Shown here: in pieces, positions 1 through 64,000 of the stretch
How positions within the stretch are numbered: position 1 is the first letter of the stretch
Layout of the letters: the number at the start of each line of letters is the position of its first letter
DNA from: an uncultured Erysipelotrichaceae bacterium
GTDB lineage: Bacteria > Bacillota_I > Bacilli_A > RF39 > UBA660
Length of the DNA stretch: 64,000 nucleotides
Reading direction: 5' to 3'
Assembly (NCBI GenBank): GCA_902779035.1
Contig: CACZAH010000007.1
Location: forward strand, 1,184-65,183
The notes under the pieces: model-generated
Database searches by the model: none
Told to the model about the DNA's origin: nothing
Seen by the model: the letters and a program-made list of their open reading frames with translations, nothing else
Translations under genes and position numbers: made by a program

Positions 1-1092
1 GATGCATATGGAAGAAGTGTAGAGTTAGCAATTGCATCACACCTGCTAGATACAGGTACATTTCCAACAAATGAACAGTTACCTAATCTACAAATAGAAT
101 ATAGTGGTTCTAATGTAGTATGTAATGTAATGGCTATGAAAGAAAATGGAGGATTATATTTATCAGAGTGTAAGGTAAATAATGTAGATGTTAAAGATTC
201 ATCTACTGAAGATGGATGGTATCATTATGGTAGTATAGTAAATCCACCATCTGCAGTAAATGATTTACTTGCAAAAGCAAATCCAGTAACTGTAACAAAC
301 TATACTGATGGTAATACAGGAGAGATGTATACATTTGAACATCCTGCAACTACTCAAACAGGAGCTTTAACTGATTATAGATATATTGGAGCTAATCCTA
401 ATAATTATGTATACTTTAATGGCGATGAATTATGGAGAATAATAGGGGTACTTACAGTAGATGATGGAAACGGTAATCAAGAACAAAGGATAAAGATAGT
501 AAGAAATGAAAAACTATCAAGTGATATGGCATGGGATTCAAATAATGTCAATGAATGGTCTACTGCAAGTTTAAATACATATTTAAATGGAGATTATTAT
601 AATGGAATAGAAGCTACAAGTAAGAGTATGATTGCAGATACTAAATATTATCTAGGTGGAGGAGCAAATGATTCAACAACACATTATGGATCAACACCAG
701 ATATGTATGCTTGGGAGCGTGGAACAACAGTATATAGTGGAAGAAGTATATCATGAAATGGAAAAATAGCGTTAATGTATCCAAGTGATTATACATATAC
801 CTATGCATTAGGAGTAGATAATACTTGCTACACAGATGGATATGATTGTGATGGTTCATCTGGAAAAACAAATGGATGGATATTCAATACAAATAGTAAT
901 TCTACTCAATGGCTTTTGTCGCCTTATTCGGACAACTCGGGTAGCGCGTTCCGTCTGATCGCTTCGGGCTATGTCCGCCCCGACAGTTCGAACAATTCTT
1001 ATGGCGTTCGTCCAAGTCTGTATCTAGTATCTAGTATCAAAATAGATTCAGGAGATGGCTCGGAACAAAGTCCATACAGTTTAAAATTATAG
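1..1092 (+). pseudogene. Pilin-like surface protein with long C-terminal extension. The 5' end lies outside the window, and a single in-frame TGA (754-756) interrupts the frame.
   Basis: Frame 1 is open from nt 1. DAYGRSVELAIAS...VVCNV...LYLSECKVNNVDVKDSSTEDGWYHYG matches the prepilin-type protein at 30048..30428 almost residue for residue. Track ORFs 130..756 and 775..1092 are in the same frame, separated only by TGA at 754. Confidence 0.55.
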
Positions 1093-1140
1093 ACGAAGGG
1101 AATATGGTTTGGGGGAGTGCTATTAAATAGATGATGGAGA

Positions 1141-1174
1141 ATCTAGTATGTATAATATACATGCTAGATTTTTA
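1141..1174 (+). terminator. Intrinsic terminator after the pilin-like gene
   Basis: 12-bp stem ATCTAGTATGTA / TACATGCTAGAT (one G-T wobble), 5-nt loop, then TTTT. Confidence 0.6.
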
Positions 1175-1327
1175 CATGTTAATGAAAAAAGTGTAGGTTT
1201 AGTAAATGGTGTAGTAAATAATTATTTGTAGGTACCTTTATGTAGTGTTTAGAATACTGTTTACAGAAATTGAAATAGTGTATAAATAGGGCGACAGAAA
1301 GTAACGAATAAATGTACGCAAAAAGTA

Positions 1328-1356
1328 TTGACATTGATAATTCTTTAATATATAAT
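1328..1356 (+). promoter_or_regulatory. Sigma-70-type promoter of recA
   Basis: TTGACA (1328-1333), 17-nt spacer, TATAAT (1351-1356), about 22 nt upstream of the recA start. Confidence 0.6.
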
Positions 1357-1378
1357 GTGGGTGTATTGGAGGGATTAT

Positions 1379-2398
1379 ATGTCAAAAGAAGCTGACAAAA
1401 CATTAGAGCAAGTGCTTAAGGATATTGAAAAGCAATTTGGTAAAGGTGCGGTTATGAAACTTGGTGAACATGCACATCAAAAGGTTGAAGTTATATCAAG
1501 TGGTTCAATAACTTTAGATACTGCTTTAGGTATAGGAGGATATCCAAAGGGGAGAATTATTGAAATATATGGACCTGAGTCTAGTGGTAAAACTACTTTT
1601 GCGCTTCATGCTATTGCTGAGGCACAAAAGAATGGTGGTAAGGCTGCTTTTATTGATGCGGAACATGCCTTAGATCCTGTTTATGCATCTAAGCTTGGTG
1701 TAAATATTAATGAGTTATTATTATCTCAACCTGATAATGGTGAACAAGCTTTAGAGATTACTGAGGCTTTGGTTAGAAGTGGAGCAATTAGTATTATTGT
1801 AATTGATTCTGTTGCAGCACTTGTTCCACAAGCAGAAATTGAAGGTGAGATGGGGGATTCTCATGTTGGTCTTCAAGCAAGGTTAATGTCTCAAGCATTA
1901 AGAAAGTTATCTGGTATTATTAATAAGACTAATACTGTTGCCATATTCATTAACCAATTACGTGAAAAGGTTGGGGTAATGTTTGGTAATCCTGAGGTTA
2001 CTCCAGGTGGTAGAGCTTTAAAGTTTTATTCATCTGTTCGTCTTGAGATTAGACATGGTGAGCAAATTAAGTTAGGTACTGATATTATTGGTAATAAGGC
2101 TAACATTAAGGTTGTTAAAAATAAGATGGCTCCACCTTTTAAAACTTGTAGTGTTGATATTATGTATGGAACTGGTATTTCTAAATATGGTGAGCTTGTT
2201 GATTTAGGAACTCAAGCAAATGTTATTGAGAAAAGTGGTGCATGGTATGCATATAAGGGTGAGAAAATTGGTCAAGGTAAAGAAAATGCTAAAGTATGGC
2301 TTAAGAATAATCCTGAGGAAACTAAGAAGATTATGGCTGAGGTTAGAAGTTTCTTTGCTAATAGTGACACCTTAGAAATTGGTAAAACTGAGGAATAG
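1379..2398 (+). CDS. recA: Recombinase RecA
   Basis: Walker [22 protein letters not shown], and [12 protein letters not shown] / [17 protein letters not shown] loops. SD GGAGGG precedes ATG 1379; the track start 1355 is an upstream in-frame extension. Confidence 0.97.
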
Positions 2399-2468
2399 TA
2401 TTGACTTTATTATGATGTTATTATAGAATTGTTTATAGAAAAGAAGATAAGTCTATGATGGAGGTAAA

Positions 2469-2723
2469 ATGAGAGAAGATATTGAAAGTCTTGAATTTAC
2501 TTTAACTCGTTCAATGACTTATACGTTATTTAAACTTAGCGAGTTGCTTGATAAAAGAAAAGAATTATTAAGTAATACTGATATTAATTCTCGTGATTTA
2601 AGTAGAGCTATTAGTGCGATTGATAGGGAGATATCTGCTTTAAAGAAAGAATTTGTATCAGAGTTTCGCGAAGAGAATTTTGAGAAAATAAATTATTATT
2701 GGTATTTGAGAAGTAAGGAATAA
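2469..2723 (+). CDS. Hypothetical small coiled-coil protein
   Basis: 84-aa ORF preceded by GGAGG and followed by a terminator. No recognisable family. Confidence 0.45.
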   Translation: MREDIESLEFTLTRSMTYTLFKLSELLDKRKELLSNTDINSRDLSRAISAIDREISALKKEFVSEFREENFEKINYYWYLRSKE

Positions 2724-2738
2724 TCTTACTTCTTTTTT
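2710..2738 (+). terminator. Intrinsic terminator
   Basis: Stem GAAGTAAG / CTTACTTC followed by TTTTTT; overlaps the stop codon of 2469..2723. Confidence 0.55.
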
Positions 2739-2802
2739 CTAATTTTGTCGAATGTGTATAAAATTATTATTGGGTGTGCTAAATTAAGTAGAGGGTGATA
2801 CT

Positions 2803-3141
2803 ATGAATGTTACAACGGAGTTTAGAAGTGGCATATTATTTGTAAGATTAAGTGGTAATTTAACTAAAGATACAGTTAGTATTTTAAATGATAAAGTTAC
2901 TAATTTAGTAAATAGAGTAGGTATTAGACATGTAGTATTTAATGTTGAAAACTTGGATAATATTGATTATAAAGGTATTAGTACATTACTATATAATTAT
3001 GAGATAGTTAAAAGGAATGAAGGTAATGTATTCTTATGTGGTGGCAATGAGAAGGTAGATAAAATACTTAAGTATAATCACGTGTTTAAATATATTAGTG
3101 AGATAAGTAGTGAGTTATGTGCATTAAATTTGATGAGATAG
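2803..3141 (+). CDS. STAS-domain anti-sigma-factor antagonist (SpoIIAA/RsbV-like)
   Basis: 112 aa with a STAS-like pattern (GILFVRLSGNL...VVFNVENLDNIDYKGISTLL). Lies immediately upstream of, and overlaps, a SigF/B-type sigma gene. Confidence 0.65.
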   Translation: MNVTTEFRSGILFVRLSGNLTKDTVSILNDKVTNLVNRVGIRHVVFNVENLDNIDYKGISTLLYNYEIVKRNEGNVFLCGGNEKVDKILKYNHVFKYISEISSELCALNLMR

Positions 3142-3164
3142 CAGTGTTAGAGAGGATAATGTTT

Positions 3165-3815
3165 ATGACTGTTGAAGAGGCTATTTATAATAATCAGGGT
3201 TTAGTATATTCTATTGCTAAGTATTTTAAGAATTATAAAAATAAAGATGATTTATATCAAGCAGGATATTTAGGTATTGTTAATGCTTATAATAATTATA
3301 ACCCATCTTTTGAATGTAAGTTTTCAACATATGCTTATACTTATATTTATGGTGAGATGAGAAAGTTAGTTAGAGAAGATAGAAGTGTTAAAGTAAATAG
3401 AAGTATTAGTAAGTTTAATTTACTTATTGAAAAAGCATATATGTTATTAAGTCAGAAATATATGCGTATTCCAACTTATAAAGAAGTAGCTGACTATCTT
3501 GATATTACAGAGTATCAAGTATGTGAAGCTATTATGAGTAATAATGCAGTTAAAAGTATTGATGAACCTATTAATGATGATGCTAGTTGTACATTACAAG
3601 AGATTATTGGGTATAGTGATAATGTTGATGATTTAATTATGCTTAAGGATAGTTTGCTTAAACTAAATAATAGAGAAATGGAATTAATTAAGAATCGCTA
3701 TATGAATAATTTAACACAAACTGAAACTTCTAATATAATGAATATGTCACAAGTACAAGTTTCAAGAAAGGAAAAAAAGATATTACAGAAGTTAAAAAGC
3801 ACTATGGTTTCATAA
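3165..3815 (+). CDS. Group-3 RNA polymerase sigma factor (SigF/SigG/SigB type)
   Basis: Region 2 DLYQAGYLGIVNAYNNY...FSTYAYTYIYGEMRK; region 4 HTH LTQTETSNIMNMSQVQVSRKEKKIL. ATG 3165 has the best spacing to SD GAGAGGA; the track start 3117 overlaps the STAS gene. Confidence 0.85.
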   Translation: MTVEEAIYNNQGLVYSIAKYFKNYKNKDDLYQAGYLGIVNAYNNYNPSFECKFSTYAYTYIYGEMRKLVREDRSVKVNRSISKFNLLIEKAYMLLSQKYMRIPTYKEVADYLDITEYQVCEAIMSNNAVKSIDEPINDDASCTLQEIIGYSDNVDDLIMLKDSLLKLNNREMELIKNRYMNNLTQTETSNIMNMSQVQVSRKEKKILQKLKSTMVS

Positions 3816-3827
3816 AACAAATAATAA

Positions 3828-3866
3828 AAAGACAATCTAAGCAGTTATCTTAAATTGTCTTTTTTA
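3828..3866. terminator. Bidirectional hairpin between the convergent sigma and RT genes
   Basis: 9-bp stem AAAGACAAT / ATTGTCTTT flanked by an A-run and a T-run; overlaps the RT stop codon. Confidence 0.55.
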
Positions 3867-4803
3867 GTTTATAAATATATTCTTTATACTTCTTAAACTC
3901 TACGTCACTATTATTTATATTTAATACGTGTAATATCTTGCCATATAACTTATTAATATATTTTTTCTTACTTATCTTATTATTACGCTTATCTAGGTGT
4001 GATTCTAATCCATATTTCTTAATATAATATACTTCTTGTCTTATATTTTTACGATACTTAGAATTTACTTGTACTTTCTCATTAACGGTAATACCTGTAA
4101 CTGATTGATTATGATTCTTATAAATAACATGTATCTTATTATTATTTATCTTTAAATGTAATTTATAAAGCATCTTTCTTACTTTACTTATGATTTTATT
4201 AGGACTAAAATTACCAGAGAAAGTCATATCATCAGAATACCTAGTATAAGATATATTATTACTAGTGCACCAATTACCTAGCTGTTCGTCAAACTCTTTC
4301 ATAACTAAATTAGATATATATGCTGAAGTAGGAGAACCTTGTGTAAGATGATCATCATAAGTACATAAATAGGTAAGTAACATTCCAACTTGTTTAGGAT
4401 AGTATTCAATAGAAAAACAAGATTCATATACATCAATAAATCTAATATTTTCAAAGAAATCTATAATATCTAATTTTAATATAACTTCTTTATTAACGTG
4501 GGGTATTGCATTATCTTTTAAAGATATACCTTTATGATATGCTTTAGCAAACTTAGATATTTCTTTATTATTTAGAATATTAGTAAGAATATTTCTTTGT
4601 ATATGCTTAAGTAATTTATTAGGTTCATATATAGTTCTATAATTACCATTTCTTTTCTTAATTTTATATACTCGATAATACTTCCAAACTCTATTACTAA
4701 TAGAATAAAGAGTTTTAATATATTTATTATTATCATTACAATCAAATAAATTAAGAGATATTAAAAACTCATTACACTTATCTTTACTCATGTACTTCCA
4801 CAT
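3850..4803 (-). CDS. Retron-type reverse transcriptase
   Basis: 317 aa with RT motifs: DNAIPHV (retron NAxxH), LTQGSPTSAYISN (motif 4, QGxPxS), RYSDDMTFS (YxDD) and NQSVTGITVNEKV (retron-specific VTG). GGAGG SD at 4812-4816. Confidence 0.85.
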   Translation of the reverse strand: MWKYMSKDKCNEFLISLNLFDCNDNNKYIKTLYSISNRVWKYYRVYKIKKRNGNYRTIYEPNKLLKHIQRNILTNILNNKEISKFAKAYHKGISLKDNAIPHVNKEVILKLDIIDFFENIRFIDVYESCFSIEYYPKQVGMLLTYLCTYDDHLTQGSPTSAYISNLVMKEFDEQLGNWCTSNNISYTRYSDDMTFSGNFSPNKIISKVRKMLYKLHLKINNNKIHVIYKNHNQSVTGITVNEKVQVNSKYRKNIRQEVYYIKKYGLESHLDKRNNKISKKKYINKLYGKILHVLNINNSDVEFKKYKEYIYKLKKTI

Positions 4804-4816
4804 TCTTAATACCTCC

Positions 4817-4966
4817 TAGCAGTACTAATGATATAGTAATATGAAAATGGATTAAAGCGTAAGCGTCTACACGAAGTGTAGGGTGATCCTTTGAAATATT
4901 ACTATTAATCCTATAATTAATAAACGTCCCTTAACGACTCGTTAAAGTAAATAATCACTACTGCAC
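4817..4966 (-). ncRNA. Candidate retron msr/msd non-coding RNA
   Basis: Non-coding stretch directly upstream of the RT on the same strand. The 5' segment GCAGUAGUGAUUAU (4951-4964) is complementary to the 3' segment AUAUCAUUAGUACUGC (4819-4834), as expected for a1/a2 repeats. Internal hairpins: UUAACG-AGU-CGUUAA (4931-4945) and CUACAC-UUCG-GUGUAG (4867-4881). Starts about 7 nt after an extended -10 element. Confidence 0.5.
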
Positions 4967-4970
4967 CCCA

Positions 4971-4979
4971 ATTATAGCA
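4971..4979 (-). promoter_or_regulatory. Extended -10 element (TGcTATAAT) for the retron transcript
   Basis: The minus strand reads gTGcTATAAT-tggggtGCAG. No convincing -35 element. Confidence 0.4.
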
Positions 4980-5083
4980 CACTTTGAATAAAAAGATTAA
5001 TAAATATTATAAAAGTATGTTTTAAAGAATAAAGATGTGATGCTTTTTTATATTCATGTTCATTAGCCATGAGTTATATCTTG

Positions 5084-5174
5084 CAAGAAACTTATATTTT
5101 TTTGGATATTTTTGTCGAAAAAAAAGGAAATTTGAAACTTTTAACTAATAATATATATAGAGGAATAAGAGAGA
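5084..5174 (+). repeat. Copy 1 of a ~90-nt conserved leader that precedes both Rpn-like genes
   Basis: Near-identical to 39377..39467: CAAGAAA..TTTTTGTC(G/A)AAAAAAAAGGAAATTTGAAA(C/G)TTTTAACTAATAATATATATAGGAG..ATAAGAGAG. Confidence 0.75.
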
Positions 5175-5287
5175 TGCTTTTTTCTTCTTAGAAAGAGATA
5201 TTTATATGTGCTATAAATATTGTTATGATTTTTGGTGAGTATCTAATTATAAAAGAATCAATTAGTAGTTTAGAAGGGAAGGTTATA

Positions 5288-5664
5288 ATGGAAACAAACA
5301 ATTATACTAAAGATTTAGGTCCTGATGAGACAATACCTATTTGGTTCGATAAGTTATTTAAGCTTGTATTTGCAAATAAAGACCATTTAGAAAGAACTAA
5401 ATTTCTTATTTCTTCTGTTTTAGACTTGGAGATTGATAATATAGAGCTTATTAATTCTGAGATAATAGAGGATAACAGAATGAATTTAGTAAAAAAGAAG
5501 AGCTACTAAAAGCAGGTATGCAGAATGAACTTGCTGCAAAAACTAAAGAGGTTGCTGAAAAGACTACTTTAGATATGGCTCGAAAGATGAAACAAGAGGG
5601 AGCTAGTTTAGATTTTATATCTAATGTAACTGTACTGTCTTTTGAAGTAATAGAAGAGTTATAA
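5288..5664 (+). pseudogene. Internally deleted Rpn-family (PD-(D/E)XK, transposase_31-like) gene remnant
   Basis: The N-terminus (PIWFDKLFKLVFANKDHLERTKFLISSVL) parallels 39492..40526 (VDRAFKRVFADENHLERLNLLLGVVL). The frame stops at 5509. A 48-aa ORF at 5518..5664 (..KTTLDMARKMKQEGASLDFISNVT..) parallels the C-terminal tail (KKTTLELAKRLKESGVSVDIIKNTT). The nuclease core is missing. Confidence 0.6.
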
Positions 5665-5776
5665 TTAATAAAATCAGGAATAATTATACTTATTCTTGAT
5701 TTTTTAGTAAGTTTACATTAATTATTGCCAAATGAATATATTTATAGTAAAATTAATATACGAAAGGAATGATTAT

Positions 5777-5986
5777 ATGTTATTAGATATATTACAAATA
5801 TTAGGGGGATTAATTGTTGGTGCGATTGTCGGATTTTTAATTGCTAGAAGTTATATGAAAAAATTTATTAAGAAGAATCCTCCAATAAATGAAGGTATGA
5901 TTAAGGCTATGATGATGCAGATGGGTAGAACTCCATCTCAGAAACAAGTTAATCAAATGATGAAATCTATGGAAAAGTATATGTAA
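5777..5986 (+). CDS. yneF: UPF0154 (YneF) family small membrane protein
   Basis: An N-terminal TM helix followed by KKFIKKNPPINEGMIKAMMMQMGRTPSQKQVNQMMKSM, the characteristic YneF signature. ATG 5777 follows AAAGGAA. Confidence 0.7.
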   Translation: MLLDILQILGGLIVGAIVGFLIARSYMKKFIKKNPPINEGMIKAMMMQMGRTPSQKQVNQMMKSMEKYM

Positions 5987-6025
5987 ATGGTACATTAAGT
6001 TGTATCTTTTTTCATACAATTAAGT

Positions 6026-6607
6026 ATGATAGGTATTATATTAAATGATGGTGTTAGTAATGAAAATAATAGTATTAATTATGTATATTCATGCTTTTTT
6101 AAACTAGGTTATGATTACTTACTTATACCTTTAACTACTATTGATGATATTAAAAGTAAGATTGATAAATGCAAGGGGATTATCATGCAGGGTGGTGATG
6201 ATTATAAAGATATCCATCTTAAAATAATTAAGTATATCCATGATATAGATATGCCACTACTTGCTATATGTATGAGCATGCAAGCTTTAGGGGTATTATT
6301 TAATGGAAAATTAAAAGGAATTGATAATCATAAAGATAAAAAAGACTATTCTCACTATATAGATATAAAAAAGAATACATTACTTTATAAAATAATAGGT
6401 AAGAATAGAATACAAGTTAATTCGTCACATAAGGAATGTTTAGAATATACTGATTTAACTATATCTGCTTACAGTAATTGTATTGAAGCAATAGAAGATA
6501 GTAGTCGTAAGTTTTTCTTAGGAATTCAGTGGCACCCAGAAAAGATGATTGAATATGATAAAGTAGAAAGAAGTATATTTGATTATTTTTATAAATCATG
6601 TAAATAG
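6026..6607 (+). CDS. Class I glutamine amidotransferase-like / gamma-glutamyl hydrolase (peptidase C26) family protein
   Basis: LLAICMSMQAL (nucleophile Cys elbow) and GIQWHPE motifs. Confidence 0.7.
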   Translation: MIGIILNDGVSNENNSINYVYSCFFKLGYDYLLIPLTTIDDIKSKIDKCKGIIMQGGDDYKDIHLKIIKYIHDIDMPLLAICMSMQALGVLFNGKLKGIDNHKDKKDYSHYIDIKKNTLLYKIIGKNRIQVNSSHKECLEYTDLTISAYSNCIEAIEDSSRKFFLGIQWHPEKMIEYDKVERSIFDYFYKSCK

Positions 6608-6615
6608 AGGTGTGT

Positions 6616-7902
6616 ATGAATTTAGATGAGATTATAAGTGTTACTAAAGGGAAAATTGTAAATGATTATAAGAAGGTGGTTGTTAATAGTTTTAAAACTG
6701 ATACAAGATGTCTTACTAAAGATGATGCTTTTATAGCTTTAAAGGGTAATAACTATGATGGAAATAGTTTTATTAATGATAATCTAGATTGTAAGTTAGT
6801 TATTACTGATGAGAATATTAAGTTAAAGAATATTCCAGTTATAAAAGTAGATAATACTTACGATACTTTATACTATTTAACTAAGTATAAGTTAAATAAA
6901 TATAAAATACCAGTAATTGCTATAACTGGTTCTAATGGTAAGACTACTTTAAAAGAGTTAATATATAATATATTAAGTACTAAATATAATGTACTTAAAA
7001 ATGATGGTAATAAGAATAATATTATTGGTGTATTTCAAACTATTAATAATTTAAATAGCAAACATGAATTAGTTATATTAGAACTTGGTATGAATCATAA
7101 GAAAGAGTTAGAAAGACTATCTAATATGATTAAACCAAGTTGTGCGGTTATTACTAATATAGGTTCATCTCATATAGGTAATCTAGGTAGTAGAAAGAAT
7201 ATATTTAAAGCTAAGATGGAAATCACTAGTGGACTTGATGGTATTTTAATAGTTAATGGAGATAATAAGTATTTAAAGAAGACTAATGGATATAAATGTG
7301 GAGTTAATTACACTAATGATTTAATTGCTTATAATGTTAATACATATGATAATTATTTAACTTTTAATATAAGTACTCGTAAAGAATATTTAGTTAAATT
7401 TAATAATACTGCACTAGAATATATTCCGATGTTACTAGAAAGTATTAAAGTTAGTTTAATGTATAATATAGATATTAATGATATTATTAAGTGTATTGAA
7501 GACTATAAACCTTATAGTAAAAGATTAAATGAGATTAAACTTGATAATTATACTGTAATAGATGATAGTTATAATGCATCTTATGAGTCTATGAAGTGTG
7601 GACTTAATGTATTAAGAAAATATAAAGGTAATAAGATAATTATACTAGGGGACATGTTAGAACTAGGTAAATATAGTTGTAAATATCATAAGAAGTTAAA
7701 TAGAGTATTAAATAAAATTGATAATAAGATAGTGCTTACAGTAGGAAGTTATACTAAATATATTAATTCTATGCACTTTAATAGTAATAAAGATATTATT
7801 AATTACTTATATAATCTTGATATAAGTAATACTACTATATTTATTAAAGGATCTAATAGTATGAAATTAAGTGAGATAGTTGATTATTTGATTTGCAATT
7901 AA
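6616..7902 (+). CDS. murF: UDP-N-acetylmuramoyl-tripeptide--D-alanyl-D-alanine ligase
   Basis: Mur ligase P-loop ITGSNGKTT, ELGMNH and DDSYNAS motifs, about 430 aa. Confidence 0.85.
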   Translation: MNLDEIISVTKGKIVNDYKKVVVNSFKTDTRCLTKDDAFIALKGNNYDGNSFINDNLDCKLVITDENIKLKNIPVIKVDNTYDTLYYLTKYKLNKYKIPVIAITGSNGKTTLKELIYNILSTKYNVLKNDGNKNNIIGVFQTINNLNSKHELVILELGMNHKKELERLSNMIKPSCAVITNIGSSHIGNLGSRKNIFKAKMEITSGLDGILIVNGDNKYLKKTNGYKCGVNYTNDLIAYNVNTYDNYLTFNISTRKEYLVKFNNTALEYIPMLLESIKVSLMYNIDINDIIKCIEDYKPYSKRLNEIKLDNYTVIDDSYNASYESMKCGLNVLRKYKGNKIIILGDMLELGKYSCKYHKKLNRVLNKIDNKIVLTVGSYTKYINSMHFNSNKDIINYLYNLDISNTTIFIKGSNSMKLSEIVDYLICN

Positions 7903-7965
7903 TAATTTTTTAATTGCTTTTTTTATGTATTAATGTTAATATTATTTATAGTTAGGAGAATATTT

Positions 7966-10317
7966 ATGAATACATTAAATGAATTGGAAGTAAAAACACT
8001 AGATGCTTATTTTAGGACAGTTAATTATCTTTCAGTGGGACAGTTATATCTACTTGATAATCCACTTTTAAAGCGACCATTAGAGTTAAAAGATATTAAA
8101 AACAAAGTAGTAGGGCATTGGGGTACTACTCCAGGACAGAACTTTATTTATACACATTTAAATAGAGTTATAAAGAAGTATGACCTTAATATGATTTATG
8201 TATCAGGACCTGGTCATGGTGGACAGGCCATGGTTTCTAATACGTATTTAGAAGGAACATATAGTGAAGTATATCCTGATATTACTTTAGATGAAGAAGG
8301 ATTAAAAAAACTATTTAAACAGTTCTCTTTTCCTGGTGGTGTGTCATCACATGTCGCACCTGAGACACCTGGTTCTATTAACGAAGGTGGCGAACTTGGT
8401 TATAGTATTGCTCATGCAGTAGGAGCAGTACTAGATAATCCTGGCTTAATCGCAACAGTAGTAGTAGGTGATGGAGAAGCAGAAACGGGTACTCTTGCAA
8501 CTAGTTGGCATTCTAATAAGTTTATTAATCCAGCTACTGATGGAGCAGTATTACCTATACTTCATTTAAATGGTTATAAGATTGCAAACCCTAGTGTACT
8601 TGCTAGAATTAGTGATGAGGAGTTAATCGCTTTATTTATGGGATATGGTTGGAGTCCAATAGTTGTAGAAGGTAGTGAACCTTATCTAATGCATGATAAG
8701 ATGGCTGCTGCTCTAGATAAAGCAATAGCAAGAATTAAACGTATTCAAGATAGAGCTAGAAAAGGTAGTGTTAAAAGGCCATTTTATCCAATGATTATAC
8801 TAAAAACCCCAAAAGGATGGACTGGACCTAAAGAGTTTGCAGGTAAAATTATTGAAGGTAGTTTTAGAGCTCATCAAGTACCAATTACAATAGATTCTAA
8901 AGAAGAAAATTTAAAAATATTAGAGAGTTGGATGCGTAGTTATCATCCTGAAGAATTATTTGATGAAAATGGAAAAGTATATGACTGGATAAAAGAATTT
9001 GTACCTAGTGGTAATAGAAGAATGGGAGCTAATCCTAATGCAAATGGAGGATTATTACTTAAGAGTTTAAGCGTACCTGATTTTAAAGAATATGGTATTG
9101 AAGTAGAATGTGGAAACACTATATCACAAGATATGATGGAATTAGGTAAATTTGTTCGCGATATAATAAAATTAAATAAAGATAATTTTAGAGTATTCTC
9201 ACCAGATGAAGCATTATCAAATAGATTAAATTATATGTTTGATGAGACTAATAGACAGTTTGAAGGTAATATTCTTGATACTGATGAATACTTAAATAAT
9301 AGTGGTAGAGTGATAGATTCAATGTTATCTGAAAACTTATGTGAAGGATGGCTTGAAGGATATTTACTTACAGGGCGTCATGGTTTCTTTGCTAGTTATG
9401 AAGCATTTGTTAGAATAGTAGATTCTATGGCTAGTCAACATGCTAAATGGTTAAAAGTGTGCAACAACCTAGAGTGGCGTGCTCCTATTGCGTCCTTAAA
9501 CTATATTTTAACATCACACTGTTGGCAACAAGATCATAATGGATTTACTCATCAAGATCCAGGGTTCTTAAATCATCTTGTTACTAAAAAGAGTGATATA
9601 GTAAGAATGTACTTGCCACCTGACACTAATACATTATTGTCTTGTTTTGACCATGTAATTAGAAGTAAGAACTATATCAATGTCATAGTCGCTTCTAAAC
9701 ATCCATCAGTACAGTGGTTAACTATGGAAGAGGCGGTAGAACATTGTACTAAAGGAGTAGGAGTATGGGAGTTTGCTAGTAATGATGCAGGAAATCCTGA
9801 TATTGTACTTGCATCATGTGGAGATGCTCCAACTCTAGAAGTGATGGCTTCTCAATCAATTCTAAGACATAATATACCAGATTTAAAAATAAGAGTAGTA
9901 AATGTAGTAGATTTAATGCGTCTTGAATCAAATGATAGACATCCTCATGGACTCTCTGATACTGAGTATGATAATCTATTTACTAAAGATAAACCAATAA
10001 TATTTGCATTCCATGGCTATCCTAGTTTAATACATCAATTAACATATAAAAGAACTAACCAAAAATTACATGTACATGGTTATATAGAAGAAGGTACAAT
10101 AACTACACCTTTTGATATGAAGGTACAAAATAAACTAGATAGATATCATTTAGTAATGGATGTACTTAACTATATAGATGGAGATTATAGAGAGCTAAAT
10201 GATTACTGTGTTAGTATGTTAGATAAACATAACAAATATATTAAAGAATATGGAATAGATATGCCTGAGGTAAGAGATTTTAACTGGGCAGATAGTATGA
10301 AGGATAGTGGTGATTAA
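7966..10317 (+). CDS. xfp: Xylulose-5-phosphate/fructose-6-phosphate phosphoketolase
   Basis: About 784 aa; [21 protein letters not shown] and GDGEAETG (ThDP-binding) signatures. AGGAG precedes ATG 7966; the track start 7933 is an extension. Confidence 0.93.
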
Positions 10318-10320
10318 TAT

Positions 10321-11475
10321 ATGAAAAAGAAATTAGTTATATTAATTAGTATTATTGTTATTGGAACTATAGTCGGAATATTTATTATGCATAAAGATAA
10401 AGGTACTGCGCAAGGAGCTAAGTGGGGAGATGTATATTATGCATATATAAAAGAAATAAAACCATCTGATAATTCAAAGATATTATTCTATGAATCATCA
10501 CTATCTGATGATCCTGTTATGGCTGTATATGATGATAGTAAAAAAGATGCAAATAGTGACGTAGGTTTTTCTATATCTTTATATAAAATAGAAAATGATG
10601 AAGTTGAAAATATGTCAAATAATATATATGGTAATGAAGCTGAAATTAGATTTGGATATGATGTAGAAAAAGGTAAGTATAACTACTTTATGTATTCTAA
10701 TACAGAAGATTCAGAGACATATGAGTCTTTAGATTCTATTGCTATAGAATCAATTGTTTATGATGAACTTACTAAAGAAGGATTAACTGGTACTGAAAGA
10801 GCAGAAAAAGAAAAAGAGAAACTTTCTAAATATGATAATTATGCTAAATACTTTAAAGTTACTAATGAAAAATCTACTGCTTATAAAGATGTTGATTATG
10901 TAATTAATACAGATTATAAATTTAATTATATTTCATATAAAAAAGATGATAATTATTTAAAAAAAGAATTTAGTAAATCTGTAAAATCATATCAAAAGAA
11001 TAAAGACATTGGATTGAAATTTGATAGTTTAATTGAAAAGAATAAAAAGAATGAAGAAATAAATGATACTAAAAAAGTAGAAGATGTAATTAAAGCAGGA
11101 GATTATACGTTAAAATATGGTACATATAAAAGTAGTATATCTAGTTATATGGAAGAGTTTGGTGGCGAATATACAATTAAACCAGATGGAACATTTACAT
11201 ATGTAAATAATTGGACTGATACCGATGGTAATGCTTATACGAATAATGCTGAAGGTACTTATAAAGTAGAATATGCAAATATGAAAGAGATGGATGAAAT
11301 GCCAGATGATTATAAGTGGGTAATTACATTTACGGCAACTAGTTATTCAGGAAAAGGAAGATTTATTGATTCTCCAATTCCAAATGATCAATATTATAAT
11401 GTTGATTCATATGCAATAACAGATAATAATAAATTTCAAGCAGAACAATATGAAAACATTTGGACTTTGAAATAA
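10321..11475 (+). CDS. Hypothetical membrane-anchored protein
   Basis: N-terminal TM helix (LVILISIIVIGTIVGIFIM), then a polar K/D/E/Y-rich region. No family recognised. Confidence 0.5.
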   Translation: MKKKLVILISIIVIGTIVGIFIMHKDKGTAQGAKWGDVYYAYIKEIKPSDNSKILFYESSLSDDPVMAVYDDSKKDANSDVGFSISLYKIENDEVENMSNNIYGNEAEIRFGYDVEKGKYNYFMYSNTEDSETYESLDSIAIESIVYDELTKEGLTGTERAEKEKEKLSKYDNYAKYFKVTNEKSTAYKDVDYVINTDYKFNYISYKKDDNYLKKEFSKSVKSYQKNKDIGLKFDSLIEKNKKNEEINDTKKVEDVIKAGDYTLKYGTYKSSISSYMEEFGGEYTIKPDGTFTYVNNWTDTDGNAYTNNAEGTYKVEYANMKEMDEMPDDYKWVITFTATSYSGKGRFIDSPIPNDQYYNVDSYAITDNNKFQAEQYENIWTLK

Positions 11476-11545
11476 GGAATTGTAATCTATGAAAGATTAT
11501 AAATTCCTTTTTTCTATGTTATAATCTTATTAGAAGGTGAGATTA

Positions 11546-12427
11546 ATGAATAAATATATGGATGATTTTATTAATTATTTAGAATATGAAAGAAACTATT
11601 CTAATAATACAATTATTGCTTATAAAAATGATATTATAGAGTTTATAGATTATTTAGATACTAAAAGAATAATTAATATTAGTGATGTAGATTATGATAC
11701 AATTAGATCATACTTAAGTTATTTATATGATAATAAATATAAAGCTAAATCTATATCTAGAATGATTAGTTCATTACGTAGTTTCTTTAAGTATTTAAAA
11801 GTAAATAAGATTATTACTAACAATCCTATGACATTAATAAGTAATCCTAAAGTAGAAAAGAAACTACCTAAGTATTTAACTATTAATGAAGTAGAATCCA
11901 TATTGAATGCTCCTGATATGAATGATCCTGTAGGTATTCGTGATGCATTTATTTTAGAACTACTTTATGTTAGTGGAATTAGAGTGTCAGAACTAGTTAA
12001 TATTAAAATTAGTGATATAGAAGAAACTGATAAAAGAATTAAAATATTTGGTAAAGGTAGTAAGGAAAGATATGTATTATATGGTAGTAGGTGCAAAGAA
12101 TTATTAAATAAATATTTAAGTATTAGGAATACATTTTTAAAATACCCAAATGATTATTTAATACTTAGTATTACTGGTAAGAAACTAAATCCAAGAGAAG
12201 TTAGAAATATAATAAATAGAATAAAAGTAAAAGCAGGAGTATCTATTTCTATTTCTCCTCATACATTTCGTCATACATTTGCTACGCATATGTTAAATGA
12301 AGGAGCAGATATTCGTGCAGTACAAGAACTATTAGGACATGAGAATCTATCTACTACAACCATTTATACTCATCTAACTAATGAAAAACTAAGAAAAACA
12401 TATTTAAATACACATCCTAGAGCTTAA
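11546..12427 (+). CDS. Tyrosine recombinase, XerC/XerD family
   Basis: Catalytic region ...SPHTFRHTFATHMLNEGADIRAVQELLGHENLSTTTIYTH; about 293 aa. ATG 11546 follows GAAGGTGAG. Confidence 0.85.
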   Translation: MNKYMDDFINYLEYERNYSNNTIIAYKNDIIEFIDYLDTKRIINISDVDYDTIRSYLSYLYDNKYKAKSISRMISSLRSFFKYLKVNKIITNNPMTLISNPKVEKKLPKYLTINEVESILNAPDMNDPVGIRDAFILELLYVSGIRVSELVNIKISDIEETDKRIKIFGKGSKERYVLYGSRCKELLNKYLSIRNTFLKYPNDYLILSITGKKLNPREVRNIINRIKVKAGVSISISPHTFRHTFATHMLNEGADIRAVQELLGHENLSTTTIYTHLTNEKLRKTYLNTHPRA

Positions 12428-12636
12428 AAAAGTATAAACAAAATACTTAATAGAGTTATTATAATTTTATTAAGTAAGTTTATTAATTTCTTTTATAATT
12501 AGTTCATTTATTTATTTAGTGTTTTTTTATAAACCATAATTTTTTCATTATAATTATATCTTCTTTATTGTTAAAATTATTTAAATCTTAATACAAAAAG
12601 TTGAGTATATGTTATAATAGTAATTAAGGTGATGAT

Positions 12637-15624
12637 ATGGCAAGCAAGGAAGAAATAAAAGAATCGATACAAAATAACGGTATTTATAATACGTTAGATA
12701 AATATTCAAATGTTGATGATTTATTTATAATGTTGGATATTGAACATGAAAACCAAGAATATTATAATGTTGAAAGTATTTTAAGACGTTTCCCAAAAAA
12801 TGGTGAATATGATAAATTAATAATTGATACTTTAAAAAAATGTAATTCTAAAGTGTCAAGCTTTGTAAAATTTGAAATAATAGAATTAATTTTTGCAGAT
12901 GAATTAAAACTTCAAACATTGAATGCATATATTTCTATTTTAGATAAAGAATTTGTAGTAGGGATTATTAATACTTTAAATGATGATGAATTAAGAAAAG
13001 AAAAGTTTAGAAAATATATTAGTGATTATGATTCAATAGATTTTTCTGATTATTTGAGACATATAAAAAGTGATGAAATAAGGCTAAGTGAGTTTTTATT
13101 ATATAAAGTACAATTTCCAGACTATCAACTTGATTGGTTTGCTGGTTCGTTTGGAACCGATCAAAGAAGAATGGAAATTTTTGATGAATTTTATGATGAA
13201 TCAAAAAAAGAGCAAATTTCACATTTCGTATTATATTTAAAACGTGAAGAAAATAAAGTAAAATTATTAGATAAATATATTGGTGTTATTGACAGCAAAG
13301 ATATAAGCGAAATTATAGATTTAATAAAAAACAATGATTTAATTTTTCATATTATTAATAAATACAAAAATAAAATAAAGAATTATACTCTTGTAAGATT
13401 GTTATTGAAAATTGATGACGAAAATAAACGGATTCAACTATTGGATGAACTAAGTCATTCATTATTTCCAAATCAAATAATGGATGTAATAATTAGTATT
13501 AAAAATATTAATGAAAGAATTAAAATATTTGATAAGTATAAAGATTTATTTAATTATGACGAATTACGGACTATGTTAATTTATATAAAAAAACCATATG
13601 GTAATGAATTTCTCGACAAATATATTGATTATATTGATGCAACGTTGTTAGCAGATATATGGCTAAGAAGTGATTTTTTTAAAGGAATAACCCTAAGTGA
13701 TGATGAATTCTTTAATAAATATATTGATAGAATTAATACTATAGAATTTTCAAAGATGATGGAAAGATTGGTTAGACAACATTATAATTATGCTGGTGTA
13801 ATTAATTATTTGCTTAGTAAAACAAACAATCGAAAAACAATTAGGAATATTTTTAATGCAATTGCTTTTAATGATAAGGATTACTTTTTAAGCAAATTAA
13901 TAAATAGTACCTTCTTTACTTCTGAAGAAAGGGAAATGTGTAGTATTATATTTGATGGGGATACTCATTTTTATAGTTATTTTATTTTTGAATTATTTGA
14001 AATTCCTGAATTAATGCATAATCGATATTTTTTGAGAAAATTATCAAAATATCCTGAATTATCTCAAAAAATAATTGATTTATACTATAAAAAGCCAAAG
14101 GTTATAGTTTTATTATTGCTAATGATAAAAGAAATATATGGTTATGATATTTATCATGATAATATAATAAACAGTTTAATCCAAGCGGTTTTTAATATAA
14201 ATAATAATTTTTTATACGAGATAGAAGCAGGTAAATTAACTAAGGAAAGAAGGATTATATTAATATATTATTTATTGAATACATATGATAAAGATTCATC
14301 TTTAATCGATGTAGATATAAATAGTATTGATGATCTTGATAGTTATCAAGAAAAACGTGATAAAAAAATAGCTGAACAGTATCTTTTATGCGATGAATTA
14401 GATGAAAAGAAAAACATAGTATTTAATAAAGTGTTTGGATTTAGTATAAATAAAGCTAGAATAATACTTTATAGTTATGGCTTTTCACTAGATAAACTTG
14501 ATAATAATAAATTATTAGATTATATAAGGGTGATTAAAGAAATAATTAAGGAAAAGAATCCTGATACTATCGATAAATATTTTTATAACCTTCCAATTTT
14601 AAATTTTGAGGAAAGACTATTTTTAGAACAAGAATTAAAAAAATTGTTTGTTAAAGACATCAAAAAAAGCTTATATAAAATTGATGATAAACAACCAATA
14701 AATAACCATATTATTTCATTATATGAACCAACTGGTGATTTTTATTTAATGGTTAATAGTTTGTCTGCATTTAGAAACCATGAAACTATTAATGATTATA
14801 ATGATTTTTGGAATAAAAATTCTAATATTCAAAATCATGGTATTTGTTGCTCTTTAATATCCAATCAAAATATTGCTCAGACTGCACCTGTAGATGATAT
14901 AATTTTTGGATTTGCTAATTTTTCTGATTCAGCTATCCAACTGGCAAACAGTTTTGATATATCTTCAGTATCAAATAAATTAAATCTTTCATCAATGGGT
15001 AGAAATCGTTTTATGACGCCTGAGGATTACGTTAATGAATCAAGAATGGAACATAATGAATTTGTTATAGAGAGAATAGAGTTAAGAAATAATATAAATT
15101 TTATTAATCTACAACCAGATTATGTAATAATATATGATTATTTTGATGAAGATAAAATTAACAGAAGTTTAAAAGCTGCTTCTGAATTAAACATACCAAT
15201 AGTGTATTTAGACGCAAATAAAATTGCTTTTAGAGAAGAGGCAATTATTAGTAGCACTATTAAAAAAGCCATTGAAAACCTTAATGTTGATTTGTTTATT
15301 AAGGGGGTTGTTCGATATATTAATAACATATTTGGGTTAAGTGAAAAATATCCTAATCTAGTTGAATTATACTTTGATGAATTGAAACTAAATAATTATA
15401 TTGAGAGTATGTTAATAAAAATAAAAAATGTTTATCAAAAAAATTCAATTGATAATGAAAGTGCACTTGATTTATATAGAAGTATACTTGAATTATTAAC
15501 AAGGGAACAGGAAAAAAGTGTTAGTAATAAATTAGTTGACTTTAATCTAGGTATCAGAAAAGTTAATGAGTATTTAAATAAAGCAAATGAAAAAGAAGAT
15601 ACTAAAGAAAATAAAATTTTGTAA
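12637..15624 (+). CDS. Large hypothetical protein with an N-terminal array of ~30-aa helical repeats
   Basis: 995-aa uninterrupted ORF in an extremely AT-rich context. Repeats of the form [DE]Ex[KR]hxhhDKYhxxID...hh occur (e.g. EENKVKLLDKYIGVIDSKDISEIIDLIKN / DENKRIQLLDELSHSLFPNQIMDVIISIKN / INERIKIFDKYKDLFNYDELRTMLIYIKK). No catalytic motif recognised. Confidence 0.6.
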   Translation: MASKEEIKESIQNNGIYNTLDKYSNVDDLFIMLDIEHENQEYYNVESILRRFPKNGEYDKLIIDTLKKCNSKVSSFVKFEIIELIFADELKLQTLNAYISILDKEFVVGIINTLNDDELRKEKFRKYISDYDSIDFSDYLRHIKSDEIRLSEFLLYKVQFPDYQLDWFAGSFGTDQRRMEIFDEFYDESKKEQISHFVLYLKREENKVKLLDKYIGVIDSKDISEIIDLIKNNDLIFHIINKYKNKIKNYTLVRLLLKIDDENKRIQLLDELSHSLFPNQIMDVIISIKNINERIKIFDKYKDLFNYDELRTMLIYIKKPYGNEFLDKYIDYIDATLLADIWLRSDFFKGITLSDDEFFNKYIDRINTIEFSKMMERLVRQHYNYAGVINYLLSKTNNRKTIRNIFNAIAFNDKDYFLSKLINSTFFTSEEREMCSIIFDGDTHFYSYFIFELFEIPELMHNRYFLRKLSKYPELSQKIIDLYYKKPKVIVLLLLMIKEIYGYDIYHDNIINSLIQAVFNINNNFLYEIEAGKLTKERRIILIYYLLNTYDKDSSLIDVDINSIDDLDSYQEKRDKKIAEQYLLCDELDEKKNIVFNKVFGFSINKARIILYSYGFSLDKLDNNKLLDYIRVIKEIIKEKNPDTIDKYFYNLPILNFEERLFLEQELKKLFVKDIKKSLYKIDDKQPINNHIISLYEPTGDFYLMVNSLSAFRNHETINDYNDFWNKNSNIQNHGICCSLISNQNIAQTAPVDDIIFGFANFSDSAIQLANSFDISSVSNKLNLSSMGRNRFMTPEDYVNESRMEHNEFVIERIELRNNINFINLQPDYVIIYDYFDEDKINRSLKAASELNIPIVYLDANKIAFREEAIISSTIKKAIENLNVDLFIKGVVRYINNIFGLSEKYPNLVELYFDELKLNNYIESMLIKIKNVYQKNSIDNESALDLYRSILELLTREQEKSVSNKLVDFNLGIRKVNEYLNKANEKEDTKENKIL

Positions 15625-15771
15625 TTAAGTTAAAATAAATTGTTATTTAATGTGACAATCGCATGAAAATATATGTAATTATATAGTTAAATATGGAATG
15701 ACAATAAATATAAGATTTTCAATACTTTTGAAATCACTTATATAACGTGTCATTTTTTGTTTCAACAATTT

Positions 15772-16135
15772 TTATTTCATTGTTTTATCTAGCCTTAATA
15801 AATTAAATATTATTTTTCGTACTAATGAAAGATAATTAATTGAATTACCTTCACGATTTCTTGAGTGGTCTTCATCTATAATTATATCTAAACGCCAATG
15901 TAGTCCATACTTTATGTTCCAATGTTATCATGTAGTATTAATGTAAGTTTGCAAAGTAAATTTATCACTGAAAATATAATCTTTTTTAGTGATTCTTTCT
16001 TTATCATTTTCAATTCTATGAACATCAATTCTTCCATGCTCTTTTTCATAGTCAGTTTCTCATATAGCTATATTTATACTAACACCAGATAATGTATCGT
16101 GTGATGGATTTCTATTTTACTCTTTATAAGAGGTA
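15772..16135 (-). pseudogene. ISAs1-family transposase remnant (C-terminal part, with in-frame stops)
   Basis: The minus-strand translation is ..ETDYEKEHGRIDVHRIE...TT**HWNIKYGLHWRLDIIIDEDHSRNREGNSINYLSLVRKIIFNLLRL... This matches the ISAs1 signature (GHGRIE ... HWxIEN.LHWxLDvxFxED.sR.R.g....N...lR..alNlL). No intact ORF remains. Confidence 0.55.
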
Positions 16136-16321
16136 TAGATTGAATAGAGAATGCGAAAGATGGTACCGAAGATGCGTGAGTGAGCATGCAATTTAAATGC
16201 GGTTAATTTGTGAAATAGTGTGATAAGATTATCATGCTGTTTCTTTATTATACTCTCAAGAAGGTGTTAGTTTTAGACATAATGTAGCATGTTGTATGTT
16301 TTTAGATGTATTGTATGATTT

Positions 16322-16608
16322 ATGATGGCGGTATTACTTATGTTAGAGAAATATATAAAATTAAAAGAAAAATATCCAAAATCTGTTATATTGATTAAAG
16401 CGGGTAATTTCTATGATTGTATAAATGATGATGCAATTATTATTAATAATTTATTTAATTATAAGATTAAACAGTTAAGTAAATATATTAGATTAGGTTA
16501 ACAATAACTAGTTTGAATAGAGTAAGATGTTTGCTTACTAGATATGAGATTAATTATATTACTGATATATTAATTCTTGGTATTAATAATATTTTAGTAT
16601 ATGGTTAG
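16322..16608 (+). pseudogene. MutS domain I (mismatch-binding N-terminus) fragment, frameshifted
   Basis: LEKYIKLKEKYPKSVILIKAGNFYDCINDDAIIINNLFNYKIK resembles the MutS N-terminus (QYlelKxxyPdailffrvGDFYElfxeDA). It stops at 16499 and continues in another frame (..ITSLNRVRCLLTRYEINYI..). No downstream MutS domains are present. Confidence 0.45.
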
Positions 16609-16688
16609 TTTGTAAATAGTGTGATTATTCATACTATTTTTTGCATGTAAAATTTATGTAAAATAATTGGAAATAAATCAGAAAAGTA

Positions 16689-16717
16689 TTGAACTTGGAA
16701 TTTGGTTTTGTTATAAT
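16689..16717 (+). promoter_or_regulatory. Sigma-70-type promoter of ppdK
   Basis: TTGAAC (16689-16694), 17-nt spacer, TATAAT (16712-16717). Confidence 0.6.
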
Positions 16718-16743
16718 ATGGGATGTCGAAGGAGGAAAGAATT

Positions 16744-19377
16744 ATGACTAAGTATGTTTACTTATTTAAAGAAGGTAATGCTGATATGCGTAATTTACTT
16801 GGTGGTAAGGGTGCGAATCTTGCTGAAATGACTAATATTGGTCTTCCTGTACCACAAGGTTTTACAATTACAACTGAAGCATGTACTAAGTATTATGAAG
16901 ATGGTAGAGAAATTTCTGATGAGATTCAAAGCCAAATTAATGAGTACATTGAAAAGATGGAAGAGATTACTGGTAAGAAGTTTGGAGATAAAGAAAATCC
17001 TTTACTTGTATCAGTAAGAAGTGGTGCAAGAGCATCTATGCCAGGTATGATGGATACTATTTTAAACTTAGGTTTAAATGAAACTGTAGTTAATACTATT
17101 GCAGAAAAATCAAATAATCCACGTTGGGCTTGGGATTGTTATAGAAGATTTATTCAAATGTATTCTGATGTTGTTATGGAAGTTGGTAAAAAGTATTTCG
17201 AACAACTAATTGATGAAATGAAAGAAAAAAAAGGAGTTACTCAAGATATTGAACTTGATGCTGATGATTTAAAAGAATTAGCTACTCAGTTCAAAAAAGA
17301 GTATAAAGATAAAATTGGTACTGATTTCCCAGATGATCCTAAAGAACAATTAATGGGAGCTATTAAGGCTGTATTTAGATCTTGGGATAATCCACGTGCT
17401 AATGTATATAGAAGAGATAATGATATTCCATATTCTTGGGGAACTGCTGTAAATGTTCAATCTATGGCATTTGGTAACATGGGAGATGACTGTGGTACTG
17501 GTGTTGCATTTACGCGTGATCCTGCAACTGGAGAAAAAGGATTATTTGGTGAATTCTTAACTAATGCACAAGGTGAGGATGTTGTTGCGGGAGTTAGAAC
17601 TCCAATGCATATAACTGAAATGGAAGAAAAATTCCCTGAAGCATTTAAAGAGTTTAAAGAAGTTTGTAAGACTTTAGAAAATCACTATCGTGATATGCAA
17701 GATATGGAATTTACTGTTGAACATGGTAAACTTTACATGTTACAAACAAGAAATGGTAAGAGAACTGCTCAAGCAGCTTTAAAAATTGCATGTGACCTAG
17801 TTGATGAAGGTATGCGTACAGAAGAGGAAGCTGTTGCTATGATTGATCCAAGAAATTTAGATACTTTATTACATCCACAATTTGATGCAAAAGTACTTAA
17901 GAATTCTAAACCAATTGGAAAAGGATTAGGAGCATCTCCTGGAGCTGCATGTGGTAAGGTTGTATTTACTGCTGATGATGCAGTTGCATGGAATGAAAAA
18001 GGTGAAAAAGTTGTATTAGTTAGACTTGAAACTTCTCCAGAAGATATTACAGGTATGAAGGCTAGTCAAGGTATTCTTACAGTTCGTGGAGGAATGACTT
18101 CTCATGCTGCCGTTGTTGCTCGTGGTATGGGTACTTGCTGTGTATCTGGTTGTGGCGACATTGTAATGGATGAAGCTAATAAGAAATTTACTCTTGCAGG
18201 AAAAACATTCCATGAGGGAGATGAAATTTCTATCGATGGATCTACTGGTAATATTTATGATGGTATTATTCCTACAGTAGATGCTACTATTGCTGGTGAA
18301 TTTGGTCGTGTTATGGAGTGGGCTGATAAGATTCGTACACTTAAAGTTAGAACTAATGCAGATACTCCAGCTGATGCAAAGAAGGCTCGTGAATTAGGTG
18401 CAGAAGGTATTGGACTTTGCCGTACAGAGCATATGTTCTTTGAAAGTGATAGAATTGCTGCATTTAGAGAAATGATTTGTTCTGATACTGTTGAAGAAAG
18501 AGAAGCTGCACTAGATAAGATTTTACCTTATCAACAAGGAGACTTCGAAGAATTGTATGAAGCACTTGAAGGATATAGTGTTACAATTCGTTTCTTAGAT
18601 CCACCTCTACATGAATTTGTACCTACAGAAGAAGCAGATATTAAAAAACTTGCTGATGCTAAAGGTAAGACTGTAGAAGAAATTAAAGCATACATTAATT
18701 CATTACATGAATTTAACCCAATGATGGGACACCGTGGATGTAGACTTGCAGTAACTTATCCAGAAATTGCTAAAATGCAAACTAAAGCTGTTATTCGTGC
18801 TGCTATTAATGTTTCTAAAAAACATCCAGATTGGAACATTGTTCCAGAAATTATGATTCCACTTGTATGTGAATTAAAAGAATTAAAATACGTTAAAAAT
18901 ATTGTAGTTGAAACTGCTGATGCAGAGATTAAGGCTGCTAAATCTAACTTAAAATACCAAGTTGGTACTATGATTGAGATTCCTCGTGCAGCTCTTACTG
19001 CAGATGAAATTGCTACTGAAGCTGACTTCTTCTGCTTTGGAACTAACGATTTAACTCAAATGACATTTGGATTCTCAAGAGATGATGCTGGTAAGTTCTT
19101 AGATGCTTACTATGATGCAAAAATATTCGAGAATGATCCATTTGCTAGACTAGATCAAACTGGTGTTGGAAAACTTATGGAAACTGCTATTAAATTAGGT
19201 AAACCAGTTAATAAGAATTTACACTTAGGTATTTGTGGAGAACACGGAGGAGATCCTACTTCTGTTGAGTTCTGTCACAATATTGGACTTGATTATGTAT
19301 CTTGTAGTCCATTTAGAGTACCAATTGCTCGTCTTGCTGCTGCACAAGCTGCAATTAATGCAAAGAATAATAAATAG
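16744..19377 (+). CDS. ppdK: Pyruvate, phosphate dikinase
   Basis: About 877 aa; LLGGKGANLAEM, the phosphohistidine region GGMTSHAAVVARGMG, and C-terminal PEP-utilising motifs (GLCRTEHMF, FFCFGTNDLTQ). GGAGG precedes ATG 16744. Confidence 0.95.
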   Translation: MTKYVYLFKEGNADMRNLLGGKGANLAEMTNIGLPVPQGFTITTEACTKYYEDGREISDEIQSQINEYIEKMEEITGKKFGDKENPLLVSVRSGARASMPGMMDTILNLGLNETVVNTIAEKSNNPRWAWDCYRRFIQMYSDVVMEVGKKYFEQLIDEMKEKKGVTQDIELDADDLKELATQFKKEYKDKIGTDFPDDPKEQLMGAIKAVFRSWDNPRANVYRRDNDIPYSWGTAVNVQSMAFGNMGDDCGTGVAFTRDPATGEKGLFGEFLTNAQGEDVVAGVRTPMHITEMEEKFPEAFKEFKEVCKTLENHYRDMQDMEFTVEHGKLYMLQTRNGKRTAQAALKIACDLVDEGMRTEEEAVAMIDPRNLDTLLHPQFDAKVLKNSKPIGKGLGASPGAACGKVVFTADDAVAWNEKGEKVVLVRLETSPEDITGMKASQGILTVRGGMTSHAAVVARGMGTCCVSGCGDIVMDEANKKFTLAGKTFHEGDEISIDGSTGNIYDGIIPTVDATIAGEFGRVMEWADKIRTLKVRTNADTPADAKKARELGAEGIGLCRTEHMFFESDRIAAFREMICSDTVEEREAALDKILPYQQGDFEELYEALEGYSVTIRFLDPPLHEFVPTEEADIKKLADAKGKTVEEIKAYINSLHEFNPMMGHRGCRLAVTYPEIAKMQTKAVIRAAINVSKKHPDWNIVPEIMIPLVCELKELKYVKNIVVETADAEIKAAKSNLKYQVGTMIEIPRAALTADEIATEADFFCFGTNDLTQMTFGFSRDDAGKFLDAYYDAKIFENDPFARLDQTGVGKLMETAIKLGKPVNKNLHLGICGEHGGDPTSVEFCHNIGLDYVSCSPFRVPIARLAAAQAAINAKNNK

Positions 19378-19433
19378 TTTGTTGTTTAATAAATCAGTAT
19401 GTTTCTAGAGATAAAATAGAAATATATATTGTG

Positions 19434-19470
19434 GGAGATACTTATTAAAAGAATAAGTATCTCCTTTTTG
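19434..19470 (+). terminator. Intrinsic terminator after ppdK
   Basis: Perfect 13-bp stem GGAGATACTTATT / AATAAGTATCTCC followed by TTTTT. Confidence 0.75.
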
Positions 19471-19718
19471 TATTATAAAAGAAAAACTGTTGAAATTAGA
19501 AAATATAAAAAATGAAGATATGGGATAAGAAATGTTTGACAATTAGTGATTTTGTTATAAACAATATTTAATTAGAGTATTAGAAATTATGAAGAGTGTT
19601 AATGGAGTAATTAATTTATGTCATAGTTAAATTTAGTTTTAGTGTAAATTTATAACTGAGCTAATAATATTTGTTCTAGTAATTAAAAATTTAAATATAT
19701 TTAATTAGGAGGTGTTTT

Positions 19719-19979
19719 ATGGAAACACTTAAGGTAGGGACTAAATCAAACCCTAATTCAGTTGCTGGTGCTCTAGCTAATGTAATTCGTGAAAGAGGAA
19801 CTGTTGAAATACAAGCAATTGGAGCTGGAGCTTTGAATCAGGCTATTAAGTCTATTGCTATTGCCCGTGGATTTGTTGCTCCTAGTGGTAAAAATCTAGT
19901 ATGTATTCCAGCGTTTACCGACATTTCTATCGATGGCGAGGAACGTACAGCACTTAAACTTATTGTAGAGACCAAATAG
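19719..19979 (+). CDS. spoVS: Stage V sporulation protein S
   Basis: 86 aa; ..LKVGTKSNPNSVAGALANVIRERG..EIQAIGAGALNQAIKSIAIARGFVAPSG..CIPAFTDI.IDGEERTALKLIVE is the highly conserved SpoVS sequence. Confidence 0.9.
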   Translation: METLKVGTKSNPNSVAGALANVIRERGTVEIQAIGAGALNQAIKSIAIARGFVAPSGKNLVCIPAFTDISIDGEERTALKLIVETK

Positions 19980-20036
19980 GTCTTTTTATTTTTGAATATT
20001 TGATGTATAATAGTCAGCACCTAATGGAGGTTTTGT

Positions 20037-21368
20037 ATGTACGAGATAGATGAAAGTTTTACTTATACAACCTTGTTTCTACTCAGAATTAATTTATTAT
20101 TTAATAATAAGAGACGTATAAGTTTAATTGAAACATTAGAAGGTAGAAGAATGCTTGAGTGGAGTCTTAATGATGATGGTGTTTGCTTTGAAGTAATTGA
20201 TGAACAAGAAGAGTTTATGAGGTTTTTAGATGAGTGCAAGGACATTGTTCATTATAAAAATGATGAGATTATTTTAAATGGTGGTATTACTGAATATAAT
20301 ATTGAAGAGAAAATTGCTTTTATTAAGCCTGCTAAATATTTGGATTATAGTCCTATGATATTTAAATACTTAGGAATAAATAAACCAATAGATTTTATAA
20401 ACAAGTATTGTGATTTAGAGCGTAATATTGAAGAGTTATATATGGCTAATAAAAATGCTATAAACAATGAAGTGTTAGATAGTCTATATAATGAAAAAGA
20501 AAAGATACTTAAAACTATAAGAAATAGTGATGAAGAGTATATTGATATGATTACATCTATATACTCAGATATATATAATGATGTAGAAGAAGATTATGAT
20601 ATTTTTCCAATTAATAGAGCTAGATACTTATCTTCTAGACATTATGATGAATCTAGTAAGATAAATGATTTATTGTATGAACCTTATCAGTGTGCACTAT
20701 TTACTGCTCATCCACTATTTAGAACAAAAGTAAAACATGATTTCAACAAAATAATTGATGATGCTGCTGAAGAAGAATTAAATGACACTAAAGATAATGC
20801 AGAAAAATATGATCCAAATGAAGAGTATTATGATGCAACTGTTGATTCTAGTGCGATTGATGACAATGAAGAAGATACTAATTATAATGTAACTAATGTT
20901 GCAGATGAGTTTCCAGATGGATTTGGCTTATGTGTTAATCTTTCACGTGAACAAGAGTTATTTATGCTTGAGTATATAAGAGTGATTGAAAATATGAAAG
21001 ATATATATATAAATATATCTAGTGATTTAGAATTAATAATTGAGAGATTAAAATATATGGTAGATAACAATAATATAGGTTTATATAAAGGTAATGATAT
21101 AGATGATGTAATTGAGGATTATAAAAATAAGGTAGATAGTAATTATATACGTATTGCAGATGAAGTAATGTATTTCATTAGTGAGATATTTAATACATAT
21201 TATGATAGATTCTGTGTTAGAAAGATATTGTTTGTTAAGACTTATTACGAACTTACTAATGATATTGAAGTAATCAATTATATAAATGAATTTAAAGATA
21301 GTAAGTTATACAATCACGTATATAAAATAATTACTGGAGAATATCCAGGTAAAGTAAAAAGAAAATAA
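20037..21368 (+). CDS. Hypothetical acidic protein
   Basis: Long ORF rich in D/E/N/Y with no recognisable motif. The true start is uncertain (possibly ATG 20149). Confidence 0.5.
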   Translation: MYEIDESFTYTTLFLLRINLLFNNKRRISLIETLEGRRMLEWSLNDDGVCFEVIDEQEEFMRFLDECKDIVHYKNDEIILNGGITEYNIEEKIAFIKPAKYLDYSPMIFKYLGINKPIDFINKYCDLERNIEELYMANKNAINNEVLDSLYNEKEKILKTIRNSDEEYIDMITSIYSDIYNDVEEDYDIFPINRARYLSSRHYDESSKINDLLYEPYQCALFTAHPLFRTKVKHDFNKIIDDAAEEELNDTKDNAEKYDPNEEYYDATVDSSAIDDNEEDTNYNVTNVADEFPDGFGLCVNLSREQELFMLEYIRVIENMKDIYINISSDLELIIERLKYMVDNNNIGLYKGNDIDDVIEDYKNKVDSNYIRIADEVMYFISEIFNTYYDRFCVRKILFVKTYYELTNDIEVINYINEFKDSKLYNHVYKIITGEYPGKVKRK

Positions 21369-21418
21369 TTCGATTGTATTTTTAAAACAATTATAATATA
21401 ATTTAGGTAGGTGGTCAT

Positions 21419-21844
21419 GTGGATAATAATTTAAAGAGAACTATTATTCTAGAACATTATCAGAATCCTAAAAATAAGGGATTAATTGATGATGATAGTT
21501 ATACAAGTGTTAATATGAATAATGAATCTTGTATAGATGAGATAGATTTAATGGTAAAAATAGTAGATGATAAAATTGTAGATATTCGTTTTGACGGAGA
21601 GGCCTGTGCGATTTGTACAAGCGCTACTTCGGTAATGATAGAAACTTTACTTGGTAAAAGTATTAAAGAAGCTAAAGAGATACTTAAAAACTACGAATAC
21701 ATGATAGATGAGAAAGAGTATGATAGTGAAATTTTAGAGTCTGCAAATATATATAGTGATATTGCTAAACAACCAAATAGAAAGAAGTGTGCCTTGCTTA
21801 GTTGGTGGGGGATAAAGAAGGTGATTAATGATGAAAGAGAATAG
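21419..21844 (+). CDS. sufU: SufU-type Fe-S cluster assembly scaffold / sulfur acceptor
   Basis: HYQNPKNKG, NESCIDEIDL, GEACAICTSATSVM and PNRKKCALLSW correspond to the SufU Cys/Asp ligands, including the SufU-type insertion. GTG start. Confidence 0.8.
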   Translation: MDNNLKRTIILEHYQNPKNKGLIDDDSYTSVNMNNESCIDEIDLMVKIVDDKIVDIRFDGEACAICTSATSVMIETLLGKSIKEAKEILKNYEYMIDEKEYDSEILESANIYSDIAKQPNRKKCALLSWWGIKKVINDERE

Positions 21845-22301
21845 ATATATTGTATGTTGGTTGCAGATATGCCCATTTGAAAGATTAGAAGGAAGTATTT
21901 TGAAACCTAATCGTGATGATTATCCTTATCGTTTATGTGTTTTTGATAAAAATGAAGATATTGTTATTGATGTTAAAACACATCATAAATATAACTATAT
22001 TCATACAAGTTTAGTATATTTTATGCATGAGGAAGCTAAAAAAATTGAAGATGGTAAAAGGTATGCAATTAATGAATTGCCTAGTTCAGTGTTTTTAGCA
22101 GATGAAGATGAAATAGAAGAAGCAAGGAAAATTATATACATGTTAGATAATAATATTGGTTTTGTAGATGGTAATAAAAGTTTATCTAATGAACAGTATT
22201 TAGAAAGAATATTAGAAGAAGAAAAAAAGAAGATTAAGAAGAAAGTAAAAAGGGGATATTATGAATATAAAGGAAATTATAACCAAAAAAAGAAATGGTA
22301 A
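21828..22301 (+). CDS. Hypothetical protein
   Basis: 157-aa ORF that overlaps both neighbours by a few codons (operon-like). Lys-rich tail; no family recognised. Confidence 0.45.
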   Translation: MMKENRYIVCWLQICPFERLEGSILKPNRDDYPYRLCVFDKNEDIVIDVKTHHKYNYIHTSLVYFMHEEAKKIEDGKRYAINELPSSVFLADEDEIEEARKIIYMLDNNIGFVDGNKSLSNEQYLERILEEEKKKIKKKVKRGYYEYKGNYNQKKKW

Positions 22302-23535
22302 TGAATTAAGTAATGATGAGATTAAATATGTTGTTGATAGTTATGTAGATGGAAGTATACCTGATTATCAGATGAGTGCCTTATTAATGGCAATATGCAC
22401 TCGTGGTATGAATTTTAATGAGACATTATTTTTAACTGATACTATGCTTAAGAGTGGTGAAATTCTTGATTTATCAAGTATAGAAGGTATTGTTGCAGAT
22501 AAACATTCGACAGGTGGTATAGGTGATAAAGTAACACTTATACTTGCACCACTTCTAGCATCATGTGGGGTTAAAGTTGCTAAGATGAGTGGTAGAGGAT
22601 TAGGCTTTACTGGTGGTACTATAGATAAACTTGAAAGTATACCTAATTTTAATGTCAATCTTACTGATACAGAGTTTATTAATGAAGTAAATGATATAGG
22701 TTTAAGTATTACTAGTGCGAGCGAAAATATTGATATAGCTGATAAAAAGATATATGCTTTAAGGGATGCAACTTCTACTGTAGAGTCTATTCCTTTAATT
22801 GCATCTAGTATTATGTCTAAAAAACTTGCATCAAATGCAGATATAATAGTAATTGATGTTAAAGTAGGTAGAGGTGCGCTTATTAAAAATAAAAAAGATG
22901 CTAAAGTATTATCTAGATACTTAATAGATATAGGTGCGCATTATAATAAGAAAGTATTTTGCTTACTTACTAACATGAATCAACCATTAGGCTATAATAT
23001 AGGGAATAAGTTAGAAGTAATGGAAGCAATAGATGCATTAAATGGAAATTGTGCGAAGGATTTAATGGAAGTAGTATATAGCATTGCTAGTATAATAATA
23101 AGTGAGATTAAAGAAATTAGTTTAGATGATGCATGCAATGAGTGTATTAATAGTATTAAAGATAAATCTGCATATAATAAGTTTGTAGAGTTTGTTAAGT
23201 ATCAAAATGGTGATATTTCTAATTTCGATACTACTAGTAAAGTGTTAACTGTTTTTAGCAATAATTCTGGTTATATTACTGATATAGATGCCGAGTGTAT
23301 TGGAATGCTTGCACTAGAATTAGGTGCAGGAAGAATTAGTAAAGAAGATAGTATAGATTATGATGTAGGTATTATTCTTGATAAAAAAGTGGGAGATTAT
23401 GTTAAAGAAGGAGACATACTAGGTAGAATATACTACAATAATAAGGAAATTGATATAAATAGATTTAAAGATTGTTTTAAATATTCGTTAGAGAAAACAA
23501 AAATAGATACTATAATAGGTTTGATAAAAGTGTAA
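22261..23535 (+). CDS. pdp: Pyrimidine-nucleoside (thymidine) phosphorylase
   Basis: DKHSTGGIGDKVTL, SGRGLGFTGGTIDKLESIPNF and a C-terminal PYNP domain; 424 aa. Confidence 0.9.
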   Translation: MNIKEIITKKRNGNELSNDEIKYVVDSYVDGSIPDYQMSALLMAICTRGMNFNETLFLTDTMLKSGEILDLSSIEGIVADKHSTGGIGDKVTLILAPLLASCGVKVAKMSGRGLGFTGGTIDKLESIPNFNVNLTDTEFINEVNDIGLSITSASENIDIADKKIYALRDATSTVESIPLIASSIMSKKLASNADIIVIDVKVGRGALIKNKKDAKVLSRYLIDIGAHYNKKVFCLLTNMNQPLGYNIGNKLEVMEAIDALNGNCAKDLMEVVYSIASIIISEIKEISLDDACNECINSIKDKSAYNKFVEFVKYQNGDISNFDTTSKVLTVFSNNSGYITDIDAECIGMLALELGAGRISKEDSIDYDVGIILDKKVGDYVKEGDILGRIYYNNKEIDINRFKDCFKYSLEKTKIDTIIGLIKV

Positions 23536-23611
23536 AGTTATGTAAAGTTTTTAACTTTTACTTGCTAAAAGATAATATTTGTTTTATGCTTGTAATAGAT
23601 AGGAGGTTAAC

Positions 23612-23812
23612 ATGATTTATCCGTCAATTGATAAGTTACTAACTCAAGTTGGATCTAAGTACTTACTTGTGAATGTAGTATCTAAAAGAGTTAAAGAGAT
23701 GAAAAAGAAAAAGTATTTTCAAATGAATGAAAAAGATTATAAGTCTACTAAAGAGATAGGTAGAGCTTTGGAAGAAATATCTGCATGTTTAATTCATATT
23801 AATCAAGAATAA
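23612..23812 (+). CDS. rpoZ: DNA-directed RNA polymerase subunit omega
   Basis: MIYPSIDKLLTQVGSKYLLVNVVSKRVKEM matches the Firmicutes RpoZ N-terminus; 66 aa. Confidence 0.8.
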   Translation: MIYPSIDKLLTQVGSKYLLVNVVSKRVKEMKKKKYFQMNEKDYKSTKEIGRALEEISACLIHINQE

Positions 23813-23824
23813 TTAGAGGGTGTT

Positions 23825-24688
23825 ATGAAAAGAATAAAGGAGTTTTTAAAGACTTTAATTGATATTATAATGTTACCTGAAATGATGCACTTACCAGGAA
23901 GTCTTGCCTTTTTTATAATATTATCTATATTTCCAATATTGATACTAATAGGTATTATTGCATCATATTTTTCGGTATCGATAGATGGAGTAGTTAATAT
24001 AATTTCTATTGCTTTACCTAAAGGAGTAGAACAGCTATTAGTGCCTTATATTCAGCTTGGTACATTTCCTAGAAATATTATAATATCAACTATATTTGCT
24101 TTTATTCTTGCTAGTAACGGTACACATGCATTAATACTTGCAAGTAATTCATTATATGATATAAAGAATTCAAGTTATATAAAAAGAAGAGTAAAAGCAC
24201 TATTTTTAATATTATTGTTAATCGTATTATTCATATTTATGATATCATTCTTAACATATGGTAATAGAATATTTACATATATACTAGAATCTGTTTCTTA
24301 TGAGCCTGTTAATGAAGTATTATACTATTTATTTGCATTTATTAAGTGGCCAATTGCTATGTTTATTATTTATTTGGCAATAAAACTATTATATGTTTTA
24401 TCACCTGATGGTAAGATATATAGTGCGACTACTTCAAAAGGAGCATTGTTTTCTACATTTGGTTTTACAGTAGCTACGGCAGTTTTCTCATTTTATGTAA
24501 ATTATTTTAGTGCTTATGATATTTATTATGGTTCTATTGCAACTATTGTAATACTGATGATTTGGGTATATATATTGTCATTTATTCTAGTTATAGGAAT
24601 AGCAATTAATGTTAGAAGCTATAATCAATATAAAATAAAAAAAATGAATAATATGTTAAAAAATAATAATAATATAAGTGTACTATAA
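23825..24688 (+). CDS. YihY/BrkB (ribonuclease BN-like) family integral membrane protein
   Basis: Six predicted TM segments; N-terminal ..LPGSLAFFIILSIFPILILIG.. is typical of the YihY family. Confidence 0.7.
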   Translation: MKRIKEFLKTLIDIIMLPEMMHLPGSLAFFIILSIFPILILIGIIASYFSVSIDGVVNIISIALPKGVEQLLVPYIQLGTFPRNIIISTIFAFILASNGTHALILASNSLYDIKNSSYIKRRVKALFLILLLIVLFIFMISFLTYGNRIFTYILESVSYEPVNEVLYYLFAFIKWPIAMFIIYLAIKLLYVLSPDGKIYSATTSKGALFSTFGFTVATAVFSFYVNYFSAYDIYYGSIATIVILMIWVYILSFILVIGIAINVRSYNQYKIKKMNNMLKNNNNISVL

Positions 24689-24818
24689 TTACCGATAGTA
24701 CTAATACAGACTACGTTAAGTACCGAATGGTTTACTTTGAACTGGTAAGTATTTTATAAAAGGGTAATGATAACAGATATGCTCTGTTATGAGTCAAGAA
24801 TTATGGACTAAGAAATTG

Positions 24819-24845
24819 AGTCAAGAGTAATTCTTGACTTTTTGT
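24819..24845 (+). terminator. Intrinsic terminator
   Basis: Stem AGTCAAGA / TCTTGACT, loop GTAAT, then TTTTT. Confidence 0.6.
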
Positions 24846-24870
24846 TTGAAATAAATAATGCTAAATTTTT

Positions 24871-24889
24871 TTGTTGCATTTGCAACACA
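24871..24889. promoter_or_regulatory. Palindromic box TTGTTGCAtTTGCAACACA upstream of ligA (copy 1 of 2)
   Basis: 7-bp inverted arms TGTTGCA/TGCAACA. The same 19-mer, with one central mismatch, occurs at 46521..46539 upstream of nrdD. Confidence 0.4.
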
Positions 24890-24917
24890 CTCTTACAGTA
24901 TTTCATGGTAAAATTAG

Positions 24918-26912
<1,995 letters not shown>

Positions 26913-26913
26913 T

Positions 26914-29160
26914 ATGAATGAAGAAGTATTAAAGTATTTTGAGAAAGCCTGGGAAGGTTTTAAAGGAGTAAAATGGCAAAGAGGTATTGATGTAGCTAAC
27001 TTTATTGAGATGAATTATGATGAATATACTGGGGATGAATCATTCTTAGCTGGTAAGAGTATTAAAACATCTAAAGTATGGAAGAAGTGTGAATCATTAC
27101 TTAAAAAAGAAGCAATCAGTGGAGTATTAGATGTAGAAACAGATATAATTGCTGGTATTGATAACTTTGAACCGGGATATATTGATAGAAAGAATGAAGT
27201 TATAGTAGGTTTACAAACTGATGAAGCATTAAAACGTATTATTAATCCTTATGGCGGTATGCGTATGGTTAAAAAGTCTTTAGAACAATATGGATTTAGA
27301 ATGGATAAGGATTTGCATGATAAGTTTGTTGAGTTTAGAAAGACACATAATGATGGTGTATTTGATGCTTATACTAAAGATATTAGAAAAGCACGTACTA
27401 ATCATTTAATAACTGGTCTTCCTGATGCATATGGAAGAGGTAGAATAATAGGAGATTATCGCCGTATGGCTTTATATGGAGCTGACTATATAATTGCAAA
27501 AAAAGAAGAGGATTTAGATAAACTTGCTTCAACTATTAATAATTCTGTAATTAGATTAAGAGAAGAAGTTAGAGAACAAATTAAAGCATTAAAAGAAACA
27601 GTAAAGATGGCTTCTCGTTATGGATATGATATATCTAAGCCTGCAACAAGTGCTAAAGAAGCAGTACAGTGGTTATACTTTGCATACTTAGCTGCAGTTA
27701 AGCAAAATAATGGTGCGGCAACAAGTATTGGTAGAAATACAACATTTATCGATATTTATATTAAAAGAGATATGGATAAAGGGCTTCTTACTGAAGAAGA
27801 AGCACAAGAATTAATTGATCAATTTGTAATTAAATTAAGACTTGTTCGTCACTTGCGTACTCCTGAATATGATGAGTTATTTGCTGGAGATCCTACTTGG
27901 GTTACTGAATCTATTGGTGGTATGCTTAATAATGATAAATCATTAATTACTAAAACCTCATTTAGAATACTTAATACTCTAAATAATATTGGTACATCAG
28001 CTGAACCTAATATGACTGTATTATGGAGTACTAAGTTACCTGATAATTTTAAAAAGTATGCATCATATATGGCTATAATTACACATACTTTACAATTTGA
28101 AAATGATGATTTAATGCGACCAATATATGGCTCTGATTATGCAATTGCATGTTGTGTGTCTGCTATGGTTGAAGGTAAACAAATGCAATTCTTTGGCGCT
28201 CGTGTTAATCTTGCAAAAGCCTTATTATACGCTTTAAATGGTGGTAGAGATGAGATTAGTGGAGATGTTGTAATTGATGATATTGAGCAAATAGAAGGTG
28301 AGTATTTAAACTATGATGAAGTAATTAAAGTATATAGTAAAGTTCTTAGAAAAGTAGCTAAAATTTACGTTGATGCTTTAAATATAATTCATTATATGCA
28401 TGATAAGTATGCTTATGAAAGTATTCAAATGGCACTTCATGATACAATAGTAAATCGTGTTATGGCATTTGGTATTGCAGGACTATCTATAGTAACAGAT
28501 TCTCTTGCAGCAATTAAATATGGTAATGTTCGTGTAAAGAGAGATGAAAGAGGTATTACTGAGAACTTTGATAATGAATCAGATTTTCCTAGATATGGTA
28601 ATAACGATGATAGAGTAGATGATATTGCGGTAAAATTAGTAACTAAGTTTTATAATGAGTTAAAAAGATTTCCACTTTATCGTAATGCTGAACACACGTT
28701 ATCAATTCTAACTATTACATCAAATGTAGTATATGGTAATAATACAGGAGCTACTCCAGATGGAAGAGCAAAAGGTATTCCATTTGCCCCAGGTGCAAAC
28801 CCTACGCAAGGAGCAGATAAGTCAGGTGCACTTGCATCACTTTCTAGTGTTGCTAAAATTCCTTATAAAGTATGCTTAGATGGTATTTCTAATACATTCT
28901 CTATGGCACCAGAAACACTAGGCCCAGAGGATGCAAGAGTATCTAACTTAGTACAAGTATTAGATGGATACTTTAAACAAGGAGGACATCATTTAAATGT
29001 TAATGTACTAGATAGACAGATGTTAATAGATGCAATGAATAATCCAAATAAATATCCAAATCTAACAATTAGAGTATCAGGTTATGCTGTAAACTTTAAT
29101 AAACTAACTAAAAAACAACAAGAAGAAGTTATATCTAGAACTTTCCATGGTAGTTTATAA
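26914..29160 (+). CDS. pflB: Formate C-acetyltransferase (pyruvate formate-lyase)
   Basis: 748 aa; active-site CCVS and the glycyl-radical motif TIRVSGYAV near the C-terminus. Confidence 0.95.
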
Positions 29161-29864
29161 TGAAAGGTTATATTCATTCAATTGAGACATTGGGGCTTGC
29201 TGATGGACCTGGAGTAAGAATTGTTATATTTATGCAAGGTTGTCCTTTAAGATGTTTATTCTGTCATAACCCAGATACTTGGGAAAAAGGACAAAATTTA
29301 CTAACTACTTCGGATGAAATAGTGAATATGGTGAGAAAGTATCGCAATTTTATTGAACAAAATGGTGGAGTTACCTTGTCAGGTGGAGAACCGCTATTAC
29401 AGGGAGAATTTACATTAGATATATTAAAAAAGTGCAAGAAAGCGGGCTTCCATACCGCACTTGATACATCTGGCACAGGATATAGCATAGAATTATTAGA
29501 CGAAATACTTAAATATACTGATTTAATATTGTTAGATATAAAAGCACTTACTAATAAGAATTATGAAAAAATAACTGGTAAGAAGATGGATGAATATAAT
29601 TATTTCTTAAAAAGAATCCAAAAATTAAATAAGAAAATATGGATTAGACAAGTAATAACTCCTGGTATAAATGACACTAAGGAATATATATTAAAGTTAA
29701 AAAAATATTTATCTAATATTAATAATATTGAAAGAATAGACTTACTTCCATACCATAACTTAGGCGTAGATAAATATAAGAAATTGGGTCTTAAGTATAG
29801 ATTAGAAGGTACACCTAACATGGATAAACATGTAATTAAAGAATTAGAAGAATTATTAAGATAA
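29160..29864 (+). CDS. pflA: Pyruvate formate-lyase activating enzyme (radical SAM)
   Basis: GPGVRIVIFMQGCPLRCLFCHNPDTW (CxxxCxxC) and GGVTLSGGEPLLQ; follows pflB directly. Confidence 0.93.
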   Translation: MKGYIHSIETLGLADGPGVRIVIFMQGCPLRCLFCHNPDTWEKGQNLLTTSDEIVNMVRKYRNFIEQNGGVTLSGGEPLLQGEFTLDILKKCKKAGFHTALDTSGTGYSIELLDEILKYTDLILLDIKALTNKNYEKITGKKMDEYNYFLKRIQKLNKKIWIRQVITPGINDTKEYILKLKKYLSNINNIERIDLLPYHNLGVDKYKKLGLKYRLEGTPNMDKHVIKELEELLR

Positions 29865-29865
29865 A

Positions 29866-29898
29866 AAGATATAAGGTTAGAATGCTTTATATCTTTTC
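29866..29898 (+). terminator. Intrinsic terminator after pflA
   Basis: Stem AAGATATAAG / CTT(T)ATATCTT followed by TTTT. Confidence 0.6.
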
Positions 29899-30047
29899 AG
29901 TTTGTTTTATACTACACCTTCTTGTTTATTACTAATAAAGATACTATTTTTTATTTTTGACAAATTTCTTAAAATTTTTAAAACTTATGCAATTATCCAA
30001 GATGTTTGTTAAACTATATATGTAAGGTAAGAGAGGAGAGAGGTATA

Positions 30048-30428
30048 ATGAAGAAGAAAAAAGGATTTACCTTAATTGAGTTAATTGCTGTACTCGTAAT
30101 TATGGCAATAATAGTTCTTATTGTTACACCACTTGTAATGTCAATTATTAGAAAGGCACGTATTTCTGCAGATAAGAGAAGCGTTGATGCATATGGAAGA
30201 TCAATTGATATTGCAATTGCATCTTATATTCTTGATCATGCAGATTTTCCAGATAGTTTAGATGAGTTAACCATTGAATATAATGGAAAAGAAGTGGTTT
30301 GTGGAGTTATGACATTAATTGAAGATACTGGTGTATATCTTTCAGAATGTAGAGTTGGAAACTATAATGTAAAAGATTCATCTACAAATGATGGTTGGTA
30401 TCATTATGAAGCTAAAAAAATGAATTAA
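30048..30428 (+). CDS. Prepilin-type N-terminal cleavage/methylation domain protein (type IV pilin / pseudopilin-like)
   Basis: MKKKKGFTLIELIAVLVIMAIIVL is a class III signal (G/FTLIE). GAGAGGAGAGAGG SD precedes ATG 30048. No pilus assembly genes are adjacent. Confidence 0.75.
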   Translation: MKKKKGFTLIELIAVLVIMAIIVLIVTPLVMSIIRKARISADKRSVDAYGRSIDIAIASYILDHADFPDSLDELTIEYNGKEVVCGVMTLIEDTGVYLSECRVGNYNVKDSSTNDGWYHYEAKKMN

Positions 30429-30587
30429 TTTGATTATAAAATAGGAGATATAGTTACTTATAAAAATACATAATTTAAAGTTATTAAGAATAGTAAAGTT
30501 GGAATTCTTATTAATAGTACTCAATTAGTTGCTCCAGGTAGTGTGTCAGAAACGGGTGCTTACATCCGTCCTGTAGTTGAAATTTAA
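30429..30587 (+). pseudogene. Decayed C-terminal continuation of the pilin-like gene
   Basis: The same frame continues through TAA (30426) and TAA (30471): FDYKIGDIVTYKNT*FKVIKNSKVGILINSTQLVAPGSVSETGAYIRPVVEI*. The ending resembles the YGVRPSLYL tail of the left-edge paralog. Confidence 0.4.
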
Positions 30588-30717
30588 AAGTCAAGTGCTT
30601 TAGTTAAAAACTAAATTATAATTAATAATCATTACAAGTATAAGTAGAAGAATCTTCTGCTTTTTATTTGTATAAAAGTTAAAAATATGGTATTCTTATA
30701 GTAGAGTTGGTGATAAT

Positions 30718-31761
30718 ATGAACACAATACTAGAGAGTATATTTAAAAGTAGTAAAAAAGATAAGATAAGTGTATTAAATAGAACATTTTTTAAGAATTA
30801 CTTAGATAGTGATACTATTATTAAATTAATTGATATTAGAAAACTATATTTAGATATATTAACTTTTGAAAAGAGTAAAGAAGAAGATATTAAAGTAAGA
30901 GATATTTTAAAAGTAAAACTAGATGATGTATTAGATAAGAAGAATAAGTTAGAGAATCAAAACTTTAGTTTTTTAAAGAAGAAGATTAGTATTGTAAAAG
31001 AGTTAACTGAAAAAATTGATGTTAAGAAGATTGAACTTGAAAGTGAGATTAATGCATGCCTTATTAGTAATATGAGACTTATTAATGAGTTAAATATAGA
31101 AGCAGAGAGAATTAGTAATGAGATAAATTCTTTAACTATTAATAAGTATGATAAAGATATGCTTGTTAATGCATTAAAGTATAAGATTAATAATATGGAA
31201 AGTGTAGATGTTAAATATATTAGTTCAGATAAGAAAGCATTATATGATAAAGAGTTAAGTAATATCATTATTAATGATAATGCAAGGAAGTGTTATATAA
31301 CTTATTTATTTGATATGATTACAACTGATATTGATAATTTAATACATACTTATAATATATCTAAAAATTATATGCTTATTAGTTATGATAAAGATACTAA
31401 TGTTAATTTAGAGAATAATAGTATTGTATTAGAGAATATTATTAGTAAAAAATTATGTGAGAAATTAGATAGGTATGTTGATGTAATAACTGATTCTATA
31501 ACTAATAATAGTATTAATGATATAAGTCTAGAGAAATTAAAACATAATTCAATAATACATACTATGATACATTTTGCAAAAAACTATCGTGAGTTAAAAA
31601 CTGATGAAGAAATAATAAGTCGTGAATATGAAATGATTAGAGGATATGTAGTTGATTTAATGCGTGATACTAAGAATAATAATGATAAATTAGTAGTAGA
31701 TATAATTAATGATACAATAGATATATTTAAGAGTTTTAGTGAGAATATTGGGGTGTATTAA
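30718..31761 (+). CDS. Hypothetical coiled-coil protein
   Basis: 347-aa K/E/N/I-rich ORF whose stop overlaps the pgi start. No family recognised. Confidence 0.5.
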   Translation: MNTILESIFKSSKKDKISVLNRTFFKNYLDSDTIIKLIDIRKLYLDILTFEKSKEEDIKVRDILKVKLDDVLDKKNKLENQNFSFLKKKISIVKELTEKIDVKKIELESEINACLISNMRLINELNIEAERISNEINSLTINKYDKDMLVNALKYKINNMESVDVKYISSDKKALYDKELSNIIINDNARKCYITYLFDMITTDIDNLIHTYNISKNYMLISYDKDTNVNLENNSIVLENIISKKLCEKLDRYVDVITDSITNNSINDISLEKLKHNSIIHTMIHFAKNYRELKTDEEIISREYEMIRGYVVDLMRDTKNNNDKLVVDIINDTIDIFKSFSENIGVY

Positions 31762-32957
31762 TGATTAAATATGATTTTAAGACATTTATAAATATTAATG
31801 GTATTGATAAGTATAATAGTATTTGTAATAAAATTAAGAATAAGTTTGATGAATGTAAAGATGGAGAAATATTTACTGATATAGATAAATGTACTCCTAG
31901 TAATGTGATTGAAAAGATTAAGAAGGTTAGTAGGTATATTAGAGCTAATGCTGATGTTTTCTTAGTAATTGGTGTGGGTGGATCTTATCATGGATCTAAA
32001 GCAATAATAGATATGTTTACTAATAAATATAAAAAAGATATCGAAATTATATACACTGGTTATAGTTTAAATAGTAGTAACTTAAGTGAGTTGCTTAATT
32101 ATATTAAAGATAAGAGAGTTATTGTTAATGTGATTAGTAAGAGTGGGAATACTATGGAGATTAATTTAGTGTTTTCTAAAGTATTAGAATTAATGAAAAG
32201 TAAATATAATGAGAAAGAACTTAGAAAAAGGATTATTATAACTACTAATAAAAGTAGTGGTAAATTACTTGGAATTGCTAAAAAGAATAATTATATGAAG
32301 TTTTATATACCTGATATAAGTGGTAGATATTCTGTAATGACTCCAGTAGGTTTACTTCCTATTAGTGTAGCTGGAGTTGATATTGATAGATTAATTAGTG
32401 GTTATAAAGAGGGAGTTAGTATAGATAAGTGCTTTATGTATGCAGTAATTAGAGATATACTCTATAAGGGTGGTAAAAAGATTGAAGCATTTACTGTGTA
32501 TGATGAGAGATTATTATCTTTTAATGACTGGTTAAAACAGCTATTTGCTGAAACTCAGGGTAAGAAAGGAAAAGGAATACTACCTATTAGTGTATTTAAT
32601 ACAAGAGACATGCATTCTTTAGGGCAGTATTTTGCTGAAGGAGAACAAATATATTTCTCGACTGTAATTAATATAGTAAATAATAAAGATATAAAATTAA
32701 AAGATAGGTCACTTAATAAGATTAATAATATATCAATGCTTAGTATAGCTAAATCATATAGTAGTCCTAGTATAATTATTAATATTGATAAATTAAATGA
32801 AGAAAATATTGGGGAGTTATTATATTTCTTTATGGTGAGTAGTTCTATTGGAGGTTATTTATTAGGAGTTAATCCTTATAATCAAGCGGGAGTTAGTAAC
32901 TATAAAAGAATAATAAAGGAGAGTTTAAATGGTAAATATAAAGAAAAGTTTATTTAA
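31761..32957 (+). CDS. pgi: Glucose-6-phosphate isomerase (short, divergent Firmicutes type)
   Basis: VIGVGGSYHGSKA, ISKSGNTMEI, SGRYSVMTPVGLLPISVAG, LFAETQGKKGKG and DMHSLGQY correspond to the conserved PGI motifs. At 398 aa it is shorter than usual. Confidence 0.78.
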   Translation: MIKYDFKTFININGIDKYNSICNKIKNKFDECKDGEIFTDIDKCTPSNVIEKIKKVSRYIRANADVFLVIGVGGSYHGSKAIIDMFTNKYKKDIEIIYTGYSLNSSNLSELLNYIKDKRVIVNVISKSGNTMEINLVFSKVLELMKSKYNEKELRKRIIITTNKSSGKLLGIAKKNNYMKFYIPDISGRYSVMTPVGLLPISVAGVDIDRLISGYKEGVSIDKCFMYAVIRDILYKGGKKIEAFTVYDERLLSFNDWLKQLFAETQGKKGKGILPISVFNTRDMHSLGQYFAEGEQIYFSTVINIVNNKDIKLKDRSLNKINNISMLSIAKSYSSPSIIINIDKLNEENIGELLYFFMVSSSIGGYLLGVNPYNQAGVSNYKRIIKESLNGKYKEKFI

Positions 32958-34287
32958 AGAATATGACCTAAGAGGAATAGTTGGTGATGAAATAACTGGA
33001 GATGTTAGTTATAAAATAGGTCTAGGATATGGCTCTTATGTACAGTTAAAGGGATATACTAGAGTAGTAGTAGGTTTTGATAATAGATTATCTAGTAAGT
33101 ATTTAACTGATAAATTAATTAGTGGATTATTAGATAGTGGTATTAATGTTATTAATATTGGGTTAGTTACTACTCCTATGTTATATTACGCTAAATATAA
33201 GTTAGGTATTGATACTGGTATTATGGTTACTGCTAGTCATAATCCAAAGGAATATAATGGATATAAAGTTTCATTTGACAATATTGGTAATGCTTATGGC
33301 GAAAAGATTAGAGATTTAAGGGATTATATAAAGCGAGAAGATTTCTTAAGTGGTAGTGGTATACTTACTGAATATGATATTAAAGAGGATTATTTAAAAG
33401 AAATTAAGAAAAGTATAGATATTAAAAGAAGATTAAAAGTAGTAGTAGACTGTGGTAATGGTACTGCAAGTGTGATTGTTAAAGATGTGTTTAAGATGTT
33501 TGATATAGATTGTGAGTATCTATATTGCGAATCAGATGGTAATTTTCCTAATCATCATCCAGACCCTAGCAAAGAAGAGAACATGGAAGCATTAAAGAAA
33601 AAAGTATTTGAATTAGGATATGATTTAGGTGTTGCTTATGATGGTGATGCAGATAGAGTAGGTTTTGTCGATAATTTAGGTGATTATTATAGTTGTGATT
33701 ATTATCTAGCTTTAATGAGTACTTACATGAAAGATAAATTAGATAGATTATTATTTGATGTAAAGTGTTCAAAAATGTTAATAGATGCTTGCAACGATAA
33801 TAATATTAAGCCTTGTATTTATAAAACAGGTGCCTCTTATACTAATAAAGAGATGAAAGAAGGAGACTATTTACTAGGTGGAGAATACTCTGGTCATGTA
33901 TTCTTTAGAGATAAGTGGGTAGGCTTTGATGATGGAATATATGCATCTTTAAGACTTATTGAAATGCTATCCAATACTGATAAAAAACTAAGTGAAATAT
34001 TGTCTAGATTTAATCATTATGAAAATGAATATGTAGAGTATCCGATTGATATTAATATGAAAGATAAAATAGTAAATAGAGTTTTAGATTATGCAAAAGA
34101 GATGGAATATGATTATTTAGATATAGATGGAGTTAGAATAGAGTTTGATGATGGATTTGCTTTAATTAGAGGTAGTAATACACAGCCTATATTAACACTT
34201 AGATTTGAAGCAAATACTAAAGTTAGATTAAACGAAATAAAGATGGAATTTATGAATTTGATTGATTCTATTGTAGGTAATATCTAG
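32929..34287 (+). CDS. Phosphomannomutase/phosphoglucomutase family protein
   Basis: Active-site loop TASHNPKEYNGYK, metal loop AYDGDADRVG and sugar loop GGEYSGH; 452 aa. Confidence 0.85.
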   Translation: MVNIKKSLFKEYDLRGIVGDEITGDVSYKIGLGYGSYVQLKGYTRVVVGFDNRLSSKYLTDKLISGLLDSGINVINIGLVTTPMLYYAKYKLGIDTGIMVTASHNPKEYNGYKVSFDNIGNAYGEKIRDLRDYIKREDFLSGSGILTEYDIKEDYLKEIKKSIDIKRRLKVVVDCGNGTASVIVKDVFKMFDIDCEYLYCESDGNFPNHHPDPSKEENMEALKKKVFELGYDLGVAYDGDADRVGFVDNLGDYYSCDYYLALMSTYMKDKLDRLLFDVKCSKMLIDACNDNNIKPCIYKTGASYTNKEMKEGDYLLGGEYSGHVFFRDKWVGFDDGIYASLRLIEMLSNTDKKLSEILSRFNHYENEYVEYPIDINMKDKIVNRVLDYAKEMEYDYLDIDGVRIEFDDGFALIRGSNTQPILTLRFEANTKVRLNEIKMEFMNLIDSIVGNI

Positions 34288-34393
34288 TCTTTACACTTTG
34301 TATACATGGTTATTTAATAAATATAATAGAATTATGAAATTTTAATTGAATTTTATAATAATTAATGATAGTATGAAAGCATAGGAGGATGTT

Positions 34394-34921
34394 ATGAAGA
34401 AAAAACATGTAGGAAGACCAAGTAATAAGGAACTTAGAGAGAAAAAAAATAAATTAATATTAACAGTTGCAATATCAGTAGTATTTGTTCTATTGGTAGT
34501 TGGTGTATTTGAAACAGGCAGTATATCTATTTTAATGGGTGATTCAGTAACGGGTTATTCTTGCGAAGATGGATATCAGTTAAAAGGAGATAAGTGCACA
34601 AAAACAGTAAGAGAAAGAGCCTATAAAATAGGTGATGTAAGTAAGGATAAAAGACTTAATGTTAGTGATTTTGAAATGATCCAAAGATATTTAGCCGAAT
34701 ATATTAATCTTGATGATTATCAAATACTTCTTGCAGATGTTAATAAGGATGGTGTTGCTAATATGATAGATGCTACACTTCTTCAAAAGTATTTATCAGG
34801 TATGACAAGTGGTTCCATGTCTAGCGAACAATATATTGGTGAACCGATATGTCCAAATGGATATAGACTAAATGGTGCGTATTGCTATATGGATATAACT
34901 ATTGATGCAATGCGTGAATAA
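34394..34921 (+). CDS. Membrane-anchored protein with a dockerin-like double EF-hand flanked by CxxGYxLxGxxC motifs
   Basis: N-terminal TM helix. Two Ca-loop-like segments, DVSKDKRLNVSDFEMIQRYL and DVNKDGVANMIDATLLQKYL, are bracketed by CEDGYQLKGDKC and CPNGYRLNGAYC. Confidence 0.55.
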   Translation: MKKKHVGRPSNKELREKKNKLILTVAISVVFVLLVVGVFETGSISILMGDSVTGYSCEDGYQLKGDKCTKTVRERAYKIGDVSKDKRLNVSDFEMIQRYLAEYINLDDYQILLADVNKDGVANMIDATLLQKYLSGMTSGSMSSEQYIGEPICPNGYRLNGAYCYMDITIDAMRE

Positions 34922-34939
34922 ATGAAATTTATGATATTT

Positions 34940-34965
34940 AAACTAAGATTAATTCTTAGTTTTTA
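34940..34965 (+). terminator. Intrinsic terminator
   Basis: Stem AAACTAAGA / TCTTAGTTT, loop TTAAT, then T-run. Confidence 0.6.
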
Positions 34966-35015
34966 ACTATATTGATAAATAACTAATTAAAATATATAAT
35001 TATGTTGGAGGTTGT

Positions 35016-36008
35016 ATGAAAAGATTAAAAGATTATATTAAAGCAAATTATAAATGGATAGTATTATTATTTATGTCTATTATATTTATTGTGTTTGCAA
35101 TCCGTGTTAAGAAGAGTCCAGCACTTAGAATTGATGATGATATATATAATTTTATCCATGGATTTACAAGTGATGGTTTAACTAGTTATTTTAAATTAAT
35201 ATCGAATATGATTAGTGGACCAGTGATTGCTATTATAGTAATAATATCTATAATTATTAGTTATGTAAAAAAGAATTATAAATATATACCATTTATTATA
35301 GGAAATATAATTATAATATTAATTCTTAATGTGATTCTTAAACATATCTATACACGTCCTAGACCTGAATTTATGCTTATAGATGAGTATGGTTATTCAT
35401 TCCCTTCAGGTCATGCAATGGTATCTATGGCATTTTATGGCTTATATATTTATATATTATTTCATTTAAATATAAAAAAACATATTAAGTATTTATTATC
35501 AGGGTGTTTATTTTTACTTATTGCAATGGTAGGTCTTAGTAGAATTTATTTACATGTACATTACTTTAGTGATGTAATAGCTGGTTTTGCTGTATCAGTA
35601 ATATATTTAGTATTCTTCACTAAATTTATGAAGGTCATTACGGGTGATGGACTAAAAAAAGAGTCTATGGTAAATAGTTTCTATTATGCATTTAGTGGTA
35701 TTAAATTAGGGTTTAAGCAAGAAAGAAATATGCAAGTTCATTTTTTTATCATGACATTTGTAATTATATTTGGAATATTACTTAAAATAAGTCTTACTGA
35801 ATGGATGATATGCTTAATATTATTTGGGCTTGTTATATCGCTTGAATATGTAAATACAGCAATAGAAAGTACTGTAGATGTTGCAACTACTAAGTATCAT
35901 CCTAAAGCTAAAATAGCTAAAGATACATCTGCTGCCGCTGTACTTATTGGAGCTATTATATCAGTAATAGTAGGCTTAATGATATTTATTCCAAAAATAT
36001 TTTTCTAA
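35016..36008 (+). CDS. Fusion protein: PAP2 phosphatase (undecaprenyl-diphosphatase-like) + DgkA-type diacylglycerol/undecaprenol kinase
   Basis: PAP2 motifs KHIYTRPRP, PSGH and SRIYLHVHYFSDV in the N-terminal half. The C-terminal half carries DgkA signatures (FYYAFSGIKLGFKQERN, SLEYVNTAIESTVD, AKDTSAAAV). Confidence 0.8.
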   Translation: MKRLKDYIKANYKWIVLLFMSIIFIVFAIRVKKSPALRIDDDIYNFIHGFTSDGLTSYFKLISNMISGPVIAIIVIISIIISYVKKNYKYIPFIIGNIIIILILNVILKHIYTRPRPEFMLIDEYGYSFPSGHAMVSMAFYGLYIYILFHLNIKKHIKYLLSGCLFLLIAMVGLSRIYLHVHYFSDVIAGFAVSVIYLVFFTKFMKVITGDGLKKESMVNSFYYAFSGIKLGFKQERNMQVHFFIMTFVIIFGILLKISLTEWMICLILFGLVISLEYVNTAIESTVDVATTKYHPKAKIAKDTSAAAVLIGAIISVIVGLMIFIPKIFF

Positions 36009-36114
36009 TATAATAGGAAATTAATACTTTATAGTAAAAAACACTTGACGTGCGTATCTATGTATGGTAACATAATATTCATCAACAGGGATGGTGGTTA
36101 TGATGGATAAGATT

Positions 36115-37148
36115 ATGAAAGCATATGTTTTTAGAATGTATCCAAATGAATCTCAAGTAAATTTGATAGAGAAAAGTTTTGGATGTAGTAGATTCATTTA
36201 TAATCACTTCTTAGGATTAAATGATAAGTATATTAATAAATATGATTATATTAAACAATTACCTTTATTATCTAAAAATAATATTTGGTTAAAAGAAGTA
36301 GATAGTTGTTTACTTAGATGTAGTATATTTGATTTAGAAGATGCTTATAAAAGATACAATACTAATTTAGGTCGTAAACCTAAATTTAAATCAAAAATCA
36401 AATCAAGACAATCATATCGAACTAATAACATTAGAAGTTCTTATAAAGGAAAAGACTATAATACTATCGAAATAGATTTAGAGAATAGATTAATAAAATT
36501 AGTGTATGTTTAGAGGAATTTGTTTTTATACCTAAGGTAACTCCAACTAAAATAGTAGGTATTGATCTAGGATTAAAAGATTTAGTAATAACAAGTAACG
36601 GTGAATACTTTGGAAATCAAAAATATATTAAAAAGTATGAAAAGAAAATAAAAGGATTAAATAGATGGCTTGCAAGAGCAAAAGCAGGTAGTAAAAATAG
36701 ATATAAGATAAAGAAAAAACTTCAAACAGTATATAGAAAACTAAAAACTTCGAGAAAATATCTATTACATAGTATTAGTAAAGAACTTACAGATAATAAT
36801 GATATTATTGTGAGTGAGAGTTTAAAAGTAAAAAATATGGTACAAAATAGACATTTATCAAAATCAATTATGGATGCATCATGGAGCGAACTAATAAGGC
36901 AACTTAAATATAAATGTTCTTGGAAGAATAAGCGTTTCTATCAAGTGGACACATATTATCCAAGTAGTCAAATATGTTCGAGATGTGGATATAAAGAGTC
37001 TAGGGTAAAGGATTTAAGTGTGAGAGTTTGGGAATGTCCTAATTGTACTAATATGAATAATAGAGATTTAAATGCAAGTATAAATATAATGTTTGAGGGA
37101 GTAAAAATATATATGGAAAGGGAGTTAGCAGAACTTCAAGTAAACTAA
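36115..37148 (+). pseudogene. tnpB: IS200/IS605-family TnpB (IS1341-type RNA-guided nuclease), frameshifted or internally deleted
   Basis: N-terminus MKAYVFRMYPNESQVNLIEKSFGCSRFIYNH. Frame 1 stops at 36511, and the protein continues in frame 3 from 36513 (EEFVFIPKV..IVGIDLGLKDLV, RuvC-I) through SSQICSRCGYK...WECPNCTNMNNRDLNASINI (Zn ribbon + RuvC-III). No tnpA is adjacent. Confidence 0.8.
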
Positions 37149-37295
37149 ATTTTGACAAAGAAAAATTGTAGGGTAGCGACTATCCGATATTGGTCTATGG
37201 AGAATCAAAAGATTTGTTGAAGTAGAAAATACTTACCGTGAGGTAAGCAGTAGTCAAAATTTACTTTGACTTTATGTTCTTTCACGAGAGTTACA
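37149..37295 (+). ncRNA. Candidate omega-RNA / right-end scaffold of the TnpB element
   Basis: A structured non-coding flank lies directly after tnpB, with hairpins CTTACC-GTGA-GGTAAG (37232-37247) and AGTCAAA-N6-TTTGACT (37252-37271). The position fits TnpB guide-RNA biology. The boundary is not determinable by eye. Confidence 0.3.
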
Positions 37296-37329
37296 CAAAA
37301 ATATTATATTATTTATTATGAGGTGGCGT

Positions 37330-37995
37330 ATGAAAGTATTAATAGTAGATGATGAAGCAGGAATTAGAGATGTTATTAAAGAATATTGTTTATTTGAAAA
37401 TTTTGGTGTATTAGAAGCAGACGATGGTGCAAGTGCTTTAAATACTATTAAGAATAATCATGATATAGATATTATTGTTCTTGATATAATGATGCCTAAG
37501 ATGGATGGTTATACAACACTTAAAGAGTTAAGGAAAATATCAACTACCCCTGTAATTATGTTATCTGCTCGTAGTGAAGAGTATAATAAGTTACTTAGTT
37601 TTGAATTAGGCGTAGATGATTATGTTACTAAACCATTTAGTCCTAAGGAATTAATTGCTCGTATTAAAGCAGTGGTATCTCGGGGCAATAATACTAACAC
37701 TGATAAATATGTATATAAAACATTAGAAATAGATTATCTAGGACATAAAGTAACAGTTGATTCTAATGAGATTAAATTAACTCCTAAAGAATATGAACTG
37801 CTAGTATTATTTGTCCAGAATAAATCAATTGCTTTATCAAGAGAAACACTCCTAAGTAAAGTTTGGGGATATGATTTCTTTGGTGATGATAGAACAATAG
37901 ATACACATATTAAAATGCTTAGAAATAACTTAGGTGAGTACCGTGATTTAATAAAGACTGTAAGGGGATTAGGATACAAATATGAAGAAGAATAG
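37330..37995 (+). CDS. OmpR-family response regulator
   Basis: Receiver domain (KVLIVDDE...DIIVLDIMMPKMDG...KPF) plus a winged-helix output (LTPKEYELL...RTIDTHIKMLR...VRGLGYK). Confidence 0.9.
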   Translation: MKVLIVDDEAGIRDVIKEYCLFENFGVLEADDGASALNTIKNNHDIDIIVLDIMMPKMDGYTTLKELRKISTTPVIMLSARSEEYNKLLSFELGVDDYVTKPFSPKELIARIKAVVSRGNNTNTDKYVYKTLEIDYLGHKVTVDSNEIKLTPKEYELLVLFVQNKSIALSRETLLSKVWGYDFFGDDRTIDTHIKMLRNNLGEYRDLIKTVRGLGYKYEEE

Positions 37996-39358
37996 TTTTA
38001 AGTTTTATTTATTTTTATCTCTTATAGTTTTTTCTTTTTTAATTTTATTTATATTCTGGTTTTTTCAAATAACATTTCTAAATGGGTATTACAAGTATTT
38101 TAAGAAAAACGATATGATAGCTACTTCAAAAGAGGTTATTAATAGTTATAAAAGTAATAATAATTATAATGAACTTAATATGATTGCATATAAGAACAAT
38201 ATATGTATTGAAATTATTGGGGATAGTGGCATTGTATATGCATCAGGAGCAAGTAACAGTTGTATACTTCTAGATAGTAAAGGAATAAAAAAGAATAAAG
38301 CTAAGTTTATTAGTAGTAATGAGAAAACTATTAGTTTTACTGCATATAATTATAGCTATAATGATGAATTATTAATATATGGTGAAAAACTAAGTGATGG
38401 TAGTATTATATTTATATCTACGCCGCTTAGAATAATGGGATCTATTTTAAATATTATCCAAAAAGAATTTATATATTGTTCAGTAGTTATAATAATAGTC
38501 TCATTAATTGCTGCATATTTTCTATCCCGTAAGTTTTCAAGTCCCATCACACGTATTACAGAAGAAAGTAAAAAGTTATCAAGGGGAAACTATGATGTTA
38601 AATTTAAAGAATCTACAATTGAGGAAATTAGTGAGTTGGCTGATACTCTTAATAATACTGCATTAGAACTATCTAAGACAGATAATTTAAGAAGAGAATT
38701 GTTAGCTAATGTATCACATGATTTAAAAACACCACTTACGCTTATTAAGGCAAATGCTGAGATGGTAAAAGATTTAACTTATGCAAATGAAGAAAAACGT
38801 AATAAGAATCTTGATGTTATTATTAAAGAGACTGATAGACTTAATATGCTTGTTGAAGATATATTAGATCTATCACGTGCTCAGTCTAAAACAATGAAGT
38901 TAGAACTAAAAAGACTTAACTTAAATGAACTTATAGAGTCTATTCTTACACGTTATGAAGTGTTAAAAGAAAAAAGTGGGTATAAGATAGTGTTTAACAG
39001 AGATAATGAATATGTAGTTAAAGCAGATAGAAAAAGGTTAGAACAAGTAATATATAATTTAATTAATAATGCAGTTAATTATACGGGTAAAGATAAGCAA
39101 GTTACAGTTAATTTAAAAGATAAAAAGAACACTATTATCTTTGAAGTAATTGATACAGGTAAAGGAATAAAGAAAGAGGATATTGATTATATTTGGGATA
39201 AATATTATAAATCTGATAAGTCTTATCACCGTGTTACGGTGGGAACTGGACTGGGACTATCTATAGTTAAAAATATACTTGAGATGCATAACTTTAAATA
39301 TGGAGTTGAAACAAGTAAGAAAGGAACAAAGTTCTATTTTGAAATACCAAAGAAGTAG
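37982..39358 (+). CDS. Sensor histidine kinase
   Basis: Two TM segments, H-box VSHDLKTPLT, N-box NLINNAVNY and G-boxes IDTGKGI / GTGLGLSIVK. Overlaps the regulator gene. Confidence 0.9.
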   Translation: MKKNSFKFYLFLSLIVFSFLILFIFWFFQITFLNGYYKYFKKNDMIATSKEVINSYKSNNNYNELNMIAYKNNICIEIIGDSGIVYASGASNSCILLDSKGIKKNKAKFISSNEKTISFTAYNYSYNDELLIYGEKLSDGSIIFISTPLRIMGSILNIIQKEFIYCSVVIIIVSLIAAYFLSRKFSSPITRITEESKKLSRGNYDVKFKESTIEEISELADTLNNTALELSKTDNLRRELLANVSHDLKTPLTLIKANAEMVKDLTYANEEKRNKNLDVIIKETDRLNMLVEDILDLSRAQSKTMKLELKRLNLNELIESILTRYEVLKEKSGYKIVFNRDNEYVVKADRKRLEQVIYNLINNAVNYTGKDKQVTVNLKDKKNTIIFEVIDTGKGIKKEDIDYIWDKYYKSDKSYHRVTVGTGLGLSIVKNILEMHNFKYGVETSKKGTKFYFEIPKK

Positions 39359-39373
39359 GTATTATTACTGATT

Positions 39374-39407
39374 AATCAAGAAATTTTATGTTTTCTTGAT
39401 TTTTTTG
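39374..39407 (+). terminator. Intrinsic terminator after the two-component operon
   Basis: Stem AATCAAGAAA / TTTCTTGATT followed by TTTTTT. Confidence 0.65.
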
Positions 39408-39467
39408 TCAAAAAAAAAGGAAATTTGAAAGTTTTAACTAATAATATATATAGGAGGGATAAGAGAG
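39377..39467 (+). repeat. Copy 2 of the ~90-nt conserved Rpn-gene leader
   Basis: Near-identical to 5084..5174; includes an A8-10 homopolymer whose length differs between the two copies. Confidence 0.75.
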
Positions 39468-39491
39468 CCCTATATATATGGAGGTATAAAT

Positions 39492-40526
39492 ATGCAACAA
39501 AATAGTAGTAATTCAAAAGTAATAAAAAGAAAAAAAGTTAGTGTATATACTAGAAAACTTAAAGATGGTGAAGTTGTGCCAATGGTGGTTGATAGAGCAT
39601 TTAAAAGAGTGTTTGCTGATGAAAACCATCTTGAACGACTTAATTTGCTTTTGGGAGTAGTTCTTAATAAGAAGGTTAATGTTATTAGAATTCTTAATAA
39701 TGAATTAATTGGACGCTCTAGAAAAACGAGAAAACGAGCAGTTGATTTAGTGTGTGAAGTAGAGGATTATGGCTTATGTAATATTGAGATTAATTCAGCA
39801 CTTAAGTGGTCGCGGGAAAGAAACTTTGGATATCTCTGTCGAGTGATTGGTGAAGATGATTATCTTGATGTTTCTGAAGATGAAGCAGATGATGAAGAAT
39901 ATACAATTTATATTGATGAAGCAGGTGATGAGGATGATGAAGGATTTGAGAATGCCATTCAAATAAATTTTAATATAACTGATACTAATAACAAGCATTA
40001 TGTAAAAATAGGCGTATTTGACGAAGATGATTTAAACTTTAGGTATACTGAACGGCTAAAAATAATCAATATTAATGTAGATTATTATAAAAAACTATGT
40101 TATACTAAAGATGAAAACGAATTATCATTATTCGAGCGTGTTGTAGGAGCGCTTGGAATTGATAATCTTGATGCTTTATATAAGATAGCAGGTAATGATT
40201 CTGTATTAAAGGAGATTGGTGATGCTGTGAAAAAGTATAGAAATGATGATAATATAGTTTATATGTATGATGCTGAAAAAGCAATGAAAAGAGCGTATAT
40301 GTATGATTTGCGTTATGAAGTTAAAGAGGCTGTAAAAAAAGCTGAAGAACAAATAACTAAGGATGTCACTGATAGAGTAACAAAAGAAGTAACAAAAGAA
40401 GTAACAAAAGAAGTAACAAAAAAAACTACATTAGAATTAGCTAAACGACTTAAAGAATCTGGTGTATCAGTTGATATTATTAAAAATACAACAGGATTAT
40501 CACAAGAACAGATTAATAAACTATAA
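39492..40526 (+). CDS. Rpn-family recombination-promoting nuclease / PD-(D/E)XK putative transposase (transposase_31-like)
   Basis: N-terminal FKRVFADENHLERLNLLLGVVL...RAVDLVCEVEDYGLCNIEIN is consistent with the D..(D/E)xK core of the YhgA/Rpn family. It also has an acidic insert, (VTKE)n repeats and a C-terminal tail shared with the 5518..5664 remnant. Confidence 0.65.
   Translation: MQQNSSNSKVIKRKKVSVYTRKLKDGEVVPMVVDRAFKRVFADENHLERLNLLLGVVLNKKVNVIRILNNELIGRSRKTRKRAVDLVCEVEDYGLCNIEINSALKWSRERNFGYLCRVIGEDDYLDVSEDEADDEEYTIYIDEAGDEDDEGFENAIQINFNITDTNNKHYVKIGVFDEDDLNFRYTERLKIININVDYYKKLCYTKDENELSLFERVVGALGIDNLDALYKIAGNDSVLKEIGDAVKKYRNDDNIVYMYDAEKAMKRAYMYDLRYEVKEAVKKAEEQITKDVTDRVTKEVTKEVTKEVTKKTTLELAKRLKESGVSVDIIKNTTGLSQEQINKL
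40365..40424 (+). repeat. 12-bp tandem repeat (GTAACAAAAGAA)x3, plus one degenerate unit on each side
   Basis: gtcactgataga / gtaacaaaagaa x3 / gtaacaaaaaaa, encoding VTDR-VTKE-VTKE-VTKE-VTKK within the Rpn-like ORF. Confidence 0.85.
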
Positions 40527-40581
40527 ATAGAGTTGTATAAAATTAGATTTTTTTGTGTTATAATGGTTGTATGGTGATAAA

Positions 40582-42819
40582 ATGGCAAAGAAGAAAAAGA
40601 GAAAAGAAGTTAAAAAGGATAAAGATTATGTTGTAGAATTAAAAGGAATACTTTTGCTTCTAATTTGTATAATTGGGTGCTGTCCATTTGGGGTGGTTGC
40701 AGATATTATTAAAGGTTTTGCCTCATTCTTAGTTGGAGTATGGTGGGCTGAAGCATTAATTCTTGTTGGTATATGTGGTATATATATGATTGTGAAAAGA
40801 AAAAAGCCTGAGTTTTTTACTCCCAAATTAGTAGGCCTTTATATAATTATCATTGCAATTTGTATATTATCTCATGTAGGATATATTAAAAATCTTAATA
40901 GCGATACAATTGATGTAAATCATTTTAAACTAGTTGATAATGGAGTTGAAGTTATACAAGCTACAGTTAGTAATATGTTAGATTTTGTAAATAATGGTGT
41001 TAAACTATCTGGTGGTGGTGTAATTGGAGCAGTATTTGCTTCCATATTATGTGCGCTTTTAACTCTTAACGGGGCAATGGTAGTAAGTATTACACTAATT
41101 ATATGTGGATCTATTATGTTTACAGGAGTATCAATTTATGACTTAATTAAGAAGACTCGTGAAGGAACACATAAATTAAAAGATAAAGTACATAGAGAAA
41201 AGAAACCTAAAGAAGAAGATATAGAAATGCCTGAGGTAACTGATTCTTCAAGTCATAGTATAGTTATTTCTAATCTAGATGAACTTAAGAATAACGAACC
41301 AAAGGAAGACATTAGTGTAGTTAAACCGGTAAGTGATAGTGATAATAGTAGTAGTGAGAATAAGAATTATAAGTATCCACCTATTACTTTACTTAGTAAA
41401 CCTTCTAAAGGTAATGGCAAAGCTAATCAAGATGCAATTAAGCAAAATGTTCCAATATTGGTACAGGTGCTTAAAGACTTTGGAATTGAAGGTAAAGTAG
41501 TTGCAGCTCACGTAGGACCTGCGGTAACTCAGTATGAACTTGAAATTAAAGCAGGTACTAAGGTAAATAAAATACTTAGTTTAAATCGTGAAATTGCTCT
41601 AGCTTTAGCTGCCAAAGACGTACGTATTCAAGCTCCTATTCCAGGTAAAAGTACTATTGGAGTAGAACTTCCTAATAAAAGTATTTCAATGGTAAATGTT
41701 AGAGAAGTATTAACTAGTGTTCCATCTAGTTTATCAGATAGTAAGCTATTATCTGTACTAGGTAGAGATATAATGGGTGAACCTAGGTGGATGGAGATTA
41801 ATAAGACTCCACATTTACTTGTAGCTGGATCTACTGGTTCAGGTAAGTCAGTATGTATTAATAGTATTTTAGCTAGTATTTTAATGCGTAGTAAACCAGA
41901 TGAAGTAAAACTAGTATTAGTTGACCCTAAAAAGGTTGAGTTATCAATCTATAATGGAGTTCCACATTTACTTGCTCCAGTTGTAACAGATGCTAAAAAA
42001 GCAAATATTGCTTTAAAAAAGATAGTAGCTGAGATGGAGAGACGTTATGATGTATTTGAGGAGAGTAAAACTAAAAATATAACTAGTTATAACAAATATA
42101 TCGATAAAAAGAATGAATCTTTGCCAGATAATGAAAAAGAAAAAAGAATGCCTTACATTGTAGTTATAATAGATGAGCTTGCTGATTTAATGCTTGTTGC
42201 AGCAAAAGAAGTAGAGGATTCTATTATGCGTATTACTCAGATGGCTCGTGCTGCAGGAATACATTTGATAGTTGCAACTCAAAGACCATCAACAGATGTA
42301 ATTACCGGTGTAGTTAAAGCTAATATTCCATCGCGTATATCATTTGCGGTATCAAGTGGAATTGATTCACGTACAATACTTGATATGACAGGTGCAGAAA
42401 AACTTCTTGGAAAAGGTGATATGTTATACTTGCCTCAAGGAGAAAATGTTCCACTTCGTATTCAAGGTACATTTATAAGCGAGGAAGAAACTAAAGCAAT
42501 TGTTGATTTTGTATGTTCACAACAAAAGGCTAAATATGATAATACATTAACGGTTGCAGAAGAAGATGAAGGCGCAACTACAATGGTAGAGAGTAAGGAT
42601 GATTATGAAGAACCGCTATACAATGAGATTGTAGAATTCGTAGTTACGCAAGGTAAGGCAAGTGCATCGCTTTTACAACGTAGATTTAGATTAGGTTATA
42701 ATAGAGCCGCTCGTTGCATAGACTTGCTTGAAGATAGAGGCATTATTGGACCATCTAATGGATCTAAGCCTCGTGAAGTATTAGTTAAACTTGATAATAA
42801 TTCGACACAAAATGACTAA
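40582..42819 (+). CDS. ftsK: DNA translocase FtsK/SpoIIIE
   Basis: N-terminal TM segments, Walker A GSTGSGKSV, Walker B IVVIIDELADL, ATQRPS and a C-terminal gamma (winged-helix) domain ASASLLQRRFRLGYNRAARCIDLLE. Confidence 0.93.
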   Translation: MAKKKKRKEVKKDKDYVVELKGILLLLICIIGCCPFGVVADIIKGFASFLVGVWWAEALILVGICGIYMIVKRKKPEFFTPKLVGLYIIIIAICILSHVGYIKNLNSDTIDVNHFKLVDNGVEVIQATVSNMLDFVNNGVKLSGGGVIGAVFASILCALLTLNGAMVVSITLIICGSIMFTGVSIYDLIKKTREGTHKLKDKVHREKKPKEEDIEMPEVTDSSSHSIVISNLDELKNNEPKEDISVVKPVSDSDNSSSENKNYKYPPITLLSKPSKGNGKANQDAIKQNVPILVQVLKDFGIEGKVVAAHVGPAVTQYELEIKAGTKVNKILSLNREIALALAAKDVRIQAPIPGKSTIGVELPNKSISMVNVREVLTSVPSSLSDSKLLSVLGRDIMGEPRWMEINKTPHLLVAGSTGSGKSVCINSILASILMRSKPDEVKLVLVDPKKVELSIYNGVPHLLAPVVTDAKKANIALKKIVAEMERRYDVFEESKTKNITSYNKYIDKKNESLPDNEKEKRMPYIVVIIDELADLMLVAAKEVEDSIMRITQMARAAGIHLIVATQRPSTDVITGVVKANIPSRISFAVSSGIDSRTILDMTGAEKLLGKGDMLYLPQGENVPLRIQGTFISEEETKAIVDFVCSQQKAKYDNTLTVAEEDEGATTMVESKDDYEEPLYNEIVEFVVTQGKASASLLQRRFRLGYNRAARCIDLLEDRGIIGPSNGSKPREVLVKLDNNSTQND

Positions 42820-42849
42820 TTGTTAAGATATGATAATATTGGTGATAAT

Positions 42850-43308
42850 ATGAAAAAGTATTTTAAAGCAATATTTGTATCTTTAATAATTGGTTTTTTT
42901 CTTTCCTATTTCTTTCTTACTCAATATAAAGGGTTCAAAGGCATAACTGTATCTAATGAAGGAGATGAGTATTATTTTCTTTCTAATGGACAGTATTCTA
43001 GTAAGGAAGAGATGGAAAAATCAGGAGTTAACTTAGAGAATTATGTATATAGAAAGGATGGTATTAACTATTATATGTATGTAGGTATTACAAAAAATAA
43101 AGATAATGCAGAAAAAATGAAGAACTATTATGCTAGTAAGAATATTGATGTAGAGATTAAAGATTTTTATATTAGTAGTAATAAGTTTAAAGATGCAATA
43201 GATAATCTTGATAATATTTTAATTAATAGTAATGATGAGGTAGTTATTACAGAGATTATTAATCAAGGATTAAATAAGTATGAGGAGATAATATTAAATG
43301 GCAGTTAA
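42850..43308 (+). CDS. Membrane-anchored hypothetical protein, possibly SPOR-like
   Basis: N-terminal TM helix. The region YYFLSNGQYSSKEEMEKS...YYMYVGITKNKDNAEKMKNYY loosely resembles a SPOR repeat; this is a weak call. Confidence 0.4.
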   Translation: MKKYFKAIFVSLIIGFFLSYFFLTQYKGFKGITVSNEGDEYYFLSNGQYSSKEEMEKSGVNLENYVYRKDGINYYMYVGITKNKDNAEKMKNYYASKNIDVEIKDFYISSNKFKDAIDNLDNILINSNDEVVITEIINQGLNKYEEIILNGS

Positions 43309-43987
43309 AATTAAAGATATGAGTATTTTGGATAGACCAAGAGAAAGATTAATTAAATACGGGGCAAAGAATTTATCAGATAGTGAATTACTAGCTATAT
43401 TAATAGGAAGTGGTAATAATAAGAATTCAGCTAAGGATCTTGCCAATCTAATATTAAACAAATGTGATGGTGCAAGTAACTTAGATAAAATGAATTATAA
43501 TACTCTAACTAGTATTGATGGAATTAAAGAATCTCGTGCCTGTAATATACTTGCGGCAATAGAACTGTCTAGAAGAATAAATAATAATGTAAGAGATTTA
43601 AATGGAATAAAGCTAAATAATGTAGAATTAGTGTTTCAATATTATAAAGAGATATTAAAAGATGAAAAACAAGAATGTTTTTACTGTGTATATTTAGATG
43701 TTACTAAGAAAGTGATATGCGATAAATTACTTTTTAAAGGTACACTTAATTATAGTCTAGTACATCCTAGAGAAGTATTTAAAGAAGCATTTCTAGTAGG
43801 TGCATCGGCAATAGTTTGTGTGCATAATCATCCTTCAGGTAATATTAAACCAAGTGTGCAAGATATTGAAATTACTAATAATTTAGTAGAGTTAGGTTTA
43901 ATTCATGGAGTAAAAGTATTAGACCATGTCATAATAGGAGAGAATACTTATTATAGTTTTTTAGAAAATAATAAGATTTCTCTTTAA
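43298..43987 (+). CDS. radC: RadC-family JAB/MPN domain protein
   Basis: ERL...GAKNLSDSELLAILIGSG N-terminus and the JAMM motif VHNHPSG. Confidence 0.88.
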   Translation: MAVKIKDMSILDRPRERLIKYGAKNLSDSELLAILIGSGNNKNSAKDLANLILNKCDGASNLDKMNYNTLTSIDGIKESRACNILAAIELSRRINNNVRDLNGIKLNNVELVFQYYKEILKDEKQECFYCVYLDVTKKVICDKLLFKGTLNYSLVHPREVFKEAFLVGASAIVCVHNHPSGNIKPSVQDIEITNNLVELGLIHGVKVLDHVIIGENTYYSFLENNKISL

Positions 43988-44027
43988 AAATAAGCATTAA
44001 TGTATTATAATTAAACAAGGTGATTAT

Positions 44028-44873
44028 ATGTCAAAAAATGGAAATAAGAAAAAATATATTGTACTCATTATACTTGTTATTATAGGTACTCTTGTTGTTG
44101 CAACCACAATATCAGTTAAAGAGAAAAGGCATCTTAATTTTTTTGAGAAAGCAGTTAAAGACTCAACTACATTTATGGTAGGTGCTGCATATAAACCATT
44201 TGGGTTTATTAAAGATAAAATAAAAGAGAGTAATGAAAAAAATAAAATGTATAAAGAGTATAAAAAGTTAAAGAGTATGGCTAACAAAGCAAAAATGTAT
44301 GAGGCAAGAATTAAAGAATTGGAAGGAGAGGTAGATAATCTAAAGAAATCTTTAGATATTAATCAAACTATTACTGATTATAAAACTATTAATGCAACTG
44401 TAGTTAATAGAAATGTTGGTGCTTGGTATAATACACTTAATATTAATAAAGGTTCTAAATCAGGCATAAAAGAGGGATATGCAGTAATTACTGATAAAGG
44501 TTTAATAGGTAAAATTACTTCTGTTGGAAACTTTACAAGTACAGTGAAATTACTTTCTACTGATGAATCTATAAATAAAATATCAGTAAAAATAGAAGTA
44601 GATGATAAAAGTATATATGGACTTCTTTCATCATACAATAAAAAGAATAATACATACTTAGTAGAAGGTATTAGTGATTCAAGTGAGATTAAAAATGGTT
44701 CAAAAGTAGTTACTACAGGACTTACTGATGCATTTCCTTCAGGTATATTAATAGGTGAAGTAAAAAGCGTTACTAAAGATAGATTTGAGCTTGCAAAAGC
44801 AGTAGAAGTAACTCCATCAGTTGATTATAATGATATAGATATAGTTACTATACTAGATAGGGATTCAAAATGA
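44028..44873 (+). CDS. mreC: Rod shape-determining protein MreC
   Basis: N-terminal TM helix, a coiled coil (ENKMYKEYKKLK...RIKELEGEVDNLK), then a beta-rich domain (GLIGKITSV..STVKLL..., FPSGILIGEV). Lies upstream of mreD. Confidence 0.85.
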   Translation: MSKNGNKKKYIVLIILVIIGTLVVATTISVKEKRHLNFFEKAVKDSTTFMVGAAYKPFGFIKDKIKESNEKNKMYKEYKKLKSMANKAKMYEARIKELEGEVDNLKKSLDINQTITDYKTINATVVNRNVGAWYNTLNINKGSKSGIKEGYAVITDKGLIGKITSVGNFTSTVKLLSTDESINKISVKIEVDDKSIYGLLSSYNKKNNTYLVEGISDSSEIKNGSKVVTTGLTDAFPSGILIGEVKSVTKDRFELAKAVEVTPSVDYNDIDIVTILDRDSK

Positions 44874-45361
44874 TTGTAGTAGTTTTATTAATATCATTTA
44901 TTTTAGAAGGCATAGTATCTAATTTAGTACCTACATCATCATTATTTATACCACTATTTTCTATTGTTTCTTTATTAGTTACATATCCGCTATTTAATGA
45001 AAATAAAATAAAATACTTAATATATTCTGGAACTTTAGGATTACTATATGATTTAGTATATACTAATACTCCTTTTATAAATACATTTACACTTATTATT
45101 ACTGCTTTAGTAATTACATTTATATGTAAGTTTATAACTATAAATAAACTAAACTTAATACTAATTATTTTATTTGTACTTTTGTTTAATCAAACTATTA
45201 ATTATTTGTTATTATGTTTATTTAGATACCGTATATTCAATAATGCTACATTACTAGAAGGGTTATATTCTTCGTTAATATTAAATGTAGTATATAGTTA
45301 TATCTTATATGTAGTGATTGAAATCATTAACAAGAAACGTAAGTATAAGAGGATAATATGA
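44870..45361 (+). CDS. mreD: Rod shape-determining protein MreD (by position and topology)
   Basis: 163-aa polytopic membrane protein translationally coupled (ATGA) to mreC. Confidence 0.65.
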   Translation: MIVVVLLISFILEGIVSNLVPTSSLFIPLFSIVSLLVTYPLFNENKIKYLIYSGTLGLLYDLVYTNTPFINTFTLIITALVITFICKFITINKLNLILIILFVLLFNQTINYLLLCLFRYRIFNNATLLEGLYSSLILNVVYSYILYVVIEIINKKRKYKRII

Positions 45362-45906
45362 ATAGATGTAGTTGGGTTAATCTAGATAATAAGTTATATG
45401 TTAATTACCATGATAATGTTTGGGGATGCGAGTGTCATGATGATATTTTGCTTTTTAAATATTTAATACTTGAAATGTTTCAAGCAGGACTTGCTTGGGA
45501 AACTATAATTAATAAAGAAAAATACTTTTGTGATGCATTTGATAATTTTGATTATAATGTAATAGTTAATTATGATGATAATAAGATTAATGAACTTATG
45601 AATAATAAAGATATTATTCGTAATAGATTAAAGATACTATCTACTATTAATAATGCTAAAGTATTTATTAATATTATTAATGAGTGGGGTAGTTTTGATA
45701 AGTATATCTGGCATTATACAAAAGGTAGACAAATTCATTACAAAAGATTTCATACAACAAGTAAGTTATCAGATAAATTATCTAGTGATTTAAAAAAATT
45801 TGGTATGAAGTTTATTGGTAGTACAATTATATATTCATATTTAGAAGCAATCGGAGTACTTAATAATCATGAAGATACATGCTTTAAGGGAGGAGTTCAT
45901 GTATAA
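45358..45906 (+). CDS. tag: DNA-3-methyladenine glycosylase I
   Basis: RCSWV...YHDNVWGCECHDD..LFKYLILEMFQAGLAWETIINKEKYF..AF and IIRNRLKI match Tag family motifs. Confidence 0.88.
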   Translation: MNRCSWVNLDNKLYVNYHDNVWGCECHDDILLFKYLILEMFQAGLAWETIINKEKYFCDAFDNFDYNVIVNYDDNKINELMNNKDIIRNRLKILSTINNAKVFINIINEWGSFDKYIWHYTKGRQIHYKRFHTTSKLSDKLSSDLKKFGMKFIGSTIIYSYLEAIGVLNNHEDTCFKGGVHV

Positions 45907-46474
45907 ACTATTAAATAAGATATTATTAATAATTATGAATATTGGAACTATTATAGTAGCTACATTAGAATTTACTAATAATAATTATGCAAGAGCAATG
46001 ACATTTGTTGCGATATTCCCATTATTACTTATACCTTTTATAATAAACAAAACAAAGTTTAAACTAAGTGATAAAGAGATATTCTTATATTATTTATTTA
46101 TCTTACTTGCAGACTTTATTGGTTGTGTTTGTAACTTATACAATACTGTATCTTGGTATGATATATTTGTGCACTTCTTATCAGGAATGTTTACCTTTGT
46201 TCTTGCAACCATTGTATATAGAATAATATCAGATAGTAATAACAAGTTATTAAAATTATTGTTTTGCTTGGGTATAGTTTCATTAATAGCTGTTACTTGG
46301 GAAGTGTTTGAGTTTAGTATCGATAGTTTTGCTCATACTAATTTACAACACAATCAAGATACAGGCGTTATAGACACAATGCAAGATATGATAGTTGCAA
46401 TGTTAGGGGGGATTATATCATCAATATATACTTGGTTCAAAAGACTAGACATATACAGTAAATCTAATATGTAA
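45899..46474 (+). CDS. Hypothetical polytopic membrane protein
   Basis: Five or six hydrophobic segments. GGAGG precedes ATG 45899. The family is not confidently recognised. Confidence 0.5.
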   Translation: MYKLLNKILLIIMNIGTIIVATLEFTNNNYARAMTFVAIFPLLLIPFIINKTKFKLSDKEIFLYYLFILLADFIGCVCNLYNTVSWYDIFVHFLSGMFTFVLATIVYRIISDSNNKLLKLLFCLGIVSLIAVTWEVFEFSIDSFAHTNLQHNQDTGVIDTMQDMIVAMLGGIISSIYTWFKRLDIYSKSNM

Positions 46475-46506
46475 ATTAGCTGTAAATTACATATTAGATT
46501 TTTTTA
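46461..46506 (+). terminator. Intrinsic terminator
   Basis: Perfect 14-bp stem AATCTAATATGTAA / TTACATATTAGATT followed by TTTTT. Confidence 0.75.
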
Positions 46507-46520
46507 TGTATAATTATATT

Positions 46521-46539
46521 TTGTTGCACTTGCAACACA
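46521..46539. promoter_or_regulatory. Palindromic box TTGTTGCAcTTGCAACACA upstream of nrdD (copy 2 of 2)
   Basis: Same 19-mer as 24871..24889. It sits just downstream of a TATAAT (46509-46514), so it is either an operator near +1 or a 5'-terminal RNA hairpin. Confidence 0.4.
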
Positions 46540-46592
46540 TTATATCTACAAAATATGATATGATGTTGACGGTAACAAAAGTAGGAGGATTT

Positions 46593-48833
46593 ATGAAAGT
46601 AATAAAAAGAGATGGACATATGGTTGAGTATTGTCCAGAAAAGATTGAAGAAGCTATTAAAAAAGCAAATTTAGAAGTTGAAGAAGATGATCAAGCTTCT
46701 GGAACACAGATTAAAAATATTATTAAGTATATTGAGAAGCTTGGAAAGAAGAGGATTCTTGTTGAGGATATTCAAGATATAATAGAGATGAAATTAATGA
46801 AGATGGGTAAATATGTACTTGCTAAAAAATATATTACTTATCGTTATACAAGAGAGTTAGTTAGAAGAAGTAATACAACAGATCTTGCCATTAAAGAGTT
46901 AATTGATGGTGAATCTGAATATTGGAATACTGAGAATTCTAATAAGAATGCTAAGGTAGTAACAACTCAAAGAGATTATTTAGCTGGTATTACTAGTACT
47001 GATATTACTCGTAGATTTTTACTTCCTGAAGATATTGTTAAAGCTCATGATGAAGGTGTAATTCATTTTCATGATGCAGATTATTTTGCACAAAATGCAC
47101 TTCATAACTGTGATTTAATTAATCTTGATGATATGCTTCAAAATGGTACAAATATAAATGGTGTTATGATTGAAAAACCACATAGATTCTTAACAGCTAT
47201 GACAATTGCAACACAACTTATTACTGCTGTATCATCTAGCCAGTATGGTGGAGCTACTATAACTCTAACACATTTAGCTCCGTTTGCTCGTGAGTCATAT
47301 AATAGATATTTAGATAAGTATAAGAAAAGAAAATTCGCTAAGAAAGATTGCGAGAAGTTTGCTAAAGAAGATTTACAAAAAGAAATAGTAGATGGAGTAC
47401 AAACTTTCCAATATCAAATAAATTCAATGACTACAACTAATGGCCAAGCACCTTTCTTATCTGTTTGTATGTATTTAGGAGAAACTGATGAGTACAAAGA
47501 AGAACTTGCTATGATTATTGAAGAAGTATTAAAACAAAGAATACAGGGTATGAAAAATGAAAAAGGTGTATATATCACACCAGCATTCCCTAAACTTTTA
47601 TATGTGCTTGAAGAAGATAACATTAAAGAAGGTTCTAAGTATTACTATTTAACAGAGCTAGCTGCTAAATGTACTGCAAAAAGAATGGTACCAGATTATA
47701 TTTCTGAAAAAGTAATGAAAGAATTAAAGAAAAATGAGTATGGTGAAGGTGAGTGTTATCCTTGCATGGGATGTCGTTCATTCTTAACACCTGACCGTTC
47801 TATTTCTCGTGGTAATGTTGCTAAAGCTAAAAACTATGTTGAAGGTAAAGGTAAATATTATGGTAGATTTAATCAAGGTGTTGTTACAATTAACTTAGTA
47901 GATGTTGCACTTTCTGCAGATAAAGATATGGATGCATTCTGGAAGATATTTGATGAAAGATTAGAGTTATGCCATCGTGCACTTCAAATTAGACATAAAA
48001 GATTATCACATACTACAAGTGATGTTGCGCCTATTCTTTGGCAACACGGAGCTTTAGCTAGACTTGAAAAAGGTGAATCAATTCATGAGTTACTACACCA
48101 TGGATATTCAACTATTTCACTAGGTTATGCAGGTTTGTATGAATGTGTTAAGTTTATGACAGGACACTCTCATACTGATAATGGTAAAGGTAAAGAGTTT
48201 GGCCTTGAAGTTATGCAAAAAATGAATGATATGTGTAATAAGTGGAAGAAGGATGAAGATATAGATTACAGTGTATATGGGACTCCTATTGAATCAACTA
48301 CTTATAAGTTCGCTAAATGCTTGAAAGAAAGATTTGGTAAAATCAAAGGTATTACTGATAGAGATTATATTACTAATTCATATCATGTACCTGTATTTGA
48401 AGAAATTGATGCATTTAGTAAATTAGCATTAGAATCAGAATTTCAAAAATTATCTCCAGGTGGAGCAATATCTTATGTAGAAACTCCTAACTTAGAGAAT
48501 AACTTAGATGCAGTAATGGAAATTATTAAGTTTATCTATGATAATATTATGTATGCAGAACTTAATACTAAGTCTGATTATTGTCAAGAGTGCGGTTATA
48601 CTGGTGAAATATTAATTGATGATGATTTAGAATGGTATTGTCCTAACTGTGGTAATAGGGATCATGATAAATTAAATGTTGCACGTCGTACTTGTGGTTA
48701 TATAGGTTCTAATTTCTGGAATAAAGGAAGAACACAAGAGATTAAAGAAAGAGTGTTACATGTAGATAATAAAGATTGTGAAGATTGTGATTGTAAGAAA
48801 GAAAGTGATACTGGATGCGATTCAACAAAATAA
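46593..48833 (+). CDS. nrdD: Anaerobic ribonucleoside-triphosphate reductase
   Basis: N-terminal ATP cone (VIKRDGHMVEY), C-terminal Zn site CQECGY...CPNCG and the glycyl-radical motif RRTCGYIG. AGGAGG precedes ATG 46593. Confidence 0.95.
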   Translation: MKVIKRDGHMVEYCPEKIEEAIKKANLEVEEDDQASGTQIKNIIKYIEKLGKKRILVEDIQDIIEMKLMKMGKYVLAKKYITYRYTRELVRRSNTTDLAIKELIDGESEYWNTENSNKNAKVVTTQRDYLAGITSTDITRRFLLPEDIVKAHDEGVIHFHDADYFAQNALHNCDLINLDDMLQNGTNINGVMIEKPHRFLTAMTIATQLITAVSSSQYGGATITLTHLAPFARESYNRYLDKYKKRKFAKKDCEKFAKEDLQKEIVDGVQTFQYQINSMTTTNGQAPFLSVCMYLGETDEYKEELAMIIEEVLKQRIQGMKNEKGVYITPAFPKLLYVLEEDNIKEGSKYYYLTELAAKCTAKRMVPDYISEKVMKELKKNEYGEGECYPCMGCRSFLTPDRSISRGNVAKAKNYVEGKGKYYGRFNQGVVTINLVDVALSADKDMDAFWKIFDERLELCHRALQIRHKRLSHTTSDVAPILWQHGALARLEKGESIHELLHHGYSTISLGYAGLYECVKFMTGHSHTDNGKGKEFGLEVMQKMNDMCNKWKKDEDIDYSVYGTPIESTTYKFAKCLKERFGKIKGITDRDYITNSYHVPVFEEIDAFSKLALESEFQKLSPGGAISYVETPNLENNLDAVMEIIKFIYDNIMYAELNTKSDYCQECGYTGEILIDDDLEWYCPNCGNRDHDKLNVARRTCGYIGSNFWNKGRTQEIKERVLHVDNKDCEDCDCKKESDTGCDSTK

Positions 48834-49315
48834 GAAGAACAGATATATCAAATGGTCCTGGTATTAGAGTTTCAATATTTATGCAGGGTTGTACATTTAA
48901 TTGTAAGGGATGTTTCAACCCTGAAACTCATGACTTTAATGGAGGTCATGAGTTTAATGATTCAACAATTGATAAGATTATAGATTTAGCTAAACCTAAT
49001 CATATAAAAGGATTATCTATATTAGGAGGAGAACCAATGCATCCTAAAAATATAGATGGTACTTTAAAGTTAGCTTGCGAGTTTAAGAAAAAGTATCCAA
49101 ATAAAACGGTTTGGGTATGGACAGGTTTTAATTATGAAGATTTATCTAAAAAACACGATTTAAGCGATATAGATGTACTAATTGATGGGCAGTATAAAAT
49201 GGAATTATATAATCCAACATTAAAGTATAGAGGTTCATCTAATCAAAGAGTAATAGATATTAAAAAGACTATAAAGAATAAAAAGGTAGAGATATTAGAA
49301 GGAGTAGAAGTATGA
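48815..49315 (+). CDS. nrdG: Anaerobic ribonucleotide reductase activating protein (radical SAM)
   Basis: SNGPGIRVSIFMQGCTFNCKGCFNPETH and LSILGGEP; overlaps the nrdD 3' end. Confidence 0.9.
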   Translation: MRFNKIRRTDISNGPGIRVSIFMQGCTFNCKGCFNPETHDFNGGHEFNDSTIDKIIDLAKPNHIKGLSILGGEPMHPKNIDGTLKLACEFKKKYPNKTVWVWTGFNYEDLSKKHDLSDIDVLIDGQYKMELYNPTLKYRGSSNQRVIDIKKTIKNKKVEILEGVEV

Positions 49316-49773
49316 GAGAAAGAGGATTTGAAATAGCAAAAGGATGGGAAAATAAAAATATTAATCTTCCAAAAAGAAGTACAAAACATTCAGCAGGATA
49401 TGATGTAGAAGCAGCAGAAGATATAACTATTCCTGCATATAAACCAGGGATTAAACCAACACTTATTCCAACAGGATTGAAAGCATATTGTAAAGAAGAT
49501 GAGTGGTATATGCTTGCAAATCGTTCGTCTGGACCTAAAAAAGGATTTGTAATGGCAAATAGTATAGGAATAATTGATTCAGATTATTATAATAATGAAT
49601 CAAATGATGGACACTTTTATTTTCAATACTTTAATTTTCAAGACCATGATATCGAAGTTAAAAAAGGTGATGTAATAGGTCAAGTAATATTCCAAAAATT
49701 CTTAATAGTAGATAATGATAATGCAGAAGGAGTAAGAGCTGGAGGATTTGGCTCTACTGATGTAAATGAATAG
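49312..49773 (+). CDS. dut: dUTP diphosphatase
   Basis: RSTKHSAGYDVEA, GIIDSDYY and RAGGFGSTD motifs; ATGA overlap with nrdG. Confidence 0.85.
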   Translation: MRERGFEIAKGWENKNINLPKRSTKHSAGYDVEAAEDITIPAYKPGIKPTLIPTGLKAYCKEDEWYMLANRSSGPKKGFVMANSIGIIDSDYYNNESNDGHFYFQYFNFQDHDIEVKKGDVIGQVIFQKFLIVDNDNAEGVRAGGFGSTDVNE

Positions 49774-50320
49774 ACTAATAGTTGTAGAAGGCCCACAAGG
49801 GACAGGTAAGACTACACTTGCAAATTACTTAAGAGAGTCTATACCTGGTTCTAACCTATATCGTTTATCTGGGCAAAAAGATAAATCTATTACTGGACGT
49901 GATATAAGTATAAAAATGTATGATGCATTACTAGATTATTTAAAGGCTATGGAAGATGTTCCTATGGATTTAGTATTTGATAGAACGTTTTTTACTGAAG
50001 AAGTATATGCACGTTTGGGTTATAAAGATTATAGTTTTACAGATAATTATTATAAACTTGTAGACAGATTTGCTAATTTAAATTATGAAAAATATTTTAT
50101 TAATTTATATTTAGAAAATACAGACTTATTTAAAAAAAGGTTAGAAAGAGTTCATCATGATTATCAAGTATTTAGTGTTCAAAGTAGTACTGATCAACAA
50201 AATACATATAGAAATATTGCAGATGAATTAAGTTCTAAAGGAGTAATTGTAGAAAATCTTGCAATGGATAATTTTGATGAAGCTTATGATAAAGTAAAGA
50301 AATTATTAAGAATAAAATAG
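49766..50320 (+). CDS. P-loop (deoxy)nucleoside/nucleotide kinase-like protein
   Basis: Walker A GPQGTGKTT at the N-terminus and an FDRTFF segment (DR(S/Y)-like). Overlaps the dut stop. Substrate unknown. Confidence 0.55.
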   Translation: MNRLIVVEGPQGTGKTTLANYLRESIPGSNLYRLSGQKDKSITGRDISIKMYDALLDYLKAMEDVPMDLVFDRTFFTEEVYARLGYKDYSFTDNYYKLVDRFANLNYEKYFINLYLENTDLFKKRLERVHHDYQVFSVQSSTDQQNTYRNIADELSSKGVIVENLAMDNFDEAYDKVKKLLRIK

Positions 50321-50331
50321 AGTAAAGAGGT

Positions 50332-52335
50332 GTGATAGTGGATACAAATAATAATGATAATAATATAAATAATGAGAATAAGACTAATATTGAGACTAAT
50401 AACGAAGTAACTAGGTCTGAGTCACATAGTGTAAGTGATAATCACGAACATAATAAAAAAAGTAAGTTAAGTAGTAAACATAAGAAGATTTTAATAATTG
50501 GTATTATAGTTTTATGTTTGCTTGTTATTGGGTTAGTTGTAGTTGTATTATTTACTGGTAAAGATAAGAATACTAGAAATAAGAAAACTAAAAAGATTGT
50601 AGTAGAAAGTACTATGACAGAAAAAGAATATAAAGCAATTGTTGATGCGTACGGAGATGCAGTTACTCTTGCTAGTAATAATTATATGACTTTAAAAAAT
50701 GGTGAGATTCCTAGTTTCAATGATATTAAAGATAGCATAGTATTTGATAAACATAAAGTAGTATGTAAAACTAATAAGATTAATTTTGATGGTAGTGTAT
50801 ATTTAAGTAGTTGTACTGTTGATGGTAATGAAATTACTAAGAATTATTCTTATGGAGAGGAAAAGGAAGAACCTAAAAAGTCTGGAGATAAGATATTTTT
50901 ATATAAATATAATGAAACTTTTGGTGGACAGGATTCTATGACTGGTGAAGCATTTAAGAATAGAAATTATTTTGTATCATCATTTGAAGGTTACTCTTAT
51001 AACACTACTTTAGTAGATACTTATGAGTGTTATAGTAAGAATTGTGAAGGCTATAATTATAGTGAAATTATTAATAAAGCTGTTATTCAGAATAATCAAG
51101 GTTATGCATTTTATAATTTAGATAGTAATACTGTAGTTACAGAATATATATATGGAGAGATGTATTCACTTGCTAGTATTAGTTCTGTACTTGCTACTAA
51201 GGGAGAGAATACTGTGTTAATTAATCCTAATAATGGTAGTGTTGAAAGAACTATTAATGGATTATTACATATAAGCGAAGTTCATGTAAATGGCAATATT
51301 TATTATCAAGCATATCCTTATTCAGAAGGACCTAATTATTCAAGAATAGTATTAAATAGTAATTTAGATAGAATAATTAATGATAACTATGATGTAGGAG
51401 TATTTAATAGTGATTCAACTATTACAGTATCTAAACTTAATGATAATCATGTTTATACTTATGATTTATCTGGTAATTTAATTTATACAAGTAAAGAGTA
51501 TAAACAAGTATTAAAAGTTCTTAAAGATTTTGCCGTTGTACTTACTAATGATTCAGATTTAGTATTATTAAATAGAAGTGATGAAGTACTTACTACATTC
51601 CTTAAAGTTACTGATAAACATTATTTACATCCACTTATTTCTGGATGGTATACAACTAATGGTAAAAATGGTATTTATTTTGTAGTTGGTGATAATGATA
51701 TACCTTATGGAACTGAAGGTAGTGGACTTGAGTATTATTATATACCATCTACCGGTGAGACAGGAGTTATTAAAACTAAAGGTGTGGGTGGATATGCTAA
51801 ACCAATATTATATTTATATCCAACTAAGAAAACTAAAGTAGAAGTATCATTTAGTAATCCTGAAGTACTTACAACAACTTATCCTAAGTTTGATAAGAGT
51901 TGGGTTGTTACTGCTAATAAAAATGGAGATTTATATGATTCTAAAGGTAAGTACTATTATGGATTATATTGGGAAGAAGAAGGTAGTACTAATGTAGATT
52001 TTAGTGAAGGATTCTATGTAGATAAAGATTCTGCAATTGATTTCTTAGAAGATAAGTTAACTAAAATAGGTCTTAATGCAAAAGAACGTAATGAATTTAT
52101 TATGTACTGGCTTCCAATACTTGAGAAAAATGAACACAACTTAGTATATTTTGAACTTACTAAAGAAAGGGATAAATTTAATAAGTTAAATATTACTCCT
52201 AAACCTGATTCACTACTTCGTGTTGCGATACATGTTAAAAAAGTAGATGGACCAATATTTATTAAAGAAGAAAAATTAGAAACTTTTAAACGAAAAGGAT
52301 TTGTTGCAGTTGAGTGGGGAGGAGTAATTCATTAA
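50332..52335 (+). CDS. Membrane-anchored hypothetical protein carrying a pilin-head-like module
   Basis: GTG start after AGAGG; TM helix ILIIGIIVLCLLVIGLVVVVLF. Residues ~104-178 (VDAYGDAVTLA...VVCKT...GSVYLSSCTVDG...YSYGEE) parallel the head module of the two pilin-like proteins. The large C-terminal domain is of unknown family. Confidence 0.5.
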   Translation: MIVDTNNNDNNINNENKTNIETNNEVTRSESHSVSDNHEHNKKSKLSSKHKKILIIGIIVLCLLVIGLVVVVLFTGKDKNTRNKKTKKIVVESTMTEKEYKAIVDAYGDAVTLASNNYMTLKNGEIPSFNDIKDSIVFDKHKVVCKTNKINFDGSVYLSSCTVDGNEITKNYSYGEEKEEPKKSGDKIFLYKYNETFGGQDSMTGEAFKNRNYFVSSFEGYSYNTTLVDTYECYSKNCEGYNYSEIINKAVIQNNQGYAFYNLDSNTVVTEYIYGEMYSLASISSVLATKGENTVLINPNNGSVERTINGLLHISEVHVNGNIYYQAYPYSEGPNYSRIVLNSNLDRIINDNYDVGVFNSDSTITVSKLNDNHVYTYDLSGNLIYTSKEYKQVLKVLKDFAVVLTNDSDLVLLNRSDEVLTTFLKVTDKHYLHPLISGWYTTNGKNGIYFVVGDNDIPYGTEGSGLEYYYIPSTGETGVIKTKGVGGYAKPILYLYPTKKTKVEVSFSNPEVLTTTYPKFDKSWVVTANKNGDLYDSKGKYYYGLYWEEEGSTNVDFSEGFYVDKDSAIDFLEDKLTKIGLNAKERNEFIMYWLPILEKNEHNLVYFELTKERDKFNKLNITPKPDSLLRVAIHVKKVDGPIFIKEEKLETFKRKGFVAVEWGGVIH

Positions 52336-52380
52336 TAAAATAAAAGGACTTAGTTCTTTTATTTTGTATAAGGAGGATTT

Positions 52381-53331
52381 ATGTTTTTACAAATAATTAT
52401 ATTAATAATTGGATTTATAGTTTTAATTAAAGGAGCAGACTTGTTTGTAGATGCTGCATCAAGTCTTGCTGCTAATTTTAAAGTATCAAAGATGTTAATA
52501 GCTCTTACTATAGTTGCTTTTGGTACAAGTGCACCAGAACTTGCGGTATCTATTAAATCTATGGCAAGTGGTAGTGGAGATATAGTACTTGGTAATGTAC
52601 TGGGTAGTAATGTTTTAAATATATTATTAATACTAGGTGTGTCTGGATTAGTACACTATCTAAATGTAAAAAATGCAACAGTAAGAAAAGAACTTCCAAT
52701 TACAATACTTCTATCATCAATACTATTTGTAACTATGAATGATACATTAATATCAGGAGCTAAAGCTAATAGTTTAACTAGATCAGATGGAATTATCATA
52801 TTATTATTCTTTTCAGTTTTTGTTTATTACTTAATATCTACTATGAGAAATAAAACAGATAGAACTGAAGATAAACCTAAATACAATATATTAAAATCAA
52901 TTTTATTTACAGTAATAGGAATTATATGTTTAGTATTAGGTAGTAATGCAGTAGTAGACTCTGCATCACATATTGCATCTTCACTAGGTGTTAGTGAACG
53001 TATGATATCTCTTACAATAATTGCTCTAGGTACAAGTTTACCAGAACTAGTTACAAGTGTTACAGCAACTAGAAAAGGAGAATATGATATTGCAATAGGA
53101 AATGTAGTAGGTAGTAATATATTTAATATAGGTATAGTACTTGGAATACCTTTAGTATTATTTGGTGGTATAAAGTCGTTTAGTATTAATATAACAGATA
53201 TTATAGTAATGTTATTATCATCAGTATTATTATTCTTGTTTAGTTATAAAGATAATAAGATATCTAAGATAGAAGGAAGTATATTTTTATTAATGTTTAT
53301 AGTATATTATTCATTTGTTATTTTTACATAA
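52381..53331 (+). CDS. CaCA-family sodium/calcium antiporter (YrbG-like)
   Basis: Two alpha-repeats (GTSAPELAVS...GNVLGSNVLNILLILG and GTSLPELVTS...GNVVGSNIFNIGIVLG); about 10 TM segments. Confidence 0.85.
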   Translation: MFLQIIILIIGFIVLIKGADLFVDAASSLAANFKVSKMLIALTIVAFGTSAPELAVSIKSMASGSGDIVLGNVLGSNVLNILLILGVSGLVHYLNVKNATVRKELPITILLSSILFVTMNDTLISGAKANSLTRSDGIIILLFFSVFVYYLISTMRNKTDRTEDKPKYNILKSILFTVIGIICLVLGSNAVVDSASHIASSLGVSERMISLTIIALGTSLPELVTSVTATRKGEYDIAIGNVVGSNIFNIGIVLGIPLVLFGGIKSFSINITDIIVMLLSSVLLFLFSYKDNKISKIEGSIFLLMFIVYYSFVIFT

Positions 53332-53334
53332 AAA

Positions 53335-53366
53335 AATATTGCAAAATTTACTGCAATATTTTTTAG
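53335..53366. terminator. Bidirectional terminator between convergent genes
   Basis: Stem AATATTGCA / TGCAATATT flanked by an A-run and a T-run. Confidence 0.65.
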
Positions 53367-53377
53367 TTAAATAAATA

Positions 53378-53758
53378 TTATTTATCTTGTGGTATAAATG
53401 GCATTGCAATTGCAACAATTATGCCAACAAGAATAAGAATTGCCCCGATAGATATTGATACACCTGCAAGAGATGTTCCACCAGCAACTTTAGCAACATT
53501 AATGATATCATAAATTGTTACTATAGCAGCAATTCCTGATGGGATTACACTAAATTTTTCTTTCTTTAAGAAAACTAGTACTCCGGCAACTGCAGCAGCA
53601 ATTATAACAATAATTCCATCTCTTCCGCCATCAATGTAATTGATAGTTTGTGAGTATCCAAATACAGATACTTTCGCAAATGGCATAAAACATGCAATAA
53701 TTGCAAGTGCTAATCCACCAAGTGTAATCCACATACGATTTTTCTTAATGAAATCCAT
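53378..53758 (-). CDS. Hypothetical small membrane protein
   Basis: 126 aa with four hydrophobic segments; GGAGG SD on the minus strand upstream of the ATG. Confidence 0.5.
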   Translation of the reverse strand: MDFIKKNRMWITLGGLALAIIACFMPFAKVSVFGYSQTINYIDGGRDGIIVIIAAAVAGVLVFLKKEKFSVIPSGIAAIVTIYDIINVAKVAGGTSLAGVSISIGAILILVGIIVAIAMPFIPQDK

Positions 53759-53868
53759 CTAACTTCCTCCTTTACTATATTTAGTATATAATATTTTTGA
53801 TTTAATGTCCATATATTAGTTTTATTTTTAGTTAAAAAATTGTATAATGGATATTAAGGAGGTTGAAT

Positions 53869-56800
53869 ATGAAAATAGTAACTATTGATGGAAATGAGGC
53901 TTGTAGTACTTCTTCTTACTATTTTACAGAAGTTGCTGGAATATATCCGATAACGCCATCTAGTCCAATGGCAGAAAATACAGAAGTATTGTCTAATAAA
54001 GGTGAAAAAAATATCTTTGGTGATACAGTTAAGTTAGTAGAAATGGAGTCAGAACTAGGAGCTGCAGGATTTATACACGGGGCACTCCAAAGTGGGGTAC
54101 TTGCTACTACTTATACTGCATCGCAGGGTTTACTTTTAATGATACCAAATATGTATAAAATAGCAGGAGAAATGCTACCTGGAGTAATACACGTTGCTGC
54201 ACGCACGTTATCTACACATGCTTTAAGTATATTTGGGGATCACTCTGATATATATGCAACTCGTTCTACAGGATTTTCGATGCTTGCATCATCATCAGTA
54301 CAAGATGCTGCACTATTATCTGCAGTTGCGCACCTTTCTAGTATTAAATCAAGTATTCCTTTTATTCATTTCTTTGATGGTTTTAGAACTAGTCATGAGA
54401 TAAATAAAATTAAAATATTAGAACGTGATGATTATAAAGATTTAATCGATTATGAAGCTATTGATAAATTTAGAAAAAGAAGTTTAGTAGATAGAGTAAA
54501 AACTGTAGGAACAAATCAGAATGATGATATATATTTTCAAAGTGTAGAAGCTAAGAATAATGATTATAATAAAGTTGCAGATATAGTTGAATACTATATG
54601 AAAGAAGTAGGTAGTAAAGTAGGCATTGATTATAAACCATTTAATTATTATGGGAGTAAGAGTGCAACTAAAGTAATAGTTGCTTTAGGGTCAGTATGTG
54701 AAACAATTAAAGAATACATAGATAAGGTAGATAGTAGTGTTGGTTTAATAGAAGTACATCTATATCGTCCATTTAGTGTAAAACACTTGCTTAATGTAAT
54801 ACCTAGTAGTGTTAAAAATATTGCTGTACTTGATAGAACTAAAGAGCATGGAAGTACTGGTGAACCACTATACTTAGATATAGTATCAAGTCTTAAGGAT
54901 AAGGACATTAATATAGTAGGTGGTAGATACGGACTATCAAGCAAGAATACTACACCTTCTGATATTGCTGCTATATATAATATGTTAGATAATCCAATTA
55001 ATAATTTTACAGTAGGTATAATAGATGATGTTACTCATTTATCACTTGATAAAATAGATACAGTAATTGATGATACTAAAGATATATTAATATATGGATA
55101 TGGTTCTGACGGTATGGTTAGTGCATCTAAATCATTAATTAAATTAATAGGTAATCATACTGATAAATATGTACAGGCCTATTTTCAGTATGATTCTAAA
55201 AAGTCAGGTGGAGTTACTGTATCACATTTAAGAGTAAGTGATGATGTAATAAAAAAGACATATTATGTAGATAATCCAAGTCTACTAGTTATTAGTAAAG
55301 ATAATTATTTAAGAGATTTTAATCTAGTAAAAGATATAAAAGAAAATGGAATATGTATAATTAATACTATTAAAAATGAAGAAGAATTAAATAGTTATAT
55401 GTCTAGTAGCATTAAAGAATTATTTATAAAAAGAAATATAAAAGTATATACTATAAATGCTTATAAGATAGCTTTTGATGTTAACTTAAGAAATAAAATA
55501 AGTATGATTATGGAGTCATGTATAATAACACTTACTAACTTTTTAGATAAAGAGGTAATGTTTAAATATTTAATAGATGATATTAAGACTAAGTTTAAGA
55601 AAAAAGGTAGTGAGGTAATAGAAGCAAATATTAAAGCAATTAGTTTAGTACCTGATTATATTAAGAAAGTAACTATTAATAATGATGATACGACTAATAT
55701 TGAGCTAAATAGTTTTTATGATAAGATAATGAAAAGGGAAGGTAATAGTATTCCTGTATCTGAATTTATTCCTGTTCGTGATGGATCATTTACAGGTACG
55801 GTAAGTAACTCTAATAGCAACTTAGAAATAGTACCAAATTGGATTAAAGAGAATTGTATTAACTGTAACCAGTGTAGTATAGTATGCCCTCATGGAGTAA
55901 TTAGACCATTTGTATTAAGTGAGGAAGAGTATAATAATGCTCCAGATTATATAAAAGATTACTGTATGCCTTCACTAGATAAAAAAGGATATTTTGCTTT
56001 AGGGTTCTCACTTAATAACTGTACAGGATGCATGCGGTGTGTAAGTGTATGTCCTGGGTTAAAGGGTTTAAAAGCACTTGCAACTACTAGTGATGCTATT
56101 ACTAATCACTATCAAAAAGTATTTGACTATTTAGAGAGTAATATAAGTTTAAAAGACTATAATAAATATACATTAAAGGGTAGTCAGTTTATTAATCCAA
56201 AGTTTAAATATCCAGGTTCATGTCAGGGATGTGGAGAGACTTCATATTTAAAATTACTTACTCAATTATTTGATAATCTAATAATAAGTAATGCAACAGG
56301 ATGTTCTAGTATATATGGTGGAATAGTACCAAGTATGCCTTATAATGTTCCTTGGGCAAGTAGTTTATTTGAAGATAATGCTGAATATGGATATGGAATG
56401 AGTGTATCTATTAATAAAATTAGAAATAGAATAAAACATATTATGGAAGATAATATGGATAATGAGAATAAAGAGTTATTTAATAAATGGCTTGACAACT
56501 ATGATGATTATGAAACTACCAAGTATGTATTTGATAACTTAACTAGCAATATACCAAATGAATTAAAGAGCATTAAAGAATATATTGTTAAAAAATCAGT
56601 ATGGTGTGTTGGAGGAGATGGTTGGGCATATGATATTGGATATGGTGGAATAGACCATGTACTCGCAACAGGAGATGATATAAATATTCTTGTGCTTGAT
56701 ACCGAAGTATATTCTAATACTGGAGGGCAGGCAAGTAAATCAACTAACTTAGGTACACTTGCAGAGTTTGCAGATACTGGTAAGAAAACAAACAAAAAGG

Positions 56801-57201
56801 ATCTTGCACGCATGTGTATGAGTATACCAAACTGTTATGTTGCGCAAGTATCAATGGCTAATCCTAATCAAGTGATTAGAGCTTTAAAAGAAGCTAATGA
56901 ATATAATGGACCTAGTATAGTTATTGCATATTCAGTATGTATTTCTCATGGAATAAAGGGTGGTATGACTAAAAGTTATGAAATAGAGCGTCTTGCATTA
57001 GAATCAGGATACTTTCCAACATTTAGATATCATCCAATAGATGGATATAAGTTTGATAGTAAGAATGTAGACTTTGACAAATATCGTAAGTTTGTTGATA
57101 GTCAAACTAGATTTAATCTAATAAGTAAAAATCAAGAACTATATGATAAATGCTTAAGTGAACTTAAGAAAAGATATAAATATTATGAAGAATTAAAATA
57201 A
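53869..57201 (+). CDS. nifJ: Pyruvate:ferredoxin (flavodoxin) oxidoreductase, single-polypeptide type
   Basis: About 1110 aa; two 4Fe-4S ferredoxin motifs (CINCNQCSIVCPHG, CTGCMRCVSVCPG) and the ThDP motif GGDGWAYDIGYGG. AAGGAGG precedes ATG 53869. Confidence 0.95.
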   Translation: MKIVTIDGNEACSTSSYYFTEVAGIYPITPSSPMAENTEVLSNKGEKNIFGDTVKLVEMESELGAAGFIHGALQSGVLATTYTASQGLLLMIPNMYKIAGEMLPGVIHVAARTLSTHALSIFGDHSDIYATRSTGFSMLASSSVQDAALLSAVAHLSSIKSSIPFIHFFDGFRTSHEINKIKILERDDYKDLIDYEAIDKFRKRSLVDRVKTVGTNQNDDIYFQSVEAKNNDYNKVADIVEYYMKEVGSKVGIDYKPFNYYGSKSATKVIVALGSVCETIKEYIDKVDSSVGLIEVHLYRPFSVKHLLNVIPSSVKNIAVLDRTKEHGSTGEPLYLDIVSSLKDKDINIVGGRYGLSSKNTTPSDIAAIYNMLDNPINNFTVGIIDDVTHLSLDKIDTVIDDTKDILIYGYGSDGMVSASKSLIKLIGNHTDKYVQAYFQYDSKKSGGVTVSHLRVSDDVIKKTYYVDNPSLLVISKDNYLRDFNLVKDIKENGICIINTIKNEEELNSYMSSSIKELFIKRNIKVYTINAYKIAFDVNLRNKISMIMESCIITLTNFLDKEVMFKYLIDDIKTKFKKKGSEVIEANIKAISLVPDYIKKVTINNDDTTNIELNSFYDKIMKREGNSIPVSEFIPVRDGSFTGTVSNSNSNLEIVPNWIKENCINCNQCSIVCPHGVIRPFVLSEEEYNNAPDYIKDYCMPSLDKKGYFALGFSLNNCTGCMRCVSVCPGLKGLKALATTSDAITNHYQKVFDYLESNISLKDYNKYTLKGSQFINPKFKYPGSCQGCGETSYLKLLTQLFDNLIISNATGCSSIYGGIVPSMPYNVPWASSLFEDNAEYGYGMSVSINKIRNRIKHIMEDNMDNENKELFNKWLDNYDDYETTKYVFDNLTSNIPNELKSIKEYIVKKSVWCVGGDGWAYDIGYGGIDHVLATGDDINILVLDTEVYSNTGGQASKSTNLGTLAEFADTGKKTNKKDLARMCMSIPNCYVAQVSMANPNQVIRALKEANEYNGPSIVIAYSVCISHGIKGGMTKSYEIERLALESGYFPTFRYHPIDGYKFDSKNVDFDKYRKFVDSQTRFNLISKNQELYDKCLSELKKRYKYYEELK

Positions 57202-57202
57202 A

Positions 57203-57227
57203 GGTTGCTAGTTTAAGCAATCTTTTA
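57203..57227 (+). terminator. Intrinsic terminator after nifJ
   Basis: Stem GGTTGCT / AGCAATC (one G-U pair), loop AGTTTA, then TTTT. Confidence 0.55.
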
Positions 57228-57231
57228 GTAT

Positions 57232-57267
57232 ACAAAAATGACGACCATATGGTCGTCTTCAGGGGGG
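57232..57267 (-). terminator. Conserved module copy A (minus strand: CCCCCCUGAA-GACGACC-AUAU-GGUCGUC-AUUUUUGU)
   Basis: One of three copies with the same flanks, (A)CAAAA(A)TGA ... CTTCAGGGGG on the + strand. On the minus strand it is a GC-rich hairpin plus U-tract, lying 3' of the LRR gene. Confidence 0.6.
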
Positions 57268-57370
57268 CCGAGTTTTTGGCTTTATGAGATATTCGTGACC
57301 CGTTAATTCCCTTTATTACTCGTTAATTTTGCACTTGAGCACACTTGAGAGAACTTGGGAATTTAGAAAA

Positions 57371-57381
57371 TTCGTATGTAA
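57371..57381. repeat. 11-mer TTCGTATGTAA (copy in the 3' flank of the LRR gene)
   Basis: The extended match AATTCGTATGTAAAAT is shared with 58846..58861. Confidence 0.6.
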
Positions 57382-57396
57382 AATCGTGTGTAATTA

Positions 57397-58689
57397 TCAT
57401 TTAGATTTTGAACTATTATCAATCAATAATTCTTCCTGATTTTCTAAGAATAATTTTATATATTCTGGACTTATGCTAGGATATATACCTCCCACTCCAT
57501 TTTCTTCAAATGATAATGTGTGATTTTGACTTATGTCACTCCTATTTTTTAAACAATAAGGTAATGAGGTGTCTCCCTTATGCCATCTACAAGAATCCCA
57601 ACAAGGGTCACAATAGTACATTGCATCTCCAACTTCAACTCTGATAATACTATAATAACCATCATCAGGTAATTCAACTTGATTACCATAGTGTTCATTA
57701 ATTTTTATTTTATCTTTGCCTCCTATACAGTAGACATTTTTTGTTTTTATTTCTAATAGTTTCAACAAGTATTGCATTGATCTAGTATACCCCTCACATA
57801 CGCAAGAACCGTATATTAAACCATTATATGCACTTTGAGTTCCATTACTATAACCCCGTCTAACACCATTAGTCTCATGAAATCTCCCTTTCCTTTCTAA
57901 TGCATCATAATCGTAAGTAATATGCTCAGCAATATATTTTTCAATTAGTATAATTATGTTAAGAGTATTTTCCGGTTTTTGTGATAATATTTCTTTTGCG
58001 ATTTCTAAACATCGTTTTTGAAATAATGAAGCAGTGCCACAATTATAATGAACATCTTTTCCAGAAGAACAAGTCTCGTAAAATTGGCAATTTGGAATTG
58101 CTAATAATTTAGGTATCAGTCCACTAACCTCAGGAAAATTAAGCAAATCTAATTCTAAAACATCTAATTTATTGTGTTCTATTAAATTAACTATACCTCG
58201 CAAATCAAATAATTCTTTATTACCAAAAATGCTGATTTCTTTTATTTTTTCTAAAGACTCTAGACCTTCTACTAAGTCAATTCCATTATTTCTTTCAATT
58301 GAAAGAAATCCTAAATTTACCAAATCAGTAACATCGACCCAAGTAATACCTTTTTGACCTACTATTGACAAAGATTCTAATGAAGTAAGTTTAGCTATTA
58401 TTTTAATATCAGCATCAGAAATACTCATATTGCTATTACTAAAAGCACTATAAGATTTATTTATAACCTTAAGTGATTTTAAATTATGACAATGTTCAAT
58501 TCCTTGTAAACATCCGGCAGTTGGTTCATCTATTTGAATCTCTAATACTTGATCTAATTCTTCTTGAGTAAACTGAAAAGATAATCCACCACCATTATCT
58601 TTACGTGGTTCTATACCTAGATTACTTAAATATTTAACAATAGGTATTCCTATTTTATATGGCAACTTAATTAATTCCATACTCATCAC
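57397..58689 (-). CDS. Leucine-rich-repeat protein fused to a transglutaminase-like (papain-fold) domain; no signal peptide
   Basis: The N-terminal half has LxxLxLxxN-type repeats (LKSLKVIN.., LTSLESLSIVG.., LVNLGFLSIERNN.., LESLEKIKEISIFGN..). The C-terminal half has YGSCVCEGYTRSMQYLLKLLEI (Cys-nucleophile context of transglutaminase-like proteases) and ..VEVGDAMYYCDPCWD. Confidence 0.65.
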   Translation of the reverse strand: MMSMELIKLPYKIGIPIVKYLSNLGIEPRKDNGGGLSFQFTQEELDQVLEIQIDEPTAGCLQGIEHCHNLKSLKVINKSYSAFSNSNMSISDADIKIIAKLTSLESLSIVGQKGITWVDVTDLVNLGFLSIERNNGIDLVEGLESLEKIKEISIFGNKELFDLRGIVNLIEHNKLDVLELDLLNFPEVSGLIPKLLAIPNCQFYETCSSGKDVHYNCGTASLFQKRCLEIAKEILSQKPENTLNIIILIEKYIAEHITYDYDALERKGRFHETNGVRRGYSNGTQSAYNGLIYGSCVCEGYTRSMQYLLKLLEIKTKNVYCIGGKDKIKINEHYGNQVELPDDGYYSIIRVEVGDAMYYCDPCWDSCRWHKGDTSLPYCLKNRSDISQNHTLSFEENGVGGIYPSISPEYIKLFLENQEELLIDNSSKSK

Positions 58690-58810
58690 CTATAATAATT
58701 ATAACATGAAATAATATAAAAAATTTACTATTTTGTTCCAAACGCACTGAAGAGAGCGAGTTTTATATTATTTTCTTATTTTATAAAGGTTTACTTACAT
58801 TAAATATTAA

Positions 58811-58858
58811 TTACATACGAATTACATACGAAAAAAACCGCATATAATTCGTATGTAA
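58811..58858. repeat. 11-mer cluster: two tandem TTACATACGAA (58811-58821, 58822-58832) plus one inverted TTCGTATGTAA (58848-58858)
   Basis: Seen directly. The 11-bp inverted repeat has a 15-nt spacer, and the left arm is duplicated in tandem. It lies in the 5' region of the LRR gene. Confidence 0.6.
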
Positions 58859-58912
58859 AATGCATTTTTTTTAAAAGCATATACTCGCAATTCCTTATAA
58901 ATACTGGGATTA

Positions 58913-58949
58913 ACAAAAATGAGACGTCTCTCGACGCCTCTTCAGGGGG
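58913..58949 (-). terminator. Conserved module copy B (minus strand: CCCCCUGAA-GAGGCGUC-GAGA-GACGUCUC-AUUUUUGU)
   Basis: Same flanks as copies A and C, but the stem sequence differs while staying paired (one mismatch). It lies between the two minus-strand genes. Confidence 0.6.
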
Positions 58950-59083
58950 AAAACTTACATCATGTACTCCTAAACACTTTTCTTTTATATTATAACGAAT
59001 TATCGTTTAATAAAGTTTAGAAAGGTTTAACTAAATACCATATAATTTACTACTTTTGATAGTTGAGTGGGTTGTTGAAATAG

Positions 59084-59122
59084 AAAAAATCTAGTAAGTG
59101 TAGTGGGGCTTGCTAGGTTTTT
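59084..59122 (-). terminator. Intrinsic (bidirectional) terminator 3' of ORF 59138..59692
   Basis: Stem CTAGCAAG / CTTACTAG (one wobble) with a 10-nt loop, followed by AUUUUUU on the minus strand. Confidence 0.6.
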
Positions 59123-59137
59123 ATCTACTGTTATTTT

Positions 59138-59692
59138 TTAAATAGTGCCAAATGATTTTCTTAAAGCTTTTTCTTTTTTTGCTTGAGGAGTACCTAGTTT
59201 TAATACATAATTATTTGTAGTTAATAAATGTTCCTCTTTAATTGAGGTTGTTATTTCTTCTCTATTATAATTATATATTGGAACGTTTATATATCTATTT
59301 CGAATTATCCCTAAATCATCTTTGTTAAAACTATAATCTTTGTGATATACTTGAGATTTTAACAATAATTCTGGACTTGTTTTAATAGATAAATTGTTTA
59401 ATTGTTTAGATAAAAGTTCCAATTTAATATTAGCTAAATCCATAGTAGTTTTTTTAGCCATTATGGATAGAATTAATTCTCCCAAACCAATAGATATAGT
59501 AGCCGCTATCACAGTTGTAGGAACTACCACATTTGCTGGATATTGATCGTTTATTGAATTAATTAGTACAGCAACAGGATATCCCAATTCTAATGGTTTG
59601 CTAATTATAGAAAATCCTTTAGGCACCTTCTTTATTCCTTTTGCTTCTTTAATTACATATAATAAATCATAATTTATTATTATTTGTGACAT
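59138..59692 (-). CDS. Hypothetical protein with one central hydrophobic segment
   Basis: 184-aa ORF with GAGAGGAAG SD; the segment VVVPTTVIAATISIGLGELILSIMA is hydrophobic. No family recognised. Confidence 0.55.
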   Translation of the reverse strand: MSQIIINYDLLYVIKEAKGIKKVPKGFSIISKPLELGYPVAVLINSINDQYPANVVVPTTVIAATISIGLGELILSIMAKKTTMDLANIKLELLSKQLNNLSIKTSPELLLKSQVYHKDYSFNKDDLGIIRNRYINVPIYNYNREEITTSIKEEHLLTTNNYVLKLGTPQAKKEKALRKSFGTI

Positions 59693-59781
59693 ATATTATC
59701 TTCCTCTCAGTGCTTAATATAATATCAAATAAAGAAAAAAAAGTAAATAAAATTACTACATAAATGTATTTAAACTATAAT

Positions 59782-59874
59782 AAACAAAATGACGACCTCT
59801 CGGTCGTCTTCAGGGGGTTTTGGTTCGTACTCTTACACTTAGAAAGTAAGAGTACTGGCATGGAGTATCATGCC
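59782..59874 (-). ncRNA. Candidate ~90-nt small RNA / leader ending in conserved module copy C
   Basis: Bounded by a consensus promoter (59881-59909) and a terminator (GACGACC-GAGA-GGUCGUC-AUUUUGUUU). It has a 5' hairpin GGCAUG/CAUGCC, a perfect 10-bp hairpin GUACUCUUAC/GUAAGAGUAC and a single-stranded GAACCAAAACCCCCUGAA stretch. Confidence 0.45.
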
Positions 59875-59880
59875 AATATT

Positions 59881-59909
59881 ATTGTATAAAATTTTTGCGC
59901 TTATGTCAA
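59881..59909 (-). promoter_or_regulatory. Sigma-70-type promoter (minus strand) driving the sRNA/leader
   Basis: Minus strand: TTGACA (59909-59904), 17-nt spacer, TACAAT (59886-59881). Confidence 0.55.
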
Positions 59910-59980
59910 TTAGTTTTTCATAAATTTTTAAAAATGTGTATAAAAGTAAAAAATATAATCATAATAGTATTGGTGATGAT

Positions 59981-60172
59981 ATGACAGAAAAGGAACTTGC
60001 TTATTTTGAAGATGCAGTAGGACACGAAGGAAATATTGTAAAAATATTAGAAAAGTCTATTAGTATGATTGAGGATAGTAGTATTAAAGAGTTTATGGAA
60101 AGTGAAGTTAATTTACACAAAAGTAGAAAAGAAAAATTAATTTCTTTCTTGGAGGGGAATTCTAATGAATGA
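59981..60172 (+). CDS. Small hypothetical protein paired with the CotF-like gene
   Basis: 63 aa from ATG 59981 (GGTGA SD); its stop overlaps the next ORF. Confidence 0.5.
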   Translation: MTEKELAYFEDAVGHEGNIVKILEKSISMIEDSSIKEFMESEVNLHKSRKEKLISFLEGNSNE

Positions 60173-60413
60173 TCAATTAATTATGGATAATTATTTATTA
60201 GTATTAAAAAGTACTGTTGAGGTGTATGTACATGGAACTTTAGAAAGTTCTAATGAAGGTAGTAGAAATGTATTAAAAGAGTGTTTAGTAGATACATTAA
60301 CTAATCAAGCAAATACTTATGATTTAATGACTAAGTATGGTTGGTATAATGTTAAAAATGTAGATGCTACTAAAGTTAATGAAACACTTAATAATATTAA
60401 ATCAAAAAACTAG
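60165..60413 (+). CDS. Coat F domain (spore coat protein F-like) protein
   Basis: DQLIMDNYLLVLKSTVEVYVHGTLESSNEGSRNVLKECL...YDLMTKYGWY fits the Coat_F pattern (D.L...K......Y..A..E..N..lR..l......GWY). Confidence 0.65.
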   Translation: MNDQLIMDNYLLVLKSTVEVYVHGTLESSNEGSRNVLKECLVDTLTNQANTYDLMTKYGWYNVKNVDATKVNETLNNIKSKN

Positions 60414-60497
60414 TTAAAACAGGTTAAATCATCTGTTTTTTCTTTGTTTTCTTTGACTTTTACTTTTTTAACGTGTTATAATGACTCTGGTGGTAAA

Positions 60498-62402
60498 ATG
60501 GTAAAATACAATGAAGATTCTATTAAAGTACTAGAAGGATTAGAAGCAGTAAGAAAAAGACCTGGTATGTATATCGGATCTACTGATAAAAGAGGATTAC
60601 ATCATCTAGTATGGGAGATAGTTGATAATAGTATAGATGAAGTAATAAATGGATTTGGTAAGAAAATTAAAATTATTTTACACAGTGATTCAAGTATAAG
60701 TGTAGAAGACGAAGGTAGAGGAGTACCAGTTGGACTACATAAAACTGGTAAGTCTACACCTGAGGTAATATATACAGTTCTTCATGCTGGAGGTAAGTTT
60801 GAATCTAGTGGGTATACTGTATCTGGTGGACTACACGGAGTAGGTGCGAGTGTTGTTAATGCCTTATCAAAATGGATGCGAGTAACTATTAAAAGAGATG
60901 GGTATGAATATGCAATATCATTTAAAGATGGAGGTAAACTAGATACTCCACTTACTAAAGGAATGAAGACTAGTAAAACAGGTACTACTGTTAGATTTAT
61001 GCCAGATGATACAATATTTTCAACTACTCATTTTTCTTTCTCAACTATATGTGAAAGAATGCAGGAAAGTGCATTTTTACTTGAAGGACTTACTATTGAT
61101 ATTATAGATGAGCTAGAAAACAGACATGAGAGTTATTGTTATGATAATGGATTAAAATCATTTATTGAATATATTAATGAAGATAAATCTGCTTTACATA
61201 ACGTAGTTCAGTTTGAAGGTGTTAAAGATAAAATAGATGTTAAAGTTGCATTTCAATATACAGATACTTATTCAGATAATATTATATCTTTTGTAAACAA
61301 TGTAAAAACATCTGATGGTGGTACTCATGAAGTAGGATTTAAAACAGCTATTACTCGTGTATTTAATGATTATGCAAGATCTAATGGTTATTTAAAAGCT
61401 AAAGATAAGAATTTAGAAGGGCCTGATACTAGAGAAGGTATTACGGCAGTATTATCTATTAAGATACCTGAGGCATTACTTCAGTTTGAAGGACAAACTA
61501 AGTCTAAGTTAGGTACACCTGAAGCTCGTAATGCAGTAGAGAGTGTAGTTAGTGAGAAATTACAGTTCTTCTTAGAAGAGAATAAAGCAATAGCTACTAA
61601 AATAGTAGAGAAGATGGTTAAAAGTAAACAAGTAAGAGAGGCGGCAAGAAAAGCAAGAGATGAAGCTAGAAATGGTAAGTCTAAAAATAAGATAGAGAAG
61701 AATCTATCTGGTAAGTTATCTCCTGCTCAGAGTAAGAATCCTAAGAAAAATGAATTATTCTTAGTCGAGGGAGATTCAGCCGGTGGTTCTGCTAAAGGTG
61801 GACGTGATCGTAAGTTTCAAGCGATTCTTCCACTTCGTGGTAAAGTAATTAATACAGCTAAAGCATCACTTACTGATATACTTAAAAATGAAGAGATAAA
61901 TACCATGATTCATACAATAGGAGCAGGTGTTGGATCTGATTTTACTGTTGAAGATTCTAACTATGATAAAGTAATAATTATGACCGATGCTGATGTAGAT
62001 GGTGCGCATATTCAAATACTACTTCTCACATTTTTCTATTATTATATGCGTGGACTTATTGAACAAGGCAAACTTTATATCGCACTTCCTCCTTTATATA
62101 AATTAGATTATGGTAAGAAACATTTTTATGCATATACTGATGATGAATTAGAAACTATAAAAAAAGAAAATACTGGTAAGTATTCTATTCAAAGATATAA
62201 AGGTCTTGGTGAGATGAATGCAGATCAACTTTGGGAAACTACAATGAATCCTGATACTCGTAGTTTAATTAGAGTAAATATTACAGATGCTGCCCTTGCT
62301 GAAAAAAGAGTTAGTGTACTTATGGGAGATAAAGTTGAACCTAGAAAAGAATGGATAAATAGAAACGTAGAATTTACAATGGAAGATAATTATAGAGCGT
62401 AG
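60498..62402 (+). CDS. parE: DNA topoisomerase IV subunit B
   Basis: GHKL ATPase N-terminus (LEGLEAVRKRPGMYIGS, HHLVWEIVDNSIDE), Toprim (ELFLVEGDSAGGSAK, MTDADVDGAHI) and a PLRGK loop. Called ParE rather than GyrB because the partner downstream is ParC-like. Confidence 0.82.
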   Translation: MVKYNEDSIKVLEGLEAVRKRPGMYIGSTDKRGLHHLVWEIVDNSIDEVINGFGKKIKIILHSDSSISVEDEGRGVPVGLHKTGKSTPEVIYTVLHAGGKFESSGYTVSGGLHGVGASVVNALSKWMRVTIKRDGYEYAISFKDGGKLDTPLTKGMKTSKTGTTVRFMPDDTIFSTTHFSFSTICERMQESAFLLEGLTIDIIDELENRHESYCYDNGLKSFIEYINEDKSALHNVVQFEGVKDKIDVKVAFQYTDTYSDNIISFVNNVKTSDGGTHEVGFKTAITRVFNDYARSNGYLKAKDKNLEGPDTREGITAVLSIKIPEALLQFEGQTKSKLGTPEARNAVESVVSEKLQFFLEENKAIATKIVEKMVKSKQVREAARKARDEARNGKSKNKIEKNLSGKLSPAQSKNPKKNELFLVEGDSAGGSAKGGRDRKFQAILPLRGKVINTAKASLTDILKNEEINTMIHTIGAGVGSDFTVEDSNYDKVIIMTDADVDGAHIQILLLTFFYYYMRGLIEQGKLYIALPPLYKLDYGKKHFYAYTDDELETIKKENTGKYSIQRYKGLGEMNADQLWETTMNPDTRSLIRVNITDAALAEKRVSVLMGDKVEPRKEWINRNVEFTMEDNYRA

Positions 62403-62409
62403 GTGAGTT

Positions 62410-62967
62410 ATGTTAAAGGATAAAATTAATGCTTACGAGCCATTTGATGAGCAAGAAAAAAGTGATAAAGAACAATTCTTAAAGTTTATAGATACGTTTG
62501 ATGATGTATTAACACGTGATAATATTTTTGGACATTTTACAGCTTCAGCTTTTGTTGTTAATAAAGAAAGAACTAAGATGGTAGTTGTATATCACATTAT
62601 AAATGATGGTTGGGCATATCCTGGAGGACATGCTGATGGTATTGAAGACCTACTTTCTGTTGCGCTTCGTGAGGTAGAAGAAGAAACAGGACTTAAAGCA
62701 AGGGTACTTGATGATAATATTTTTGCAATTGTTTCAGCTCCAGTATTAGGTCACATAAAGCGTGGCAAATATGTATCTGGACATATTCATTTTGATTGTG
62801 TATATTTAATGGAAGCAGATGAAAATATACCACTAAAATTTAGAGAAGATGAGTCTAAAGGAGTTAAATGGGTTAAGTTAGAAGATGCATATGATGAGTC
62901 TTTCTGTGATTTTGTAAGACCAGTAAATAAGAGATTAATAAAGAAACTAAATAATAGAGGTGTTTAG
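62410..62967 (+). CDS. NUDIX hydrolase
   Basis: NUDIX box GGHADGIEDLLSVALREVEEETGL (GX5EX7REUXEEXGU). Confidence 0.85.
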   Translation: MLKDKINAYEPFDEQEKSDKEQFLKFIDTFDDVLTRDNIFGHFTASAFVVNKERTKMVVVYHIINDGWAYPGGHADGIEDLLSVALREVEEETGLKARVLDDNIFAIVSAPVLGHIKRGKYVSGHIHFDCVYLMEADENIPLKFREDESKGVKWVKLEDAYDESFCDFVRPVNKRLIKKLNNRGV

Positions 62968-64000
62968 ATGGAGGATATATTAAAAAGAATACAAGATTAT
63001 GCTTTAGAAGAGATCATGGGTGATCGTTTTGGTAAGTATGCTAAAGAGATTATTCAAGATAGAGCTATACCTGATGTAAGAGATGGGTTAAAGCCAGTAC
63101 AAAGAAGAATACTATATGCTATGTATAAAGCAGGTAATACGCATGAGAAGGGTTATATTAAGTGTGCGGCTACAGTAGGTGACGTACTTGGTAAGTTCCA
63201 TCCACATGGAGATTCTTCTGTATATGATGCAATGGTACGTATGAGTCAGTGGTGGAAACAAAATGAAATACTAATTGATATTCATGGTAATAACGGTTCT
63301 ATGGATGGAGATTCTGCTGCTGCATATCGTTATACTGAAGCTAGACTTTCTAAAATTAGTAGTGAACTTTTAAAAGATTTAGAAAAAGAAACAGTTGCTT
63401 GGGCACCTAACTTTGATGATAGATTTTTAGAACCAACTGTACTTCCTGCAAAGTTTCCTAATCTACTTGTTAATGGTACTAATGGAATAAGTGCGGGATA
63501 TGCAACTAATATCCCACCGCATAATTTAGGTGAGGTAATAGATGCGACTATTAAAAGAATTGATAGCCCAAACTGTAGGTTAGATACAATTCTTGATATA
63601 GTAAAAGGACCTGACTTTCCTACAGGTGGTATTGTAGAAGGTAAAAAAGGTATTATTGATGCATTTACAACAGGCCGTGGCAAAGTAATAGTTAAAAGTA
63701 AATGTGAATTTGTAAAAGAAAAAGGTAAGGAACAAATAATTGTTACTGAGATTCCTTTTGAAGTAAATAAAGCTAATCTTGTAAGTAAGATAGATGCAAT
63801 TAGAATTGATAAAAAGATTGAAGGTATTAGTGAGGTTAGAGATGAGACTGATAGAGATGGTCTTCGTATTGCGATAGATTTAAAAAGTGGTGCGAATAAA
63901 GAAATGATTCTTAACTACTTACTTAAGAATACTGAATTACAAGTATCATATTCATATAATATGGTTGCAATTGTAAATCGTAGACCAGAAACATTAGGTA
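62968..64000 (+). CDS. parC: DNA topoisomerase IV subunit A (3' end outside window)
   Basis: The frame is open from ATG 62968 to the window end. [36 protein letters not shown] and [26 protein letters not shown] are present; the HGNNGS signature is ParC-type, whereas GyrA has GQGNFGS. This ORF is missing from the track because it has no stop inside the window. Confidence 0.88.

Follow-up and report, generated by a model that had tools for sequence, protein, structure and literature searches.

An Ec107-like retron cassette without an adjacent effector gene in an uncultured Erysipelotrichaceae bacterium

Gene content and limits of the cassette

The window (the whole stretch of DNA that we analyzed, 64,000 nt from an uncultured Erysipelotrichaceae bacterium) carries a minus-strand gene for a 317-aa reverse transcriptase (RT) preceded by a non-coding RNA and closed by a terminator (Table 1). 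Much of this layout had been recognized in the initial annotation. The RT ORF contains all of the NAxxH, VTG, QGSPTS and YSDD motifs assigned to it, a non-coding stretch close to the proposed 150 nt lies directly 5′ of the gene, and the predicted extended −10 element stands just before the RNA. The RT gene also ends, as described, in a bidirectional terminator that faces a convergent sigma-factor gene.

Comparisons with related loci set sharp limits to the cassette. It shares 92% identity with locus L017, which has different flanks, and 75% identity with loci L010 and L001 over positions 3820–4981. Homology with all three stops at window positions 3819–3821, just beyond the terminator. In relatives that carry an ATPase gene upstream of the retron, homology to the cassette begins no more than 10 nt past the ATPase stop codon.

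The immediate neighbors of the RT gene are the convergent sigma-70 gene and, on the opposite strand, two short ORFs related to the Rpn family; no effector is fused to the RT or adjoins it. This agrees with the earlier claim that the RT lacks a co-oriented effector gene. The two upstream ORFs align only to residues 2–65 and 239–293 of the intact 293-aa Rpn protein (TIGR01784) of L017. Judged by this alignment they are a real Rpn relic from which the catalytic nuclease core was deleted, as the initial annotation of a decayed Rpn gene had supposed.

Table 1. Features of the retron cassette and its flanks in the window
Feature	Position	Strand	Remarks
Sigma-70 family gene	3117–3815		Convergent to RT
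Whole cassette (homology block)	3821..5041	−	Promoter to terminator, 1.22 kb
Terminator (A-tract/hairpin/T-tract)	3826..3864	−	Overlaps RT stop codon; usable in both directions; last element of the cassette
RT ORF	3850..4803	−	317 aa; retron RT, clade 2/Ec107-like
Ribosome-binding site AGGAGG	4812..4817	−	8 nt 5′ of ATG; kept in homologues
msr-msd non-coding RNA	4819..4966	−	About 146–152 nt; match to covariance model R1 and consensus structure
a1, 3′ arm of terminal stem (UACUGC)	4819..4824	−	Pairs with 4959–4964
msd stem-loop (putative msDNA template)	4832..4907	−	Helices 3–5; inverted repeat I2
msd outer stem	4897–4902/4836–4841	−	
msd inner stem	4885–4889/4849–4852	−	
msd apical hairpin	4867–4881	−	6-bp stem, 3-nt loop
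msr hairpin CUUUAACG-AGU-CGUUAAGG	4929..4947	−	8-bp stem, AGU loop
Candidate branching guanosine (priming 2′-OH)	4958	−	First unpaired base after a2; G in 38/38 homologues
a2, 5′ arm of terminal stem (GCAGUA)	4959..4964	−	Pairs with 4819–4824
Extended −10 (TGcTATAAT)	4971..4979	−	6–7 nt 5′ of the start of the conserved RNA; read from sequence
Rpn-family (TIGR01784) relic	5225..5664	+	Two ORFs (5225–5509 and 5518–5664); neighbor, outside the retron

The reverse transcriptase is of the Ec107-like retron type

The RT carries the retron-diagnostic NAxxH motif of region X (DNAIPHV, amino acids 97–103) and VTG motif of region Y (SVTGI, 234–238) together with QGSPTS (155–160) and the YxDD catalytic site (YSDD, 189–192). 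Residues H102, G237, Y189, D191 and D192 are invariant in an alignment of 17 homologues, and in the same set conservation is 90% or higher at N98, A99, V235 and T236. The protein matches RVT_1 (1e-19), and a scan for domains beyond the RT found none.

The initial annotation had proposed that profiles be used to place the RT among retron, DRT, group II and DGR enzymes, and retron models came out on top. Every top PADLOC match was to a retron RT. The best model was RT_Ec107-like (6e-125, 414.6 bits, full length), followed by RT_III-A (1e-104, 347.9 bits), and RT_I-A matched at 3e-45. Among NCBIfam models, retron_St85_RT scored 217 bits, far above Drt2 (53.8 bits, cut-off 390) and group II (42 bits). 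Furthermore, the closest solved structures in the PDB are the RTs of retrons Ec86, Ec83 and Ec78 (9e-32 for Ec86 versus 8e-6 for Drt2). By these profile and structure-database matches, the window RT groups with retrons and apart from DRT2, group II and DGR RTs.

Control proteins gave opposite scores on the two best profiles. The genuine Ec107 RT reached 437 bits with RT_Ec107-like and 313 bits with RT_III-A, whereas the III-A RT of locus L009 reached 330 and 506 bits, respectively. An Ec107-like assignment can therefore be separated from a III-A assignment. The E. coli retron-Ec107 (Retron-Eco5) RT has the same best model as the window RT and is collinear with it (319 versus 317 aa), with 40% identity over 315 aligned amino acids (E = 8e-85).

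Conservation and structure of the msr-msd RNA

Single-sequence signals from the RNA were weak. The fold of the window RNA gave no significant signal (z = −1.08), and the 17-nt inverted repeat (76%) was one among 23 similar repeats within 400 nt; the case for the RNA is for this reason a comparative one. The initial annotation had suggested a search for compensatory changes in the terminal repeats and hairpins. RNAalifold applied to 38 homologues yielded a consensus of five helices and 31 pairs, 19 of which show such changes. In this consensus 98.2% of the cells are paired, compared with 28–48% when the partners are slid. None of 500 shuffles reached the observed values on four of five measures, and three of 500 did so on the fifth. 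At the level of aligned sequences, the comparative evidence for a conserved msr-msd structure is decisive.

A covariance model of the family (R1) has a single match in the window (4816–4967, minus strand, 146 bits), with a score inside the range of held-out family members (133–170 bits). In the E. coli Ec107 locus (L105), the top match of R1 is full length and adjoins the Ec107 RT directly upstream (3938–4115, minus strand). This match is weak (22.1 bits, E about 0.003, the E-value being rough) and appeared only with filters off, having been missed at default filters. Rfam gave no match over the whole window at gathering thresholds. At E ≤ 10, positions 3000–7000 returned nothing at the retron RNA, only two sub-threshold chance matches to snoRNAs (6191–6256, plus strand).

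The ends of the RNA form the terminal stem (helix 1), in which compensatory changes (GC to AU, AU to GC, UA to CG and UA to AU) occur in three of the six pairs and also in a flanking seventh, which is a U·U mismatch in the window copy. Beyond the six pairs lies a G·G mismatch, after which at least four further pairs can form. The a1/a2 pairing claimed in the initial annotation is thus upheld by covariation, but its proposed length (about 14 nt against about 16 nt) is not, since the conserved stem measures 6–7 bp. The invariant guanosine that follows a2 may be the branch point; the GCAAUA-G junction of E. coli Ec107 offers a matching context.

Downstream of this junction, the msr hairpin (helix 2) has 100% of its cells paired and both-side changes in five of its eight pairs. 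Its CG-AGU-CG apex is common to the window and E. coli Ec107, and the hairpin with its AGU loop is likely to be the element that the RT recognizes. Helices 3–5 of the msd contribute 10 pairs with compensatory changes. The apical hairpin had been annotated as having a UUCG loop, but its loop is 3 nt long and its closing pair covaries between C-G and U-A, so that it is no canonical cUUCGg tetraloop. At the 5′ end, a promoter consensus scan did not pick out the extended −10; the element was read directly from the DNA and is supported by conservation, as nearly all homologues have a TATAAT-like box equally far from the conserved 5′ GCAGUAG.

We also observed that a small msr hairpin (GGAAU..AUUCC), kept by most relatives and by E. 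coli Ec107, is deleted in the window copy. The missing hairpin could impair the function of this copy. Locus L017 shares the deletion, yet its RT (90% identical) is intact.

Genomic context of the cassette in related lineages

The initial annotation regarded the bare context of the RT as unusual. However, 30 of 37 related lineages have no conserved neighbor either, and stand-alone msr-msd-RT cassettes of the clade-2 Ec107-like branch have already been described (Mestre et al., 2020; PMC7736814). The remaining seven lineages (21 loci) carry a small ABC-type ATPase gene (288 aa) immediately upstream of the retron and co-oriented with it. The protein has weak similarity to ABC ATPases of the PtuA/AriA/AbiLi type (1e-13 to 1e-16), and its gene accompanies the retron in several genomic settings, among them a Tn4451-like mobilizable element. 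The same ATPase family also occurs without an RT, paired with other downstream genes (DUF5680 or DUF2207_C).

Searches of the window with candidate partners were negative. With the relatives' ATPase as query, tblastn found nothing near the window RT and no relic in the window or in loci L017, L018 and L019. No HNH gene lies next to the window RT, PRTase-like and winged-helix genes are absent from its flanks, and tblastn with the L009 proteins found nothing meaningful in the 64-kb window. In L004, L005, L006, L008 and L057 the RT is followed by a co-oriented 299-aa ORF, which we considered as an effector and set aside as synteny. This ORF is limited to one syntenic subclade, is broken into pieces in L005 and L006, and matches no Pfam or NCBIfam model, only PD-T4-6 weakly (7e-4).

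We regard it as unlikely that the bare cassette of the window is derived from an ATPase-ncRNA-RT ancestor by loss of the 288-aa ATPase, the retron now relying on an ATPase copy at another genomic site or having a reduced function. Because the divergences of RT and ATPase correlate (r = 0.84), descent of the window lineage from an ATPase-linked ancestor is conceivable, and the recurrence of the co-oriented pair in varied contexts points the same way. In a neighbor-joining RT tree, which carries no support values, ATPase-bearing and ATPase-less lineages are interleaved within the crown clade that holds the window. Loss can even be seen directly in relatives, as frameshifts in L011 and L044 and as a 4.2-kb deletion in L037 that left the ATPase C-terminus alone. 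Yet the searches above recovered no ATPase relic, and the gene is absent from all deeper-branching lineages (52–65% RT identity). Furthermore, homology between ATPase-bearing and ATPase-less loci breaks exactly at the cassette edge, which insertion of the cassette would explain equally well, and the ATPase family joins other genes where the RT is absent.

Maintenance of the stand-alone cassette

A related species (L019) has the retron at the orthologous chromosomal site, with nucleotide identity of 82% in the flanks and 79% in the retron; a different Rpn gene is inserted there at another position. Within the ATPase-less clade, the RT evolves under purifying selection (dN/dS of 0.015, 0.14 and 0.21). 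Selection on the RT and retention at the orthologous site argue that the cassette is no decaying remnant, and that it functions without a linked effector.

These data bear on the proposal, one of three readings in the initial annotation, that the retron is a non-functional, decaying remnant whose effector has been lost. The lack of an effector in cis, the decay of the adjoining Rpn gene and the deletion of one msr hairpin would fit such a history, but we consider it improbable. The RT reading frame is unbroken and retains every catalytic motif, and its low dN/dS values come from inside the effector-less clade. The RNA structure is preserved through compensatory changes, promoter, ribosome-binding site and terminator are all intact, and the cassette has been kept across species at a site whose flanks have diverged to 82% identity.

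A still less probable effector, present or past, is the divergently transcribed Rpn-family PD-(D/E)XK nuclease gene upstream. Rpn sequences do recur near the RT, as relics in the window and L018, intact genes in L017 and L019, fragments in L007, and a fragment 3.5 kb upstream in L072. Rpn genes are, however, multi-copy and mobile-like in such genomes. The L017 and L019 proteins are only 27% identical and their genes are placed differently relative to a UPF0154 gene and the retron, the L007 fragments lie on the opposite side of the RT gene, and the other lineages have no Rpn. Moreover, purifying selection on the RT persists where the Rpn gene has been destroyed.

Least credible of all is a DRT2-like system, in which RT and ncRNA alone would make concatemeric cDNA encoding a toxic repeat protein: the two-component architecture and the single 114-nt stop-free frame of the window RNA would suit it, but the RT scores far below the Drt2 cut-off and at 217–415 bits with retron profiles, the RNA bears a retron a1/a2 stem with its invariant adjacent G, the stop-free stretch varies in length (63–168 nt) and frame over 49 homologues, and RNA indels do not come in multiples of three. 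The affinities of the RT and the absence of a conserved stop-free frame speak against this third reading of the initial annotation.

Relationship to described retrons

The closest described relative is retron-Ec107, whose locus in E. coli 18-4 we found flanked by slmA and pyrE. Like the window locus, it is a compact cassette (1.2–1.3 kb) set between housekeeping genes without an effector. Its RNA has the same plan, with a terminal stem, the GCAAUA-G junction, a CG-AGU-CG msr hairpin, and a long msd stem capped by a hairpin. In contrast, the window organism has a very low G+C content, its terminal stem is shorter than that of Ec107 (6–7 versus about 16 bp), and its RNA has one msr hairpin where Ec107 has two. 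A survey of the clade2_Ec107like group counted 192 members, 93% from Bacillota and 91% host-associated, and found no recurrent accessory module (SPIRE preprint, 2026; 10.64898/2026.05.14.725207). The window host and habitat (gut Bacillota) fit this description. The window cassette is therefore a further example of the stand-alone Ec107-like kind and not a new kind. It differs from the published picture in that a subset of its close relatives carries the upstream ABC-type ATPase, a gene reported for the Ec107-like clade by neither Mestre et al. (2020) nor the SPIRE preprint.

Other systems share single traits with the locus. Type III-A retrons (PRTase-like, winged-helix, ncRNA and RT) are the sister group within RT clade 2 and provide the second-best RT profile. 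The accessory genes of L009 are co-oriented and upstream of the ncRNA, the position that the ATPase takes in relatives of the window. However, no PRTase or winged-helix gene adjoins the window RT, and the III-A control RT scores oppositely. Type I-A retrons (Ec78/Ec83; ncRNA, RT, PtuA ATPase and PtuB HNH) come to mind through the weak PtuA-like character of the relatives' ATPase, but the window has no ATPase and its RT belongs to another clade. The relatives' ATPase, in turn, lies upstream, is half as large as PtuA and lacks an HNH partner. The DRT2 likeness ends with the RT-plus-ncRNA architecture, as RT family and RNA fold differ and no repeat ORF is conserved.

Proposed function and significance

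Taken together, we consider it likely that selection maintains the locus as an intact clade-2 Ec107-like retron, an autonomous 1.2-kb cassette for which the absence of an effector in cis is the norm of the lineage and not a recent loss. To our knowledge, orphan retrons are the largest group of retrons lacking a known function. Ec107 itself was not included in published defense assays (Millman et al.). Mestre et al. (2020) considered that such retrons may use effectors in trans or act otherwise, and left the choice undecided.

A model for the cassette can be drawn from established retron biochemistry and homology to retron-Ec107. The ends of the transcript would pair through a2 and a1, and the RT would recognize the msr hairpin by its AGU loop. 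Priming on the 2′-OH of the invariant G at 4958, the enzyme would copy the msd stem-loop (about 4832–4907), yielding branched msDNA about 80 nt long. The RT-msDNA complex may then act, possibly in defense, alone or with an unlinked partner; the initial annotation had put forward a trans or non-canonical partner as its second reading. Our best guess is that the retron serves as a sensor or guard module able to couple with partners encoded by separate genes. This proposal is set beside the upstream ATPase in about a fifth of the lineages and the PRTase and winged-helix genes in the same position in type III-A.

We further suggest, tentatively and as a doubtful possibility, that the msr-msd-RT cassette of the Ec107-like kind stands by itself as an exchangeable module and requires no dedicated effector in cis; the RT-msDNA complex would either be the functional agent itself or join partners that are unlinked or interchangeable. 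If so, the ATPase-ncRNA-RT arrangement of about a fifth of the relatives would be an undescribed retron type, in which a small ABC ATPase found elsewhere with DUF5680 or DUF2207_C genes adopted the retron as a partner module. The recurrent ATPase is a concrete and testable candidate for effector coupling in the lineage. The window cassette itself, a very compact and sharply bounded natural unit of 1.2 kb with a minimal msr, lends itself to expression tests and perhaps to the production of DNA by retrons in low-G+C Firmicutes.

Identity of the reverse transcriptase

The initial annotation had described the minus-strand gene as a retron reverse transcriptase (RT), an identity that profile placement and structural comparisons confirm. 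The protein carries the motifs DNAIPHV (NAxxH), QGSPTS, YSDD and SVTGI (VTG); across 17 aligned homologues, their core residues are either invariant or conserved to 90% or more. It scores 217 bits with the NCBIfam model retron_St85_RT versus 54 with Drt2 and 42 with group II RTs, and its nearest solved structures are the RTs of retrons Ec86, Ec83 and Ec78. Relatives number 1489 at E ≤ 1e-10; among the best 120, nearly all are 313–323 aa long and a few 335–340 aa. The best PADLOC match is RT_Ec107-like (6e-125, 414.6 bits, RT residues 9–312 on profile positions 2–306), followed by RT_III-A (347.9 bits) and then by all other retron types. No type III-A effectors were detectable in the window.

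As a direct test of membership, we recovered the genuine retron-Ec107 from E. coli 18-4. The slmA-pyrE junction is split by an insertion in approximately 380 of 5425 complete E. coli genomes, and in the one strain inspected, 18-4, the insertion (L105, 2938–4115) is retron-Ec107, with an RT and upstream msr-msd. Its RT (319 aa, annotated as 'reverse transcriptase family protein') aligns end to end with the window RT at 40% identity (E = 8e-85). On the Ec107-like and III-A profiles, respectively, the E. coli RT scores 437 and 313 bits, whereas the III-A RT of an Aquimarina locus with upstream PRTase-CE and wHTH genes (L009) scores 330 and 506. The opposite order of these controls indicates that the two profiles discriminate.

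Structure of the msr-msd RNA

The RNA predicted upstream of the RT starts with GCAGUAGUG, and 146–148 nt without an ORF lie between there and position 4819. The window sequence by itself is unconvincing: the fold is not better than shuffles (z = −1.08), and the terminal inverted repeat is just one among 23 comparable repeats within 400 AT-rich bases. For comparison, 96 loci were gathered from genomes and metagenomes, and the ~200 nt ahead of the RT are conserved in all homologues whose RT is at least 52% identical. RNAalifold predicted five helices with 31 pairs in 38 non-identical homologous RNAs, and 19 of the 31 changed on both sides with pairing kept, versus 3–6 in slid controls (3′ partners moved by 1–3 columns). 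Similarly, 98.2% of the cells are paired on the consensus structure versus 28–48% in the slid controls. Shuffles reached the observed values in 0 of 500 cases on four of five measures and in 3 of 500 on the fifth. Compensatory changes in the terminal repeats and hairpins thus bear out the msr/msd-like RNA with pairing ends proposed in the initial annotation, and this comparative evidence settles that the RNA is real. The UUCG-loop hairpin described there is no cUUCGg tetraloop: the loop of this apical hairpin has 3 nt, and the pair that closes it covaries.

The predicted layout is the msr-msd plan (5′ arm a2, branching G, msr hairpins, msd stem-loop, 3′ arm a1) described by Mestre et al. (2020; PMC7736814). 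G4958, the first base past the 5′ arm of the terminal stem, is invariant in 38 of 38 RNAs. A small first msr hairpin (GGAAU..AUUCC), present in most relatives, is missing in the window, in L017 (90% identical, with other flanking genes) and presumably in L018, a contig of the window's species (97% identity over 8.6 kb).

A covariance model built from these 38 gut-Bacilli RNAs gave 133–170 bits for held-out family members, a single match in the window (4816–4967, 146 bits) and weaker matches upstream of RTs with 44–48% identity. Once the filters were switched off, the msr-msd of E. coli Ec107 ranked first among the matches in its locus and covered the whole model (22.1 bits, E ~0.003). This match is weak yet correctly placed, with the terminal stem, the GCAAUA-G junction, the apex of the CG-AGU-CG hairpin and the apical msd hairpin aligned.

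Features of the retron cassette, its flanks and the ATPase loci of relatives
Feature	Position	Strand	Evidence or remark
Retron RT ORF	3850–4803	−	317 aa; Pfam RVT_1 1e-19
Ribosome-binding site AGGAGG	8 nt ahead of RT ATG	−	Sequence
Terminator (A-tract/hairpin/T-tract) overlapping RT stop codon	3826–3864	−	Sequence and terminator search
Extended −10 TGcTATAAT	4979–4971	−	6–7 nt upstream of GCAGUAGUG
Terminal stem joining RNA ends	4959–4964 with 4819–4824	−	GC↔AU, AU↔GC and UA↔AU exchanges
msr hairpin, 8 bp, AGU loop	4929–4947	−	RNAalifold, 38 RNAs
Long interrupted stem-loop (helices iii–v) with apical 6-bp hairpin	~4832–4907	−	RNAalifold, 38 RNAs
Sigma-70 family gene, STAS gene ahead of it	3117–3815	Convergent to RT	Domain search
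Rpn relic, two short ORFs	5225–5509 and 5518–5664	Opposite to RT	Homology to intact Rpn
ATPase, example	L010 4926–5792		Also L031–L034, L039, L042, L045, L047, L050, L072, L073
RT-less ATPase and partner	L097 4001–5732; L100 4001–5731; L101 4001–5930		

Boundaries, inheritance and selection of the cassette

Homology between the window and L017 spans exactly 3821–5041, and with 70–75% relatives it spans 3820–4981. This restriction despite differing flanks defines a discrete 1.2-kb cassette that begins with the promoter and ends with the terminator. The orthologous chromosomal position in a second species is represented by L019 (RT 74% identical), where phosphoketolase, Mur ligase, GATase and UPF0154 genes are followed by the retron. 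Nucleotide identity to the window is 82% in the flanks and 79% in the retron, as vertical inheritance would predict.

The initial annotation had considered an effector-less remnant. RT dN/dS within the ATPase-less clade is low (0.015 for L018, 0.14 for L017, 0.21 for L019), and this, together with the maintained RNA structure, promoter, ribosome-binding site and terminator, argues against decay. Domain and homology searches confirmed the convergent sigma gene and the decayed opposite-strand Rpn gene noted earlier. The Rpn ORFs align only to residues 2–65 and 239–293 of an intact 293-aa TIGR01784 protein from a related contig; they are an Rpn gene that has lost its nuclease core. The relic is flanked by UPF0154 and the retron; the intact Rpn of L019 lies between GATase and UPF0154 and is 27% identical to that of L017. 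These differing positions and low identity mark the Rpn genes as independent insertions, not as partners of the retron. Against the DRT2-analogous option, with a gene synthesized from the RNA, the window's single 114-nt stop-free frame is not conserved in 49 homologous RNAs, whose longest open stretches range from 63 to 168 nt in varying frames, with length differences that are not multiples of three.

Other features were noted in the window and in related contigs. The STAS (anti-anti-sigma-like) gene overlaps the sigma-70 gene start (2803–3815), and no gene for an anti-sigma kinase of the SpoIIAB type intervenes. An AT-rich intergenic repeat of ~80–116 nt abuts the 5′ cassette boundary (5045–5160) and has a second window copy at 39377–39453; in L017, two direct copies (305–394 and 1431–1546) flank the intact Rpn gene. 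L018 carries a DGR-like pair (bAvd-like protein and second RT, 8847–10272) a few kb past recA, where the window has pilin-like ORFs (130–756, 775–1092).

An upstream ABC-type ATPase in relatives

When every ORF located up to 4 kb from the RT was clustered across the 96 loci, a sole recurrent co-oriented neighbour stood out, a 288-aa ABC-type ATPase (AAA_15/AAA_21) with weak similarity to PtuA, AriA and AbiLi. Its stop codon lies ~210 nt ahead of the RT start, and the ncRNA and its promoter fall between both genes. The ATPase occurs in 21 loci, representing 7 of 37 RT lineages (95% clusters with a known upstream region); the other 30 have no conserved neighbour. Its contexts are several, including the cargo of a Tn4451-like mobilisable element. 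In L010–L015 (6955–10529), this element, with relaxase, TnpV and large serine recombinase, carries the ATPase-ncRNA-RT unit, whose RT is the most widespread relative (identical on 111 contigs).

ATPase and RT divergence correlate (r = 0.84). The ATPase is frameshifted in L011 and L044, and L037 keeps a C-terminal stub after a 4.2-kb deletion. In a neighbour-joining tree without support values, ATPase-positive and -negative lineages interleave in the crown clade including the window, and the gene is absent from all deeper lineages. Between the ATPase-positive and -negative sisters L073 and L029 (98%), homology begins no more than 10 nt past the ATPase stop. No ATPase trace was found in the window, L017, L018 or L019. 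ATPase homologues with 73–80% identity also exist without an RT, each with a DUF5680 or DUF2207_C gene close behind it. This coupling suggests a putative two-gene module of ATPase plus exchangeable partner. The data fit a 1.2-kb cassette as the stable unit, with an ATPase link that is secondary, possibly functional and found in a minority.

One subclade (60–64% RT identity) has a co-oriented 299-aa ORF just downstream of the RT (L004 7029–7928, L008 7021–7917, L057), fragmented in L005 and L006. It has no Pfam match and a weak match to PD-T4-6 (kinase-type defence), and may be a partner particular to this lineage or simply reflect synteny.

Placement among stand-alone retrons

'Stand-alone (msr-msd)-RT cassettes' were reported by Mestre et al. 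(2020) from the RT clade 2 branch including Retron-Eco5 (Ec107). These authors found a PRTase neighbour in just 2 of 59 branch members and left undecided whether such retrons rely on effectors in trans or serve a different function. Ec107 was excluded from the defence assays of Millman et al. A SPIRE preprint (2026; 10.64898/2026.05.14.725207) ranks 'clade2_Ec107like' second in abundance among retron groups (n = 192; Bacillota 93%, host-associated 91%) and scores it without a recurrent accessory module. Members of the window's RT family come from gut and rumen-type metagenomes and from MAGs labelled 'uncultured Bacilli/Tenericutes', and the family is thus evidently part of clade2_Ec107like. 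The initial annotation was right that no co-oriented effector gene is present; its view of this state as unusual does not stand, since 30 of 37 lineages and the literature are alike. The locus is a further member of the already described stand-alone retrons, which as a rule have no effector. The upstream ABC ATPase is not reported in the Mestre et al. (2020) or SPIRE-preprint surveys of this clade.

The best mechanistic reading is that msDNA synthesis would be canonical, primed at G4958, with the RT copying the msd template (~4832–4907), and that the cassette, which is kept by selection, would act without a cis-encoded effector. The cassette is a clean, compact and experimentally convenient case for the acknowledged question on orphan retrons, and its relatives supply a concrete candidate partner, the upstream ABC-type ATPase.

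Follow-up and report, generated by a model that had tools for sequence, protein, structure and literature searches.

The three modules A, B and C that lie between nifJ and cotF in the window (by which we mean the whole 64-kb stretch of DNA analysed here) very probably mark, as attR, hybrid junction and attL, respectively, two CIME-like cassettes without an integrase that accreted in tandem on the 3' end of a small RNA (sRNA) gene. Genomic islands are known to arise in this way; the target gene appears to be new, and the site is an insertion hotspot in many uncultured gut bacteria. Comparison across strains and species shows, at the level of the DNA, that the boundaries of the insert coincide with the modules, that the site occurs both empty and filled, that integrases lie beside it in relatives, and that the sRNA is conserved, with covarying helices. 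The sRNA target and the hotspot appear to be new; the mechanism is already known. The modules and the cassettes that they delimit are as follows.

57232-57267, minus strand: module A, proposed attR; CCCCCCUGAAGA, hairpin GACGACC-AUAU-GGUCGUC, then AUUUUUGU
57397-58689, minus strand: 430-aa ORF between B and A, cargo of cassette 2; N-terminal half internalin-like leucine-rich-repeat, C-terminal half transglutaminase-related
58912/58913-58949, minus strand: module B, proposed cassette junction (attR of cassette 1, attL of cassette 2); core CCCCCUGAAGA, hairpin GAGGCGUC-GAGA-GACGUCUC, then AUUUUUGU
58950-59783, minus strand: cassette 1, with a single 184-aa ORF
59138-59692, minus strand: the 184-aa ORF, between C and B, with a hydrophobic central stretch as read by eye
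59784-59817, minus strand: module C, proposed attL and sRNA terminator; core CCCCCUGAAGA, hairpin GACGACC-GAGA-GGUCGUC, then AUUUUGU

This layout, with a module at 57232-57267, 58913-58949 and 59784-59817, is that of the original prediction, and it stands: CTTCAGGGGG matches with at most one mismatch at 57257, 58940 and 59808 and nowhere else in the 64 kb, and the two minus-strand genes, of 184 and 430 aa, sit between the copies, bracketed in the manner of cassettes. Shuffling gives an expectation of 0.41 such matches, and three were reached in 2 of 100 shuffles; beside each copy there is in addition a T-run and a distinct yet paired GC stem. The stems read GACGACC/GGUCGUC in A and C and GAGGCGUC/GACGUCUC in B with pairing kept in all, and a G·U wobble in the B stem pairs only as minus-strand RNA. 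Because the B stem is unlike those of A and C, the three copies have just ~11 nt and the T-run in common, and this is little for an att core. Their folding energies are -12.3, -13.7 and -13.1 kcal/mol (z -3.0 to -4.1), and each has the GC-rich hairpin and the following U-tract on the transcribed strand that mark a predicted Rho-independent terminator. Seven minus-strand intrinsic-terminator-like sites occur in the 3.5-kb region as against 0.7 expected, with A, B and C all among them. The earlier suggestion of terminators of a degraded mobile element holds as well.

Copy C, as had gone unnoticed in the original prediction, is the 3' end of a conserved sRNA gene that apparently serves as the attachment site. 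The parts of this gene, the 5' end of which was placed from the -10 box, are listed below.

59881-59909, minus strand: predicted sRNA promoter, TTGACA, 17 nt, TACAAT, agreeing with the consensus at 11/12 positions
59784-59876, minus strand: predicted sRNA gene, ~92 nt, with three hairpins, the last being the module C terminator with its U-tract
59857-59874, minus strand: sRNA hairpin 1
59827-59855, minus strand: sRNA hairpin 2
59809-59826, minus strand: conserved single-stranded segment GAACCAAAACCCCCUGAA

A covariance model of the sRNA matches 59782-59889 (84.6 bits, E 2.5e-13) as the sole full copy in the window; its match on B is partial (40.5 bits). A and B carry just the last ~35 nt of the gene, and a further ~60 nt of conserved structured RNA, with the promoter, is present at C only. 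The 59 matches of the model (60-106 bits) are full-length in all but three cases (56/59), and the sRNA is found in more than 50 species-level gut MAGs, mostly just downstream of recG; a tblastn search of the window for RecG found none. Covariation is seen in 21 of the 22 sRNA pairs, with 91.6% of cells paired versus 33-54% in slid controls, and the terminator stem has compensatory changes in 6 of its 7 pairs, which bears out the earlier proposal that selection acts on structure and not on a peptide. The predicted fold has a minimum free energy of -37.6 kcal/mol (z -7.1), and in other species a TTGACA/TAtaAT-like promoter lies at an equal distance upstream of hairpin 1. What is brought to light is a conserved sRNA with three covarying helices and an invariant single-stranded ACCAAAACCCCCUGAAG. 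Metatranscriptome contigs span the sRNA and also its promoter; as the promoter is covered too, these contigs may be DNA and are no proof of a transcript or of its ends. The sRNA is presumably transcribed and functional. As an RNA that mobile elements would rebuild at every insertion, it probably matters to the cell, and its function is worth testing.

We found no counterpart of this RNA in Rfam 15 or in the literature searched. The whole window gave no Rfam match at gathering thresholds, the sRNA at the loci of eight further species had no Rfam match, and a search of the window locus with E up to 10 gave chance-level matches only (ncr982 at 24 bits, S15-Flavobacteria, mir-2566 and rli30). The best Rfam match at B, the Bacillus sRNA ncr982 (RF02454), likewise has a U-rich/C-rich stretch followed by a terminator hairpin, but it scores 24.3 bits (E 1.7) where the gathering threshold is 50; this is a chance-level likeness of a generic terminator shape, and the identity was rejected. 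Other candidate identities, namely preQ1-I, mini-ykkC and SRP/4.5S RNA, were also set aside, there being no Rfam match and their diagnostic motifs being absent. A hammerhead-like reading of CUGAAGAG...GAAA was also dropped by inspection, as neither GAAA nor a stem III follows the stem.

The nifJ-cotF junction could be compared among conspecific loci, which share an identical CotF. Three of them (L130, L133 and L134) have the arrangement of the window. In L131 the order is nifJ, a decayed A copy (A'), two Fic genes and C; the nifJ end and A' are kept, and the sequence departs within the C-run. In L128, L129 and L132, an element coding for an HTH protein, AAA_25 ATPase, MobV relaxase and tyrosine integrase lies immediately past the sRNA module, the integrase being 92 nt from the module in L128 and L129. 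Conspecific strains have different inserts here, with breakpoints exactly at the modules, in keeping with the earlier reading of these as recombination or cassette boundaries. The sRNA body and stem are identical among the strains; the loop (GAGA or TTAT), and all of the sequence beyond ...CATTTTGTTT, change with the neighbouring element. A related strain's contig (run X25) joins position 58938 to 59807, skipping 868 nt and sharing 11 nt, which amounts to the precise absence of cassette 1, and on contigs of other samples this cassette stands beside different partners. The B-type hairpin occurs directly on the sRNA in other genomes (L008, L017 and one run-X25 contig). Contigs found from the nifJ side had the window arrangement only, with no empty site in this species. 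No excision circle or attP junction was seen, the sampled 6% of the raw metagenome runs X21 and X22 being devoid of reads from the organism.

These comparisons bear directly on the possibility that the modules are cis-regulatory attenuators, or riboswitch expression platforms, for the downstream minus-strand genes. In its favour, C and B are upstream of the 184-aa and the 430-aa ORF by 92 and 224 nt, respectively, and there is a promoter and a structured RNA before C. However, A and B have no such RNA upstream, A has no downstream gene, and C is followed, depending on the strain, by an antisense integrase, a Fic gene or the 184-aa ORF, with no change in the RNA. With neither a conserved competing antiterminator nor an Rfam family at threshold, we regard regulation of this kind as highly improbable, and this part of the original prediction is not supported.

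Beyond the species, a pattern search over one-genome-per-species GTDB contigs gave 133 matches, inclusive of seven viral-contig loci and the three copies of the window. None of the seven viral matches has a hairpin, and they were discarded as chance matches. A stem of at least 5 bp is present in 94 of the 133, nearly all from gut MAGs labelled as Bacilli or 'Tenericutes', and in 52 distinct cases the module adjoins the sRNA body, which has a TTGACA/TATAAT promoter. The search thus links the motif to a single type of locus and not to scattered sites. Two to three direct modules occur in at least 10 other species (~13 by our reading of the listing), with only the first attached to the sRNA; in this proximal copy the stem and the U-tract are intact in every case, and the loop or stem is specific to the element. 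The cargo between such modules includes Thoeris ThsA/ThsB alongside GmrSD, and an ABC transporter accompanied by a two-component system. For another species, a locus without an insert (L037) and a filled one (L142) are collinear in recG, the sRNA and the downstream flank; the flank begins 83 nt past the module in the former and past a 10.3-kb insert bounded by two direct modules in the latter, which, read from the alignment of the two, is attB against attL/attR. Integrase homologues of 74-76% identity lie convergent to recG-sRNA in three other species, within the same mobilizable element.

The survey also allows two further accounts of the repeat to be weighed. One takes the module for a lineage-typical intrinsic terminator at gene ends, with ordinary homologous replacement behind the strain differences. 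It draws on the fact that all three copies are good terminator predictions, each downstream of a minus-strand gene, and that copy A, which lies 30 nt beyond the nifJ stop (57201), would protect nifJ from antisense read-through. Yet the window has dozens of genes and only three copies, at one locus; the invariant CCCCCUGAAGA is not needed by a terminator; elsewhere the module accompanies the sRNA or the boundaries of inserts, with one family of dedicated integrases always adjoining; and the breakpoint of the 868-nt deletion falls exactly in the 11-nt core. A terminator alone is accordingly a very unlikely explanation. The other account, in which a Y1 (HUH) transposase moves the modules as end hairpins of REP/MITE-like or IS200/IS605 type, would fit a short conserved motif occurring in several copies beside a variable paired hairpin, but we give it almost no credence: the copies are not dispersed, being confined to one locus and one orientation and always starting from the sRNA gene, and no TnpA/RAYT was noticed among the recurring ORF families at 90+ module loci (all-against-all BLAST, read by eye).

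We therefore return to site-specific integration at the sRNA, which would work as follows. Tyrosine integrases of small integrative elements would use the sRNA 3' end as attB, in the way that tRNA and tmRNA genes are used, and strand exchange would take place inside CC(C)TGAAGA. An incoming element would bring a core that matches (CCCCCTGAAGA) and, behind it, a GC hairpin and T-run of its own; as a result, integration would rebuild the sRNA terminator (attL) and leave a second core with the old hairpin distally (attR). Two tandem events would then give the order sRNA, C, cassette 1 (184 aa), B, cassette 2 (430 aa), A and the nifJ end, with A probably being the original terminator of the sRNA gene. 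As a by-product, each module would act as a minus-strand intrinsic terminator insulating the cassettes and nifJ. The loci have several features of integration into an RNA gene at its 3' end: the three modules are direct repeats with only C on the sRNA body, presence/absence or replacement polymorphism has its breakpoints at the repeats and includes an empty site, and the target gene is kept intact by the 3' end that the element supplies, the distal A' of L131 having decayed. Homologous recombination in the flanks is another conceivable route by which DNA is gained and lost at the modules. The repeat is fully explained in this manner, and its 35-nt motif together with the covariance model offers a practical marker delimiting strain-variable islands across a large group of uncultured, poorly known gut bacteria.

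The two cassettes of the window appear to be passengers of such a process. Neither has an integrase, which makes them cis-mobilizable-element-like remnants or units needing an integrase in trans. The window as a whole has no dedicated integrase either, its sole tyrosine recombinase being XerC at 11537-12427 (tblastn with the integrase family, and profile search), and there is for this reason no sign that the two cassettes can still move. The 184-aa protein has no match in Pfam, PADLOC, NCBIfam or PHROGs. The 430-aa protein matches internalin A in the PDB (E 3.7e-7) and, far below the cut-off, the NCBIfam transglutaminase-related lipoprotein family NF045980 (E 1.1e-10), along with weak Pfam matches to LRR and DUF553; it has no PADLOC or PHROGs match, and no defence assignment came from PADLOC, PHROGs or Pfam. 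Overall, Thoeris, GmrSD, AbiE and Fic are among the cargo seen across loci, as are a methyltransferase and a transporter with a two-component system.

A further line of evidence comes from short repeats flanking the modules, which in the window are the following.

58884-58908, minus strand: conserved arm motif just downstream of B; CCCAGTATTTATAAGGAATTGCGAG, family consensus ..TTTATAAGGGTTTGCGAGG
58848-58858 (minus), 58811-58821 (plus) and 58822-58832 (plus): three exact copies of the 11-mer TTACATACGAA, putative arm-type sites of cassette 2
57371-57381 and 57384-57393, minus strand: distal arm repeats of cassette 2, TTACATACGAA and a degenerate TTACACACGA, respectively

Allowing one mismatch, TTACATACGAA has four matches in the window, all of them exact and all situated at one or the other end of cassette 2. 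In cassette 1, clear arm repeats are lacking. Across loci, 43 of 78 modules (55%) are followed by direct repeats with a period of 11-12 nt, versus 23 of 458 control windows (5%). The motif TTTATAAGGGTTTGCGAGG was noticed by eye in the flank listing downstream of many modules, and a loose 8-nt regular expression for its core matches 46/78 modules against a chance expectation of ~8 at the base composition of the loci, a count that overstates the match as the expression is very loose. It is missing after A, where the downstream flank is the nifJ end. AACTACCCA repeats are common to the L128-family element and the elements of the three species with related integrases; they go with the L128-family integrases, so that the repeat sequence tracks the integrase type, and the arm repeats of cassette 2 are unlike those of the mobilizable element in the conspecific strains. 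The 11-nt repeats are probably integrase arm sites. The integrases found at the site combine Arm-DNA-bind_4 and Phage_integrase domains.

The arms are also relevant to whether the locus is an integron-like platform in the strict sense, with attC-like hairpins and cassettes captured by an integron-type integrase at a fixed attI by the sRNA. The arrays are made up of short cassettes, with one to a few genes apiece and an imperfect-palindrome site at the end; the recurring cargo families are co-oriented with the sRNA (33 of 34 members in 7 families); and many cassettes lack an integrase, with a content rich in defence and toxin-antitoxin genes. Against this, the L128 integrase, which has an arm-binding domain, scores 45 bits versus the 265-bit cut-off for integron integrases (TIGR02249), the sites are flanked by direct repeats of the arm type, and the integrases lie inside mobilizable elements and not at a fixed array head, with none dedicated in the window. 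The attC layout (R''-L''...L'-R', GTTRRRY core) is absent: an invariant linear CCCCCTGAAGA stands 5' of a simple 6-11-bp stem with no GTTRRRY, and the hairpin has a second role as a terminator in the RNA, its G·U pairs being compatible with the RNA strand only. A true integron is accordingly improbable here. A looser version, in which the sRNA heads an integron-like platform running on arm-dependent, lambda-type tyrosine integrases, with integrase-less units of 1-4 genes, each having arms of its own and a hairpin that restores the terminator, captured, shuffled and lost in trans, strikes us as doubtful, though deserving mention. Were it true, the site would be a main defence/toxin 'biobank' of many uncultured gut Bacilli, and the sRNA a new regulatory RNA with a conserved single-stranded C-rich segment doubling as crossover site.

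The accretion of cassettes at the sRNA has several parallels. Chromosomal integrons similarly have small co-oriented cassettes, often of defence or toxin genes, split by hairpin-forming sites; unlike them, the present system has no IntI and no attI/attC, its integrases probably depend on arm sites and its site is the end of an RNA gene with a terminator. Hairpin-bearing sRNA genes serve as attB, with their 3' part duplicated, in the case of ryeB/ryeE in enterobacteria (PMC3603311) and of ffs/4.5S RNA, the site of the Enterococcus phage phiEf11 (PMC12540744), but those are other RNAs in other host phyla that receive whole prophages, as opposed to arrays of one-gene cassettes. Another parallel is that of the CIMEs and the tandem accretion of ICEs and IMEs in streptococci (Pavlovic 2004; Bellanger 2011; reviewed in PMC5704250), where elements that lack an integrase but retain attL/attR adjoin mobilizable elements in tandem, at the 3' end of a target gene, and where a MobV relaxase with a tyrosine integrase, as found here, is a typical IME module (PMC5704250). 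The streptococcal targets are tRNA or protein-coding genes (fda, rpsI, rpmG), and we found no sRNA target among them (PMC5704250); in the literature searched, no CIME or accretion of this kind was found described in these uncultured gut lineages. The ssrA-specific genomic islands of Dehalococcoides, which lie in tandem downstream of the tmRNA gene (McMurdie et al. 2011, PMC3146451), differ in their tmRNA target, 20-bp repeat and serine recombinase (PMC3146451), whereas the present loci have an sRNA target, an ~11-nt invariant core with an element-specific terminator hairpin, tyrosine recombinases with arm-binding domains, and much smaller cassettes (0.9-4 kb). In both, however, tandem islands follow a single-copy small stable RNA gene and are bounded by a direct repeat of its 3' end, the integration module is present in only some islands with the rest proposed to be cis-mobilizable, and the islands are a major source of variation between strains.

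Site-specific integration at the 3' end of an RNA gene is a strategy known for tRNA and tmRNA genes, and the simplest account of the locus next to nifJ is such integration at the 3' end of a putative small RNA (sRNA) gene of about 92 nt on the minus strand (59784-59876). Three copies of a C-rich motif with a GC hairpin and T-run (modules A, B and C), the last forming the 3' end of the sRNA, delimit two cassettes with one ORF each:

11537-12427, plus strand: XerC/XerD-type recombinase (TIGR02224, 336.7 bits), housekeeping
53863-57201: nifJ region, with which the sRNA is convergent in the window
57232-57267, minus strand: module A, C-rich motif and hairpin
57397-58689, minus strand: 430-aa ORF between module copies (cassette 2)
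58912/58913-58949, minus strand: module B, C-rich motif and hairpin
59138-59692, minus strand: 184-aa ORF between module copies (cassette 1)
59784-59817, minus strand: module C, C-rich motif and hairpin

Downstream of A lies the end of nifJ (57201), without an element-type motif, and beyond the other edge, from 59936 onward, come an ORF of 78 aa and one with a CotF domain. The original prediction had placed the modules at these positions, which we found again, and had seen no further copy in the remaining 61 kb; CTTCAGGGGG, even with one mismatch allowed, is confined to 57257, 58940 and 59808 (shuffle control: mean 0.41 matches, with three matches reached in 2 of 100 shuffles). On the minus strand, every copy consists of CCCCC(C)UGAAG, a GC stem of 7-8 bp capped by a tetraloop, and AUUUU(U)GU, with folding energies of -12 to -14 kcal/mol, and all three are among the terminator-like calls of the region (7 sites versus 0.7 expected). 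Since a G·U pair in the stem of B corresponds to a C·A mismatch on the opposite strand, the RNA strand is the minus strand.

The search of other genomes that the original prediction had called for (pattern AAAATGA-N12-20-TCTTCAGGGGG, one genome per bacterial species) revealed the module family to be widespread. It gave at least 120 loci, and these yield 133 matches when 7 viral-contig loci and the window's own 3 copies are included. Among the matches listed, 94 of the 133 form a stem of 5 bp or more; with few exceptions their source is a gut MAG under the label uncultured Bacilli, Tenericutes, Mycoplasma sp. CAG, Mollicutes or Erysipelotrichaceae. Those without a hairpin belong to unrelated phyla and appear to be chance matches. 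Again among the matches listed, 52 distinct modules in the CCCCC orientation are attached to a common upstream architecture, namely TTGACA, 17 nt, a TATAAT-like box, hairpin 1 (GCAUGAUA...UCAUGC) and hairpin 2 (ACUCUUACG...GUGAGAGU) leading into UUCAACCAAAA. Exactly this layout lies upstream of copy C, and A and B comprise only the last ~35 nt of the sRNA:

59909-59881, minus strand: predicted sRNA promoter, 11 of 12 positions matched
59857-59874, minus strand: hairpin 1 of the sRNA layout
59827-59855, minus strand: hairpin 2 of the sRNA layout

A covariance model of the sRNA built from 38 species detects a single full copy in the window (59782-59889, 84.6 bits), a partial match only on B (40 bits) and, at other loci, 59 matches at 60-106 bits, 56 of them full-length. 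In the model-fitted alignment, 91.6% of the cells are paired versus 33-54% with partners slid by 1-3 columns; compensatory changes are seen in 21 of 22 pairs, and none of 500 shuffles reached any observed measure. Hairpin 2 and the terminator, again with covariation, also emerge from RNAalifold on a plain MAFFT alignment. The predicted fold of the window's RNA consists of three hairpins and an 18-nt single-stranded GAACCAAAACCCCCUGAA (-37.6 kcal/mol, z -7.1). The gene combines a predicted sigma-70-type promoter of its own with two covarying hairpins, a terminator and a single-stranded ACCAAAACCCCCUGAAG that does not vary. This conserved structured sRNA, present in over 50 species-level gut MAGs, has no family match in Rfam 15 (window and eight other species) and no counterpart in the papers that could be searched; the small RNA family appears to be undescribed. 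As a speculation, its C-rich single strand might pair with AGGGGG-type ribosome-binding sites. In at least 43 loci recG lies directly upstream of the sRNA, often in the order nifJ-recG-sRNA, and in most other species (L010-L111, L137, L142) these three are on one strand. No recG was found in the 64-kb window, which, with the convergence of sRNA and nifJ, points to a rearrangement at the hotspot in the window's lineage.

Beyond the module, other genomes have tyrosine integrases at at least 15 loci, nearly always convergent with the sRNA. Other variable genes there encode AbiEi/AbiEii, Fic proteins, a DNA methyltransferase, an AAA ATPase and its partner protein, GmrSD together with Thoeris ThsA/ThsB, or a two-component system and an ABC transporter. 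Downstream of the modules of the pattern-scan loci L001-L120, 17 of 18 integrases are on the strand opposite the sRNA, and 33 of the 34 members of seven recurring cargo families are on the sRNA strand. At least 10 further species, by our reading about 13, have two or three direct modules; in these the first module alone is joined to the sRNA, and cargo lies between modules, often without an integrase. As for the window's own cargo, the 430-aa protein has an internalin-like leucine-rich-repeat region (PDB 8h62, E 3.7e-7) and a transglutaminase-related C-terminal region (NF045980, E 1.1e-10, far below the family cut-off); its N-terminus, judged by eye, is unlike a signal peptide. The 184-aa protein has no family match and, again by eye, a hydrophobic stretch mid-translation; known defence-system models match neither protein.

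In other genomes, a TGTTT...TTTATAAGGGTTTGCGAGG motif is conserved downstream of the modules (RNA orientation), together with a short doubled repeat of 11-12-nt period (e.g., TTAGGTACA, TTATGTGGCA, TTAGGTGGCA and AACTACCCA); 43 of 78 modules have repeats of this period in the next 160 nt, versus 23 of 458 control windows. The window has the following:

58884-58908: TGTTT-type motif after B, the same as in other genomes
58811-58858: three exact TTACATACGAA copies downstream of B
57371-57393: a fourth exact TTACATACGAA and one degenerate copy, at the far end of the 430-aa cassette

The window holds no TTACATACGAA besides those at the two ends of this cassette. A 20-bp 'terminator-like' hairpin called at 58811-58858 is an inverted pair of these putative arm repeats and probably not a terminator. 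One element type shows a near-identical arm, viz., hairpin GAGAGCAUUUAACCGUGCUCUC, then TTATGCCCATTTTATAAGGGTTTGCGAGGC, then TTAGGTACA twice, in more than 20 species-level MAGs (L005, L009, L013, L019, L023, L041, L065, L089, L091, L093, L096, L100, L103, L112, L117 and others). Its cargo varies by copy (AbiEi/AbiEii; AAA ATPase with partner protein), with the integrase 3-4 kb away, which suggests that the element type spread horizontally in recent time.

Three types can be told apart among conspecific contigs, which were chosen by an identical CotF protein of 82 aa. The first (L130, L133, L134) is the same as the window. The second (L128, L129, L132) has an identical sRNA and stem with the loop TTAT. 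Directly after these come AACCACCCAT/AACTACCCAT repeats and, in convergent orientation, a tyrosine integrase of 370 aa (Arm-DNA-bind_4 and Phage_integrase), beyond which lie genes for a MobV relaxase, an ATPase (AAA_25) and an HTH protein; together these constitute a predicted integrative mobilizable element. In the third (L131), the nifJ end is followed by a decayed A' (tttttCCTGAAGGCGACCATATGGTGGTCGTCATTTTTG), a pair of Fic genes, C and the sRNA. Its module next to nifJ (L131 100-150) retains a C-run of only CC and a stem with a base change and a 3-nt insertion; its sRNA-proximal module is intact. Identity between strains ends within the C-run on the A side and just past ...CATTTTGTTT on the C side, so that the comparison of insert boundaries proposed in the original prediction puts the breaks at modules on both sides.

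Public ruminant-gut metagenomes contain the window's organism and supply extra junctions. A contig from run X25 joins 58938 to 59807, with 868 nt skipped and 11 bases shared; the sRNA sits directly on the B hairpin, and cassette 1 is therefore precisely absent. Elsewhere cassette 1 lies beside different partners, and run X2 contains both the window type and the mobilizable-element type. A contig of run X2, in which the nifJ 3' end (window 57197) runs on into a different sequence, GGGTAAAATAACTATGCAGAATTTAAAGAA, may derive from a relative in which some other gene follows nifJ.

For the L128 integrase, 3527 relatives score E <=1e-20. Three of these, on long contigs of other species (74-76% identity), belong to the same five-gene element, convergent to recG with the sRNA in between and each with AACTACCCA-type repeats. 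In L142, from another species, the element and further cargo (Fic, a beta-lactamase-fold protein and an acetyltransferase) occupy 10.3 kb between the sRNA module at 11245 and a second direct module at 923. The related L037 is collinear with it in recG, the sRNA and the same downstream flank and has a module-to-flank gap of only 83 nt, making the pair a comparison of a putative attB with attL/attR. The window has no tyrosine recombinase besides XerC, and hence cassettes 1 and 2 are integrase-less.

CCCCCTGAAGA is invariant and common to every copy, and the 868-nt deletion joins inside it; we therefore infer that strand exchange occurs within CCCCCTGAAGA. The exchange region would span ~7-9 nt, bounded by the L131 break (between CC and TGAAG) and the first differing base after ...TGAAGA. 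The hairpin and U-tract would be the incoming element's arm and would rebuild the sRNA terminator. This would account for stems that differ but are always paired, for the recurrence of the same stem types across species, and for an sRNA-proximal copy that is always intact where a distal one can decay. In the window, the predicted order is the sRNA, C (attL, with cassette 1's hairpin), cassette 1, B (core with cassette 2's hairpin and arm), cassette 2, A (core with the original terminator) and nifJ. The putative arm repeats of cassette 2 and of the sister strains' mobilizable element differ, and cassette 1 is without clear repeats.

Readings of the repeat as an integron, a generic terminator or a REP/MITE each fail a defining feature, as does that of an attenuator family, which the original prediction had entertained and which we set aside. 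Islands in tandem with copies of the target's 3' end at their borders are a classic arrangement. Among small RNA genes other than those for tRNA and tmRNA, documented integration targets are ryeB and ryeE in enterobacteria (PMC3603311) and ffs in Enterococcus (PMC12540744). With such targets and such islands already documented, the repeat is explained by a known mechanism; the novelty appears to lie in the target and the hotspot, which extends across more than 50 species-level genomes of uncultured gut bacteria and has strikingly cassette-like content, 0.9-4 kb in size and rich in defence and toxin genes. In being integrase-less, cassettes 1 and 2 resemble both the cis-mobilizable elements described in streptococcal ICE/IME accretion (PMC5704250) and some of the ssrA islands of Dehalococcoides, where integrase-less forms are known (PMC3146451).
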